A program made the translations under genes and the position numbers. Below the pieces are notes generated by a model. The model saw nothing but the letters and a program-made list of their open reading frames with translations. It ran no database searches and was not told the DNA's origin. A DNA stretch of 42,960 nt, from the IMG/VR virus record IMGVR_UViG_3300025825_000008. One strand, written 5' to 3'. This stretch comes from a virus. Shown here piece after piece: positions 1 to 42,960 of this stretch. Position 1 is the first letter of the stretch; each line of letters begins with the position of its first letter.

Positions 1-124
1 CCAAGGTCTGGTAGGTTTATAACCCACTTTTGAGTATTGTATTAAATTTATTAAAATCTATCTAGTAGGTTTATAACCACTTTTGAGTATTGTATTATAA
101 CAATATTAGACTGTAACACTATAC
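1..124. repeat. Terminal direct repeat, left copy (identical to 42837..42960)
   Basis: Read base by base: 124/124 identical to the right end. Contains two internal direct repeats, GTAGGTTTATAAC(C)CACTTTTGAGTATTGTATTA, at 11..44 and 65..97 (one C indel). Confidence 0.95.
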
Positions 125-1693
125 ATCGTACCCCCTCGGCCTCTTTTGCCCAGTTTTACGTCCTAACACTGTAGTTAAACGACCTAACGCTAAATATCTA
201 ATGCTATCTGCCCCATTACTTGACTCATCATGTAAAGGTTTATTCTTCCATACTTGCCTTTTATCATCCCATTCCTTAGTGTAATTCATTAGACATTTCA
301 TGATATAGGTGCATTTTGCATCTATCCATAAGCGACTCAATAAATCACGGACAGCATTAATTCCGTCTTGAACAGACACTTTAGCTAATACTGTTATGTA
401 AGCCTGGGGTATTTCATTCTCGAAAGCCTCTTTACGAGTTAAGCCAGAGGTTAGTTCTTTAACTTCAGCATCGTGAGGCAGAATGATGTGATTGAGTTGG
501 GGATAATATTCCTTCTCCTTTAATTCATCACAATAGTATTTGATATCTTCTCCATTACCGTAAACTTCATCTATAATACGGGTACTATCGTTATAATCTT
601 GGAAGACAGTAATTACCATTGTGTCGTCCATACCAAGGTCTGCAGCAATTTGTACGTCAAGGTTCTTATCATATAAGTCATATACAATGCGTTTTTGCTT
701 GACAACTTGAGTTAGGTATTTGTGTGCATAGTAAGCACCAGCTCTATTGACCATGAAGGCTTCTTCTTCTGTGCTAGGATATTCTTGGTATATTTCGTCG
801 CCTAACTCTCTATATTGCATTATCCAGAAGTTCTTTTGCTCTAGTGATATAACTCTGTTAAGCTCCAGTTCAATCTTTTCAAAATACTTAGCTGTCTTAT
901 CATCTATTACTTGTGGCATAGACTCAACACATGTAGGGTCGTCCAACCAACTAAGGAAGACAGGATAAAAATCCTTAGGTGAAAGCGCGTTGACATTGGT
1001 CACGGCTTTTTCCCAGTCTGTCTTGAACATATTATCACCTTCAGCAGTAGACTCAATAACTACGGGGTTTCCAGCTGCAATAGTTTGGAGTGTCCCAGTC
1101 TTAGTTTCTTTAGCTTTCTTGGGATAGTTGTTGGCAATTTTACCCATTTCTGATATATGTAATCTTTGAAGTGTTGTGGACCTAAAGCTAGTTCTTACAA
1201 ATATTTTGGACCCTGTTGAGAGTGACAAGCGTTTTGTGTTATCTTCAACTACACTTAAACCAAGCAACTGTTTGGTTGATAAAGGGAATTCATCCCATAG
1301 CAATTTTACACGCTCCAATAATGTTGAGGCTTCATCTTGCCCTTGGGCCATTAGTCCTATAGAAAGGTTTTTACGAAAGCATAAGTCATCAAAAAAGTCA
1401 ATCAACCAAAATGTGGATATGCCTTGCTGACGCGATTTAAGGATTATAAGCCTTGGGTGGTGTAATTTAGCTGCGTATACGCGATGTTGTGATAAGTTCA
1501 TAACAAAGCGAACTTTGTTACCATATTTATCAATAATAGTATATAAATTGTTTAAACGCCAGAGTTTTGAAATTAAGTAGTTTTTAACTAAATCGTCGTT
1601 ATTTTTAGGTTTAGAATAAAATAAGTCAATATTATCAACAATTTTCTTACCTTTATACAATTCCAAAAACTTAGGCTTATCTATAGATAGCAT
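119..1693 (-). CDS. terL: Terminase large subunit
   Basis: 524 aa. Walker-A-like KSRQQGISTF, ATPase half followed by an RNaseH-like nuclease half (STAEGDN, LGMDDTMVITVF). ATG overlaps the upstream stop (TAATG). The last two codons and the stop lie inside the terminal repeat. Confidence 0.9.
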   Translation of the reverse strand: MLSIDKPKFLELYKGKKIVDNIDLFYSKPKNNDDLVKNYLISKLWRLNNLYTIIDKYGNKVRFVMNLSQHRVYAAKLHHPRLIILKSRQQGISTFWLIDFFDDLCFRKNLSIGLMAQGQDEASTLLERVKLLWDEFPLSTKQLLGLSVVEDNTKRLSLSTGSKIFVRTSFRSTTLQRLHISEMGKIANNYPKKAKETKTGTLQTIAAGNPVVIESTAEGDNMFKTDWEKAVTNVNALSPKDFYPVFLSWLDDPTCVESMPQVIDDKTAKYFEKIELELNRVISLEQKNFWIMQYRELGDEIYQEYPSTEEEAFMVNRAGAYYAHKYLTQVVKQKRIVYDLYDKNLDVQIAADLGMDDTMVITVFQDYNDSTRIIDEVYGNGEDIKYYCDELKEKEYYPQLNHIILPHDAEVKELTSGLTRKEAFENEIPQAYITVLAKVSVQDGINAVRDLLSRLWIDAKCTYIMKCLMNYTKEWDDKRQVWKNKPLHDESSNGADSIRYLALGRLTTVLGRKTGQKRPRGYDV

Positions 1694-2133
1694 TAATCAA
1701 GCCCTAATTCTTCTATTAAATCCAAAGTTGTAGACCCACATTCATCACCATTAGTTCCTTTTGCACTACCTACAAAACTTTTATATAACATACTACAACT
1801 AGCGGATAATAGTTGAATTGATTTTGACTGAGCTAAATCACCTGTGTATATATTAGCTCTAGCGGCGTCGATTAAATCAATCGCGGTTATTTCTAACTTA
1901 TCTTGTATTCTTTGTCTATTTACTTCTGAAGGACTTAGTATTTCTCCGTCTGCAACTCTTTGTATTGCATTTAGATTGGCTTGAAGGTGTATTAAATCAT
2001 TAGGTTCTAACTTATTAAACCATTCTTCAACTAATTTTTCTGGTAACCCACACTCTTCTGCAACTTGTATTATAGAGTCTCCACCTTTTAACTTAGCTAT
2101 AGCTGAAGCTTTTAGATTATCGTTAATAGTCAC
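1693..2133 (-). CDS. Putative terminase small subunit (HTH protein)
   Basis: 146 aa, GTG start. N-terminal helix-turn-helix-like GGDSIIQVAEECGLPEKLVEEWF. Directly upstream of and translationally coupled to TerL. Confidence 0.55.
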   Translation of the reverse strand: MTINDNLKASAIAKLKGGDSIIQVAEECGLPEKLVEEWFNKLEPNDLIHLQANLNAIQRVADGEILSPSEVNRQRIQDKLEITAIDLIDAARANIYTGDLAQSKSIQLLSASCSMLYKSFVGSAKGTNGDECGSTTLDLIEELGLD

Positions 2134-2297
2134 TATTTAACCTTTATTTTTTCATTATAATCTTTTATAGCTTTTAATATTAAATAACTAAAGCTTATAC
2201 CAGTTTTTGAGCTATGATAACTTAATTTTTCTACTTCTATTATATTTTCTTTATCGGTAGGTTTAACAGAAAAAGTAAATATTCTTTTATTTTCCAT
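2133..2297 (-). CDS. Small ribbon-helix-helix-like protein (54 aa, not in ORF track)
   Basis: MENKRIFTFSVKPTDKENIIEVEKLSYHSSKTGISFSYLILKAIKDYNEKIKVK. A beta-strand (RIFTFSV) plus two helices, the pattern of Arc/CopG-type RHH proteins. RBS AAGGA 8 nt upstream. Overlaps both neighbours, and fills an otherwise empty 153-bp gap. Confidence 0.45.
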   Translation of the reverse strand: MENKRIFTFSVKPTDKENIIEVEKLSYHSSKTGISFSYLILKAIKDYNEKIKVK

Positions 2298-2529
2298 TTT
2301 GAATCCTTTTTATAAGTTTTAATATATTTTCTCGTTCTTTTTCTGGATTTAACCCACCTAAATAACAAACCATTTCAAAATCTTTTTTTTCTTTTTTAAC
2401 CCATTTTATAGCTGCTTCTTTTGCTTGTGGAGTAGATTTAATATCTATTATAGCCTGTAATAATACTGCTTGCCATAGCGCTTTAATTTCTATAAGGTCT
2501 AAATTTGAATTTTGTTGTATCGTTTGCAT
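2287..2529 (-). CDS. Hypothetical protein (80 aa), first gene of the minus-strand terminase operon
   Basis: ATG-initiated ORF immediately downstream of the TGTACA-N17-TATAAT promoter at 2563..2591. No motif recognised. Confidence 0.55.
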   Translation of the reverse strand: MQTIQQNSNLDLIEIKALWQAVLLQAIIDIKSTPQAKEAAIKWVKKEKKDFEMVCYLGGLNPEKERENILKLIKRIQNGK

Positions 2530-2562
2530 AACATACTACTTGTATTAAATTTAATAACTTTT

Positions 2563-2591
2563 ATTATAACAGTTTTTTGTTTACATGTACA
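2563..2591 (-). promoter_or_regulatory. Sigma70-like promoter (TGTACA-N17-TATAAT) for the 2529->119 operon
   Basis: Minus-strand -10 TATAAT = 2563..2568 and -35 TGTACA = 2586..2591, with a 17-nt spacer. Its -35 abuts the -35 of the plus-strand promoter within TTTACATGTACA (palindrome TACATGTA). Confidence 0.4.
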
Positions 2592-2608
2592 TAAAAAAAT
2601 GATAAAAT
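2580..2608 (+). promoter_or_regulatory. Sigma70-like promoter (TTGTTTACA-N17-TAAAAT) for the structural arm
   Basis: -35 TTTACA at 2580..2585, 17-nt spacer, -10 TAAAAT at 2603..2608, 55 nt upstream of the first plus-strand ATG (2663). The same TTGTTTACA -35 context recurs at 33019 and 39841 on the minus strand. Confidence 0.45.
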
Positions 2609-2662
2609 TAAATATATTTTGGTTTTATTTATAAAACTATTTTAAATTTTAGAGGTAAAATA

Positions 2663-3490
2663 ATGGGTACTCCAGAGAATAAATCTGATACTCCACCTGC
2701 GGACATTTATGATGATTTGTTACCGCCTGTGGATAACTCAGGCGAAACTAAATCAGAAACAACAGATAATACATCTAATGATGTAGATCCTGTTGTTAAA
2801 TTTGAGCAATCGGTTAACGAAGCTGTTAAAAGTATTAAAAGAGGTGAAGACGGTAAATATGTTTTACCAGAAGGTCTATCTCCAGAAATTCGTTTTGCCG
2901 CCATTGCTGAGCAACGCAGACGTGATACTCAATCAGAGTATACTAAAATATCTCAAAGTAAAAAAGCACTTGAAGTAGAAAATAGCGCTTTAAAGAAAAA
3001 AGCTATTGGTAATGTTAAAGTCTCATTAACCGAAGAGCAAGAAGAAGAGTTAGACAATCTTAAATTCTCTGACCCTGAAGCTTGGCGTGTCAAGGTAAAT
3101 AAATATGAGCAAGAAGCTTTAGCAAAATATACCGAAGAGCTTAATACTGAAATAACGCAGATTTCTAGTGAAGAGCTAAAGCAAAGTGAACTGGAACGTA
3201 GAAAAGAAGTATTAAAGAAGTTCAATCAGGAAAATCCTGATTCTCAACTTAACGATACAGTGTTTGAAAACGACATTCCTCCACGTATAAGTAAAAGATT
3301 GGAGACTGGCGAAATATCATTTGAAAACTTTTTACAAGAAGCGAAGGACTATCTTACTGCAGGTAAGAGTGTTAAACGCGATAAGTTACCTAACGACCCT
3401 AATTTATCTAAAGTCGGAGGTGGTGATAAACCAGATGAGCACGGCGAAAAAGAGGATATTATATTATCCTATAATAATGAAATATTTTAA
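2663..3490 (+). CDS. Putative scaffolding protein
   Basis: 275 aa, acidic, Glu/Lys-rich coiled-coil composition. Directly upstream of the major capsid gene. RBS AGAGGT. Confidence 0.5.
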   Translation: MGTPENKSDTPPADIYDDLLPPVDNSGETKSETTDNTSNDVDPVVKFEQSVNEAVKSIKRGEDGKYVLPEGLSPEIRFAAIAEQRRRDTQSEYTKISQSKKALEVENSALKKKAIGNVKVSLTEEQEEELDNLKFSDPEAWRVKVNKYEQEALAKYTEELNTEITQISSEELKQSELERRKEVLKKFNQENPDSQLNDTVFENDIPPRISKRLETGEISFENFLQEAKDYLTAGKSVKRDKLPNDPNLSKVGGGDKPDEHGEKEDIILSYNNEIF

Positions 3491-3512
3491 ACATTAATTA
3501 TGGAGAAGTAAG

Positions 3513-4631
3513 ATGGTAGCATTACCTTTTACTAGTGAACTAAAGCGTAAAAAATGGATGCGTGAAGGTTTACTACAAGCCGCTTCAAAATCATTTTGGA
3601 CTCCTTACACTGGAAACTCGTCTAATTCTGTAGTGGTACAAGCAAATAATACTAATGCTTCTGAAGGACATACTGTTGTATTTGATTATGATGGTAACCT
3701 TTCTGGGAAAGCGATTAAAGGCAAAGAAACTGCTTTTGGTAAAGGTGAGCAGAAAAAGAAGTTTAGTAATACCCTTACTGTTGCTCGTTATCGCTTAGTT
3801 GTTGATAATGGCGATGCTTTTGATGGTGTTGATATTGGCGATTTGTCATTAACTCAACATAGCGATAGTCGTACTAAACTAGGTGACTTATTTGTACGTT
3901 GGAAAGACCAAGCATTGTTTGACGTAGCTCAAGGAATACATGATCTTTCACCTTCACATATTATTGATTTAGGTTCTACTTTTGGCTATAATGAACTTTT
4001 AACTATAGAAGAAAAGATTAAAAATGGTACAGGTTATGATACAGGGTCTACTCGTAGACCTCTAGCTCCTTATACACTTTCTGATGGAAAACCTTGTTGG
4101 TTGTTCATAATGGACCCTTCAATGGCTACATTCCTTAAGAAATCTTCTGCTTATCAAACTATTATGTATAATGCAGATGTACGTGGAAACAACAACCGCT
4201 TAATTAAAGGGGTTTTTGGTAAGGTTGGAAACTTGTACTTAGTTGAAGCAGATGCTTTCTTTGGCGACACTGATAGCGCAGCTTCTACTTTTGGTTTTGA
4301 GTTTACTGAAGTTGAGATTGCTGGCTTACGTAAGAAAGATAGCGCGGGTAAATGGACAGGTCAAACTGGTTACGATTCAACTTTAGCTCAAACTTCACGC
4401 GGTTTAATCCTTGGTGCTAATGCAATACAATTAGGTTTCGGTAAAATGCCTGATTATCGCTTCCAAGCAAGTGAAGACTTTGCTATTAAATCAGAAAGTT
4501 GCGTTGAATTTTGGACAGAAGCACAGAAAACTAGACTTCTTGCTGAAAACCAAGACTATAAGCAAGCAGTTGTATCTGGGATTGACAATGGAATTATCTG
4601 TGTGGACTTAGAAACTCAACCTGCTCCTTAA
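3513..4631 (+). CDS. Major capsid protein (N4-gp56/DUF4043-like, HK97 fold inferred)
   Basis: 372 aa. The N-terminal pattern ELKRKKWMREGLLQAASKSFW...GHTVVFDYDGNLSGKAIKGKETAFGKGEQ...LTVARYRLVVD matches, from memory, the N4-type capsid family. Follows the scaffold gene, has RBS GGAGAAG, and is followed by a 12-bp-stem hairpin. Confidence 0.75.
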   Translation: MVALPFTSELKRKKWMREGLLQAASKSFWTPYTGNSSNSVVVQANNTNASEGHTVVFDYDGNLSGKAIKGKETAFGKGEQKKKFSNTLTVARYRLVVDNGDAFDGVDIGDLSLTQHSDSRTKLGDLFVRWKDQALFDVAQGIHDLSPSHIIDLGSTFGYNELLTIEEKIKNGTGYDTGSTRRPLAPYTLSDGKPCWLFIMDPSMATFLKKSSAYQTIMYNADVRGNNNRLIKGVFGKVGNLYLVEADAFFGDTDSAASTFGFEFTEVEIAGLRKKDSAGKWTGQTGYDSTLAQTSRGLILGANAIQLGFGKMPDYRFQASEDFAIKSESCVEFWTEAQKTRLLAENQDYKQAVVSGIDNGIICVDLETQPAP

Positions 4632-4660
4632 TTATAAGGCTCTTAATTGAGCCTTATAAT
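4631..4660 (+). terminator. Stem-loop after the capsid gene (putative terminator/attenuator)
   Basis: ATTATAAGGCTC-TTAATT-GAGCCTTATAAT, a perfect 12-bp stem starting at the last base of the stop codon. Only a weak T tract follows. Confidence 0.5.
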
Positions 4661-4700
4661 TATAGTTGCATACTTATAATTATAACATAGGAGTCATAAA

Positions 4701-5183
4701 ATGACTGATTTAAGACGCATAAGGAAGAATTATGAGAAAAAAGTTATCTCTGTTTCTTCTGCTAATGTAAAACATACTGATGTTGATAGTACAGCTTCAA
4801 ATGAACTTTTTGAGCTTCCAGCAAATTGTCTAATAATTGAAGCAGGGGTACAACGTGTTGTAGCTGGTCAAGCCAATTTGACAGTTGACTTTGGTTTTGA
4901 TGGTGGCAATGAGCTTGGAGATGGTCTAGCACTAAACGGTACTGGATATATTCAGGACCCTCAAGCTGGAACTATTGATGCTTTAACATTAACTGAAGGC
5001 GCTCCAAATACTTTAGCTTCTGGTACAACAACTCTTACAAAAGCTCCACGTATTCCAACTGGAACAGGTAAAACTGTTACAGCTAAATTTAGCGCAGACC
5101 CTTCTGCAGGAGAATTTGAGTTTATTTGTGTTTATATCGAGTTCGGTAAAAATAACGGCGAATACACTGATTTTGGCGCATAA
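4701..5183 (+). CDS. Hypothetical virion protein (possible capsid decoration/cement protein)
   Basis: 160 aa, Gly/Thr/Ala-rich. RBS AGGAG. Bracketed by hairpins on both sides, which suggests separately tuned high expression next to the capsid gene. Confidence 0.5.
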   Translation: MTDLRRIRKNYEKKVISVSSANVKHTDVDSTASNELFELPANCLIIEAGVQRVVAGQANLTVDFGFDGGNELGDGLALNGTGYIQDPQAGTIDALTLTEGAPNTLASGTTTLTKAPRIPTGTGKTVTAKFSADPSAGEFEFICVYIEFGKNNGEYTDFGA

Positions 5184-5202
5184 TTAGTCATTAGTTAATC
5201 TT

Positions 5203-5241
5203 TATAGGGCCGAGTCAAGTCGGCCCTATATCTGAGTTTTT
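5203..5241 (+). terminator. Rho-independent terminator
   Basis: TATAGGGCCGA-GTCAAG-TCGGCCCTATA (11-bp GC-rich stem), followed by TTTTT at 5237..5241. Confidence 0.65.
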
Positions 5242-5250
5242 AGGTATATT

Positions 5251-6009
5251 ATGGTTACAGCTGAAGAAGTAATAAAAGATGCGAGGCATACTCTGTCAGA
5301 TTTAGCCAGAGAACGTTGGACTGATGGTAGATTACTATCTTTATTAAATGATGGTTTAGTTGATATATCTAAAAATACAATATTATATGTACGTGAAAAA
5401 TATGTAGAACTTATAAATAATCAAACTTTATATGATTTATCTAGTTTTGCGTATAAGATTTTACGCGTTGAATTTGAAGATAAACCGTTAAAGCAAACAT
5501 CCAGAAATGAGTTAGATAGAATAAATTCTACTTGGCAAGCTGAAACCAGTGAAAAAATAACGCATTATTTAGTAGATAAATTACAAGAAGGTCGCATGCT
5601 TGTTTATCCTACTCCAGTAAATGCAGTAATCGATAATATTAATTTTGGTGGTAGCTATGGTATAATTACTGGTGTAACCTATAGTGACTTGCAGCTTAAT
5701 CTAGGTGATACCCTTGGAGATTTAGGTGGAGTTAAAGAGGATGGATTTATTAAAGTATTTTATATTGAAACACCTACAACGATAACCGACATTATTTCTA
5801 CTATAAACATTAGTGTTGTAGCAAAAGAACCTTTAGCACATTACATAGCTGGTAGAGCATTAAGAGATAATCACGATGCGCAAAATAGGTCTATGGGTGT
5901 AGAAGAAATTAATTTATATGTCAAGCAATTAGAAGATTATTCTTTAGAAAAAGCTAAAAACTTTTCTCAAGTTGCTTATAGTGTACCATATAGACCATTT
6001 GGAGTTTAA
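5251..6009 (+). CDS. Virion structural protein (possible head-tail adaptor)
   Basis: 252 aa. The N-terminal ...DARHTLSDLARERWTDGRLLSLLNDGLVDI pattern is seen, from memory, in podovirus connector/adaptor-type proteins. Function is not secure. Confidence 0.45.
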   Translation: MVTAEEVIKDARHTLSDLARERWTDGRLLSLLNDGLVDISKNTILYVREKYVELINNQTLYDLSSFAYKILRVEFEDKPLKQTSRNELDRINSTWQAETSEKITHYLVDKLQEGRMLVYPTPVNAVIDNINFGGSYGIITGVTYSDLQLNLGDTLGDLGGVKEDGFIKVFYIETPTTITDIISTINISVVAKEPLAHYIAGRALRDNHDAQNRSMGVEEINLYVKQLEDYSLEKAKNFSQVAYSVPYRPFGV

Positions 6010-6010
6010 C

Positions 6011-7129
6011 ATGAGCAGTGAAAAAATAACTTTTCAAAGAAATTTAATATGCCTTGAAGATTTAAACCTAGGTTCTGGTTCTGTTACACAAGTTAGAGGT
6101 ACCACAAGTACAATATTAACTAAAATTAATGCGAGTAATTTTCCTTATGATGATGATTTTTCTATTAAAGAAAAAATTGACTCTTTAGATAATACTTTAT
6201 ATGTGGATGTTAATAACTTACCTGTTTATATAGCTACACCTAGAGATGCTTCATCTTTAAATTTAGTTGATGTTATCTGGATTAAAGAAATATCAAGCAC
6301 TGAATGGCATGTGTATTATTATGATACAATAATGTTCAAGTTTAATCCTGATACAGGGGATTTAATATTAGATTCAAGTTTATTTGATGCATCTGTTGCA
6401 GATTTAACTTCTGCTTACGAAGCAGCAGATGATGATGTTGCAACTGCTATGACTGCTTTGATTAATGCTGAAACAACTGCAAGAGCAGCTTCAGAAGCTC
6501 AAATTGCTTTAGACTATGTTGCAGCAGATTTAGCTTTAGTATCTAGTTTAGAGCTTGGTACAGCTTCTAGGTTAGATGCAGGCACTAGTGCTTTAAATGT
6601 TATTCAATTAGATAATTCAGCAAAATTACCTGCTGTTGATGGAAGCTTATTAACTAATTTACCTGTAGCAACTGCCCCCGCGGGCTCTGTAGTACAAAGA
6701 ACAGTAGATGAGAGTACAGCTGTTACTTCATATTCCAGCTTAATTCCAAGAGCAGGTTCTGCACCTGCTATAACCGAAGGAACGCAATTATTTTCACGTA
6801 GTTTTACCCCTTCTGCTACAGGTAATAAAATATTAATAAAATTTAGAGGTAGTATACATCCTTCTGCTTTAGGTGTTGCAGGAGCAGCTTTATTATTTGT
6901 TGATGGGACTTTTGTAAGAGGTGATTACGCTCGTGCGTCAATTAATGGCACAACTTATCCATTAGCACTTACAATAGAATACGAACATACCGCAGCAAGT
7001 ACTAGTCCAGTAGCTATTGAACTAAGAGTAGGACCAGCTATAACAGCAGGTAGTATACAATTTAACGATAATTCATGGGGTTCTTCCGGTAAAGGAGTAA
7101 CTATGGTTATTGAAGAGGTTAAAGTTTAA
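6011..7129 (+). CDS. Putative tail appendage/fibre-like structural protein
   Basis: Start moved from the track TTG (5972) to the ATG at 6011, which has a GGAG RBS and lies 1 nt after the upstream stop. Ala-rich helical segment (AADDDVATAMTALINAETTARAASEAQIALDYVAADLAL) followed by a beta-rich C-terminal domain. Confidence 0.45.
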   Translation: MSSEKITFQRNLICLEDLNLGSGSVTQVRGTTSTILTKINASNFPYDDDFSIKEKIDSLDNTLYVDVNNLPVYIATPRDASSLNLVDVIWIKEISSTEWHVYYYDTIMFKFNPDTGDLILDSSLFDASVADLTSAYEAADDDVATAMTALINAETTARAASEAQIALDYVAADLALVSSLELGTASRLDAGTSALNVIQLDNSAKLPAVDGSLLTNLPVATAPAGSVVQRTVDESTAVTSYSSLIPRAGSAPAITEGTQLFSRSFTPSATGNKILIKFRGSIHPSALGVAGAALLFVDGTFVRGDYARASINGTTYPLALTIEYEHTAASTSPVAIELRVGPAITAGSIQFNDNSWGSSGKGVTMVIEEVKV

Positions 7130-8646
7130 TGAAACTAGATAATTTTAGTGGTGGTTTAGCTACTAGAAAAGACGAAACTTTAGTTATGCCTAATGAAGCA
7201 CTTCTATATAAAAATATAGATAATGCTAAAGGCAATCTCACATCCATTAAAGACTATACTTTATCCGGAACAGCAATAGATAGATGGTTTTATAAATTTA
7301 GTGATACTTGGTACAGCAGTACAAACGATAGGGAATATATTGAATATAATAATAAACTTTATTGGTCGGAAAAAGAAAACTACGCTCAAAAAGTAGTAAG
7401 TGGGACAGTTAAACCATTAGGTATAACCGCTCCTACAGTTAAATTAACAACAGTAGATGGTGGGACTGGTAGTATTTCTACTTCATCTGAAACTTTACAA
7501 TATATGTATACTTTTTACGATAGTAGTGAAGGTATTGAAAGTGCACCTTCGCCTGTTTCAGATGAATTAAGTTTAAGCGCTAATAAAGAAGTCGATATTT
7601 CAGATTTTCAAACATCTTCGAATGTGTTTGTAGATAAAATACGTATATATCGTATTGGTGCAGATGCAACAGATTTTACGCTGATTGTTGAAATTGACAA
7701 TGGAGATACTACATATACAGATAATATTCAAACTATAAATGCCATAGGTACAATATTATCTACTTATGATTATACCCCGCCACCTGTAGGTTTAAGATAT
7801 TTTACTGAAGCATATGGCATAATATTTGCAGCTAAAAATAATTATCTATATTTTAGCGAGATTGGTCTACCTGATGCTTGGCCTGCGGCTAACACAATTT
7901 TAATATCGGGAATTATAACAGGCATAGCTGCAATACCAGATGGTTTAGCTATTTATATTAATAGTAAAGCTTATTTATTACTAGGTACGTCTTCAGCTAA
8001 TTTTAGGCTAGTTTTACTTAGCGCTGAACATGGTTGTATAAATCATAATACAATTAAAGTAGTAAAGAATACCTTAATTTGGGTTTCTTCAGATGGTATT
8101 TGTTCTTTATCTGGTGGTATACAAGTTGTTACGAAAGAAAAATTAGGTAGAATTAGTTTAAATACAATATCTGCTACTGTTTATAGCGAACAGTATATGT
8201 TAACTTTAACAGATGGTTCTTTATTTATTTTTGATTTAAGGTTTAATCCATTTATATTTAAAACAATAGAGTTTAATACGGTTGAAGTTTATAATTTAGG
8301 TGTATTTGACAATGTTTTATATGGTGTTATAAATGAGCAAATAGCTACGTTGTTTACGGGTAGACAGATAGATTTTTACTATGAATCGCCTGTATTAGCC
8401 GATGGCGAGCCTTCTAATATAAAATTGTACAACAATATTTATGTTAGCGCAGAAGGTGAATTTTTATTTGACATTTATATTGATGGGGTTAAAGTTTTAA
8501 ATAAAAAGCTAAATGGGGATAGAATATTTGAGTTAAAAGTACCTCAGGAATATCAAAGAGGTAGCGATATTCAATTTAAAATTCAAGGTACAGGTGTAAT
8601 TAAGGAAATTGAGTATAAAATAGCGGGAAGAGAAAATGGTAGATAG
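7129..8646 (+). CDS. Putative tail (tubular/nozzle-type) structural protein
   Basis: 505 aa. TAATG-coupled to the upstream gene. Beta-rich repetitive composition. Assignment rests on position only. Confidence 0.4.
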   Translation: MKLDNFSGGLATRKDETLVMPNEALLYKNIDNAKGNLTSIKDYTLSGTAIDRWFYKFSDTWYSSTNDREYIEYNNKLYWSEKENYAQKVVSGTVKPLGITAPTVKLTTVDGGTGSISTSSETLQYMYTFYDSSEGIESAPSPVSDELSLSANKEVDISDFQTSSNVFVDKIRIYRIGADATDFTLIVEIDNGDTTYTDNIQTINAIGTILSTYDYTPPPVGLRYFTEAYGIIFAAKNNYLYFSEIGLPDAWPAANTILISGIITGIAAIPDGLAIYINSKAYLLLGTSSANFRLVLLSAEHGCINHNTIKVVKNTLIWVSSDGICSLSGGIQVVTKEKLGRISLNTISATVYSEQYMLTLTDGSLFIFDLRFNPFIFKTIEFNTVEVYNLGVFDNVLYGVINEQIATLFTGRQIDFYYESPVLADGEPSNIKLYNNIYVSAEGEFLFDIYIDGVKVLNKKLNGDRIFELKVPQEYQRGSDIQFKIQGTGVIKEIEYKIAGRENGR

Positions 8647-8794
8647 TATAAATATTCCTCAAAATTTAACAAAAGTGGTTGAAATTGACTTTAATGTTAG
8701 AGATACATCAGAGCCTTTAAAGCGTTTTTTAACTGATTTGCTAATAAGGATAGAACAGTTAGAAGAAAGAGTAACTGAATTAGAGAGTTTATAA
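8636..8794 (+). CDS. Small coiled-coil protein (52 aa, not in ORF track)
   Basis: MVDSINIPQNLTKVVEIDFNVRDTSEPLKRFLTDLLIRIEQLEERVTELESL. Exactly fills the 8647..8793 gap. Overlaps the upstream stop by 11 nt, and its TAA overlaps the next ATG. Confidence 0.4.
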   Translation: MVDSINIPQNLTKVVEIDFNVRDTSEPLKRFLTDLLIRIEQLEERVTELESL

Positions 8795-9210
8795 TGGATA
8801 TTAGAGTTTTAAAAAATGAGGATATAATACAGTTGTTAGCTTTATCAACTGAAATGTATAAAAGTATTAATAACTTAGTTAACGACTTTGGGGCTATTAA
8901 TACAGTTATTCATGAAATAAATACTCAACAAGATTTTACTGCTGTTGGTTTATTTGACGTAGACAAACTTGTAGGGTTTACAAAAGGTTATTATTTTTCA
9001 AAAAAAATATTTCATTTTTCCGGGATTTATGTTATAATGAAAAATACAAAATTTACTAAAGATTTAATTGATTTTAGTTTAAATCTAGTTAAAGAAAAGG
9101 GATACTCTGCTTGGACTGCTAAAGCCTCAAATAGCAATATTTCTTCTATTTTACAAACTAAATATAATGCACAAGTTGACTATACACAACTTATTAAGGA
9201 GTTTGATTAA
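8794..9210 (+). CDS. GNAT-like acetyltransferase-fold protein (tentative)
   Basis: 138 aa. MDIRVLKNEDI...LVGFTKGYYF...IYVIMKN...KEKGYSAWTAKASNSNISSILQTKYNAQ follows the GNAT strand/helix order, but the Q/RxxGxG/A acetyl-CoA motif is not evident. Confidence 0.35.
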   Translation: MDIRVLKNEDIIQLLALSTEMYKSINNLVNDFGAINTVIHEINTQQDFTAVGLFDVDKLVGFTKGYYFSKKIFHFSGIYVIMKNTKFTKDLIDFSLNLVKEKGYSAWTAKASNSNISSILQTKYNAQVDYTQLIKEFD

Positions 9211-10082
9211 TGGGAGATGTAATAGGGGGTATTACGGACGCTGTAGGTCTTACTAATCGTAAAGGCGAGAAAAAAGCAGCTCAAGCCGCAGCAGACGCTA
9301 ATAAAGCTGCTGTAGCTATGTCTAAAGAGCAGATTGACTTTTCTAAAGAACAACTGGAGTTTCAAAAAGAACAATATGCGGATTGGGAAGCTGTATACGG
9401 TAGTTTACAGCAAAATCTTGGTGACTACTATAATAGTCTTGACGCCGATGAGCTTGTTACATTAGGACTTGAAAACCAACAAAAAGAATTTCAAGCTGTT
9501 GAAACATCTATAAGACGTGATGCTGCGCAAAGAGGTCTAAAAAATAGCGGTTTAGAGTATTATGAGGTTAATAAAGCTAAAGTAGGTAACGCCATTGCCA
9601 GAGCTTCGATAAGAACTAGTGGCGATAAAATGGTAGCAGAAGAAAAACTTAAGTTTTTAGGTGTTGGTTTAGGTCAAGGTACAGCATTGTTAGGTAATGT
9701 AGGTAGCTCAGCTAATACTGTAACAAGTGCTTATAATTCTGGTATAAACTCAAGGAATAATTTTGGTAACTCTTACATAAATCAATCTACACAATTAGGC
9801 GTGCAAAATATGAATAGTATGGGCGATTTAATAGGTGCAGGTGCATCTATAGCTTCAGCTGCTATTATGGCTTCAGATAGAGAGTTAAAAGAAAATATTA
9901 AAAAAGTTGGTTATGAAAAAGGTTTTAATATTTATGAGTTTAATTATAAGGGAGATAAACAAAAATATAAAGGTGTTTTAGCGCAAGAAGTAATTAAAGT
10001 TAAACCTGAAGCTATTGTGCATACTGATAACGCTATTTTAGTAGATTATGATGCTATAGGATTAAAAATGGAGAAAGTATAA
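9210..10082 (+). CDS. Virion protein with C-terminal peptidase S74 intramolecular-chaperone (auto-cleaving) domain
   Basis: The C-terminus SDRELKENIKKVGYEKGFNIYEFNYKGDKQKYKGVLAQEVIKVKPEAIV...VDYDAIG matches the SDxxxKxNI...GxxAQEV signature of endosialidase/tail-fibre chaperone domains. The N-terminal 220 aa is coiled-coil plus Gly/Ser/Ala-rich. Confidence 0.8.
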   Translation: MGDVIGGITDAVGLTNRKGEKKAAQAAADANKAAVAMSKEQIDFSKEQLEFQKEQYADWEAVYGSLQQNLGDYYNSLDADELVTLGLENQQKEFQAVETSIRRDAAQRGLKNSGLEYYEVNKAKVGNAIARASIRTSGDKMVAEEKLKFLGVGLGQGTALLGNVGSSANTVTSAYNSGINSRNNFGNSYINQSTQLGVQNMNSMGDLIGAGASIASAAIMASDRELKENIKKVGYEKGFNIYEFNYKGDKQKYKGVLAQEVIKVKPEAIVHTDNAILVDYDAIGLKMEKV

Positions 10083-11992
10083 TGTCAGGACCAATTACAG
10101 CGGGTGTTAATAGAGGTATAGCATTAGGTCTTCAAGAAAGAGGACGTAGAGAAGAATTACGTTTTCAAAAAGAAAAACGCGACCAAGAGCTAAAAATAAT
10201 GGGTTACGACCCTGAAACTATGAATGTTATACCTGGTTCGCCTGCAGATGTTGAAAAAGCTAAAAACGCTCAAACTTTACAAATGTATAAAGCATTAGAA
10301 GGAAAATTAGCCGCTCAAGATACAGATACCGCTATTTTAGACTTTTCTGAAACTGGTGATGCAAAATACTTACAAAATGCATTAGATAAAAATCCTGCAT
10401 TAAAGAATGCTTGGGCGCAAAGAGGGGTGTTAAATGTAGGCAATCTAGATTGGCAAAATGATTCGGATTTATTAAAGAAAAATGGTTTTAATACAGCTGA
10501 GTATGATACGGAAGAAAAACAAAACTTATTACGTAAAAATGTTTACAAATTTTATGACGGTAAACAATGGAAGTTAGGCATGCTTAATAATGTTATGGTT
10601 GAAACAGGAGCCATGCAAAGATTAGGTAAACATAGAGCACAAGGAATAGTTAATAATTATAAACAGTTTAGAGAGTTTATGGCAGGTCCACGTTCTTCTC
10701 CTAATACTGCTGAAGGCCATAAATTTGAGAGTGAAATTATGCAAGCATCAGATTCAACAGGTGTACCTGCTAATTTATTGGCAGCTATGACAAATGTGGA
10801 TTCTGACTTATCGCCAGCAAAAGAAAATATTGCGGGTAATGCAGAACGCATGAAAGAACTATTAACTAAGTATAATGGTGATACTAGATTAGCTTTAGCA
10901 GCATTTGCAGGGGGTGAGGCTAATGTAGATAAGCATAACGGTGTACCCCCAATGTTAGATACACAAAAATATGTATCAACTGTTTTAAATAATTTTTCTA
11001 ATGGTGAAAGTTATTACGTAGATAATACTGCTATACAAGAAGGCCAGCAAATGGGGCCTCAGTCTATGGTTAATCCACCTAATATAGAAGATTTAAACAA
11101 CAGGCAAAAACAATATTTAGATAATAGAATTGCTACTATTCAAAACTTTATTCGTGGTAACGCAAATGCTGCTCAAGGTACTACAAATAAAAATGAAGAC
11201 ACAAAAGTTGATTTAGCTAAACAAGAGGCCAAAAATCAATCTCGTGGTTTAGACATTAGAGAGAGAGAATTAATCACTAAAATACAAGAAAATTTTATCA
11301 AACTAAGAACTGATGGGTCTACAACAGTACAAAAGGATTTAGTTGCGGCAGAAAACCAAACTATAGATTTATTGAACAAGTTTGGAGGTGAAGATAATTT
11401 CTTTAATACTGATTTTTCGAATGAAAAGAATTTTAATAAAGCATGGCAAAATGTTGTTAAAATTAATAAACTTGAAGGCACAGAACTTACTCAAAAAGAT
11501 AAGGAAAACATAACTGAGATTAGAGGGCTGATAAGTTTAGCAGGCCCTGCTAGTAGACTTTCATCAACACAAACAGGTATAGTTGACAAAACATTATCAG
11601 ATTTTAAAAAATATGTATCTGAATCTGTACCAAAAGCAGATAGAACAGCTGCTATGGCAAGTTTTAGAAATAGCCTAAAACATGCTTTATTTGGCTCTGC
11701 TCAAACTGAGGGTGAAATAAAAGCATTTAATGAAGCTTTTGGTACAAATAAACAAAAACTAGGGCCAGTTTTGAGACAGTTTAAAGTTGCTTTAACTCAA
11801 GTACAAGATAAATTAGACTCAGCTGCAAAATTAGGTAATCCTTACACTATGCATGTTATGGTTGGCGCAGATAGAAACAAATTAAATAATATAAGAAGTG
11901 CTTTACAACAAAGAATTGATTATATAGAAGGTAGACAACCTGTTCAACAAAAACCTTCTTTAGATTCAATATTTGAAGGAGCCGCAGACTAA
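10082..11992 (+). CDS. Internal virion/ejection protein with SLT-like (lytic transglycosylase) domain
   Basis: 636 aa. FESEIMQASDSTGVPANLLAAMTNVDSDLSP...GDTRLALAAFAGGEANV follows the SLT goose-lysozyme-like pattern (…ES…AAYNAG), but Asp sits where the catalytic Glu is expected. Confidence 0.55.
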   Translation: MSGPITAGVNRGIALGLQERGRREELRFQKEKRDQELKIMGYDPETMNVIPGSPADVEKAKNAQTLQMYKALEGKLAAQDTDTAILDFSETGDAKYLQNALDKNPALKNAWAQRGVLNVGNLDWQNDSDLLKKNGFNTAEYDTEEKQNLLRKNVYKFYDGKQWKLGMLNNVMVETGAMQRLGKHRAQGIVNNYKQFREFMAGPRSSPNTAEGHKFESEIMQASDSTGVPANLLAAMTNVDSDLSPAKENIAGNAERMKELLTKYNGDTRLALAAFAGGEANVDKHNGVPPMLDTQKYVSTVLNNFSNGESYYVDNTAIQEGQQMGPQSMVNPPNIEDLNNRQKQYLDNRIATIQNFIRGNANAAQGTTNKNEDTKVDLAKQEAKNQSRGLDIRERELITKIQENFIKLRTDGSTTVQKDLVAAENQTIDLLNKFGGEDNFFNTDFSNEKNFNKAWQNVVKINKLEGTELTQKDKENITEIRGLISLAGPASRLSSTQTGIVDKTLSDFKKYVSESVPKADRTAAMASFRNSLKHALFGSAQTEGEIKAFNEAFGTNKQKLGPVLRQFKVALTQVQDKLDSAAKLGNPYTMHVMVGADRNKLNNIRSALQQRIDYIEGRQPVQQKPSLDSIFEGAAD

Positions 11993-13827
11993 TGAAAACA
12001 GATTTAAACACTATTAGAGATACATTTAAAATAAGTTATGACACTTATTATGATAGTCGCCTTGAAGGAGAAGAGGTTGACGATATGTATCATAATAGAC
12101 AGTATAATAGAGAGCAGTTAGCAACTTTAGCTAACCGCGGTCAACCAGCTGAAACTTTTAACGTTATTAAATTGTTTGGTAGATTATTATTAGGTTATTA
12201 TTCTACAGTAGTTAATACTGTAAAAGTTAGCCCAGAAGATTATGTTGATATAGATACGGCTAATTTATTAAATGATGTAGTTTCTTATGTCATGAGAACT
12301 AATCATATGGAAACAGAAGGAGATAAAATAAAACTTGATGGACTATTAGCAGGTTTAATGTGTTGTTATATAGATGTTATAGAAACAGGTAGAAAGGATA
12401 GATTTGGTAGAACTATTAAAAAGATTGTTTTATCCCATGTGCCTTGGCAAGAAATATGTTTGGACCCTATGTCTAAACTTGAGGATTATAGCGATGCAAG
12501 ATTTATTCATAGGTGGAAGTGGGTAACAGAAGAAGCATTAAGAACTATGTTCCCTAATAAGAAGGAAGTAATAGACGAATTAGAAGCTTATGAAAATCAT
12601 TTAAACATTAATGAAGCTGAATTTGAAGATAATTTTGGTAAAGTATTTGATGGTGATTTTAAACGCTTTAATAATTATTGTTTAGTTCACACTATTATAA
12701 CTGATGAAGTAGGTAAGTCTTGGTCTATTTTTTGGTGTGGAGAAAAAGAATTAAAGAGAAGTGAAGTAACACATAAAGAAGTTAAAAACCCTTATCGTGT
12801 ACATAAATTAAATACTAGTCGTTTAGCAGAGCATTATGGCATATTTAGAGAAGTTGTTGAGAGCCAAAAGGCTGTAAATCAAGCTATACTTAAAATTCAA
12901 CTCATGGCTAATACGCAAAAAATTATTGTTGAAGACAAAGTTGTTGACGATATAGAGGATTTTGCGGATAAAGTTAATCGTGTTAATGGTATTCTTCAAG
13001 TTAAGAATATTAACAAGATTAGAATAGAAAACATGACTAAGGAGATAGCTGACCAGTATGTTATTATAGAAAAAGCTTTTGCCCGTATACAAAGAGTTTT
13101 AGGTATTAATGATAGTTTCTTAGGCATGGCTTTTGCTTCAGATAGCGGTAGAAAAGTTAAACTACAGCAAAATTCTACTACGTTATCTTTGAGATATCTA
13201 ACAGTAAGAATAGAACAATTTTATAGATTGATGGGTTGGGATTGTATTCATTTAATAAAGCAATATTATACAGCAGAACAAACTTTAAGAATAACTGATG
13301 ATAGTACAGGTGAGCGTTGGGTTGCTTTAAACCAACCTATGACTATGTGGTCCGGAGAATTCGACGAAAATGGCCAACCTATTATGCAATTTGTTTGGGA
13401 AGAAGTTTTAAATCCTGCTACAAATAAACCTGAATTAGACGAAAAAGGTAATTATATAATTGCGCCTATTCCAACTAGGGAAAGTGAAGTAGCTTTTACA
13501 GACGTTGAAATAAGTATAGATAGTGCAGCTTATAATGATGAGGATGAGAAAAATCAGTTGATGCTTGAAACAGTATTACAAGGTAATATAGGTGGAGCTT
13601 TATCTGAGGTAAATCCAGCAGGATACTTTAAAGCAGCTAGTTTAACTGTTAAGTCTATGAAAACTAAATATAGCCCTGATATTAGTGGTATATTAGGGCA
13701 AACAGCTGAAATGATTGCAGGTGGAGCTGTTGCACCTCCTTCACCTGTAGATAGAACAACACCAGCTTCACCTAAGAGTCAAGCTTTAAAACTACCGCAA
13801 AACACTAATGAAGGAGTTGCTGGATGA
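11992..13827 (+). CDS. Portal protein
   Basis: 611 aa. The size, the N-terminal DDMYHNRQYNREQLATLANRGQPAETFNVIK pattern and the central helical QKAVNQAILKIQLMAN segment are typical of podovirus portals. Acidic/Pro-rich C-terminal tail. Confidence 0.6.
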   Translation: MKTDLNTIRDTFKISYDTYYDSRLEGEEVDDMYHNRQYNREQLATLANRGQPAETFNVIKLFGRLLLGYYSTVVNTVKVSPEDYVDIDTANLLNDVVSYVMRTNHMETEGDKIKLDGLLAGLMCCYIDVIETGRKDRFGRTIKKIVLSHVPWQEICLDPMSKLEDYSDARFIHRWKWVTEEALRTMFPNKKEVIDELEAYENHLNINEAEFEDNFGKVFDGDFKRFNNYCLVHTIITDEVGKSWSIFWCGEKELKRSEVTHKEVKNPYRVHKLNTSRLAEHYGIFREVVESQKAVNQAILKIQLMANTQKIIVEDKVVDDIEDFADKVNRVNGILQVKNINKIRIENMTKEIADQYVIIEKAFARIQRVLGINDSFLGMAFASDSGRKVKLQQNSTTLSLRYLTVRIEQFYRLMGWDCIHLIKQYYTAEQTLRITDDSTGERWVALNQPMTMWSGEFDENGQPIMQFVWEEVLNPATNKPELDEKGNYIIAPIPTRESEVAFTDVEISIDSAAYNDEDEKNQLMLETVLQGNIGGALSEVNPAGYFKAASLTVKSMKTKYSPDISGILGQTAEMIAGGAVAPPSPVDRTTPASPKSQALKLPQNTNEGVAG

Positions 13828-16595
13828 AAGAAGAGCAGCCTATAAATAAATATAGTATGGACTATTTAGGTAGTAACAGTGAACATTTACCTAAAGTAGA
13901 TTTACCAGAAGTTAAAGGTAGAGTTAATACACAACCAACAGAAATAGCAGAACCTGTAAACACAGACAACTTTAGTAATACTATTTATAAAGCTTTAAAT
14001 GAAGGTTCTACAATAGTTGATGTAAAGAATAATCTAGCTAATAAAGGTATAGATGAAGATGAGGCTAATTTAACTATTACAAATGAGATAAAAGGTAAGA
14101 TTAAACAAGCACGTGAAGTAGGATATGATGAAGAAGAAATAAGTAACTTTTTAGCTTCTAAAGGTTACGACCCTGAGACATTAGCTAATGCTATGCAAGC
14201 ATCTAAAATTAATGAAAGTTATAAAAGATTAGACTTTAATATTAATCAAGTATCTGAGCAAGACAGAGCTATGGGTATTGCGGATACGTATAAAAGTGTG
14301 TACTCAAAATATTCAACTTTTGGTAAAGAAATAACTGGTGCTTTATTTAACGAAGAAATGGCTATTGAAGCCAGAAGAGAAATAAATCAACTAAATTATG
14401 GTGTAGTAGAAGAATTAAAGAAACAAGGTATAGAAGCATTTATACATCCTGAAGATGGTGAAGTGATGATGCGTGATGCTAACGGCTTAGTTACTGAAGT
14501 TGATAGCAGTATTTTAAATGATTTATTTAATTCTAAAGGTGAATTTGCTGGTGCAGTTGGCGGCGCTATTGCTGGAGCCAGGCTAGGTTCAATGGCTGGT
14601 GCTGCTGGAGGTTCGGTTGTTCCTGGTATAGGCACAGCTGCTGGAGGTCTTGGTGGAGCTATAGCAGGTGCAATTAGTGGTGGAGCTATGGGTGCAGCTG
14701 CAGGTAAAGCATTAGACTTAACTATTAATGCTAAAAAGTTAAGCGAAGATTTAACCGCCCAGCTTTATATGTCTCAAATGAAAGAAGCCGCAGCTGCAGA
14801 TGCTATATTTGGTGTTATAGGTTCAGTTGCATGGAAGCTTTCTGCAAAAGGTTGGAGAGGGATTAAAAAAGGTTTTCAACACTTTACGCATGGGAATTCA
14901 AACGGGGCTTTTAAAGTTTTAAAAGAAAATCTTAACATTCCAGATGAAGAAGTTGCAGATATTATAGATAGCTGGGAAAGATTAAATAGGCGCAAAGCGC
15001 CAGGTAGTTCTTTTGAAGAAAAAGCTATAAGAGTTATTTCAGAAACACAAAAAGAAGTACCTGCAGCTTTAAAAACTGCCGCAGGTAGTAATGAGAGGAT
15101 AACTAAAGTACTAAAACAAGAAGTAGATGAGCGCGCAAAAGGTTTACAGAAAGCTATAGCAAATATTACAGATGATAACATAGGTGGCGCTATTCGTAAA
15201 GATTTAACTAGGTATGAAAAAGATGTTAAAGATTTTTACGGCGCTGTTAAAGATATGGCGGTAAAAGAGATACAAGGTACAGACTTTAGATTTGACTACG
15301 ATAAATTAGCTATTGAGCCAGTATTAAAGGATATAGGTTTGGAATTATCAGACCCTATTAAAAGGCAACAATTTGTGAATTATTCTACTAAAATTGCTAA
15401 TGCTTCGGAAGATAGAACTTTTGGCGGGTTATTGGAATTAAGAGCTATTGTAAATAATTTTAAATACAGTAAAACTTCTTTAAAACCAAGAGATATTAAT
15501 GCTTTAAATACAGTAATAAATAAAATTGATGGTCAAATAGGTAAAGCTGCCAAAACATATTTACCCAATGGAGCAGAGTGGAGTAAACAATTCGCTAAAG
15601 CCAAAGAAGAATATGCTAAAATGAAAGTAATTAAAGAGAATACTTTATATAAACTTATTACTAAAGATGGTGCGACAGAAAAAACCATACGAGCTAATTT
15701 ATCTAAATATAGTACAGCTAAAGATGTAGATGGAGAAACATTTAATCTTTTAGTTGATAAACTATCGCCTAAAGTTAGAATTAAAACAGAAGGTGCAGCA
15801 GTTAAAAATTTAATTGATAAGTATACTGTAGGCCATATAACAGAAAATCAAGCTGTAATATTTCCAAAATTAGCAGAAGAATTAAGAGGTTTAAACTTAA
15901 AAACTCCACAAGCTAAGCGTATAATTAAACTAGTTGATGAATTTGCAAAAGTTTATAAAAATGACCCTGATTTAGCGGGATTAACAAGTAGATTTAACGG
16001 TAGTATTGAAAGTAGTATTGCTCAATCTTTAGGAGGTAAATTAAAGCAATATTTAGTAAAATCTATGTGGGGTAGAATGATAAAATATACTCCTACAGAT
16101 TTAGGTAAAGAAATTTCTTTAATACACAATATAGATAAATTATTCAAAAATCCGCTACACTCTGCAACAGCTGAGCAAGTTCTAAAAGATATACCAGATG
16201 AAGCTATACCTGAAGTTAGGTCTTTAATGAAAGAATTAGCTATTGAGCAAGCAAAGAAAGGTCCTATTAAAGAACCAACTATGACTAGAATGTATAAACA
16301 ATCTAAGTCTGGTAAACTAGTTACTACAGATGGAACTTTAGGTAAAGGTGTTTATTTAGTAGACAAAATTAAAAATCCTTTGAAAACAAATACCGTTGCA
16401 AGTAAAGAAGTGGATACGTCTAAGTTAGCTACATTAGAGGATATTGCAACTATTGTAGGTAGAGACGTAGATATTAAAGAAGTACGTAATTTACCTAACA
16501 TAAATAATCAGTTAATGGAAAAAGGTTTTAACGGTATAAAATTTGATAATAGAGCTATGCTATTTCCTGAGTTATTAAAAACGGAGGCCAAATAA
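13824..16595 (+). CDS. Large virion-associated protein with glycine-zipper membrane segment (putative ejection/pore protein)
   Basis: 923 aa. ATGA-coupled to the portal gene. Residues ~243-297, GAVGGAIAGARLGSMAGAAGGSVVPGIGTAAGGLGGAIAGAISGGAMGAAAG, form a long GxxxG/A zipper. The rest is helical and Lys/Glu-rich. Confidence 0.5.
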   Translation: MKEEQPINKYSMDYLGSNSEHLPKVDLPEVKGRVNTQPTEIAEPVNTDNFSNTIYKALNEGSTIVDVKNNLANKGIDEDEANLTITNEIKGKIKQAREVGYDEEEISNFLASKGYDPETLANAMQASKINESYKRLDFNINQVSEQDRAMGIADTYKSVYSKYSTFGKEITGALFNEEMAIEARREINQLNYGVVEELKKQGIEAFIHPEDGEVMMRDANGLVTEVDSSILNDLFNSKGEFAGAVGGAIAGARLGSMAGAAGGSVVPGIGTAAGGLGGAIAGAISGGAMGAAAGKALDLTINAKKLSEDLTAQLYMSQMKEAAAADAIFGVIGSVAWKLSAKGWRGIKKGFQHFTHGNSNGAFKVLKENLNIPDEEVADIIDSWERLNRRKAPGSSFEEKAIRVISETQKEVPAALKTAAGSNERITKVLKQEVDERAKGLQKAIANITDDNIGGAIRKDLTRYEKDVKDFYGAVKDMAVKEIQGTDFRFDYDKLAIEPVLKDIGLELSDPIKRQQFVNYSTKIANASEDRTFGGLLELRAIVNNFKYSKTSLKPRDINALNTVINKIDGQIGKAAKTYLPNGAEWSKQFAKAKEEYAKMKVIKENTLYKLITKDGATEKTIRANLSKYSTAKDVDGETFNLLVDKLSPKVRIKTEGAAVKNLIDKYTVGHITENQAVIFPKLAEELRGLNLKTPQAKRIIKLVDEFAKVYKNDPDLAGLTSRFNGSIESSIAQSLGGKLKQYLVKSMWGRMIKYTPTDLGKEISLIHNIDKLFKNPLHSATAEQVLKDIPDEAIPEVRSLMKELAIEQAKKGPIKEPTMTRMYKQSKSGKLVTTDGTLGKGVYLVDKIKNPLKTNTVASKEVDTSKLATLEDIATIVGRDVDIKEVRNLPNINNQLMEKGFNGIKFDNRAMLFPELLKTEAK

Positions 16596-16963
16596 TGACA
16601 ATAGAGCCTGAAGAATATAACTTGACTATACACAAAGGAGGTAAATTTTACTTTGAATTTCAGCTTCAAGATGATGAGGGTTTACCTATTTCATTAGTTG
16701 GCAAAAGTTTAAAATGTAGAATAAAAGAATCTGTTAGGTCTTCTGAAGTTTTACTTGATTTAACAACAGCTAATGGTGGTATGATTATAACTGATGCTGT
16801 CAATGGTATAGCAGCAATATCTATACGATCAGATGAGACCAGCGTTGATGCGGATAGAGGAGTTTACGATATTATACAAATAGATAATAGCTATCCTACT
16901 ATTGAATCTGAGTATATTATGTTTGGTAAAGTAACGTTTATTACAGGGATTACACCACAATGA
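16595..16963 (+). CDS. Hypothetical virion protein (small beta-sandwich-like)
   Basis: 122 aa. Coupled at both ends (TAATG / ATGA), immediately upstream of the tail fibre gene. Confidence 0.5.
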   Translation: MTIEPEEYNLTIHKGGKFYFEFQLQDDEGLPISLVGKSLKCRIKESVRSSEVLLDLTTANGGMIITDAVNGIAAISIRSDETSVDADRGVYDIIQIDNSYPTIESEYIMFGKVTFITGITPQ

Positions 16964-18036
16964 GTATAATAGTTATTAGAAGAGGTTTGCAAGGTAATAG
17001 AGGTTTAACAGGAGAGGCTGCTCCTGCGTCTATTACTGTTGCAAACAATATTGTTAATGTAAATGCAGTTGGTGATGCTATTGATGATATTACTACTTGT
17101 GCAGATAATTTAGCGGACATACAAGCAGCTCCACAGGCTGCGATAGACGCAGCTAACAATGCTGCTATGGCTACTTTTTTCTTTGGCACAACAGGTGGTT
17201 CGGCGAATGCTTATACTCTAGACACAGGTGGAGACATAGCATTAGCTAATGGACAAGCGTTTAGATTTATTGCTAATCACTTATCTACTGGTAATGTTAC
17301 TTTAACTGTAGATAGTAATAGCGCTAAACCAGTTAGATTTGAAGGTTTATTTGAGTTACCAGAATACACAATTAAAAATGGTCAAGTTACTACGGTTATT
17401 TATGACAGCGTAAGTGACACATTCCAACCATTAGAAAGTAAGCCGGTTACAGGTGATATAATATTTTATAGTAAAAGCTCTAAGCCAGGCTACGCTTCTT
17501 TAGATGGTACCACAACTATAGGTTCGGCCGCTTCTGGAGCGACTATTGCAGCTGCTTATTGTGAGGGTTTATATAGGTTAATATGGGATAATAGTGATAA
17601 TGCGGAATTTGCTGTTTCATCGGGAAGAGGTGGAAGTGCTGCAGCTGATTTTGCCGCAAATAAAACTTTAACCTTAGCTAGTGTTAAAGATAAATCATTG
17701 CATGGCGTAGGTACAACATTAACTAAGTTAGGTAAAACAAGTGGAAATGCTAATCAGTCTCCAACAGGAAGTATTAGCATAAACAGTTTTAATATTGCTG
17801 TACATAATTTACCTGTACATAAACATGAAAATGTTGGTTCACTAGGAGCAGGAAACAAATGGGGTGAAGGTTCAACTATTACTGCGGGTAATTTTAGTGG
17901 TTCCAGAACAGACCAATCAGCTTATAGTAGTCCAGTAGGAAGTGGCGCGAGTATTACGCCAACAGGTTCTTTTTCAGGTAGTTCTATGAGTATACTACAT
18001 CCGGTATTTGGAATGCACGTGCTAATTAAAATATAG
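16960..18036 (+). CDS. Tail fibre protein with phage tail-collar-like receptor-binding region
   Basis: 358 aa. TGDIIFYSKSSKPGYASLDG...YCEGLYRLIWDN...FAANKTLTLASVKDKSLHGVG...NLPVHKH resembles the tail-collar (MdpB-like) domain pattern. Gly/Ser-rich C-terminus. Confidence 0.6.
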   Translation: MSIIVIRRGLQGNRGLTGEAAPASITVANNIVNVNAVGDAIDDITTCADNLADIQAAPQAAIDAANNAAMATFFFGTTGGSANAYTLDTGGDIALANGQAFRFIANHLSTGNVTLTVDSNSAKPVRFEGLFELPEYTIKNGQVTTVIYDSVSDTFQPLESKPVTGDIIFYSKSSKPGYASLDGTTTIGSAASGATIAAAYCEGLYRLIWDNSDNAEFAVSSGRGGSAAADFAANKTLTLASVKDKSLHGVGTTLTKLGKTSGNANQSPTGSISINSFNIAVHNLPVHKHENVGSLGAGNKWGEGSTITAGNFSGSRTDQSAYSSPVGSGASITPTGSFSGSSMSILHPVFGMHVLIKI

Positions 18037-18043
18037 GTAGATT

Positions 18044-18526
18044 ATGGAAAGATTTCAATACTTTGATAATATGGTTATGATAAATAATTCATACTTTGCT
18101 AAATATAACGACTTTATTTTAGACTGTATAAGTTTAAATATAACCAGCCCGTTAACTGAAAATGATTTTATTATTTATAAACCTTTAGTTGATGGTAAAG
18201 GTGGAGTACAAAAAATTGTAAATAACAATCATTTAAAAGCAGATAATGCTAATAACATTGTTATGGATAACATTATAAATAGAGTTTATGAATTTATTAA
18301 CACTCAAAAACAAAGAGAAGTATTAACTAGAGAGTTAAAAAGAAACTCCATAGAAGTAGCTAAGCCTATAAAGCAAAAATTAAGAGAAGCATACGTTAGT
18401 TCTTGGCCTTATGACGAGCAAATTGAAGCATTAAGAGATGCTTTAAATGGCGATAGTACTAAATTAAATAAAATGAATCAAGATTTTGCGGCTGTAAAAG
18501 CAAAAATTAAGAGAAGCATACGTTAG
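18044..18526 (+). CDS. Hypothetical tail-module protein, C-terminus altered by a 127-bp tandem duplication
   Basis: 160 aa as read. The second repeat copy shifts the frame (127 mod 3 = 1) and gives ...AAVKAKIKRSIR*. Collapsing the duplication would give ...AAVKAQIIANNGGN* ending at 18659, directly before the next RBS. Confidence 0.5.
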   Translation: MERFQYFDNMVMINNSYFAKYNDFILDCISLNITSPLTENDFIIYKPLVDGKGGVQKIVNNNHLKADNANNIVMDNIINRVYEFINTQKQREVLTRELKRNSIEVAKPIKQKLREAYVSSWPYDEQIEALRDALNGDSTKLNKMNQDFAAVKAKIKRSIR

Positions 18527-18629
18527 TTCTTGGCCTTATGACGAGCAAATTGAAGCATTAAGAGATGCTTTAAATGGCAATAGTACTAAATTAAATAAAA
18601 TGAATCAAGATTTTGCGGCTGTAAAAGCA
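18370..18629. repeat. Tandem duplication, period 127 bp, 2.05 copies, one mismatch
   Basis: 18370..18502 equals 18497..18629 except G18452 versus A18579. Aligned by eye, base by base. Confidence 0.95.
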
Positions 18630-18661
18630 CAAATAATAGCTAATAACGGAGGAAACTAATT

Positions 18662-18994
18662 ATGGCAGTGGTAAATTATAAAACTATAACAAATCATCCA
18701 GACTATAAAAAAATACAGTGGTCTGGTTTAAATAGCGGTGATGAAGGAAATGTGGCTAATTTTGCTGATTTTCCTGATAAAACTGTACAAATAGAAGGTA
18801 CTATTAACGATGCGGTTACTTTAGAAGGTACAAATGATTCTACTTTTAATGTCTGCACAGATAGCCGAGGTAATCAAATATCTTTAACTTCAGCCGGCTC
18901 AAGACTAGTAGCTGAAAATTTTGAGGGTATTAAGCCTGTGGTAGCTGCAGGAACTTCATCAGGTGTTAAAATAACCATAACAATGGCGAAATAA
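18662..18994 (+). CDS. Hypothetical protein (110 aa)
   Basis: Strong RBS GGAGGA. Beta-rich. Stop overlaps the next ATG. Confidence 0.55.
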   Translation: MAVVNYKTITNHPDYKKIQWSGLNSGDEGNVANFADFPDKTVQIEGTINDAVTLEGTNDSTFNVCTDSRGNQISLTSAGSRLVAENFEGIKPVVAAGTSSGVKITITMAK

Positions 18995-19812
18995 TGAGTA
19001 AACGACGTAGAAGAATACTCTTAGGAGTATCAGGAGTAAAACCACTAAATAAAATTGTTAGTGGATGTGAATTAGATATAGACGCTACAGTTTATGATAG
19101 TTATACAGGTGTAGGAGAAAACGTATTAAATATTGAGCCAAATCCTGCTTCGGGGTCTGCTCAATCTGCGCATGACATGTATTTGGGGGCTTCTGCAACT
19201 ACTGACGGAGATGAACCAACTTTTAATGGAATTGCAGGGGATGCGGCAGCATATTTTAGTTTTGATGGTGGAGACCAACTGTTAGCTCAATCTGCTATGA
19301 ACAACTTTTTAGGTAGTCTCCATAAAACAACTGGAGGTAGTGATTTTACTTTTTTATTTACTTTGTACTATATAAGCGCAACACAAGCTCTTATAAATAC
19401 TAAAAATACTAACGGTATTAATCAAGGTGTAGACCTATATAGTTTATCTAATACGAATAAACTATATATGAGTCAAGGCAACGGTTCTACTAATCCCGCG
19501 GCAGTATCAACAAATACTTTTAATGCTTCTGCTTGGAATTTTGCTGCAGTAGCGCATAAACACAGTACTAATGAAACTACATTTTGGCTTAATGATGCAA
19601 CAGGTGAAACTGTTTCACACGCTTTTGGTACTACAACAACTGATGCTTCAGGCGCAGGTTTATCTTTTGGTGCTTACGCTAATGGAACTTTTAACTTAGC
19701 CAATGGTTCTAGGATGAAATCATTAGCTTGTTTTAATAAAGTTTTAACTGATGAAGAAATGGATTTGGTAAAAGCTCAATACATGGTTCGTCATAATCAA
19801 TCTTATATATAG
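18994..19812 (+). CDS. LamG/concanavalin-A-like lectin domain protein
   Basis: 272 aa. AAYFSFDGGDQL...FTFLFTLYY...WNFAAVAHKHSTNETTFWLNDATGE...NGSRMKSLACFNKVLTDEEMDLV follows the Laminin_G_3 pattern (FDG..., W..vA, ...LtdeEi). Confidence 0.55.
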   Translation: MSKRRRRILLGVSGVKPLNKIVSGCELDIDATVYDSYTGVGENVLNIEPNPASGSAQSAHDMYLGASATTDGDEPTFNGIAGDAAAYFSFDGGDQLLAQSAMNNFLGSLHKTTGGSDFTFLFTLYYISATQALINTKNTNGINQGVDLYSLSNTNKLYMSQGNGSTNPAAVSTNTFNASAWNFAAVAHKHSTNETTFWLNDATGETVSHAFGTTTTDASGAGLSFGAYANGTFNLANGSRMKSLACFNKVLTDEEMDLVKAQYMVRHNQSYI

Positions 19813-19820
19813 GTAATAAA

Positions 19821-20510
19821 ATGGAAGTAGCTTTTGATAATGGTAATATGTCTGGTATCGCTGTCATAGCCGATGGCACAGATAAAAAAGAAACGGTAAT
19901 AATTTTACATGGCTTTGGTGGTCAAGCATCAACTATAAAAAATCAACTACCAATGTATAATTATTATTCAGATGTTAATTATATATATTTTACTGCACCT
20001 TTAAGAAATGGCGTTAGATATTGGGAGATGGCTACAAATAACGACGCTAATGAAATTATGGCTACAATATTAGAATTAGCTCAACTATATCCAATAGATA
20101 TTAACAAATTAAAACTTATAGGACACTCTAATGGAGGTTTAAAAAGTCATAAGATAATTAAATTGTTTAAAAATAGTATTAAAGGCGCGATTATTTTATG
20201 TGCAGGTAAACCTGATGATATAGCTCCAGACTATGATAAATGTATAATTAGTTTTTTTGGTGGTTCCGATACTACTATAAATATTGATGGTGGTACAACC
20301 AATAGCGGCATGACTTATAATAGTGCTGATGCTACAGGTAAAGCTTATTTAGCTGGAGGCGCCCAAATAGTTAATGAGGTGTATTGGAATTCTCCTCATA
20401 ATTTAACTATTACAGACCCTGCTACTCAAACAACTAGTTTAGCGGTAGAAATGGCTTCGTATGGCATAGATATGGTAAAATATTTTGCGGATAAGTTAAA
20501 AAATATGTAG
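19821..20510 (+). CDS. Alpha/beta-hydrolase (serine esterase) family protein
   Basis: 229 aa. VIILHGFGGQ oxyanion-region motif and nucleophile elbow LIGHSNGG (GxSxG). Confidence 0.6.
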   Translation: MEVAFDNGNMSGIAVIADGTDKKETVIILHGFGGQASTIKNQLPMYNYYSDVNYIYFTAPLRNGVRYWEMATNNDANEIMATILELAQLYPIDINKLKLIGHSNGGLKSHKIIKLFKNSIKGAIILCAGKPDDIAPDYDKCIISFFGGSDTTINIDGGTTNSGMTYNSADATGKAYLAGGAQIVNEVYWNSPHNLTITDPATQTTSLAVEMASYGIDMVKYFADKLKNM

Positions 20511-20517
20511 GTTTATT

Positions 20518-20844
20518 ATGGCTAGTGCTTTTAAGTTAACTTTTTCAATGGGTAACGTTGTGACTATAATTTGCGGGGTTATTTTTGCTTTAGGGTTAGT
20601 TACAACTCTGCAAATAAACCAAACTAAAATGGAAGAAAGGCATACAGCATTATCTGTTAAAGTGAGCAAAAATGAAAAGTCTTTAGAAATTCTAACCGAC
20701 CTACGTATAGCGTTAAGAGATGTTGCTCAAGCGCAAAATTACCATGGTAAAAGATTAGAAGATATAATGCAAATGATTATAAAAGAAACAAAAGAGAGTG
20801 AAAATGCCTCTATTCAGCAAAAAAAGCAAGAAAAATTTAATTGA
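20518..20844 (+). CDS. N-terminally membrane-anchored coiled-coil protein (holin- or i-spanin-like)
   Basis: 108 aa. A single TM segment, VVTIICGVIFALGLVTTL, then a charged helical region. Directly upstream of and overlapping the endolysin gene. Confidence 0.45.
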   Translation: MASAFKLTFSMGNVVTIICGVIFALGLVTTLQINQTKMEERHTALSVKVSKNEKSLEILTDLRIALRDVAQAQNYHGKRLEDIMQMIIKETKESENASIQQKKQEKFN

Positions 20845-21184
20845 TACAGATTATAGGTTAGTTAATATAGCTTACAAAGCTATAGAAATAATAGACTTTT
20901 CTGTTATTGAAGGTTATAGGAGTGAGACTAAACAGAATAAACTTTTTAAAGAAGGTTTTACAAAAGCTCAATTTCCTCTTTCCCCTCATAATAAAAAACC
21001 TTCAAGAGCTATTGATTTATTACCTTATCCTTTCCAAGGTTGGGAAAATAAAGAGCAATTTTTTTTACTAGCAGGAGTTATAAAAGCTATTGCTCATGAA
21101 CAAAACATAGGTATACGTTGGGGAGGAGAGTTTAAATCTTTCTTTGACGGTCCTCACTTTGAATTATTAATTACGGAGGTTTAA
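20804..21184 (+). CDS. Peptidase M15 (VanY/L-alanyl-D-glutamate peptidase-type) endolysin
   Basis: EGYRSETKQNKLF...SPHNKKPSRAIDLLPYP...WGGEF...DGPHFEL gives the H...D...H zinc-ligand pattern of M15 cell-wall peptidases. Start moved from the track GTG (20798) to the ATG at 20804, which has a GAGAG RBS. Confidence 0.8.
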   Translation: MPLFSKKSKKNLIDTDYRLVNIAYKAIEIIDFSVIEGYRSETKQNKLFKEGFTKAQFPLSPHNKKPSRAIDLLPYPFQGWENKEQFFLLAGVIKAIAHEQNIGIRWGGEFKSFFDGPHFELLITEV

Positions 21185-21760
21185 ATGTACGAAATGATTA
21201 GAAATAGAATGAAGTTTGGTGATGTTATATCTTTTAGCGGTAAAGGAGATATTTCTAACTTAATTAAGTGGAAAACTAATAGTGATATATCTCATGTTGG
21301 TATAGTGTTAGATACAGAACTTATTCAAGGTAAAAAACGTATTGTGTTAGTTGAAAGTACTTCACTAGTTAATTTACCTGATTTAAGAACCAAAGAAATT
21401 TGGAAAGGCGTTCAAATACATCATTTATCGCAACGATTAGATAACTACAATGGTCAAGCATACTATCATGAGTTACAAGCAGATTTATCTGAAGATTGTA
21501 TAAATAATATGAAAGATTGGTTATTTGATGTGCACGGTAGTAAAACACCATATGACTCTGCTCAAGCCTTAGGTTCAGCTATAGATATATTTGACAATTT
21601 AGGTTTAGCTAACAAACCAGATTTTAGCTCTTTATTTTGTTCTGAAATGGTAGCTAAAGTATTCAACATTGCAGGATTAACTAAGGTTAATCCAAGCGAA
21701 CAAACACCAGCAGATGTTGTTAAATATAACTTTTTAAGTGAAAGAATACAAATCAAATAA
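21185..21760 (+). CDS. Permuted papain-fold (YiiX/C92, NlpC/P60-superfamily) peptidase
   Basis: 191 aa. FGDVISFSG...SDISHVGIVLD (His first) and a late FCSEMVAKVF (Cys), the circularly permuted order of YaeF/YiiX-type amidases. RBS GGAGG. Confidence 0.6.
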   Translation: MYEMIRNRMKFGDVISFSGKGDISNLIKWKTNSDISHVGIVLDTELIQGKKRIVLVESTSLVNLPDLRTKEIWKGVQIHHLSQRLDNYNGQAYYHELQADLSEDCINNMKDWLFDVHGSKTPYDSAQALGSAIDIFDNLGLANKPDFSSLFCSEMVAKVFNIAGLTKVNPSEQTPADVVKYNFLSERIQIK

Positions 21761-21793
21761 ATTTTAAAATTAAAGATTGTATAAACGTCCATA

Positions 21794-21848
21794 GAACAAC
21801 GATTTAAATTTTATGTATGAAACAATATAAAATTTAAAATCGTTGTTC
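21794..21848. terminator. Bidirectional terminator at the convergence of the two arms
   Basis: GAACAACGATTTAAATTTTA - 14-nt loop - TAAAATTTAAAATCGTTGTTC, a ~20-bp stem with one bulged T. Lies between the last plus gene (stop 21760) and the last minus gene (stop 21873). Confidence 0.6.
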
Positions 21849-21872
21849 ACGGATTAAACATATTGAATTATG

Positions 21873-22184
21873 TTATAAATTAAATTTCATTTTAAAGTCA
21901 TATTTAATAGGTTTTTCACGGTTATTAATTATATTTCGTAATTGCTCAGTAGAACGTATAAAATAAGCTTTTCCGCCTGCGTCTATACAAAGGTTAATTT
22001 TTTCTTTCTGTAGTTCACTAGGTTGGTCATTTTTCCACTTTATTTCAAAACCATAAAATTCACCATAAATACAAGCAACTAGGTCCATATTACCAGCTTT
22101 ACTAGCAGCTATGATATTAATTACATATGCATTAAACTCTTCTTCAAGAATTTTTACGCATTTAGGTTGTAAAGGATTAGCCAT
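21873..22184 (-). CDS. VRR-NUC / PD-(D/E)xK nuclease (Holliday-junction-resolvase-like)
   Basis: 103 aa. GNMDLVACIYGEFYGFEIKWKNDQPSELQKEKINLCIDAGGKAYFIRS contains the D...E-x-K core and the S..Q helix of VRR-NUC domains. Confidence 0.6.
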   Translation of the reverse strand: MANPLQPKCVKILEEEFNAYVINIIAASKAGNMDLVACIYGEFYGFEIKWKNDQPSELQKEKINLCIDAGGKAYFIRSTEQLRNIINNREKPIKYDFKMKFNL

Positions 22185-22471
22185 TATAGCTCCAATAATA
22201 ATTTAGTTCTTTCAGTTTTTTCTTTTAAACCATTATCTAAAAATGAGCTAGCAATTTCTATTGCCTTTACTATAGCTAAATAGATTGCTTCTTTAGGGTT
22301 AGAATTTCTAAATCCGCTATGCGCTTCTAAAGAGATACTTTTTATAGTAATAAATTCTATATTACAACTATATGTACCATCGTCACTTGTGTATAACCGA
22401 ACGAAGCCGTAATTTCTAGCTTCAAACCACAACTCTTCCATTGTTAAAGGCGGTAAAATTAACTTACTCAT
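22184..22471 (-). CDS. Hypothetical protein (95 aa)
   Basis: Coupled at both ends by TAATG overlaps. No motif recognised. Confidence 0.55.
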   Translation of the reverse strand: MSKLILPPLTMEELWFEARNYGFVRLYTSDDGTYSCNIEFITIKSISLEAHSGFRNSNPKEAIYLAIVKAIEIASSFLDNGLKEKTERTKLLLEL

Positions 22472-22623
22472 TATTCAACTCCTATTATAGATATAATATT
22501 ATTAACTTTAGGTACAAGAAAAGGTATTTTTTCTAAAACTTCTTTCATAGTATACCCATCAAATACCAAAGTATCTTTTTTATCATACGCAATTAAATAA
22601 GTAACAAGAATGCGATTTATCAT
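22471..22623 (-). CDS. Small hypothetical protein (50 aa, not in ORF track)
   Basis: MINRILVTYLIAYDKKDTLVFDGYTMKEVLEKIPFLVPKVNNIISIIGVE. TAATG overlaps at both ends, RBS AAAGGA, and it fills the whole gap. Confidence 0.45.
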   Translation of the reverse strand: MINRILVTYLIAYDKKDTLVFDGYTMKEVLEKIPFLVPKVNNIISIIGVE

Positions 22624-23855
22624 TAGCTTTTGTCCTTTCTTACAGTTACATAACGAGGTAGAAACAAACTATAATTACCTTCTTTGTTTTCTATAATTTT
22701 ATTGTAATCAATTTCAATATACTTACCAATAAAATATTGAGGGTCCATATTACGTAATTCATCAGTTAAACCTGAACCAACCTTAGTTACAACTTTTTTA
22801 TCTCCTATAGAACCTTTGCACTCTAAAGCACCTATTAAACCTTCAAACCTACCTTCACCTTTTGTATAATTAACACAAAATAAATCACAGGTATTGGTAG
22901 CTTTCATTTTAATCCATGTTTTATTTTTGCGATAAGTATATTTATGGTATAAAGATTTTAAAATTAAACCTTCATAACCTTTTTTAATTAAATCGTCATA
23001 TATATTAGTTAATTCTTCTTTATTTTCAACTAGGTAAGTTTCAGCATGTTTTAATTGAAAATGCTTTCTAGGTATGATATTCCATATTGCTTGTAATCTA
23101 GCATGATAAGAGTTTGAACATAGTTCTTGTTCAAACTCTTCCAAAGGTAGTAAATCAAATATATGATATTGTATATTTTTGTTATTTGGTAAAGGTGCAC
23201 CAGTTTTAATTGACGAGTTTATTAACCCGCTAATTTTAGTATGGTCCTCGTTTTGGCTATCTCCAAATGTTAGCTCTCCGTCTAAAACTATTCTTTTTGC
23301 ACCTATATAAGGTATAGATAATAAATTAATTTCCAGTTCTGGAAAATTGAATTCATGCCCGCCTCTAGACTTAAAAATAACTTTACCTTTATCTAATATA
23401 GTAATAACCCTTGAACCGTTATATTTTAACTGAGCTTGTATGGGAAAAGATATTTTATCTATATCTTCTTCCTTAGCTAATTGTATGTTAAACTTATTAA
23501 TAAAAGTTTTACCAAAGACTTTATTTAAAGTTGTAGTAGACACACCACAAGCTAAATCTTTATTACATATTAGCTTTATTAAGTCTCCATTTTCTTTTGC
23601 AAATTCTTCAACAGTTATTCTAGCAGCATTGCCACTTAGTTTATTTGAAGCTAAGTTATGTAATATTTCCATTAAATCTGTTGTAAAAATACCTAAGCTA
23701 TCCATATCAATATGAGTAAAATGAAGTCTATATACTTTATAAGGATTATACGCCCATTGAAACATTAATTTATCGTTTTCAGTAGCTTCTGTTTTTAGTA
23801 CGCGCTGCTTATCAATAGTTGATGTGTGCAATCTTAATCTATTTATTATACTCAT
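22623..23855 (-). CDS. ATP-dependent DNA ligase
   Basis: 410 aa. Adenylation motif I variant LKYNGSR (KxDG-type), motif IV EGLILKS, motif V KTWIKMK, and a C-terminal OB-like region. Confidence 0.85.
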   Translation of the reverse strand: MSIINRLRLHTSTIDKQRVLKTEATENDKLMFQWAYNPYKVYRLHFTHIDMDSLGIFTTDLMEILHNLASNKLSGNAARITVEEFAKENGDLIKLICNKDLACGVSTTTLNKVFGKTFINKFNIQLAKEEDIDKISFPIQAQLKYNGSRVITILDKGKVIFKSRGGHEFNFPELEINLLSIPYIGAKRIVLDGELTFGDSQNEDHTKISGLINSSIKTGAPLPNNKNIQYHIFDLLPLEEFEQELCSNSYHARLQAIWNIIPRKHFQLKHAETYLVENKEELTNIYDDLIKKGYEGLILKSLYHKYTYRKNKTWIKMKATNTCDLFCVNYTKGEGRFEGLIGALECKGSIGDKKVVTKVGSGLTDELRNMDPQYFIGKYIEIDYNKIIENKEGNYSLFLPRYVTVRKDKS

Positions 23856-25093
23856 TATATTACCTCAAATACAGTGTCAACAAAATTTTCTTTATTCACA
23901 GATACAGTTTTATACGCTTTAGCACTTGCTGCGCCTTTAACCAATAAATAATTAACATTTATTTCTTCTTTACGATTCATATTAGCTTGCCTGGCTCTAC
24001 GTTGTGTATGTTGAGCAGTAGAGTGATTTTGAGTATAAATAACTAGGTCTTTATATGTGGACAAATCTACACCTTCAGCATTAGTTTGTGCGTGTAGTAT
24101 AGTAGCATTTTTAAAATACTTTTCTAACTTTATTTTATCCGCTTTAAAATAGTACATTATAACTAAATTTTTTGAATCTCCCCACTTATTTAGTATAAAG
24201 TCTACTTTTTCATTAAAACCTAAATTAAGGTACTCATCTCCTACTTTAAGTACTCCACCTTCTAGCATATGTAATGTAGCTCTAAGCTTAGCTGGTGTGT
24301 CACAAACTAAAGTATAGTCTTTACTAGTTTCAGCATGTGAAAAATGTAAAACTTTCTTAGTTACAATAGTATTGTATATATCTTTTAAATTTTTAGACAA
24401 AGTTATATAATGTAGTACATCATTAGGCTCATGCTCAAAACCTAATTCTTCTCTAGTGTAGCTAATAAATAAATGTTTACAGTCTGATTTTACCTTATTG
24501 TGATTTACTTTTGTATAGTCCACAATAGATTCACTAGCGGTTATCTTTTTTGTAAACAATTCACCGTTAGCTTTTCTAACGGAATAATCTCTATACCAGT
24601 CATAAAAGTTACTATAACGTTTCCAAGGACTCCATTTACTTAAAGCAAACTGATGAAAAAGCATTTGTGTGCCTTGAGCGTAAGGAGTAGCTGAACAGTA
24701 TATAATTGGTTTATTAAGGGTAAAATTTTTTACTTTTTGCCATATTATAGAAGTTTTAGGATAACCAGAGATGAATTTATGTGATTCGTCTAGAATTACC
24801 AAATCAACCTTACCAGATATTTTATGCACACTTTCATAGTTTATACAAGTATATATATTAGTGTGAGGATGTTTTTCTAAAGTTTCAAACCAACCATTTA
24901 AAGCTTTCTTAGTTGTAATAATTAAAACGTTACTTACATTATTACAAGCTTCAGTTATACGGATAGCAGTAATAGATTTTCCTGTACGCTCCTCCATAGC
25001 TAAATAAACCATTAAATGCTTTTTTAATATTGGTAAAGCTTCTGATGCTATTTTTAGTTGATGTTGTTTTGCATACCATATTTCTTTAGTCAT
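23855..25093 (-). CDS. SF2 (DEAD/DEAH-box, SNF2-related) helicase
   Basis: 412 aa. Motif I MEERTGKS, motif II VILDESHKF, motif III CSATP, motif VI-like QHTQRRARQ. Confidence 0.75.
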   Translation of the reverse strand: MTKEIWYAKQHQLKIASEALPILKKHLMVYLAMEERTGKSITAIRITEACNNVSNVLIITTKKALNGWFETLEKHPHTNIYTCINYESVHKISGKVDLVILDESHKFISGYPKTSIIWQKVKNFTLNKPIIYCSATPYAQGTQMLFHQFALSKWSPWKRYSNFYDWYRDYSVRKANGELFTKKITASESIVDYTKVNHNKVKSDCKHLFISYTREELGFEHEPNDVLHYITLSKNLKDIYNTIVTKKVLHFSHAETSKDYTLVCDTPAKLRATLHMLEGGVLKVGDEYLNLGFNEKVDFILNKWGDSKNLVIMYYFKADKIKLEKYFKNATILHAQTNAEGVDLSTYKDLVIYTQNHSTAQHTQRRARQANMNRKEEINVNYLLVKGAASAKAYKTVSVNKENFVDTVFEVI

Positions 25094-25116
25094 TACTACT
25101 ATCCGTATATTTTAGC

Positions 25117-25977
25117 TTATAGTGCTACTTCTAACTTTTCTTCTTCATCAAAGTCAATAAAACCATCTGGGTATTCTTCAAACGCATGAAGTTTTTCTGT
25201 ATATATTCTTGTAAAGTTTAACGGTACATTTTTAACCATCTCAACAAGCGCTCTTTGCTCTAAGAAATAACCCATATAATCTGCGCCTATAACTTTTTTA
25301 TATGTATCAAGAGCATCACTTAAAGCAGATTCTGCTTTAGTTATGTGGGCCTCAGCTGTTTTAATACCAAATCTAGGTAAACCAGGAATGTTATCACTAG
25401 TATCACCCATCAATACTTGACGATATAAAGTTATTTCAGCATCTTCAGGTGTAACCTCAATCCATTCTTCTTTTACATAGTTATAATGTAAACCAGGTAT
25501 TTGTAGTATGTCCTTATCTATGCCGCAATGAATAGATTCATAAAAAGTCATATCAGTAGCTATAGCGTCATCAGCTTCATAACCATCAACAACTATAGCA
25601 TTTTTATGCTCAATCAAATAGTCATAAATATGGTTTAAAAATTGAGGACGTTTCATATTAGCTCTATTACCTTTATAAGGTTTAGTTTTAGCTATATCAT
25701 ATCTAAAGTTCTGCTTTTTAGCAGGATATTTAGTTCCATCGGATTTACCAGATAAATAAATACGCATTTTATTTACACCTGTATTCTCCATAATTTGCGA
25801 TATAGTTGTATTAACTATATCGTAACCTGCGCCTTCCCAATGGTCTTCAACTACACAAGCTGTTCTATAGGCGATAATATCACCGTCAACAGCTAATATA
25901 GCTTTATCTCCAAGGTCTTCAACTTGTTTTTTAATCCTTAGTTGTTTAATAGTGTCCATAATTTTACTCTTGGTCAT
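25117..25977 (-). CDS. 5'-3' exonuclease / flap endonuclease (FEN, PIN-like + H3TH)
   Basis: 286 aa. AVDGDIIAYR, GYEADDAIA and LMGDTSDNIPGLPRFGIKTA (H3TH). An alternative start at Met7 (25959) would remove the 14-nt overlap. Confidence 0.85.
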   Translation of the reverse strand: MTKSKIMDTIKQLRIKKQVEDLGDKAILAVDGDIIAYRTACVVEDHWEGAGYDIVNTTISQIMENTGVNKMRIYLSGKSDGTKYPAKKQNFRYDIAKTKPYKGNRANMKRPQFLNHIYDYLIEHKNAIVVDGYEADDAIATDMTFYESIHCGIDKDILQIPGLHYNYVKEEWIEVTPEDAEITLYRQVLMGDTSDNIPGLPRFGIKTAEAHITKAESALSDALDTYKKVIGADYMGYFLEQRALVEMVKNVPLNFTRIYTEKLHAFEEYPDGFIDFDEEEKLEVAL

Positions 25978-26674
25978 TAAGTTTAATTTTAGGTAAATGT
26001 TTTAGTTCAATTAAAAAAGATACGTTAGCTGCCATATGGTCAAGATGATTTAACCTAGATTCAGGGTCATTATCTTCACCACTACGCCAAGCGTCAAAGT
26101 GACGTTGTAGCGCATTAATATAACATTCTATATTATCAGTTTTACGCCAATTATTTGGCTTATACTTTTTAGCCCCATAGGTTAAAGCGCGTGCTGCTGC
26201 TAAACCTAATGAAGGAGGTACTAAAGTCATACGAGGTTTTTCTTTATCAAATTTCATAAAGCTCTCAACAACTTCAAAAGATATATTATGCTCTTCTAAC
26301 TCTTTTTTGCAGCTATCACAAGGATAATGAGAAATATACATTTTTAGCTCTGAGTAATTTCTATACTTTTTTTCTTTATGTAATAAATTATTTATACAAT
26401 GTATTTCAGCATGAATAACTTCAGCTTTTGTTGTACCGTCAGGTAACTCACATATTTCACCATCAGTGTGATTATTCCAACCAGAAGCAAACTCTATAAA
26501 ATCTGTGGGTGTTTCTTGAACTATTATTGCACCAACTTTACGCTTTTTACATGGTGATTTATTAGCAACCTCAATAACACGTTTACTAATCTTTTTTAAC
26601 CTTTCTTGTCTTTTATAATATTCTTTTTTCATTTTAATTTCCTTTGATAGTTGAATTTCAACAGGTGCAAACAT
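25964..26674 (-). CDS. dCMP/cytidine deaminase domain fused to a DUF5664-like (MazG-associated) C-terminal domain
   Basis: Zinc deaminase motifs VIHAEIHC and HYPCDSCKK. The C-terminal ~95 aa is KPRMTLVPPSLGLAAARALTYGAKKY..NW...RHFDAWRSGEDNDPESRLNHLDHMAANVSFL. Met15 (RBS AAGGAA) is an alternative start. Confidence 0.7.
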   Translation of the reverse strand: MFAPVEIQLSKEIKMKKEYYKRQERLKKISKRVIEVANKSPCKKRKVGAIIVQETPTDFIEFASGWNNHTDGEICELPDGTTKAEVIHAEIHCINNLLHKEKKYRNYSELKMYISHYPCDSCKKELEEHNISFEVVESFMKFDKEKPRMTLVPPSLGLAAARALTYGAKKYKPNNWRKTDNIECYINALQRHFDAWRSGEDNDPESRLNHLDHMAANVSFLIELKHLPKIKLNDQE

Positions 26675-27249
26675 TAAGCTAAACCTTTTACTTGATAAAA
26701 TAGCGACTCTAAATCTTCAGTAGGAGCCTTATAATTTGCACCTTTATTAATATTAGCTTTTATATCCGGTAAAACTTTTTCAATTGCTTTAGTATCATTA
26801 CTATCGCATATTATTCTTAACACTACAAGATAATAAGAAAACATATCTAAATCTTTTAAAGCTTCAACGCAAGAAATACATATTAAATGTGCTATTTTTC
26901 TTAGTATAATTATCTCATAATCTAGTTTAGAATAATCGGCTATATCAACATAACTAGATAATAAAGAAGCTTGAAATATATCTACATTAGGTTTTTTGTG
27001 TTTACTTATATGTTTTTCAAATAAACTTTCAATATATTCAGGAGAATAGCCTAATTTCCATAATATGCCTATAGCTACAAAAGTAATGTCTCCAACAGCG
27101 TCTAGTGTTTCTATAGGGTTACCTATTATTCGAGCGTTTTCTAACTCTCCGGCTTCTTCAACTAATAAAGCATTAGCTAAACCAAAATTAAAAATACGTT
27201 CATAGCGCTTTTCATTCCAATTTATTACTCTTTCAAAAACTGAAGTCAT
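26674..27249 (-). CDS. All-alpha MazG/dimeric-dUTPase-type nucleoside triphosphate pyrophosphohydrolase
   Basis: 191 aa. Metal-binding helices LLVEEAGELENA (EExxE) and LDAVGDITFVAI (DxxD). RBS AAGGA. Confidence 0.6.
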   Translation of the reverse strand: MTSVFERVINWNEKRYERIFNFGLANALLVEEAGELENARIIGNPIETLDAVGDITFVAIGILWKLGYSPEYIESLFEKHISKHKKPNVDIFQASLLSSYVDIADYSKLDYEIIILRKIAHLICISCVEALKDLDMFSYYLVVLRIICDSNDTKAIEKVLPDIKANINKGANYKAPTEDLESLFYQVKGLA

Positions 27250-27259
27250 TTTTTAATCC

Positions 27260-28141
27260 TTATACATTTAATTCAAATTTAATTACAGGACCTGAAATAT
27301 AGTTATTAATGTTTAACATTTCAGGTTTAAAGTTAAATACTGTTGCGTCTTTATCTATACTATAAGAAGGTGCGTCAGGAAAACGCAAATTAGGGTAATC
27401 ACTTAATGTTGTGTTTAAAAATATATCTACTTGAGGCAGATGATTTTCATATATATGAGTATCACCTAATATCATAGTTATGTTTCCAGAAGTAAAACCA
27501 CATTGATTAGCTAATATAATATTCCAAGCAGCAGCTAAAATAATATCACTAGGTAAACCTACCATAGTATCAACACTACGCTGATACCATATCATATCTA
27601 AAAATGTTACCTCTTTTTCATTAACAATTTCAGTTCTTGTATACCACTGATACAATAAATGGCAACAAGGTAAAGATAGCTCATCTAATCTATCTGGGCG
27701 CCAAGCAGATATAATCATTCTTCTGTTATTAGGGTTAGTTTGTAATGTATTAATTAATTCTTTTAATTGATTATAGCCGTTAAAGTCTAACCAAGCATTA
27801 CCGTAATCTAAGTTTAACTCTCCTCCTTTAGCTTGCTCTTCATCGTATAAACAACCCTCTTTTTCTGCCCCCCAAGCATCCCAATAATTGCAACCATATT
27901 GTTTAAAGTCATTTATATGCTTGGGACCTTTTAGCATAGCAGCTAATTCACCAATAACAGGCTTATAGAACATTTTTCTACTTCTTATTAAAGGAAATGT
28001 TTTACTTGTATCAAAAGCTAAAGTTTTACCAAACAAAGAAATAGTAGCGCCATTACGAGTTTCTTTTTTTAGCCCTTCAGCTAATATTTCTCTTATTAAA
28101 GACTTATAACTCCATTCTATATCTAAAAGGTCCTTAGGCAT
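27260..28141 (-). CDS. Thymidylate-synthase-family enzyme with Asn177->Asp: predicted deoxycytidylate C5-methyl/hydroxymethyl-transferase
   Basis: 293 aa. TRNG, VIGELAAML, YWDAWG, NRRMIISAWR, LPCCH, YQRSVD and GDTHIY align to the ThyA catalytic motifs. GLPSDII replaces ThyA GLPFNIA, placing an Asp exactly 11 residues after the YQR arginine. Confidence 0.7.
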   Translation of the reverse strand: MPKDLLDIEWSYKSLIREILAEGLKKETRNGATISLFGKTLAFDTSKTFPLIRSRKMFYKPVIGELAAMLKGPKHINDFKQYGCNYWDAWGAEKEGCLYDEEQAKGGELNLDYGNAWLDFNGYNQLKELINTLQTNPNNRRMIISAWRPDRLDELSLPCCHLLYQWYTRTEIVNEKEVTFLDMIWYQRSVDTMVGLPSDIILAAAWNIILANQCGFTSGNITMILGDTHIYENHLPQVDIFLNTTLSDYPNLRFPDAPSYSIDKDATVFNFKPEMLNINNYISGPVIKFELNV

Positions 28142-28142
28142 A

Positions 28143-28580
28143 CTAATCCTTTCTTAAAGCTAAGTTTTTCGCAGTATAAATATGTATAACTCCTCTGTCA
28201 TCTTCAACAGCATAACGTTGTAAGCCAGATAATTTAGTAAAAGTACCGATGACAATTCCAGAAAAAGTATAATCTCCTGTTATTTTTTTAACTTTAGTTC
28301 CAATAGGAAAAGTAAACTCTTTAGGTTTTACGGATTTATTTTTTTCCTGTACACATGTGCGTTTACTTCTTATTGTTTTAAGATTGTTTAAGTGCTTATC
28401 ATAAAAAGCAGTTGCTCTTTGACTTTCTTGTATAAATTGTTTTTCATATTTTACGACGTTAGATTTTTCTTCTTCTAACATCTTTATAGTGTCATTTAAA
28501 TACTTATCATCAGCATTTTCAAAATCTATATTATCTGCTATTGCGTCACCAATAGCTAAAAACATTTTAAAATCATTCAT
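28143..28580 (-). CDS. Hypothetical protein (145 aa; start moved to internal Met)
   Basis: The track ORF (to 28718) reads through a tRNA-like element. Met47 (ATG 28580) has a strong RBS, AAAGGAAAGGA. The C-terminal KVKKITGDYTFSGIVIGTF...YAVEDDRGVIHIY looks SH3/Tudor-like. Confidence 0.5.
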   Translation of the reverse strand: MNDFKMFLAIGDAIADNIDFENADDKYLNDTIKMLEEEKSNVVKYEKQFIQESQRATAFYDKHLNNLKTIRSKRTCVQEKNKSVKPKEFTFPIGTKVKKITGDYTFSGIVIGTFTKLSGLQRYAVEDDRGVIHIYTAKNLALRKD

Positions 28581-28616
28581 TTTATTTTCCTTTCCTTTAA
28601 TTAAGTTAAAAAAGCG

Positions 28617-28682
28617 GGATAACGGGGAGATTTGAACTCCCATAACATTGCGCAATGTACCTAACCATTCAGTCACGTCATC
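28617..28682 (-). ncRNA. tRNA-like element (acceptor stem + canonical T arm; anticodon arm replaced by a 14-nt palindromic hairpin)
   Basis: Minus strand: GATGACG TG ACTG AATGGTT AGGT ACATT GCGC AATGT TAT GGGAG TTCAAAT CTCCC CGTTATC C, followed by GCTTTTTT. 66 nt, too short for a decoding tRNA. Confidence 0.45.
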
Positions 28683-28701
28683 CCTAACCTGCGCAGGTAT
28701 T

Positions 28702-30408
28702 TTATTGGTTATACTCATAAATAAATGTACCAGATTCTATATCTCCCCAATTCCAACCAACTCGTATATTTACTGGCATTGGTAAATCAGTAATAGTTAC
28801 AGATTGACACATTTGTTGCCAAGCATCTTGCATAGCATCAGCTATAATTTTAGAGGCAGGCATATAAACAGCGTCATTATTAGGCGCAGTAAATATATAA
28901 TTATCATGCACAAAATTACGAAGTTGAATATCTTTACTAATTTCTTTAAGTTTTGGAAGCATATAGTGCATAGCTAGTTTAGCCACCTCAGCTTCAAAAC
29001 CTTGTATTTGCATAGCTAATTGGTCTGTCATCAGTTTAGCAGTATAACGTCTACCCAATGGAGTTTGCCATGGTTTTTTACTCCTCCAATCTTTAATTCC
29101 TAGTTGTTGCCAATTGTCAATAGCTATCCAAAGAGTCAACCAATCTTTAATAAATTGTTTGCCATCTTTTTCATCTAAAAATAAATCAGCTGATTTAATA
29201 AGAATATTTAAGAATACACCTAAACCAGCGCCAAACAATAAACCAAAATTAGCCGTTTTACATATTTGACGTTGCTCAGGCATAAAGTTTTTACCAAAAA
29301 TCATTTCTGCAACATAATTATGTAAATCTTCACCAGCTCTAAACAACTCCTCCATTTTTTTATCTCCCGTTTTTGCACAAACACATCTTAGCTGCATTTG
29401 AGAAAAATCAGAATAAATAAGAATAGTATCACCATTTTCAGGTACACCAAATAAACTTTTTAAACTACGGGGTAATTGTTGTAAATTTTGGTCATCTGAA
29501 GTTGTTCTACCTGAACGAGCAGAGCACTTAAATTTACCGTACAGTAAGCCAAAATTATCGTCTTCAGGGCAAGGCTCTATACTAGAATATTCTGCCATTG
29601 TATTAATAAACTTAGCTAAAAAAGAATTATTTTTAACTAATTTGCGAGTTTCACGAACATTTGCAGCTTTAGTATTACCTTGTAAAGCTAATTTAGCTAA
29701 ACCTAAATCGTCAGAATTTTGTGTGTCTATATAAGCTCTTACTTGTTTATAAGAGTTACAATTAATGGGTAAACCAATTTCATTAATACGAGAATTATTT
29801 TTAATAAATCTTTCTCGTATTTTTTGTCTATTAACAGGCATACCGTTATTCTGAAAGTCTAAGCAATTTCTAGTTGTAAGTATATCTAGTTTATAGCTAA
29901 AATCTTCTTGTTTTACTTTAACTATATCATAAACTTTTTGCAAATAATATACATCAGCTGCAGCATATTGTTTTTGACTTTCAGATAAAACAGGAACACT
30001 CCAATCAGATTTACCTTGCTCATTATCCTCATAAGGCCTTTCACCTGTTACGTAATAAACAACTTCTGTAAAGTTAAACTTTTCTTTTAAGAAAAAGTGT
30101 AGTCTAGCTAAAAGAAAAGTACAATCAAACTTTTCAGGAATCCATTTCTGTTTACCTAAGTTATCCTGAATAGTAGTTATATCATAATGAGCATTATGCA
30201 TTATGATATGTTGTTTAGATAATAAACTAACTAATTCATAAGGTGAAGGATATTCAACAAATATAATAGTTGGCCAATCTTCTTGATAAAATTGAGCTAA
30301 CCTAATTCTACCATAAAAACCTTGTGTTTCTGTATCAAACATTAAAGGTTTATTAGAGTCTATTAAACTTCTAACATCTGCTATAGTACTAAACCGATAA
30401 TCTAACAT
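28702..30408 (-). CDS. Family A DNA polymerase with 3'-5' exonuclease domain
   Basis: 568 aa. Exo I FDTET, Exo II HNAHYD, Exo III YAAADVYY. Pol motif A YSDFSQMQLR, motif B RQICKTANFGLLFGAG, motif C VHDNYIF. Confidence 0.9.
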   Translation of the reverse strand: MLDYRFSTIADVRSLIDSNKPLMFDTETQGFYGRIRLAQFYQEDWPTIIFVEYPSPYELVSLLSKQHIIMHNAHYDITTIQDNLGKQKWIPEKFDCTFLLARLHFFLKEKFNFTEVVYYVTGERPYEDNEQGKSDWSVPVLSESQKQYAAADVYYLQKVYDIVKVKQEDFSYKLDILTTRNCLDFQNNGMPVNRQKIRERFIKNNSRINEIGLPINCNSYKQVRAYIDTQNSDDLGLAKLALQGNTKAANVRETRKLVKNNSFLAKFINTMAEYSSIEPCPEDDNFGLLYGKFKCSARSGRTTSDDQNLQQLPRSLKSLFGVPENGDTILIYSDFSQMQLRCVCAKTGDKKMEELFRAGEDLHNYVAEMIFGKNFMPEQRQICKTANFGLLFGAGLGVFLNILIKSADLFLDEKDGKQFIKDWLTLWIAIDNWQQLGIKDWRSKKPWQTPLGRRYTAKLMTDQLAMQIQGFEAEVAKLAMHYMLPKLKEISKDIQLRNFVHDNYIFTAPNNDAVYMPASKIIADAMQDAWQQMCQSVTITDLPMPVNIRVGWNWGDIESGTFIYEYNQ

Positions 30409-30430
30409 TATTTACGCCTTTATATAATTA

Positions 30431-30640
30431 TTAACATTTAAAAGTTACGTGATAACCTTTATGTATTTTAACTGCGTTAGGCGCAACTTTGCCATTAAAA
30501 GTAATATCTTTTTTATCATAGGCAAAAACTTTATACAAATAAGCCTTTGCTTTAGGATTAGAAGCTTCATGATTTTTTACTGCTTTATACGCAGATTCAT
30601 AATCTTTAAAAGTTTTACCTATAATAGTGCTATTCATCAT
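30431..30640 (-). CDS. Hypothetical protein (69 aa)
   Basis: ATG lies within the last codons of the upstream gene (ATGATGAATAG). Lys-rich and beta-rich. Confidence 0.5.
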   Translation of the reverse strand: MMNSTIIGKTFKDYESAYKAVKNHEASNPKAKAYLYKVFAYDKKDITFNGKVAPNAVKIHKGYHVTFKC

Positions 30641-31106
30641 ATACTCCCAAGTTTATTTCTTTTGTTTTACCTCCAGTAAAAGCATCATGTAAACTTGATG
30701 CTTTTACCGCATCTATAGCTTCTGCATCTACTGCCATAGCGCCTAAAGCAAAATTTGCTCCTGAGCCAATAGCGTGATATTTATATAAAGATAGTTCCAT
30801 TAATTGTTTATCGCAATCAAAAAACCATAACTTTTTACTACCTAATTTACTTTTAGTAAAAATAATAGCTTTTAAATCATATTCGTTAATTTTTAACTTT
30901 TCTAAATTATTAAGCTGATTTTTAGCTATATGGTTAAGTAATTTTTGCGCTGTAGTTAATCTACCTGCCACTCCTACAATATAAATATTGCCATGGCTAT
31001 CAATTATTTCGTGTATCTTAGTTTCATCAGTTGATATTATTGTATCGCCAACTGATACTAAACCATCTGCAGCAATATGATAGTCTTTATACGCTATTGT
31101 TGTCAT
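30630..31106 (-). CDS. HslV/proteasome-beta-like N-terminal-nucleophile (Ntn) hydrolase
   Basis: 158 aa. Starts MTTIAYKD (E. coli HslV starts MTTIVSVRR). Has IAADG, TKIHEI (Lys33 position), GVAGR (GFAGG) and AIGSGANFALGAM (AIGSGGPYA). Confidence 0.7.
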   Translation of the reverse strand: MTTIAYKDYHIAADGLVSVGDTIISTDETKIHEIIDSHGNIYIVGVAGRLTTAQKLLNHIAKNQLNNLEKLKINEYDLKAIIFTKSKLGSKKLWFFDCDKQLMELSLYKYHAIGSGANFALGAMAVDAEAIDAVKASSLHDAFTGGKTKEINLGVYDE

Positions 31107-31333
31107 TATTTAACCTTTATTTCATAATTTTTATCTACAAAATTGTCTGCATCAGGATAAGCCTTGTAAAAGAATTTTTTACCTGCTTCTTCATTTCCAT
31201 CCGCTAGATTTACATATTCTTGCAAGTGTGATTCATAAGATTCACGTTTATTCTTAAAAGCCACTAATTTAGTTACCTCTTCTTTAGTTATGCATTTTAG
31301 CTCTTTTCCTATATAATCTTTTAAAAATTTCAT
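31106..31333 (-). CDS. Hypothetical protein (75 aa)
   Basis: Coupled at both ends (ATGA/TAATG). No motif recognised. Confidence 0.5.
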   Translation of the reverse strand: MKFLKDYIGKELKCITKEEVTKLVAFKNKRESYESHLQEYVNLADGNEEAGKKFFYKAYPDADNFVDKNYEIKVK

Positions 31334-31518
31334 TTGTTTAACCTTTTAATATCTTTTAAAACATGTTGCATATAAAAAGGACAAGATGCACTACTAGAAA
31401 TAATGATTTTCCGATTTGTTTTAATATGCTTTAGTTTTATATGTTTCCGATAAGGAAGTATCTCTAAGCCATATTTTTTACACCAAGTTTCTAATTGTAA
31501 CTTATCCTTTTTACGCAT
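31330..31518 (-). CDS. Hypothetical basic protein (62 aa)
   Basis: MRKKDKLQLETWCKKYGLEILPYRKHIKLKHIKTNRKIIISSSASCPFYMQHVLKDIKRLNK. Only a loose resemblance in secondary-structure order to YcfA/HicA-type proteins. Confidence 0.45.
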   Translation of the reverse strand: MRKKDKLQLETWCKKYGLEILPYRKHIKLKHIKTNRKIIISSSASCPFYMQHVLKDIKRLNK

Positions 31519-31532
31519 AAAATTACTGCAAA

Positions 31533-31928
31533 CTACTTTAAATTTTCGAGCGATTTGATATCAACATTGTTAGCTTTTAGAATTTCAAGCATTTGCTGTT
31601 TTTTACCTTTAAGTACAAGATTATTAATCTCTTTAAGTAAAGTTTGCTCTTTTTCTTTTAACGTTTCATACGCTTCTTTATCTACTTTTTGAACAATCCA
31701 AGCATATTCAATATTAACATTTTCAAAATCTAAAGTATCTTGAATGTCAACAGTTTTAACTTCAACAAGAGTTAAACCATTTTTACCTTCTACTAAAACA
31801 GTATCACCCACTTTAATTGTTTCATCAATTGTTTTGTAGGTATAGAACTTACCCATAGAATTAAAAGCAACACTGATTGCTCTTACTTTTTCGTTTGCTA
31901 AAAAAATAGCTAATGATTTATTTAACAT
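31533..31928 (-). CDS. Hypothetical protein (131 aa)
   Basis: Strong RBS AAGGAG. N-terminal beta-rich half, C-terminal coiled-coil. Confidence 0.6.
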   Translation of the reverse strand: MLNKSLAIFLANEKVRAISVAFNSMGKFYTYKTIDETIKVGDTVLVEGKNGLTLVEVKTVDIQDTLDFENVNIEYAWIVQKVDKEAYETLKEKEQTLLKEINNLVLKGKKQQMLEILKANNVDIKSLENLK

Positions 31929-31956
31929 TTTCTTGTCTCCTTAAGAAATTAATTAG

Positions 31957-32154
31957 TTACTTATTTATTTGATTCATTGCGCATAACCTAGATTCATCAC
32001 CTCTGCTCATCGCACAAGATAATTGTATAGGGTCAACTTTTTTACTGTTTTTTGCAATTAAATGATTTGCATGCATATTACACGAAGTAATTATTAAGCA
32101 AAATAAAATAAATCCTACTGTTATACACAAAGATAAAAATTTTTGAAATTGCAT
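31957..32154 (-). CDS. Small putative lipoprotein
   Basis: 65 aa. Signal peptide ending in the lipobox-like LIITSC (Cys25). The mature ~40 aa contains three more Cys residues. Confidence 0.5.
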   Translation of the reverse strand: MQFQKFLSLCITVGFILFCLIITSCNMHANHLIAKNSKKVDPIQLSCAMSRGDESRLCAMNQINK

Positions 32155-32258
32155 AGTAAAACCTTTTGTTAAAATTTTATCAAAAAATTACGGTAGACTT
32201 TGTATAATTAAACAGTTTTAACTCATGCTTAGGAGCTTTTATAAGGTGGTATAAATCC

Positions 32259-32915
32259 TTATAAAACTGGTTTAGACATAGCTTCATTTGATTCTACTAC
32301 TGTTTCGTCGGTTGGCATATCGTCATGTTTTTCATCAAAATCAACAAAACCACCTTCTTGAGATTCAAATCCACCATCATCTTTATATTCAACAAACTTG
32401 AATATTTGTATATTGTTTAGGTATAGTGAAACACCAACAGATTTATCATTTTTATTACCTGCGGAATAACGTTGAATACTACCGCTAATAGCACCTTGAG
32501 TGCCGTTACCAATTTTTCTACCTCCAAGTTCTACGCGTTTACCTATAGAATTATACACACCAATTTCTTTAGATTTACCATCACCAAAACTTGTTTTAGT
32601 AGAAAATTGAAACGCTACTTTACCTGTTGGTTTAGACTTTTTATCTCTTTCACTAGTTTTGGTGTTAGGCGCATATACACCATCTTCATCTTGACGTAAT
32701 TCTTTATAACCTTTAGACTTAACAGTTTCATTCGCTTGAACATTGCCCAGGCAAACTTCAATTTTTTCTATTAAATCTTCAGCTTTTGATTTATCCATAA
32801 CAATAGTAGCTTGATACACATAACCATCATCGTTATAGTTTCTTTTACCTTGTCCACTAATATGAACATAACTTAATTCACCTACTGGGGTAGTTATCTT
32901 TTCTAACTCTGACAT
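32259..32915 (-). CDS. T7 gp2.5-like single-stranded DNA-binding protein
   Basis: 218 aa. TTPVGELSYVHISGQGKRNYNDDGYVYQATIVMD parallels gp2.5 TAEPYAYIAKPDYG...GVYKVDLTI. Acidic C-terminal tail (FVDFDEKHDDMPTDE). RBS AAGGAG and its own promoter. Confidence 0.6.
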   Translation of the reverse strand: MSELEKITTPVGELSYVHISGQGKRNYNDDGYVYQATIVMDKSKAEDLIEKIEVCLGNVQANETVKSKGYKELRQDEDGVYAPNTKTSERDKKSKPTGKVAFQFSTKTSFGDGKSKEIGVYNSIGKRVELGGRKIGNGTQGAISGSIQRYSAGNKNDKSVGVSLYLNNIQIFKFVEYKDDGGFESQEGGFVDFDEKHDDMPTDETVVESNEAMSKPVL

Positions 32916-32933
32916 AAGAACTCCTTAAAATTT

Positions 32934-32957
32934 ATTAAACATTATATTAAACATTAT
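32934..32957. repeat. Perfect 2 x 12-bp tandem repeat in the SSB leader
   Basis: ATTAAACATTAT twice (minus strand ATAATGTTTAAT x2), lying between the -10 element at 32996 and the ATG at 32915. Confidence 0.9.
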
Positions 32958-32995
32958 ATACAGCAACGAAAGAATCGCTATATTTGAACAATCAT

Positions 32996-33024
32996 ATTAT
33001 ATAATATTATTTTATAAATGTAAA
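32996..33024 (-). promoter_or_regulatory. Sigma70-like promoter TTGTTTACA-N17-TATAAT (SSB operon)
   Basis: Minus strand: -35 TTTACA = 33019..33024, 17-nt spacer, -10 TATAAT = 32996..33001. Confidence 0.55.
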
Positions 33025-33046
33025 CAAAAATTTTTAATTTAATTGT

Positions 33047-33577
33047 TTAATTATTGTTACAATTAATAGTTTTTATCATAGCACAAACATAATCAATTTG
33101 TGTTAAGCAATCATCAATAGCTGTATGGCGCATACCTTTACACTTTGTTTTAACTTCCGGGGCTAAAAATGTTAAAGTACGAATATCTTTAACTGCGTTA
33201 TATTTCCAAGGCATATTAGAATGCCCATAAGATTTAAATAAATTTTCTATTATAGGTGCATCAAATGTAGCATGACACCATATACTAGATTCTTTACGGT
33301 ATACAAAAAAGTCTTGTATATCATTAAGCATTTTATGATAAGTAATTCTAAAGTCTTTTTGAAAAACTTTAGCTCTTACTTCATCTCTTTGACTCATCCA
33401 CCATTGAATAGTTTCAAAACAAGGTTTTGAATACTTAAAATTAGGCTCAACTAAAGCATGATATTTAGCTCCAATTTCTCCTTTTAAATTGAATTCAACT
33501 AACCCAATCTCAACTACTGGTGCAAGGGCAGTTTTTCCTAATGTTTCTAGGTCAATCATTACATGTTCAAAACTCAT
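33047..33577 (-). CDS. DEDDh-type 3'-5' exonuclease (DnaQ-like)
   Basis: 176 aa. MIDLETLG (Exo I), CHATFDAPII (Exo II), MRHTAIDDC (H-x4-D, Exo III). RBS GGAGGA. Confidence 0.75.
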   Translation of the reverse strand: MSFEHVMIDLETLGKTALAPVVEIGLVEFNLKGEIGAKYHALVEPNFKYSKPCFETIQWWMSQRDEVRAKVFQKDFRITYHKMLNDIQDFFVYRKESSIWCHATFDAPIIENLFKSYGHSNMPWKYNAVKDIRTLTFLAPEVKTKCKGMRHTAIDDCLTQIDYVCAMIKTINCNNN

Positions 33578-33762
33578 AGTAAATCCTCCAAATTTTCGTG
33601 TAAAATTTTAGGGTTAATAAAAGCAATAATAGGAAGTACAAAAATAATTATTACTATACATAAGACTGCAAAGCTAAAAGATAAGCTTATTAAAACTATA
33701 ACCAACAATAACAATGGCATAATACATAAAGTAACTAAAGCGGATAAAAGTCTATTTTTCAT
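33574..33762 (-). CDS. Small membrane protein (two TM segments)
   Basis: 62 aa. LLSALVTLCIMPLLLLVIVLISL and FAVLCIVIIIFVLPIIAF. RBS GGAGGA. ATGA-coupled downstream. Confidence 0.55.
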   Translation of the reverse strand: MKNRLLSALVTLCIMPLLLLVIVLISLSFSFAVLCIVIIIFVLPIIAFINPKILHENLEDLL

Positions 33763-34066
33763 CTTTATCCTCCAAAACTATTTCACTTTTTTGTATATAC
33801 CTAACCTTTAATTCCCCATTTTCATGATAAGTTTGTTTGACTATTAATCCATCTTTACATAGCATTTCAGCTTCCATTAAAGGAGTTTTGATTGCTTCAT
33901 ATAAAGCTTGCATAGCTGCAATTTGCATATCTTTAAAAGTACTTTGTTTATTACGCGTATCTTTCATTAAATAAACACTTGCATCTTCAATAACAGATAC
34001 AGGTATTGCTTCAAGATAAGCAATAAAATCTTCAGCAGTTATTACAGTTGTTTCTGCTTTACTCAT
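33752..34066 (-). CDS. Hypothetical protein (104 aa)
   Basis: RBS GGAG. 8-nt ATGAGTAA overlap with the upstream gene. Confidence 0.55.
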   Translation of the reverse strand: MSKAETTVITAEDFIAYLEAIPVSVIEDASVYLMKDTRNKQSTFKDMQIAAMQALYEAIKTPLMEAEMLCKDGLIVKQTYHENGELKVRYIQKSEIVLEDKDEK

Positions 34067-34316
34067 TTATAACTCCATAGTTAGGTTTTTTAATAATTGA
34101 ACTAATGTGATTAGGGTCTAAAGTTAACTTTTTAAATAAGCTAAAATGTTTGTACTCCTCATCATTTGCTGGTAATAATATCACTAAGTTTTTACGCCAT
34201 TTTAATAATGTATCTTTATCAATAATTTTATTAGTAATATTAATACCTTTTTCTTTAGGTAAAATCTTTTTGAAATATTCTGTTGTGTAATAAATATATA
34301 ATGTTTTACTTACCAT
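34059..34316 (-). CDS. Hypothetical protein (85 aa)
   Basis: RBS AGGAGA. No motif recognised. Confidence 0.55.
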   Translation of the reverse strand: MVSKTLYIYYTTEYFKKILPKEKGINITNKIIDKDTLLKWRKNLVILLPANDEEYKHFSLFKKLTLDPNHISSIIKKPNYGVINE

Positions 34317-34325
34317 TTAGTTCTC

Positions 34326-35642
34326 CTAGTTTGTAAATACTTTATGGCTAGCTCTTGATATAGCCACATATAATAGTTTTAAATACATAGTGTAATCTTT
34401 TTTAGCGCATATAGCTAAGTCTTGAGTATCTATATAAACATGTTCGTAAGTGCTACCTTGTGACTTATGCACAGTCATTGCATGCACAAAGTCTAAACAT
34501 ATAACACAATTTTTAAAACTTAAATAGTTTTTCCATGCTTGATTTCTACTTTTAGCTAAGGGGTTTTGCCAATTTATTTGGGCCCATTTAGTTAATTCTT
34601 TTGCTTCTACACTGTATTTAGCTTTTATTTGATTATTTATAAACACTGCTTTATTAGCTAGGTATGATTGTACCTCAAGATAATTAGCATGGCCAAATAC
34701 AACAGCTCTTATTTCTTCTTCTCCTTTAGCATTTACCAAAGTATAAAATTTAATACCTTCCATTTGATGTAATGTTTCAAGAGTTTTGTGTTTGCTGTCA
34801 ACTTCCAATAGCTTATCATCATACATAAGTATATAAGGCGTAACTGTATCTATACTAATAATAGTATATTTTTCTCTTTTAGTAGGGCTAAATACTTCAT
34901 CACCTAAAATAGGTTCTATTTTACCCTCAATTTCACTATTAAGCTTTTGCACGGTTTTATTTGTATAAGCCAGTATAACTTTTTCCCTATCATCTCTTTT
35001 AAATTCTTTAACTATATCTATATCTCTAATTAGTGTTTCATGAGGTAATAAGGCCTTAGCTTCTTCACCATTAATATAATCATTAAGAGTAAGTAAAGTC
35101 TCCTGTAGCTCATTATCCCCAGATTGTCTATATATTTTAGTTAATTTACACCAAAAAGGTCCTTTAGGTACTATAGCTATCATATCTTTAACAGGTGGTA
35201 GCTGATTAGGGTCACCTATATAAACTACTTTCATAACTAGCTCACCATCTTCATCATATTGTAAGGCAGCTATGTCTACATAATCTCGCTCGCCAACCAT
35301 ACTAAATTCATCTATAAATAATAAAGTAATTTTTTCTGCCCCACCCGTAATGGTGCTACTTTCTACGTGCTGACGGCTAACAGCATTACCATTAACAGTT
35401 GGTCGTTTTGTTAAATAACTATGTAATGTACATATTACAGCTTTTGCAGGTAATTTTTTCCTCAGCACATTACACGCTTTATGAGTAAAAGCACTAACTA
35501 TTGGCTGTATATTGTGTTCTAAACAATGCTTAACTAAAGTTTTTAGCGATGTTGTTTTACCGGTGCCAGCTACACCTGTTATATACATATCAGGTTCATC
35601 CGACTCCAAGAATGCAAAAAACATATCTTCTAATTCACTCAT
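34326..35642 (-). CDS. SF1 RecD/Dda-like DNA helicase
   Basis: Walker A GVAGTGKTT, Walker B LLFIDEFSMVG, and C-terminal MTVHKSQGSTYEHVYID (RecD/Dda motif). Start moved from the track TTG (35672) to the ATG at 35642 (MSELEDMFF), which overlaps the upstream TGA (ATGA). Confidence 0.8.
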   Translation of the reverse strand: MSELEDMFFAFLESDEPDMYITGVAGTGKTTSLKTLVKHCLEHNIQPIVSAFTHKACNVLRKKLPAKAVICTLHSYLTKRPTVNGNAVSRQHVESSTITGGAEKITLLFIDEFSMVGERDYVDIAALQYDEDGELVMKVVYIGDPNQLPPVKDMIAIVPKGPFWCKLTKIYRQSGDNELQETLLTLNDYINGEEAKALLPHETLIRDIDIVKEFKRDDREKVILAYTNKTVQKLNSEIEGKIEPILGDEVFSPTKREKYTIISIDTVTPYILMYDDKLLEVDSKHKTLETLHQMEGIKFYTLVNAKGEEEIRAVVFGHANYLEVQSYLANKAVFINNQIKAKYSVEAKELTKWAQINWQNPLAKSRNQAWKNYLSFKNCVICLDFVHAMTVHKSQGSTYEHVYIDTQDLAICAKKDYTMYLKLLYVAISRASHKVFTN

Positions 35643-35998
35643 TTTGGTACCCCTTGCGTTTGTAATTTCCAAGTAGCTTTAATTTTAATCGTTAAAGCTT
35701 CTAATTGTGCTTTAAATTCAGGCGCATCATGTTTTATACGCTCTTCAATATTATTAATAGCATTAATAATTGTTCTATTAAAAGCATAAGCAATTTGAGT
35801 TAATGAATTATATGTTAATTCATTACATAAGTACATAGTTATATGCCTATAGTGTACAATTTTAGCTTTTCTAGATTTATGCTTTAAATCTTCCACACTA
35901 AAACCATACTCAAAAGCAACTATTCTTTGAATATGTGACATTTTTATAGCTTCAGTTTTTCCTAACTTTTTACTAATTTGTGTTATTGGTTCACTCAT
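35639..35998 (-). CDS. DnaA domain IV-like (DnaA C-terminal HTH) DNA-binding protein
   Basis: 119 aa. HIQRIVAFEYGFSVEDLKHKSRKAKIVHYRHITMYLCNELTYNSLTQIAYAFNRTIINAINNIEERI aligns to E. coli DnaA [70 protein letters not shown]. The DHTTV loop is shortened. Confidence 0.7.
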   Translation of the reverse strand: MSEPITQISKKLGKTEAIKMSHIQRIVAFEYGFSVEDLKHKSRKAKIVHYRHITMYLCNELTYNSLTQIAYAFNRTIINAINNIEERIKHDAPEFKAQLEALTIKIKATWKLQTQGVPK

Positions 35999-36158
35999 AA
36001 CCTAAATCCGATAATTTAATACAATCAACACTAGCGTAAATATTATATTTTTCGTTTAATAGATGATTGTTATACTTATTTTGAATACGCTTACAATCTT
36101 CATAAGAAATTATAGCAGTCGAAAACGCTCCATAAATAGATATAATAATTAAAGCCAT
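35991..36158 (-). CDS. Small protein with N-terminal hydrophobic segment (55 aa, not in ORF track)
   Basis: MALIIISIYGAFSTAIISYEDCKRIQNKYNNHLLNEKYNIYASVDCIKLSDLGYE. Strong RBS AAGGAG. 8-nt ATGAGTGA overlap with the DnaA-IV gene. Confidence 0.5.
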   Translation of the reverse strand: MALIIISIYGAFSTAIISYEDCKRIQNKYNNHLLNEKYNIYASVDCIKLSDLGYE

Positions 36159-36219
36159 TAGGTTACTCCTTAAATAATTATAAGTATTTTTATAATAAAC
36201 TTATAGTAATAAGTTAAAA

Positions 36220-36333
36220 TTATTTAACAAAATAGTCATTAAATGCAGTTATTAAAAAACCTATTATAAAAAATATACCTAACTTTATAACTATATCTTG
36301 ATGTTTATATAATAAAGCAATATACTCGTCCAT
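36220..36333 (-). CDS. Small membrane protein (37 aa, not in ORF track)
   Basis: MDEYIALLYKHQDIVIKLGIFFIIGFLITAFNDYFVK. TAATG overlap with the primase stop. RBS AAAGGG. Confidence 0.4.
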   Translation of the reverse strand: MDEYIALLYKHQDIVIKLGIFFIIGFLITAFNDYFVK

Positions 36334-38597
36334 TATTCTAACCCTTTTATTTGTTGTTTAGCTTCGTCAAGTAAAAAGTCTTCTTCTTTTTGCTCAACTT
36401 GTTTAAAGTTATGTAAATCATTTATGTAGTAATAAAAATGATTTTCACCTTTTTTAGTTGTATGGCTTCTTTTAAAGCCTTCTCTTTTCATAAGTCTTAT
36501 TAATGTTCTTGTTGAGCCTGCTCCCTCAGTCATGGCCATATATAAAGCTTCTAATCTTTCGCTTTCAAGTCTATTCTTTTCCCACATTTCATCTATGGAA
36601 GGCGTACTAAATTCTGAAGCTAATTCTTTAAGCATATCAAATTGGCTATTACGAACGTAGTAAACAATTTGCTCCGCTGCAGGTAAGCTATCAATTATTA
36701 ACTTTTCTTTATCTTCATTCATAGGAGCAATAACATATTTATCGCTAGACAGTTTAGGTATTTCAGTTCCTAAATAATAACAAAAGTCTTGTGTTTCCTG
36801 TTTAATCCTATCTTGTACATTAGATATACCTCCCATATCTTTTACCCAAGGTTGTGCTTCCAATTTATTAGGAGTATTAATAAAGGCAAAACGCCTATCG
36901 TCCATTTCAACAGGTAAAGGATTATTATTAGCTGTCATAATAAAACTAATACAATGCTTATAATTAAAACCATCCGAGCGCATAGCTCTTATTTGCATTT
37001 CTTCACTACCTGTATAAGCCTTTAGCTTACCTAATACTTCTTGTTTTTCATTATTTCTAGTTAGCTTATTTCCATATTCGTCCAATTGAATAAAAAATTT
37101 ATCCAGCATCCACCCATTATATTGTTCAACAAATACCCTTGTATCGGGTTTTGACACATACTCGTCACCAATTATACGCCTTATAATGTTAACTAATGTG
37201 TCTTTACCACTTCCCGGCTTACCTATTAAATATATTATAATTGGTGAATATTTAAAAGTTGTAAACTTAGTTTTTAAAAAGCTAAGTACAAACATACGCA
37301 TTGTATCATCAGGTATTAAACTCTCTAAATAATTCAAAGTTGCAATTGGTTTGTTATAATTAGTTTTATACGGTAATGGATTATTTATAATAGCTAATTC
37401 TTCACTTTGCCTAAATAAATTATACCTATCTGTAGCTTCAATATGCCCAAACTCTAATGAAGGATTTAATACAGTACGCACTATTTGCTTTGTACTATCG
37501 TATTGCATTTCAGTAACAGAACGCCCCATTAAAGTTTTTAAAGTATTTATAACCTGTCTTTTTTCGTTAAATCCTTTTATATAAGGTACACTATAATTAA
37601 TTAAGTAGTAAGTACTTTTAATATCATCAAAAAAGCTTTCTAAATAGTCACCATTTATTGCAGTTGCTATAAAACCCATTTTTTCCCAATGAGGGTCATA
37701 TTGCCATATAGGTACACCATTTATAGTTGCTTTACTTTCAACCATTGGATTAACTATAGTTGAAAATAATGTTGCACGATTTAGAGGTTTTTCCCAAAAA
37801 CTATTGATTAGCAGCATAGTTCTTGTATAAGTCTCAACATTAACAGAAATATCTGCGCCTAATATAGCACTAACTTTGCTTAAATACTCGCTACCACGAC
37901 CGTTGGGAATATCATTGGGATGTAAATGTCCTTTTTTAACATAACTAGGTAAATCCCTAAAGCTATATGGTGTAATAATCTTAAACAATCCTGGGTCGTA
38001 TTTTTCATTTTTTACAAACACATCTAATAAAGGTGCTAGTCTATTAGATATTGTTGTTTTCACCTGATTTGATTTTGCAACATTATCAGGTCTTTTAGAT
38101 TTTAAAGTTTTTAATAAAGCTAATATATTAGAAGGCGCTTCTTTTATTTCAGGTAATTCAGTTTTACCAACCCAACTTTCTTTTGTATAATTTTCTTCTG
38201 TTGGTAAATATACACAACCCTCATCGCTAAAAAAGTCAAGTTCTAAGCAATCATTTTTAAGTTGAAAACCACCCACTTTATCCGTATATTTATATAGTAT
38301 AGTACCACCACCCTCAGGTTTCCCTTTACTAACAAAGTGAAAGTTATAGTTGGGGTCCAAACTTTTAAATATATCATAAGTAGCTTGGTTGTCGCAATCT
38401 ATAGCTATAATATTAGACTGCTTACCTGTTAGAGCGGCAGCTAATAAGGTTGTTTTAGTGTTAAATTCTTTCGCATATTTTTTATTCCAATCTTTTTCAT
38501 ATATAGGGATTGTTTTCTTACCGCTTTCAAGACGTTTTAACTCGCCTTTAAGCGGTACAGTGTACCAACCCGCTTTTATAAATAATTCAATTAGCAT
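36333..38597 (-). CDS. Bifunctional primase-polymerase (Prim-Pol) / SF3 (D5/P4-type) helicase
   Basis: 754 aa. N-terminal Prim-Pol features (GWYTVPLKG, IIAIDCD). Central Walker A GKPGSGKDT and Walker B-like FIQLDEYG. Confidence 0.8.
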   Translation of the reverse strand: MLIELFIKAGWYTVPLKGELKRLESGKKTIPIYEKDWNKKYAKEFNTKTTLLAAALTGKQSNIIAIDCDNQATYDIFKSLDPNYNFHFVSKGKPEGGGTILYKYTDKVGGFQLKNDCLELDFFSDEGCVYLPTEENYTKESWVGKTELPEIKEAPSNILALLKTLKSKRPDNVAKSNQVKTTISNRLAPLLDVFVKNEKYDPGLFKIITPYSFRDLPSYVKKGHLHPNDIPNGRGSEYLSKVSAILGADISVNVETYTRTMLLINSFWEKPLNRATLFSTIVNPMVESKATINGVPIWQYDPHWEKMGFIATAINGDYLESFFDDIKSTYYLINYSVPYIKGFNEKRQVINTLKTLMGRSVTEMQYDSTKQIVRTVLNPSLEFGHIEATDRYNLFRQSEELAIINNPLPYKTNYNKPIATLNYLESLIPDDTMRMFVLSFLKTKFTTFKYSPIIIYLIGKPGSGKDTLVNIIRRIIGDEYVSKPDTRVFVEQYNGWMLDKFFIQLDEYGNKLTRNNEKQEVLGKLKAYTGSEEMQIRAMRSDGFNYKHCISFIMTANNNPLPVEMDDRRFAFINTPNKLEAQPWVKDMGGISNVQDRIKQETQDFCYYLGTEIPKLSSDKYVIAPMNEDKEKLIIDSLPAAEQIVYYVRNSQFDMLKELASEFSTPSIDEMWEKNRLESERLEALYMAMTEGAGSTRTLIRLMKREGFKRSHTTKKGENHFYYYINDLHNFKQVEQKEEDFLLDEAKQQIKGLE

Positions 38598-38613
38598 AAT
38601 TAATTATTATTTT

Positions 38614-38931
38614 CTAGTTCAACACTTCCCAACGTCCTAAAGGCATTTTCCCCACATATACAACACTAGAAGGATTAGACACTACTTTTTTACTTTCTTT
38701 AGCTAACCATTTAGGGTATAAGCTATTATATATAGTTGCTGAAACTTCTTTAGGGGTATTTTCATTATGTAGAGCAGATACATAACTAAATAATTTAGCT
38801 AAAGTTGGTGGTGTTATACTACCCTCAAGATTATATTCTTTAATAAGCTTTAATACAGGTACACCAAAACTATACTTTGTGTGCATATTTTCAAGTAAAG
38901 ATTCTTGTATTAGTGTAATCGGGCGTCCCAT
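38614..38931 (-). CDS. Hypothetical protein (105 aa; possible DNA-binding)
   Basis: Strong RBS AAGGAG. First gene after the promoter at 39004..39032. Confidence 0.55.
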   Translation of the reverse strand: MGRPITLIQESLLENMHTKYSFGVPVLKLIKEYNLEGSITPPTLAKLFSYVSALHNENTPKEVSATIYNSLYPKWLAKESKKVVSNPSSVVYVGKMPLGRWEVLN

Positions 38932-39003
38932 TATTTTACTCCTTTTAGTTACTTTACAGGCAATACCGACTGTAATATCATTTACTATTTTTTATTATTA
39001 TAT

Positions 39004-39032
39004 ATTATATATTATTATTATTATTTTGTAAA
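39004..39032 (-). promoter_or_regulatory. Sigma70-like promoter TTTACA-N17-TATAAT (replication operon)
   Basis: Minus strand: -35 TTTACA = 39027..39032, 17-nt spacer, -10 TATAAT = 39004..39009. About 70 nt upstream of the ATG at 38931. Confidence 0.5.
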
Positions 39033-39186
39033 TAAATAAATTGAAAATTTTTTGCGTTATATACGTTACATAATATAAGTTGTAATATCTTATTATTCGG
39101 TCATTACATAATGATAAGATATCCTCTATGCAAAATATTTTTATCGTTATATGAAGCTATAAAATGTTTCAATAGTATTACAAAAT

Positions 39187-39218
39187 ATAAAGCCCTACTA
39201 GAAATAGTAGGGCTTTAT
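39187..39218 (-). terminator. Rho-independent terminator (works on both strands)
   Basis: ATAAAGCCCTACTA-GAAA-TAGTAGGGCTTTAT, a perfect 14-bp stem with a GAAA tetraloop, 25 nt after the stop at 39243. AUUUU follows on the minus strand. Confidence 0.8.
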
Positions 39219-39242
39219 TTGTGTCAAATATAACAACTAATA

Positions 39243-39746
39243 TTATGCTGTTGCTGGTGTGAAAGTTAAACCCTCATTTTCGAGATAAGTATTAATCTCT
39301 TCAGCACTAGCAAAACCTAGGTCAGTATCTACAATTGATTTTCTAGTCTCTTCAATTTTAGCCTGCTCGGCAAGAATATTTTCAGGAGCAATGTCACCAT
39401 TAGCAACTTTATTAAGCAATTCTGCGTTTGCATTTTTAGCTTCTCTTTGCTGTTTAGTCCAGTGTGATACACCTTCTTTACACATGGAATTAAAGCCTGT
39501 TGCAGTTCTAACTTTTGTACCAAACTCAACAGCAGATTCACCTACTAAAGGCATCCACCTTTTAAAGTAGTAGCATTTAATAGCAATAGTATTTCCATCA
39601 TTATCCTTAATAAAATTTCCGCCAACTTCACCGCGTGAGCTTTTAGCCGAAACTAGTTCAACAACTTGGTCAATAACATCGGATACTTTAGCATCTTTAT
39701 TAGAATTTAGTAAGTCAACAATAGGTTGATAAGCTTTTTTAATCAT
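39243..39746 (-). CDS. Hypothetical early protein (167 aa) in its own promoter-terminator unit
   Basis: Start moved from the track start at 39782 to Met13 (ATG 39746, RBS AAGGAT). The upstream 36 nt belong to a structured leader. No motif recognised. Confidence 0.6.
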   Translation of the reverse strand: MIKKAYQPIVDLLNSNKDAKVSDVIDQVVELVSAKSSRGEVGGNFIKDNDGNTIAIKCYYFKRWMPLVGESAVEFGTKVRTATGFNSMCKEGVSHWTKQQREAKNANAELLNKVANGDIAPENILAEQAKIEETRKSIVDTDLGFASAEEINTYLENEGLTFTPATA

Positions 39747-39817
39747 TATAATAATCCTTATTAGAATTGATTCTCTTCGCACTGTGCCTGGTGAGAATCG
39801 TTACCAGTTATATATAT

Positions 39818-39846
39818 ATTATATTATATATATAAACAAATGTAAA
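39818..39846 (-). promoter_or_regulatory. Sigma70-like promoter TTGTTTACA-N17-TATAAT
   Basis: Minus strand: -35 TTTACA = 39841..39846, 17-nt spacer, -10 TATAAT = 39818..39823. Confidence 0.55.
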
Positions 39847-39879
39847 CAATTAATTCACAATTAATTCACAATTAATTCA
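39847..39879. repeat. Perfect 3 x 11-bp tandem repeat (CAATTAATTCA) abutting the -35 element
   Basis: 39847..39857, 39858..39868 and 39869..39879 are identical. The period is about one helical turn. Immediately upstream (in the minus-strand sense) of the promoter at 39818..39846. Confidence 0.95.
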
Positions 39880-39896
39880 TATATATATAATAAATA

Positions 39897-40052
39897 TTAT
39901 TTTGCAACAATATTGAAGTACAACACTTTTGCTACATACTTCTTTTGTTTAATTGTTGCTTTACCTATTGCAACTAAGTTAGCAACAATTAAAGCATTCT
40001 TTAGTTTAGTTTTAAATAATTTGCTGTCAGTTATATTAATAACATTACTCAT
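39897..40052 (-). CDS. Small hypothetical protein (51 aa, not in ORF track)
   Basis: MSNVINITDSKLFKTKLKNALIVANLVAIGKATIKQKKYVAKVLYFNIVAK. ATGAGTAA overlap with the upstream stop. RBS GAGG. Confidence 0.4.
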   Translation of the reverse strand: MSNVINITDSKLFKTKLKNALIVANLVAIGKATIKQKKYVAKVLYFNIVAK

Positions 40053-40209
40053 ATTTAACCTCAACTAATTCTGCGTCAATCCCAGCGCTTTTTAAATCAG
40101 CTTTACAGAATTCAGCCGTACTTTTGTTGGCGAATGGAATTTCAACATTTTTATTGTGAACTATGTACTTTAATATATAGTAATATTCATGTTTCTTATT
40201 TGTCGGCAT
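40045..40209 (-). CDS. Hypothetical protein (54 aa; start uncertain)
   Basis: The track uses a GTG at 40251, which overlaps denV by 56 nt. The ATG at 40209 (MPTNKKHEYYY...) has a G-rich RBS and only a 14-nt overlap. Confidence 0.45.
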   Translation of the reverse strand: MPTNKKHEYYYILKYIVHNKNVEIPFANKSTAEFCKADLKSAGIDAELVEVKYE

Positions 40210-40603
40210 TGCGGGCCCCCATTTCAGCCAATCGTATATTGATACGCTCACGATTGATATGTTTATCTAATTCGCTAGGCGTCCAATTATTCCAATATGT
40301 AGCAAATATAGCATCGTCGATACATTTATTACGATGCTCTTTATGACAATTAGCTAGGTTTGTTGTCATACCTCGCTTTTGCATCTCATTGCATAACTGG
40401 ATATGCCTTATAGCTAAATATCCTAATTTATCATAAAAGAATTTAACATGGCCTGCGCCCATAGTATAGCTATGCACAGTTTGTTTATAACCCCGCAAAT
40501 AAGCGTTATAAGCAAGTGTAAATACTCGCGGTAGCTCGCGGTATTCAGCAAGTAAATGCTTATCATGTAACTCATTTGGCGGAATGCAATTAATTCTAGT
40601 CAT
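40196..40603 (-). CDS. denV: Pyrimidine-dimer DNA glycosylase (T4 endonuclease V family)
   Basis: 135 aa. [28 protein letters not shown]...[15 protein letters not shown] versus T4 DenV [28 protein letters not shown]...GAGHVTFFYDKLEFL. The N-terminal Thr2 and Glu23 are conserved. Confidence 0.9.
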   Translation of the reverse strand: [135 protein letters not shown]

Positions 40604-40658
40604 AGGTTAAAACCTCCGATTATATTACGTTAGTTTACTTTTTAGCCGCACTGCTTAC

Positions 40659-40919
40659 CTAATAATATTCTTCATACATTTGTAGCGCAAACATATTTTC
40701 TAATTTATAGATATGTTCTAATTGAGCTAGTAAATGTTTTAACGCTTTTATTTTACCCATAGCCTTATCAATTCTAATCGCATTATAAAGCTCATTGTCC
40801 ACCAAATAAACAATATAATACGTCTTTGATTCTTTGACTGATTGTGTCATTAAATGAGTTTCGACCTGATTGCGGAGATTCTCTATTTCTCTCACATTCT
40901 CTATAATATTTTGTGTCAT
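40659..40919 (-). CDS. Hypothetical coiled-coil protein (86 aa)
   Basis: ATG with a GGGAAA RBS. Overlaps the 3' 128 nt of ORF 40792..40986 in another frame. Confidence 0.5.
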   Translation of the reverse strand: MTQNIIENVREIENLRNQVETHLMTQSVKESKTYYIVYLVDNELYNAIRIDKAMGKIKALKHLLAQLEHIYKLENMFALQMYEEYY

Positions 40920-40986
40920 AGTATTTCCCTAATATAAAGGTTAAAATTGTTGCGATTAGTACTAGTAGTATTAACTTAACCCACAT
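40792..40986 (-). CDS. Possible small N-terminally TM-anchored protein (64 aa; doubtful 3' half)
   Basis: MWVKLILLVLIATILTFILGKYY... The ATG overlaps the upstream stop by 11 nt. The long out-of-frame overlap with 40659..40919 makes one of the two calls questionable. Confidence 0.3.
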   Translation of the reverse strand: MWVKLILLVLIATILTFILGKYYDTKYYRECERNRESPQSGRNSFNDTISQRIKDVLYCLFGGQ

Positions 40987-41167
40987 AATGGCTAATCGTA
41001 ATAGCGATTAAAATAATTATAAATGCTATTATATTCAGCCTATTAGCTAGTTTAATTAATTTTGGCCAGGGTGAAGGCTTTTTAGCTATATAAGCTTCAC
41101 CAGTGGAATCTAAAAGTAAATAGAAGTTTGCACGCCTATTAACCCATTTATAGTAAATTGTTTTCAC
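40976..41167 (-). CDS. Small C-terminally TM-anchored protein (63 aa)
   Basis: Start moved from the track GTG (41224) to the GTG at 41167, which has a perfect AGGAGG 6 nt upstream and lies 1 nt after the LRR stop. VKTIYYKWVNRR...NIIAFIIILIAITI. Confidence 0.5.
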   Translation of the reverse strand: MKTIYYKWVNRRANFYLLLDSTGEAYIAKKPSPWPKLIKLANRLNIIAFIIILIAITISHYVG

Positions 41168-41168
41168 T

Positions 41169-42960: not shown

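Follow-up and report, generated by a model that had tools for sequence, protein, structure and literature searches.

The window analysed here, a stretch of 42,960 nucleotides, represents a complete circular podovirus-like phage genome (42.8 kb) from groundwater. One of its genes encodes a thymidylate synthase (TS) homologue which, judged from its sequence, is fairly likely to be a folate-dependent dCMP C5-methyltransferase, that is, a natural N177D TS acting within a phage nucleotide-conversion operon. On the same reading, 5-methylcytosine (5mC) is probably a building block of the phage DNA. In the public record, the genome is mis-binned as a Candidatus Komeilibacteria contig and the gene is labelled as an ordinary thymidylate synthase. 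The public labels of gene function and of organism (a candidate-phyla-radiation bacterium) are probably both wrong.

A thymidylate synthase homologue with aspartate at position 177

The gene lies at 27260–28141 on the minus strand, starts with ATG and encodes a full-length TS homologue of 293 amino acids, predicted to be a 5-methyl-dCMP synthase. The Pfam profile PF00303 (Thymidylat_synt) matches it over positions 2–265 of 266 (E = 7.6e-64, 215.9 bits, with a cut-off of 24.3 bits), TIGR03284 gives 170.5 bits (cut-off 108.35 bits) and PHROG 160 matches at 5e-79. Its predicted fold is that of a canonical TS; the AlphaFold2 model has a mean pLDDT of 90.9 and a pTM of 0.90, and the best 50 Foldseek matches in the PDB are all canonical TS (E about 1e-25, TM about 0.75–0.91).

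In a MAFFT alignment with E. coli ThyA, the reference numbering of which was verified against the literature at 20 positions, the residues R21, E58, W80, W83, Y94, R126, R127, L143, C146, H147, Q165, R166, S167, D169, G173, D177, H207 and Y209 (E. coli numbering) are found, and all of the ThyA motifs listed in the original prediction proved to be real. The active site is complete, with the catalytic Cys and all four phosphate-binding Arg (Arg21, Arg126′, Arg127′ and Arg166). The equivalent of the catalytic Cys146 is Cys160, whose codon falls, by arithmetic from the CDS start, at 27662–27664 (minus strand), inside an LPCCH motif that is invariant in the clade. The further claim that the protein aligns to ThyA without gaps holds within the motifs but not beyond them, as the lineage has insertions of its own after Trp83 and within the beta-hairpin TRTEIVNEKEVTF. 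The C-terminal tail, IKFELNV, is as long as IKAPVAI of E. coli and is kept across the clade.

In canonical TS, Asn177 reads the O4/N3 edge of uracil. In the window protein this site is occupied by Asp199, the residue found there in dCMP-specific TS homologues. As had been predicted, it lies 11 residues past the Arg of the YQR motif (Arg188), and both HMMER and MAFFT place it at E. coli position 177, with neither an Asn nor a gap there in the curated alignment. When aligned by HMMER to T4 Td (PDB 1TIS; E = 3.9e-43), the window segment YQRSVDTMVGLPSDII stands opposite YQRSVDVFLGLPFNIA free of gaps. The codon of Asp199, located by codon look-up and the alignments at 27545–27547 (minus strand), is GAT, and one G-to-A change would turn it into a codon for Asn. 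MAFFT also aligns Asp179 of T4 gp42, the dCMP hydroxymethylase, with this residue, in agreement with what had been stated of that enzyme.

By these alignments, the change from Asn177 to Asp is the sole one of known functional meaning. Within 6 Å of C5 in E. coli ThyA, 9 of 12 residues are identical in the homologue, the differences being A142S, C168V and N177D. Canonical ThyA and T4 Td are the nearest enzymes by both sequence and predicted structure, and they share the catalytic residues and the C-terminal tail with the window protein, differing from it in having Asn177 instead of Asp. The effect of this replacement on a canonical scaffold is known from E. coli ThyA N177D and L. casei TS N229D, which are reported to methylate dCMP (Hardy & Nalivaika 1992; Liu & Santi 1992). 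There too, Asn to Asp is the sole functionally significant change. Nevertheless, those enzymes are laboratory mutants, whereas the window enzyme belongs to a natural, conserved lineage with clade-specific changes of its own (P145C, F176S and C168V).

Relatives and descent of the lineage

Relatives of the TS homologue are encoded by 471 IMG/VR contigs. Asp177 is kept in 114 of the 120 closest homologues and in 76 of 80 IMG/VR loci. Thus, in a clade of very large size, about 95% of the members have Asp even though a single transition would restore Asn, which argues for selection for Asp. In the same 120 homologues, C145, C146 and H147 are invariant (120/120), as are Arg21, Arg126′, Arg127′, Arg166, Glu58, Tyr94, His207 and Tyr209; Asp169 is also invariant in the clade. 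Six variants with Asn177 are nested within the clade and have the same synteny, and no residue besides position 177 itself was found to co-vary with Asn or Asp.

In blastp searches, the homologue matches E. coli ThyA at 1.9e-41, the TS of Xanthomonas phage Xp12 at 4e-14 with 25% identity, and T4 gp42 at 5e-7. These similarities indicate that the lineage stems from canonical TS and not from the Xp12 or T4 gp42 enzymes. The Xp12 enzyme (QNN97214.1) is a verified producer of 5-methyl-dCMP (5mdCMP), in a phage with complete replacement of C by 5mC. It has Asp177 in common with the window protein and likewise sits next to a dCMP-type deaminase, but it aligns Asn143, Pro147 and Leu165, has another C-terminus, and is neighboured by a DHFR and a HAD hydrolase instead of MazG and PolA. 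The switch from Asn to Asp probably arose in the window lineage independently of Xp12, as far as can be read from these comparisons.

Enzymes with Asp177 are also encoded by cultured phages, namely Edwardsiella phage KF-1, Dickeya phage Amaethon, Vibrio phage VPMS1, Pseudoalteromonas phage PH1 and the SAR11 phage Kolga, and every one of them is annotated as a plain TS. The literature searched contained no report of modified DNA in these five phages and no enzyme assay or DNA analysis for them. When half of the window was compared with the GenBank phages by nucleotide megablast, no near relative turned up.

A broader reading of this clade is possible, and we put it forward only tentatively. It holds that a distinct and very large dCMP methylase lineage, which would have sprung directly from canonical TS and separately from the Xp12 and T4 enzymes, defines cosmopolitan phages of about 40–46 kb with a PolA-TS-MazG-deaminase module, that the cultured members carry unnoticed 5mC-substituted genomes, and that a GAT/AAT transition at codon 177 toggles between modified and unmodified DNA. 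On that reading, the six nested Asn variants, whose synteny is identical and which show no compensating change, would exemplify such toggling. The clade tree used here is a neighbour-joining tree without bootstrap support.

Operon neighbourhood and proposed pathway

The TS homologue sits in a tight operon with the order PolA, an ORF of no assigned function, TS(Asp177), MazG-like NTP pyrophosphatase and dCMP-type deaminase, all on the minus strand. PolA (28702–30408, minus strand) is a family A DNA polymerase with a 3′-5′ exonuclease (PF00476, 1.1e-34; PF01612, 8.9e-12), located about 0.6 kb upstream of the TS gene in the same packed gene string. Between them lies a 191-aa ORF (28143–28718, minus strand, coordinates from the ORF list) with no Pfam or PHROG match, which shares 17 nt with PolA and stops 1 nt ahead of the TS start.

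Adjoining the TS gene on its other side is the gene of the MazG-like NTP pyrophosphohydrolase (26674–27249, minus strand), an all-alpha protein of 191 aa in which the metal-binding motifs EExxE and DxxGD are present. Its match to PF01503 (PRA-PH) is borderline, at 21.9 bits against a cut-off of 21.3, and the assignment is backed by PHROG 671 (3e-11) and by the conserved motifs. A search of PDB sequences gave spurious matches only. The AlphaFold2 model (pLDDT 82.6) matches best, and weakly, the phage dimeric dUTPases 5MYD/5MYF (probability 0.98, E = 0.14, TM about 0.5), followed by MazG proteins. The protein may act as a dCTPase and/or dUTPase, supplying dCMP and removing dCTP.

About 0.6 kb downstream of the TS gene, a 236-aa ORF (25964–26674) carries in its residues 26–131 a dCMP/cytidine-type zinc deaminase domain (26282–26599, minus strand; PF00383, 2.6e-12; MafB19-deam, 2.8e-7). 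The HAE and PCxxC motifs are intact, and the closest PDB entry is the dCMP deaminase of cyanophage S-TIM5 (4P9C, 3e-9). Fused to this domain is a C-terminal PF18909 (dGTP_diPhyd_N) domain (25997–26254, minus strand; 8.8e-29), a fusion that is common to KF-1, Amaethon and PH1. The profile matches and intact motifs thus bear out both of the neighbours that had been named for the TS gene. Among about 55 ORFs scanned, with a lower limit of about 60 aa, none was identifiable as a dNMP kinase, glycosyltransferase, DNA methyltransferase, TET, DHFR or second TS, as the original prediction had reported for the kinase and the sugar transferase. Nor was a ThyX found among these ORFs. Consequently, the term "paralogue" in that prediction was a loose one, and the phage must obtain its thymidylate either from the host or by deamination of 5-methyl-dC (5mdC).

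From these parts a pathway can be proposed. The MazG-like pyrophosphatase would yield the monophosphate by hydrolysis of dCTP and perhaps also of dUTP. The TS homologue would then turn dCMP and methylene-tetrahydrofolate into 5-methyl-dCMP and dihydrofolate by the normal hydride-transfer chemistry of TS, and host kinases would raise the product to 5mdCTP. Part of the 5-methyl-dC nucleotide pool may be converted by the adjacent zinc deaminase to dT nucleotides, in which case the phage needs no dUMP-specific TS. Finally, PolA presumably puts the modified dNTP into DNA, in which C would be largely or wholly replaced by 5mC.

Such gene arrangements have been described before. Cytosine-modified metavirome contigs are enriched in this neighbourhood (Yang et al., eLife 2021, PMC8670742; bioRxiv 2024, 10.1101/2024.12.05.627091), and the domains found around the deaminases are TS, MafB19-deam, PRA-PH, DNA_pol_A and DNA_pol_A_exo1 (10.1101/2024.12.05.627091). 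In the same work, 70% of the deaminases in cytosine-modified contigs have a TS within 3 kb, compared with 6% of those in unmodified ones; five of seven TS homologues tested made 5mdCMP and the other two made none; and TS-linked deaminases preferred 5mC. At least one of the experimentally verified enzymes, the TS partner of the deaminase mSCD-B5, has reported homologues in Xp12 and PaMx74, with a deaminase neighbourhood shared with both, and the window protein is far from the Xp12 TS. In the MetaGPA analysis, position 177 ranked among the residues that differed most, and modified contigs had Asp there (PMC8670742).

The window has this module, with a deaminase within 3 kb of TS(Asp177) together with PRA-PH and DNA_pol_A. 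Its likeness to the MetaGPA modules, drawn by domains, extends to the Pfam domain set, the proximity of the genes, a TS with Asp177, dCMP_cyt_deam_1/MafB19-deam and DNA_pol_A_exo1, and by the published residue rule the same product is predicted for it. By contrast, those modules come from coastal seawater or sewage and the window phage from groundwater, and the strings LPCCH and GLPSD do not occur in the eLife 2021 supplements (PMC8670742). Since the published experiments on the same gene arrangement favour conversion of dCMP to 5mdCMP, they lend support to the dCMP substrate and modified cytosine that had been proposed from the sequence. On the other hand, the Asp177 rule and the gene neighbourhood are already in the literature, so the novelty of the case had been overrated; conceptually, it adds nothing past Yang et al. 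(2021, 2024) and the Weigele laboratory.

Competing readings of substrate and product

The same genes might instead form a two-step thymidylate bypass, in which dCMP is methylated, the deaminase turns essentially all 5-methyl-dCMP into dTMP, and virion DNA contains ordinary C. TS(Asp177) and the deaminase are indeed adjacent and tightly coupled, published deaminases of this type yield dT from 5mdC nucleotides, no phage dNMP kinase was found that would drive 5mdCMP towards the triphosphate, and the dCTPase role of the MazG-like protein is one that we only infer. Nevertheless, Xp12 is also without an annotated dNMP kinase and is reported with full 5mC replacement, and the best-characterised deaminase of the class acts on the triphosphate, that is, after 5mdCTP has formed. 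Moreover, VPMS1 and Kolga have TS(Asp177) with no recognisable deaminase alongside. Contigs with the module were experimentally selected by their resistance to C5-sensitive restriction enzymes or their lack of unmodified C, which points to modified DNA. Altogether, such a bypass appears unlikely.

Rather improbable as well is a working dUMP-dependent or dual-specificity TS, with the operon serving the classical dTMP route in which a dUTPase-like enzyme and a dCMP deaminase feed dUMP. Because these two enzymes and a TS also make up that pathway, the readings cannot be told apart by gene context alone. In its active site the protein differs very little from canonical TS, by sequence it resembles E. 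coli ThyA and T4 Td far more than any known dCMP enzyme, and the pyrophosphatase has dimeric dUTPases as its best, weak, fold match. In addition, the six Asn177 variants inside the clade have no other consistent substitution. His147 also counts against the dCMP-methylase reading, since in MetaGPA position 147 stood out as a site that distinguishes modified from unmodified contigs (PMC8670742) and it is invariant in the window clade. Against a dUMP enzyme, however, stand the retention of Asp across the clade despite a single transition from Asn, the preference of the engineered N177D and N229D enzymes for dCMP in the literature, and the tie between Asp177 and modified DNA in metaviromes.

If dCMP is the preferred substrate, as predicted, the nature of the product has to be considered. 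The original prediction held that the sequence cannot separate methyl from hydroxymethyl; in part it can. The homologue retains Leu143, Trp83, His147, Asp169 and the TS C-terminal tail, and is thus without the features that mark T4-type hydroxymethylases and 5-hydroxy-dCMP synthases. Leu143, Trp83, Asp169 and the tail correspond to what TS-type hydride transfer calls for (a hydrophobic residue 143, Trp83, Asp169 and a tail that seals the folate site) and favour 5-methyl-dCMP as the predicted product. The rule for Leu143 is a correlation, and the verified Xp12 methylase aligns Asn there; neither is the homologue closely related in sequence to a verified 5mdCMP synthase when compared with Xp12.

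Another alternative is a dCMP hydroxymethylase giving 5-hydroxymethyl-dCMP in the style of T4 gp42. The T4 enzyme acts on dCMP, belongs to the same fold family and has Asp at the equivalent of position 177, and Asp alone does not fix the product. However, gp42 has Asp145 for Leu143, Val85 for Trp83 and Thr for His147, all absent from the window protein, in which residue 143 is neither Asp nor Glu. Likewise, the T4 enzyme lacks the C-terminal tail and activates the substrate water through Asp145, whereas the tail is full here. Similarity to gp42 is slight, and neither a glycosyltransferase nor a dNMP kinase was found among the ORFs scanned, which makes this product very improbable. Two further candidates were rejected: a 5-hydroxy-dCMP synthase like RB69 gp48 and DLP3 gp80, TS homologues with N177D that also act on dCMP but have D169N and L143E and use flavin (Lee et al., NAR 2026, PMC13326640), as the window protein has Asp169 and Leu143; and a CMP-specific, MilA-like enzyme, as the deoxyribose-reading His207 and Tyr209 are retained.

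If the dCMP methylase reading is true, C is replaced by 5mC in the DNA of a groundwater phage, with consequences for methylation analyses (restriction-based, bisulfite or enzymatic), bias in sequencing, evasion of host defence and viral genome binning. As KF-1, Amaethon, PH1, VPMS1 and Kolga are cultured carriers, LC-MS or restriction digestion would be a cheap test of the prediction. The deaminase linked to the TS gene, which may convert 5-methyl-dC nucleotides to dT nucleotides, is a candidate for a 5mC-selective enzyme, and deaminases of that class currently attract biotechnological interest.

DNA substituted with 5mC would be resistant to most C-sensitive restriction enzymes. In a small sample of restriction sites, C/G-containing palindromes are not globally less avoided in the genome than AT-only ones. 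As a separate observation, GATC is strikingly depleted.

The Asp177 thymidylate synthase homologue and its conservation

The thymidylate synthase (TS) homologue is encoded at 27260-28141 (minus strand) and has 293 aa, starting from an ATG. It matches PF00303 at full length (E = 7.6e-64, profile positions 2-265 of 266 covered), exceeds the trusted cut-off of TIGR03284 and matches PHROG 160 at 5e-79. Its closest solved structure by sequence is T4 Td, a canonical TS (1TIS, 3.9e-43). An AlphaFold2 model has a mean pLDDT of 90.9, and a Foldseek search of the PDB with this model gave a canonical TS for every one of the best 50 matches (TM-scores of about 0.75-0.91).

The homologue was aligned with E. 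coli ThyA, Xp12 TS (the verified 5mdCMP synthase of a Xanthomonas phage), T4 gp42 (the dCMP hydroxymethylase, dCH) and four phage relatives. Positions follow E. coli ThyA unless stated, a reference numbering that was verified against the literature at 20 positions. In this alignment, the homologue has R21, E58, W80, W83, Y94, R126, R127, S142, L143, P144, C145, C146, H147, Q165, R166, S167, V168, D169, G173, S176, D177, H207 and Y209, and all the catalytic motifs listed in the original prediction are real. The Asp that had been placed at the position of Asn177, where Asn marks the canonical dUMP type, is confirmed by the curated alignment and by HMMER alignment to T4 Td, in which YQRSVDTMVGLPSDII from the window faces YQRSVDVFLGLPFNIA in a gap-free segment. 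It is residue 199 of the protein, with codon GAT at 27545-27547 (minus strand). The match to ThyA had also been described as free of gaps, which holds locally; overall it does not, as lineage-specific insertions interrupt it after Trp83 and within a beta-hairpin. Compared with most clade members (264-285 aa), the protein has two insertions, an acidic loop after Trp83 (EKEGCLYDEEQAKGG) and an extended beta-hairpin (TRTEIVNEKEVTF), at protein residues ~92-107 and 167-179, and model confidence is lower in both. The C-terminal tail, IKFELNV, is exactly as long as in E. coli and is kept across the clade.

Among the 120 closest homologues, position 177 is Asp in 114 and Asn in six (P0024, P0026, P0028, P0036, P0041 and P0042), and there is no variation at L143, P144, C145, C146, H147, Q165, R166, S167, D169, G173, H207 or Y209. 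A relative is encoded on 471 contigs of IMG/VR; 80 of these loci were fetched, with Asp177 in 76, Asn177 in three and one unresolved. Since Asp is one transition from Asn and is 95% conserved, its conservation indicates selection for Asp. The six Asn177 forms sit within the Asp clade as two or three small groups (neighbor-joining tree without bootstrap), and they look like natural reversions via a single transition. No other column that consistently separates Asn177 from Asp177 forms was found in a comparison of the six variants. The synteny of TS, MazG-like and deaminase genes is kept in both fetched Asn177 contigs (P0042 in L007 and P0036 in L008). This natural toggling between Asp and Asn within one syntenic module is one of the three most useful outputs of the analysis, and the deaminases of the Asn177 homologues would be useful for contrasting specificity for 5mC with that for C.

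The LPCCH motif (27662-27667, minus strand) has a second Cys, in place of Pro145, immediately before the equivalent of the catalytic Cys146. This residue is invariant in the clade (120/120, Asn177 variants included) and is not present in E. coli ThyA, T4 Td, Xp12 TS or T4 gp42. By sequence, the homologue is much nearer canonical TS (E. coli ThyA, 1.9e-41) than the known dCMP enzymes (Xp12 TS, 4e-14; T4 gp42, 5e-7), so the Asn-to-Asp switch was probably independent in its lineage.

Operon neighbors and the published class

The replication module of the window is on the minus strand. Genes of the module lie close together, overlapping or separated by at most about 10 nt, and are transcribed in the order PolA, 191-aa ORF, TS homologue, MazG-like gene, deaminase, and then FEN-like nuclease, helicase and ligase. 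PolA (28702-30408, minus strand), the first by transcription, is followed by a 191-aa ORF that matches no family (28143-28718, minus strand). This ORF shares 17 nt with PolA and stops 1 nt short of the TS start; its own start varies by gene caller in other assemblies (145, 177 or 191 aa), and relatives have at this position an Rv2179c-like exonuclease or nothing.

The MazG-like pyrophosphatase and the deaminase named in the original prediction are both present. The former, a MazG-like all-alpha NTP pyrophosphatase (26674-27249, minus strand), was assigned by matches to PRA-PH (21.9 bits versus a 21.3 cut-off) and PHROG 671 (3e-11), by conserved EExxE and DxxGD motifs, and by a fold search in which phage dimeric dUTPases and MazG were matched weakly. 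The latter (25964-26674, minus strand) is a zinc deaminase in which HAE and PCxxC are intact, and its nearest solved structure is the dCMP deaminase of cyanophage S-TIM5. Fused to it in the C-terminal half is a PF18909 domain ("dATP/dGTP diphosphohydrolase N-terminal"; ~25997-26254, minus strand; 8.8e-29), a fusion common to phages KF-1, Amaethon and PH1. Where this domain lies in the window deaminase, L008 has a weak DUF6378 match; the L007 deaminase ends in a homologous extension for which no Pfam assignment is recorded, and VPMS1 MS_034, which lacks deaminase motifs, is similar in its C-terminal region. As in the original prediction, no dNMP kinase or glycosyltransferase was recognized among the window genes, nor was a second TS, ThyX, DHFR, DNA methyltransferase, TET or carbamoyltransferase.

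In the metavirome association study MetaGPA (Yang et al., eLife 2021, PMC8670742), TS showed the strongest association of any Pfam domain with cytosine-modified contigs, residue 177 ranked among the top differential positions (Asp in modified contigs), and PRA-PH and dCMP-deaminase domains co-occurred with TS. In the follow-up (Yang et al., bioRxiv 2024, 10.1101/2024.12.05.627091), 70% of the deaminase genes on modified contigs lay at most 3 kb from a TS, versus 6% of those on unmodified contigs; the top co-located domains were Thymidylat_synt, MafB19-deam, PRA-PH, DNA_pol_A and DNA_pol_A_exo1, and five of seven such TS homologues made 5mdCMP in vivo. In that study the linked deaminases prefer 5mC, the best-studied one acting on 5mdCTP, and their proposed role is dTTP supply in phages, such as Xp12, with C fully replaced by 5mC. 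As the gene arrangement here is that of Yang et al., our finding is a re-derivation of a published class.

Asp177 enzymes with LPCCH also occur in cultured or complete genomes (loci L003-L006 and L015-L017): Edwardsiella KF-1 (AB757800) and its relatives, Dickeya Amaethon (MH059635), Vibrio VPMS1 (JX880072), Pseudoalteromonas PH1 (KX365747), Pelagibacter phage Kolga (MT375529), MW202665 and MW202744. The cultured phages share the order PolA-TS-pyrophosphatase(-deaminase), Kolga more loosely, and the full order with deaminase is kept in most of these genomes. There, the enzyme is annotated as "thymidylate synthase" and once as "pyrimidine hmase". No report of modified DNA in KF-1, Amaethon, VPMS1, PH1 or Kolga was found in the literature searched; a review points out that the GC content of Amaethon is 39.8% versus ~56% in the host, a difference left unexplained. 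Cultured relatives offer a cheap test of the DNA-modification prediction.

Predicted product and pathway

According to the published rule, Asn at position 177 specifies dUMP and Asp dCMP. At position 143, a hydrophobic residue has been correlated with methyl products and Asp or Glu with hydroxymethyl products, and D169N is a mark of flavin-dependent 5-hydroxy-dCMP synthases. The homologue keeps Leu143, Trp83, His147 and Asp169; of the 12 E. coli ThyA residues that lie at most 6 Å from C5, nine are identical, and N177D is the sole change of known functional meaning. Consequently, to judge from its residues, the protein amounts to a naturally occurring N177D thymidylate synthase, with 5-methyl-dCMP as its predicted product. 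The original reading of dCMP specificity is supported by the conserved Asp177, the published residue rules and the matching published gene arrangement. Methyl and hydroxymethyl products had been held inseparable by sequence. Nevertheless, the diagnostic residues allow a finer call, and support refining the interpretation to a predicted 5-methyl-dCMP synthase, although the Leu143 rule is only a correlation, because the verified methylase Xp12 TS aligns Asn there.

In the pathway that we consider probable, the pyrophosphatase would yield dCMP and clear dCTP, TS(Asp177) would produce 5mdCMP, host kinases would convert this to 5mdCTP, the deaminase would turn some of the pool into dT nucleotides, and PolA would incorporate 5mdCTP to give 5mC DNA. 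Our observations are of active-site anatomy and gene arrangement only, and we infer all the activities. Against this reading stand the retention of His147, although MetaGPA flags position 147; the two of seven homologues that tested negative (bioRxiv 2024); the lack of a phage dNMP kinase; and the still putative specificity of the pyrophosphatase, whose fold match is weak.

Alternatively, 5mdCMP could feed a bypass to dTMP that leaves the DNA unmodified, which we regard as unlikely. Slightly less likely still is a working dUMP or dual-specificity TS in a classical dUTPase/deaminase/TS trio. By sequence, the homologue is much nearer canonical TS (E. coli ThyA, 1.9e-41) than the known dCMP enzymes (Xp12 TS, 4e-14; T4 gp42, 5e-7), so the Asn-to-Asp switch was probably independent in its lineage. 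That the homologue is a hydroxymethylase is very improbable: in TS, hydride transfer takes place in a site sealed by the C-terminal tail, Trp83 and Leu143, whereas the ternary complex of T4 dCH is without this tail and has Val for Trp83, and its Asp145 (the Leu143 equivalent) activates the substrate water.

Genome and public record

Bases 1-124 are an exact repeat of 42837-42960, so that 42,836 bp are unique; the genome is therefore complete, either circularly closed or terminally redundant. In other assemblies of the same phage the break points differ. At least 23 contigs, ~42.5-43.2 kb long and from several samples, carry the same protein, and the identical entry in public databases is PIR06664.1, a "thymidylate synthase" from a Candidatus Komeilibacteria MAG. 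Since the window encodes terminase, portal, major head protein and ejection proteins, along with internal virion proteins, this record is a mis-binned phage. A corrected annotation of this entry, in function as well as organism, is another useful output.

GATC is nearly absent from the whole window (3 sites versus ~76 expected under a maximal-order Markov model, z = -8.4), and TCGA, CATG and CTAG are mildly depleted. It is known that the 5mC DNA of Xp12 is still cut by enzymes against which N6-adenine methylation is the cognate protection (PMC7653180), and GATC avoidance is thus compatible with a 5mC genome; it may reflect a DpnII/MboI-type host system.

Other genes include one for a 187-aa protein that consists of leucine-rich repeats over nearly its whole length (41169-41732, minus strand; LRR_6, E = 1e-34), which is unusual for a small phage genome, and an ORF at 30630-31106 (minus strand) with a borderline match to a proteasome/HslV-type subunit family (22.5 bits versus a 22.4 cut-off). 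The ORF at 35639-35998 (minus strand) encodes a small protein carrying the C-terminal helix-turn-helix domain of DnaA, and that at 40196-40603 (minus strand) a T4 DenV-like pyrimidine-dimer DNA glycosylase.
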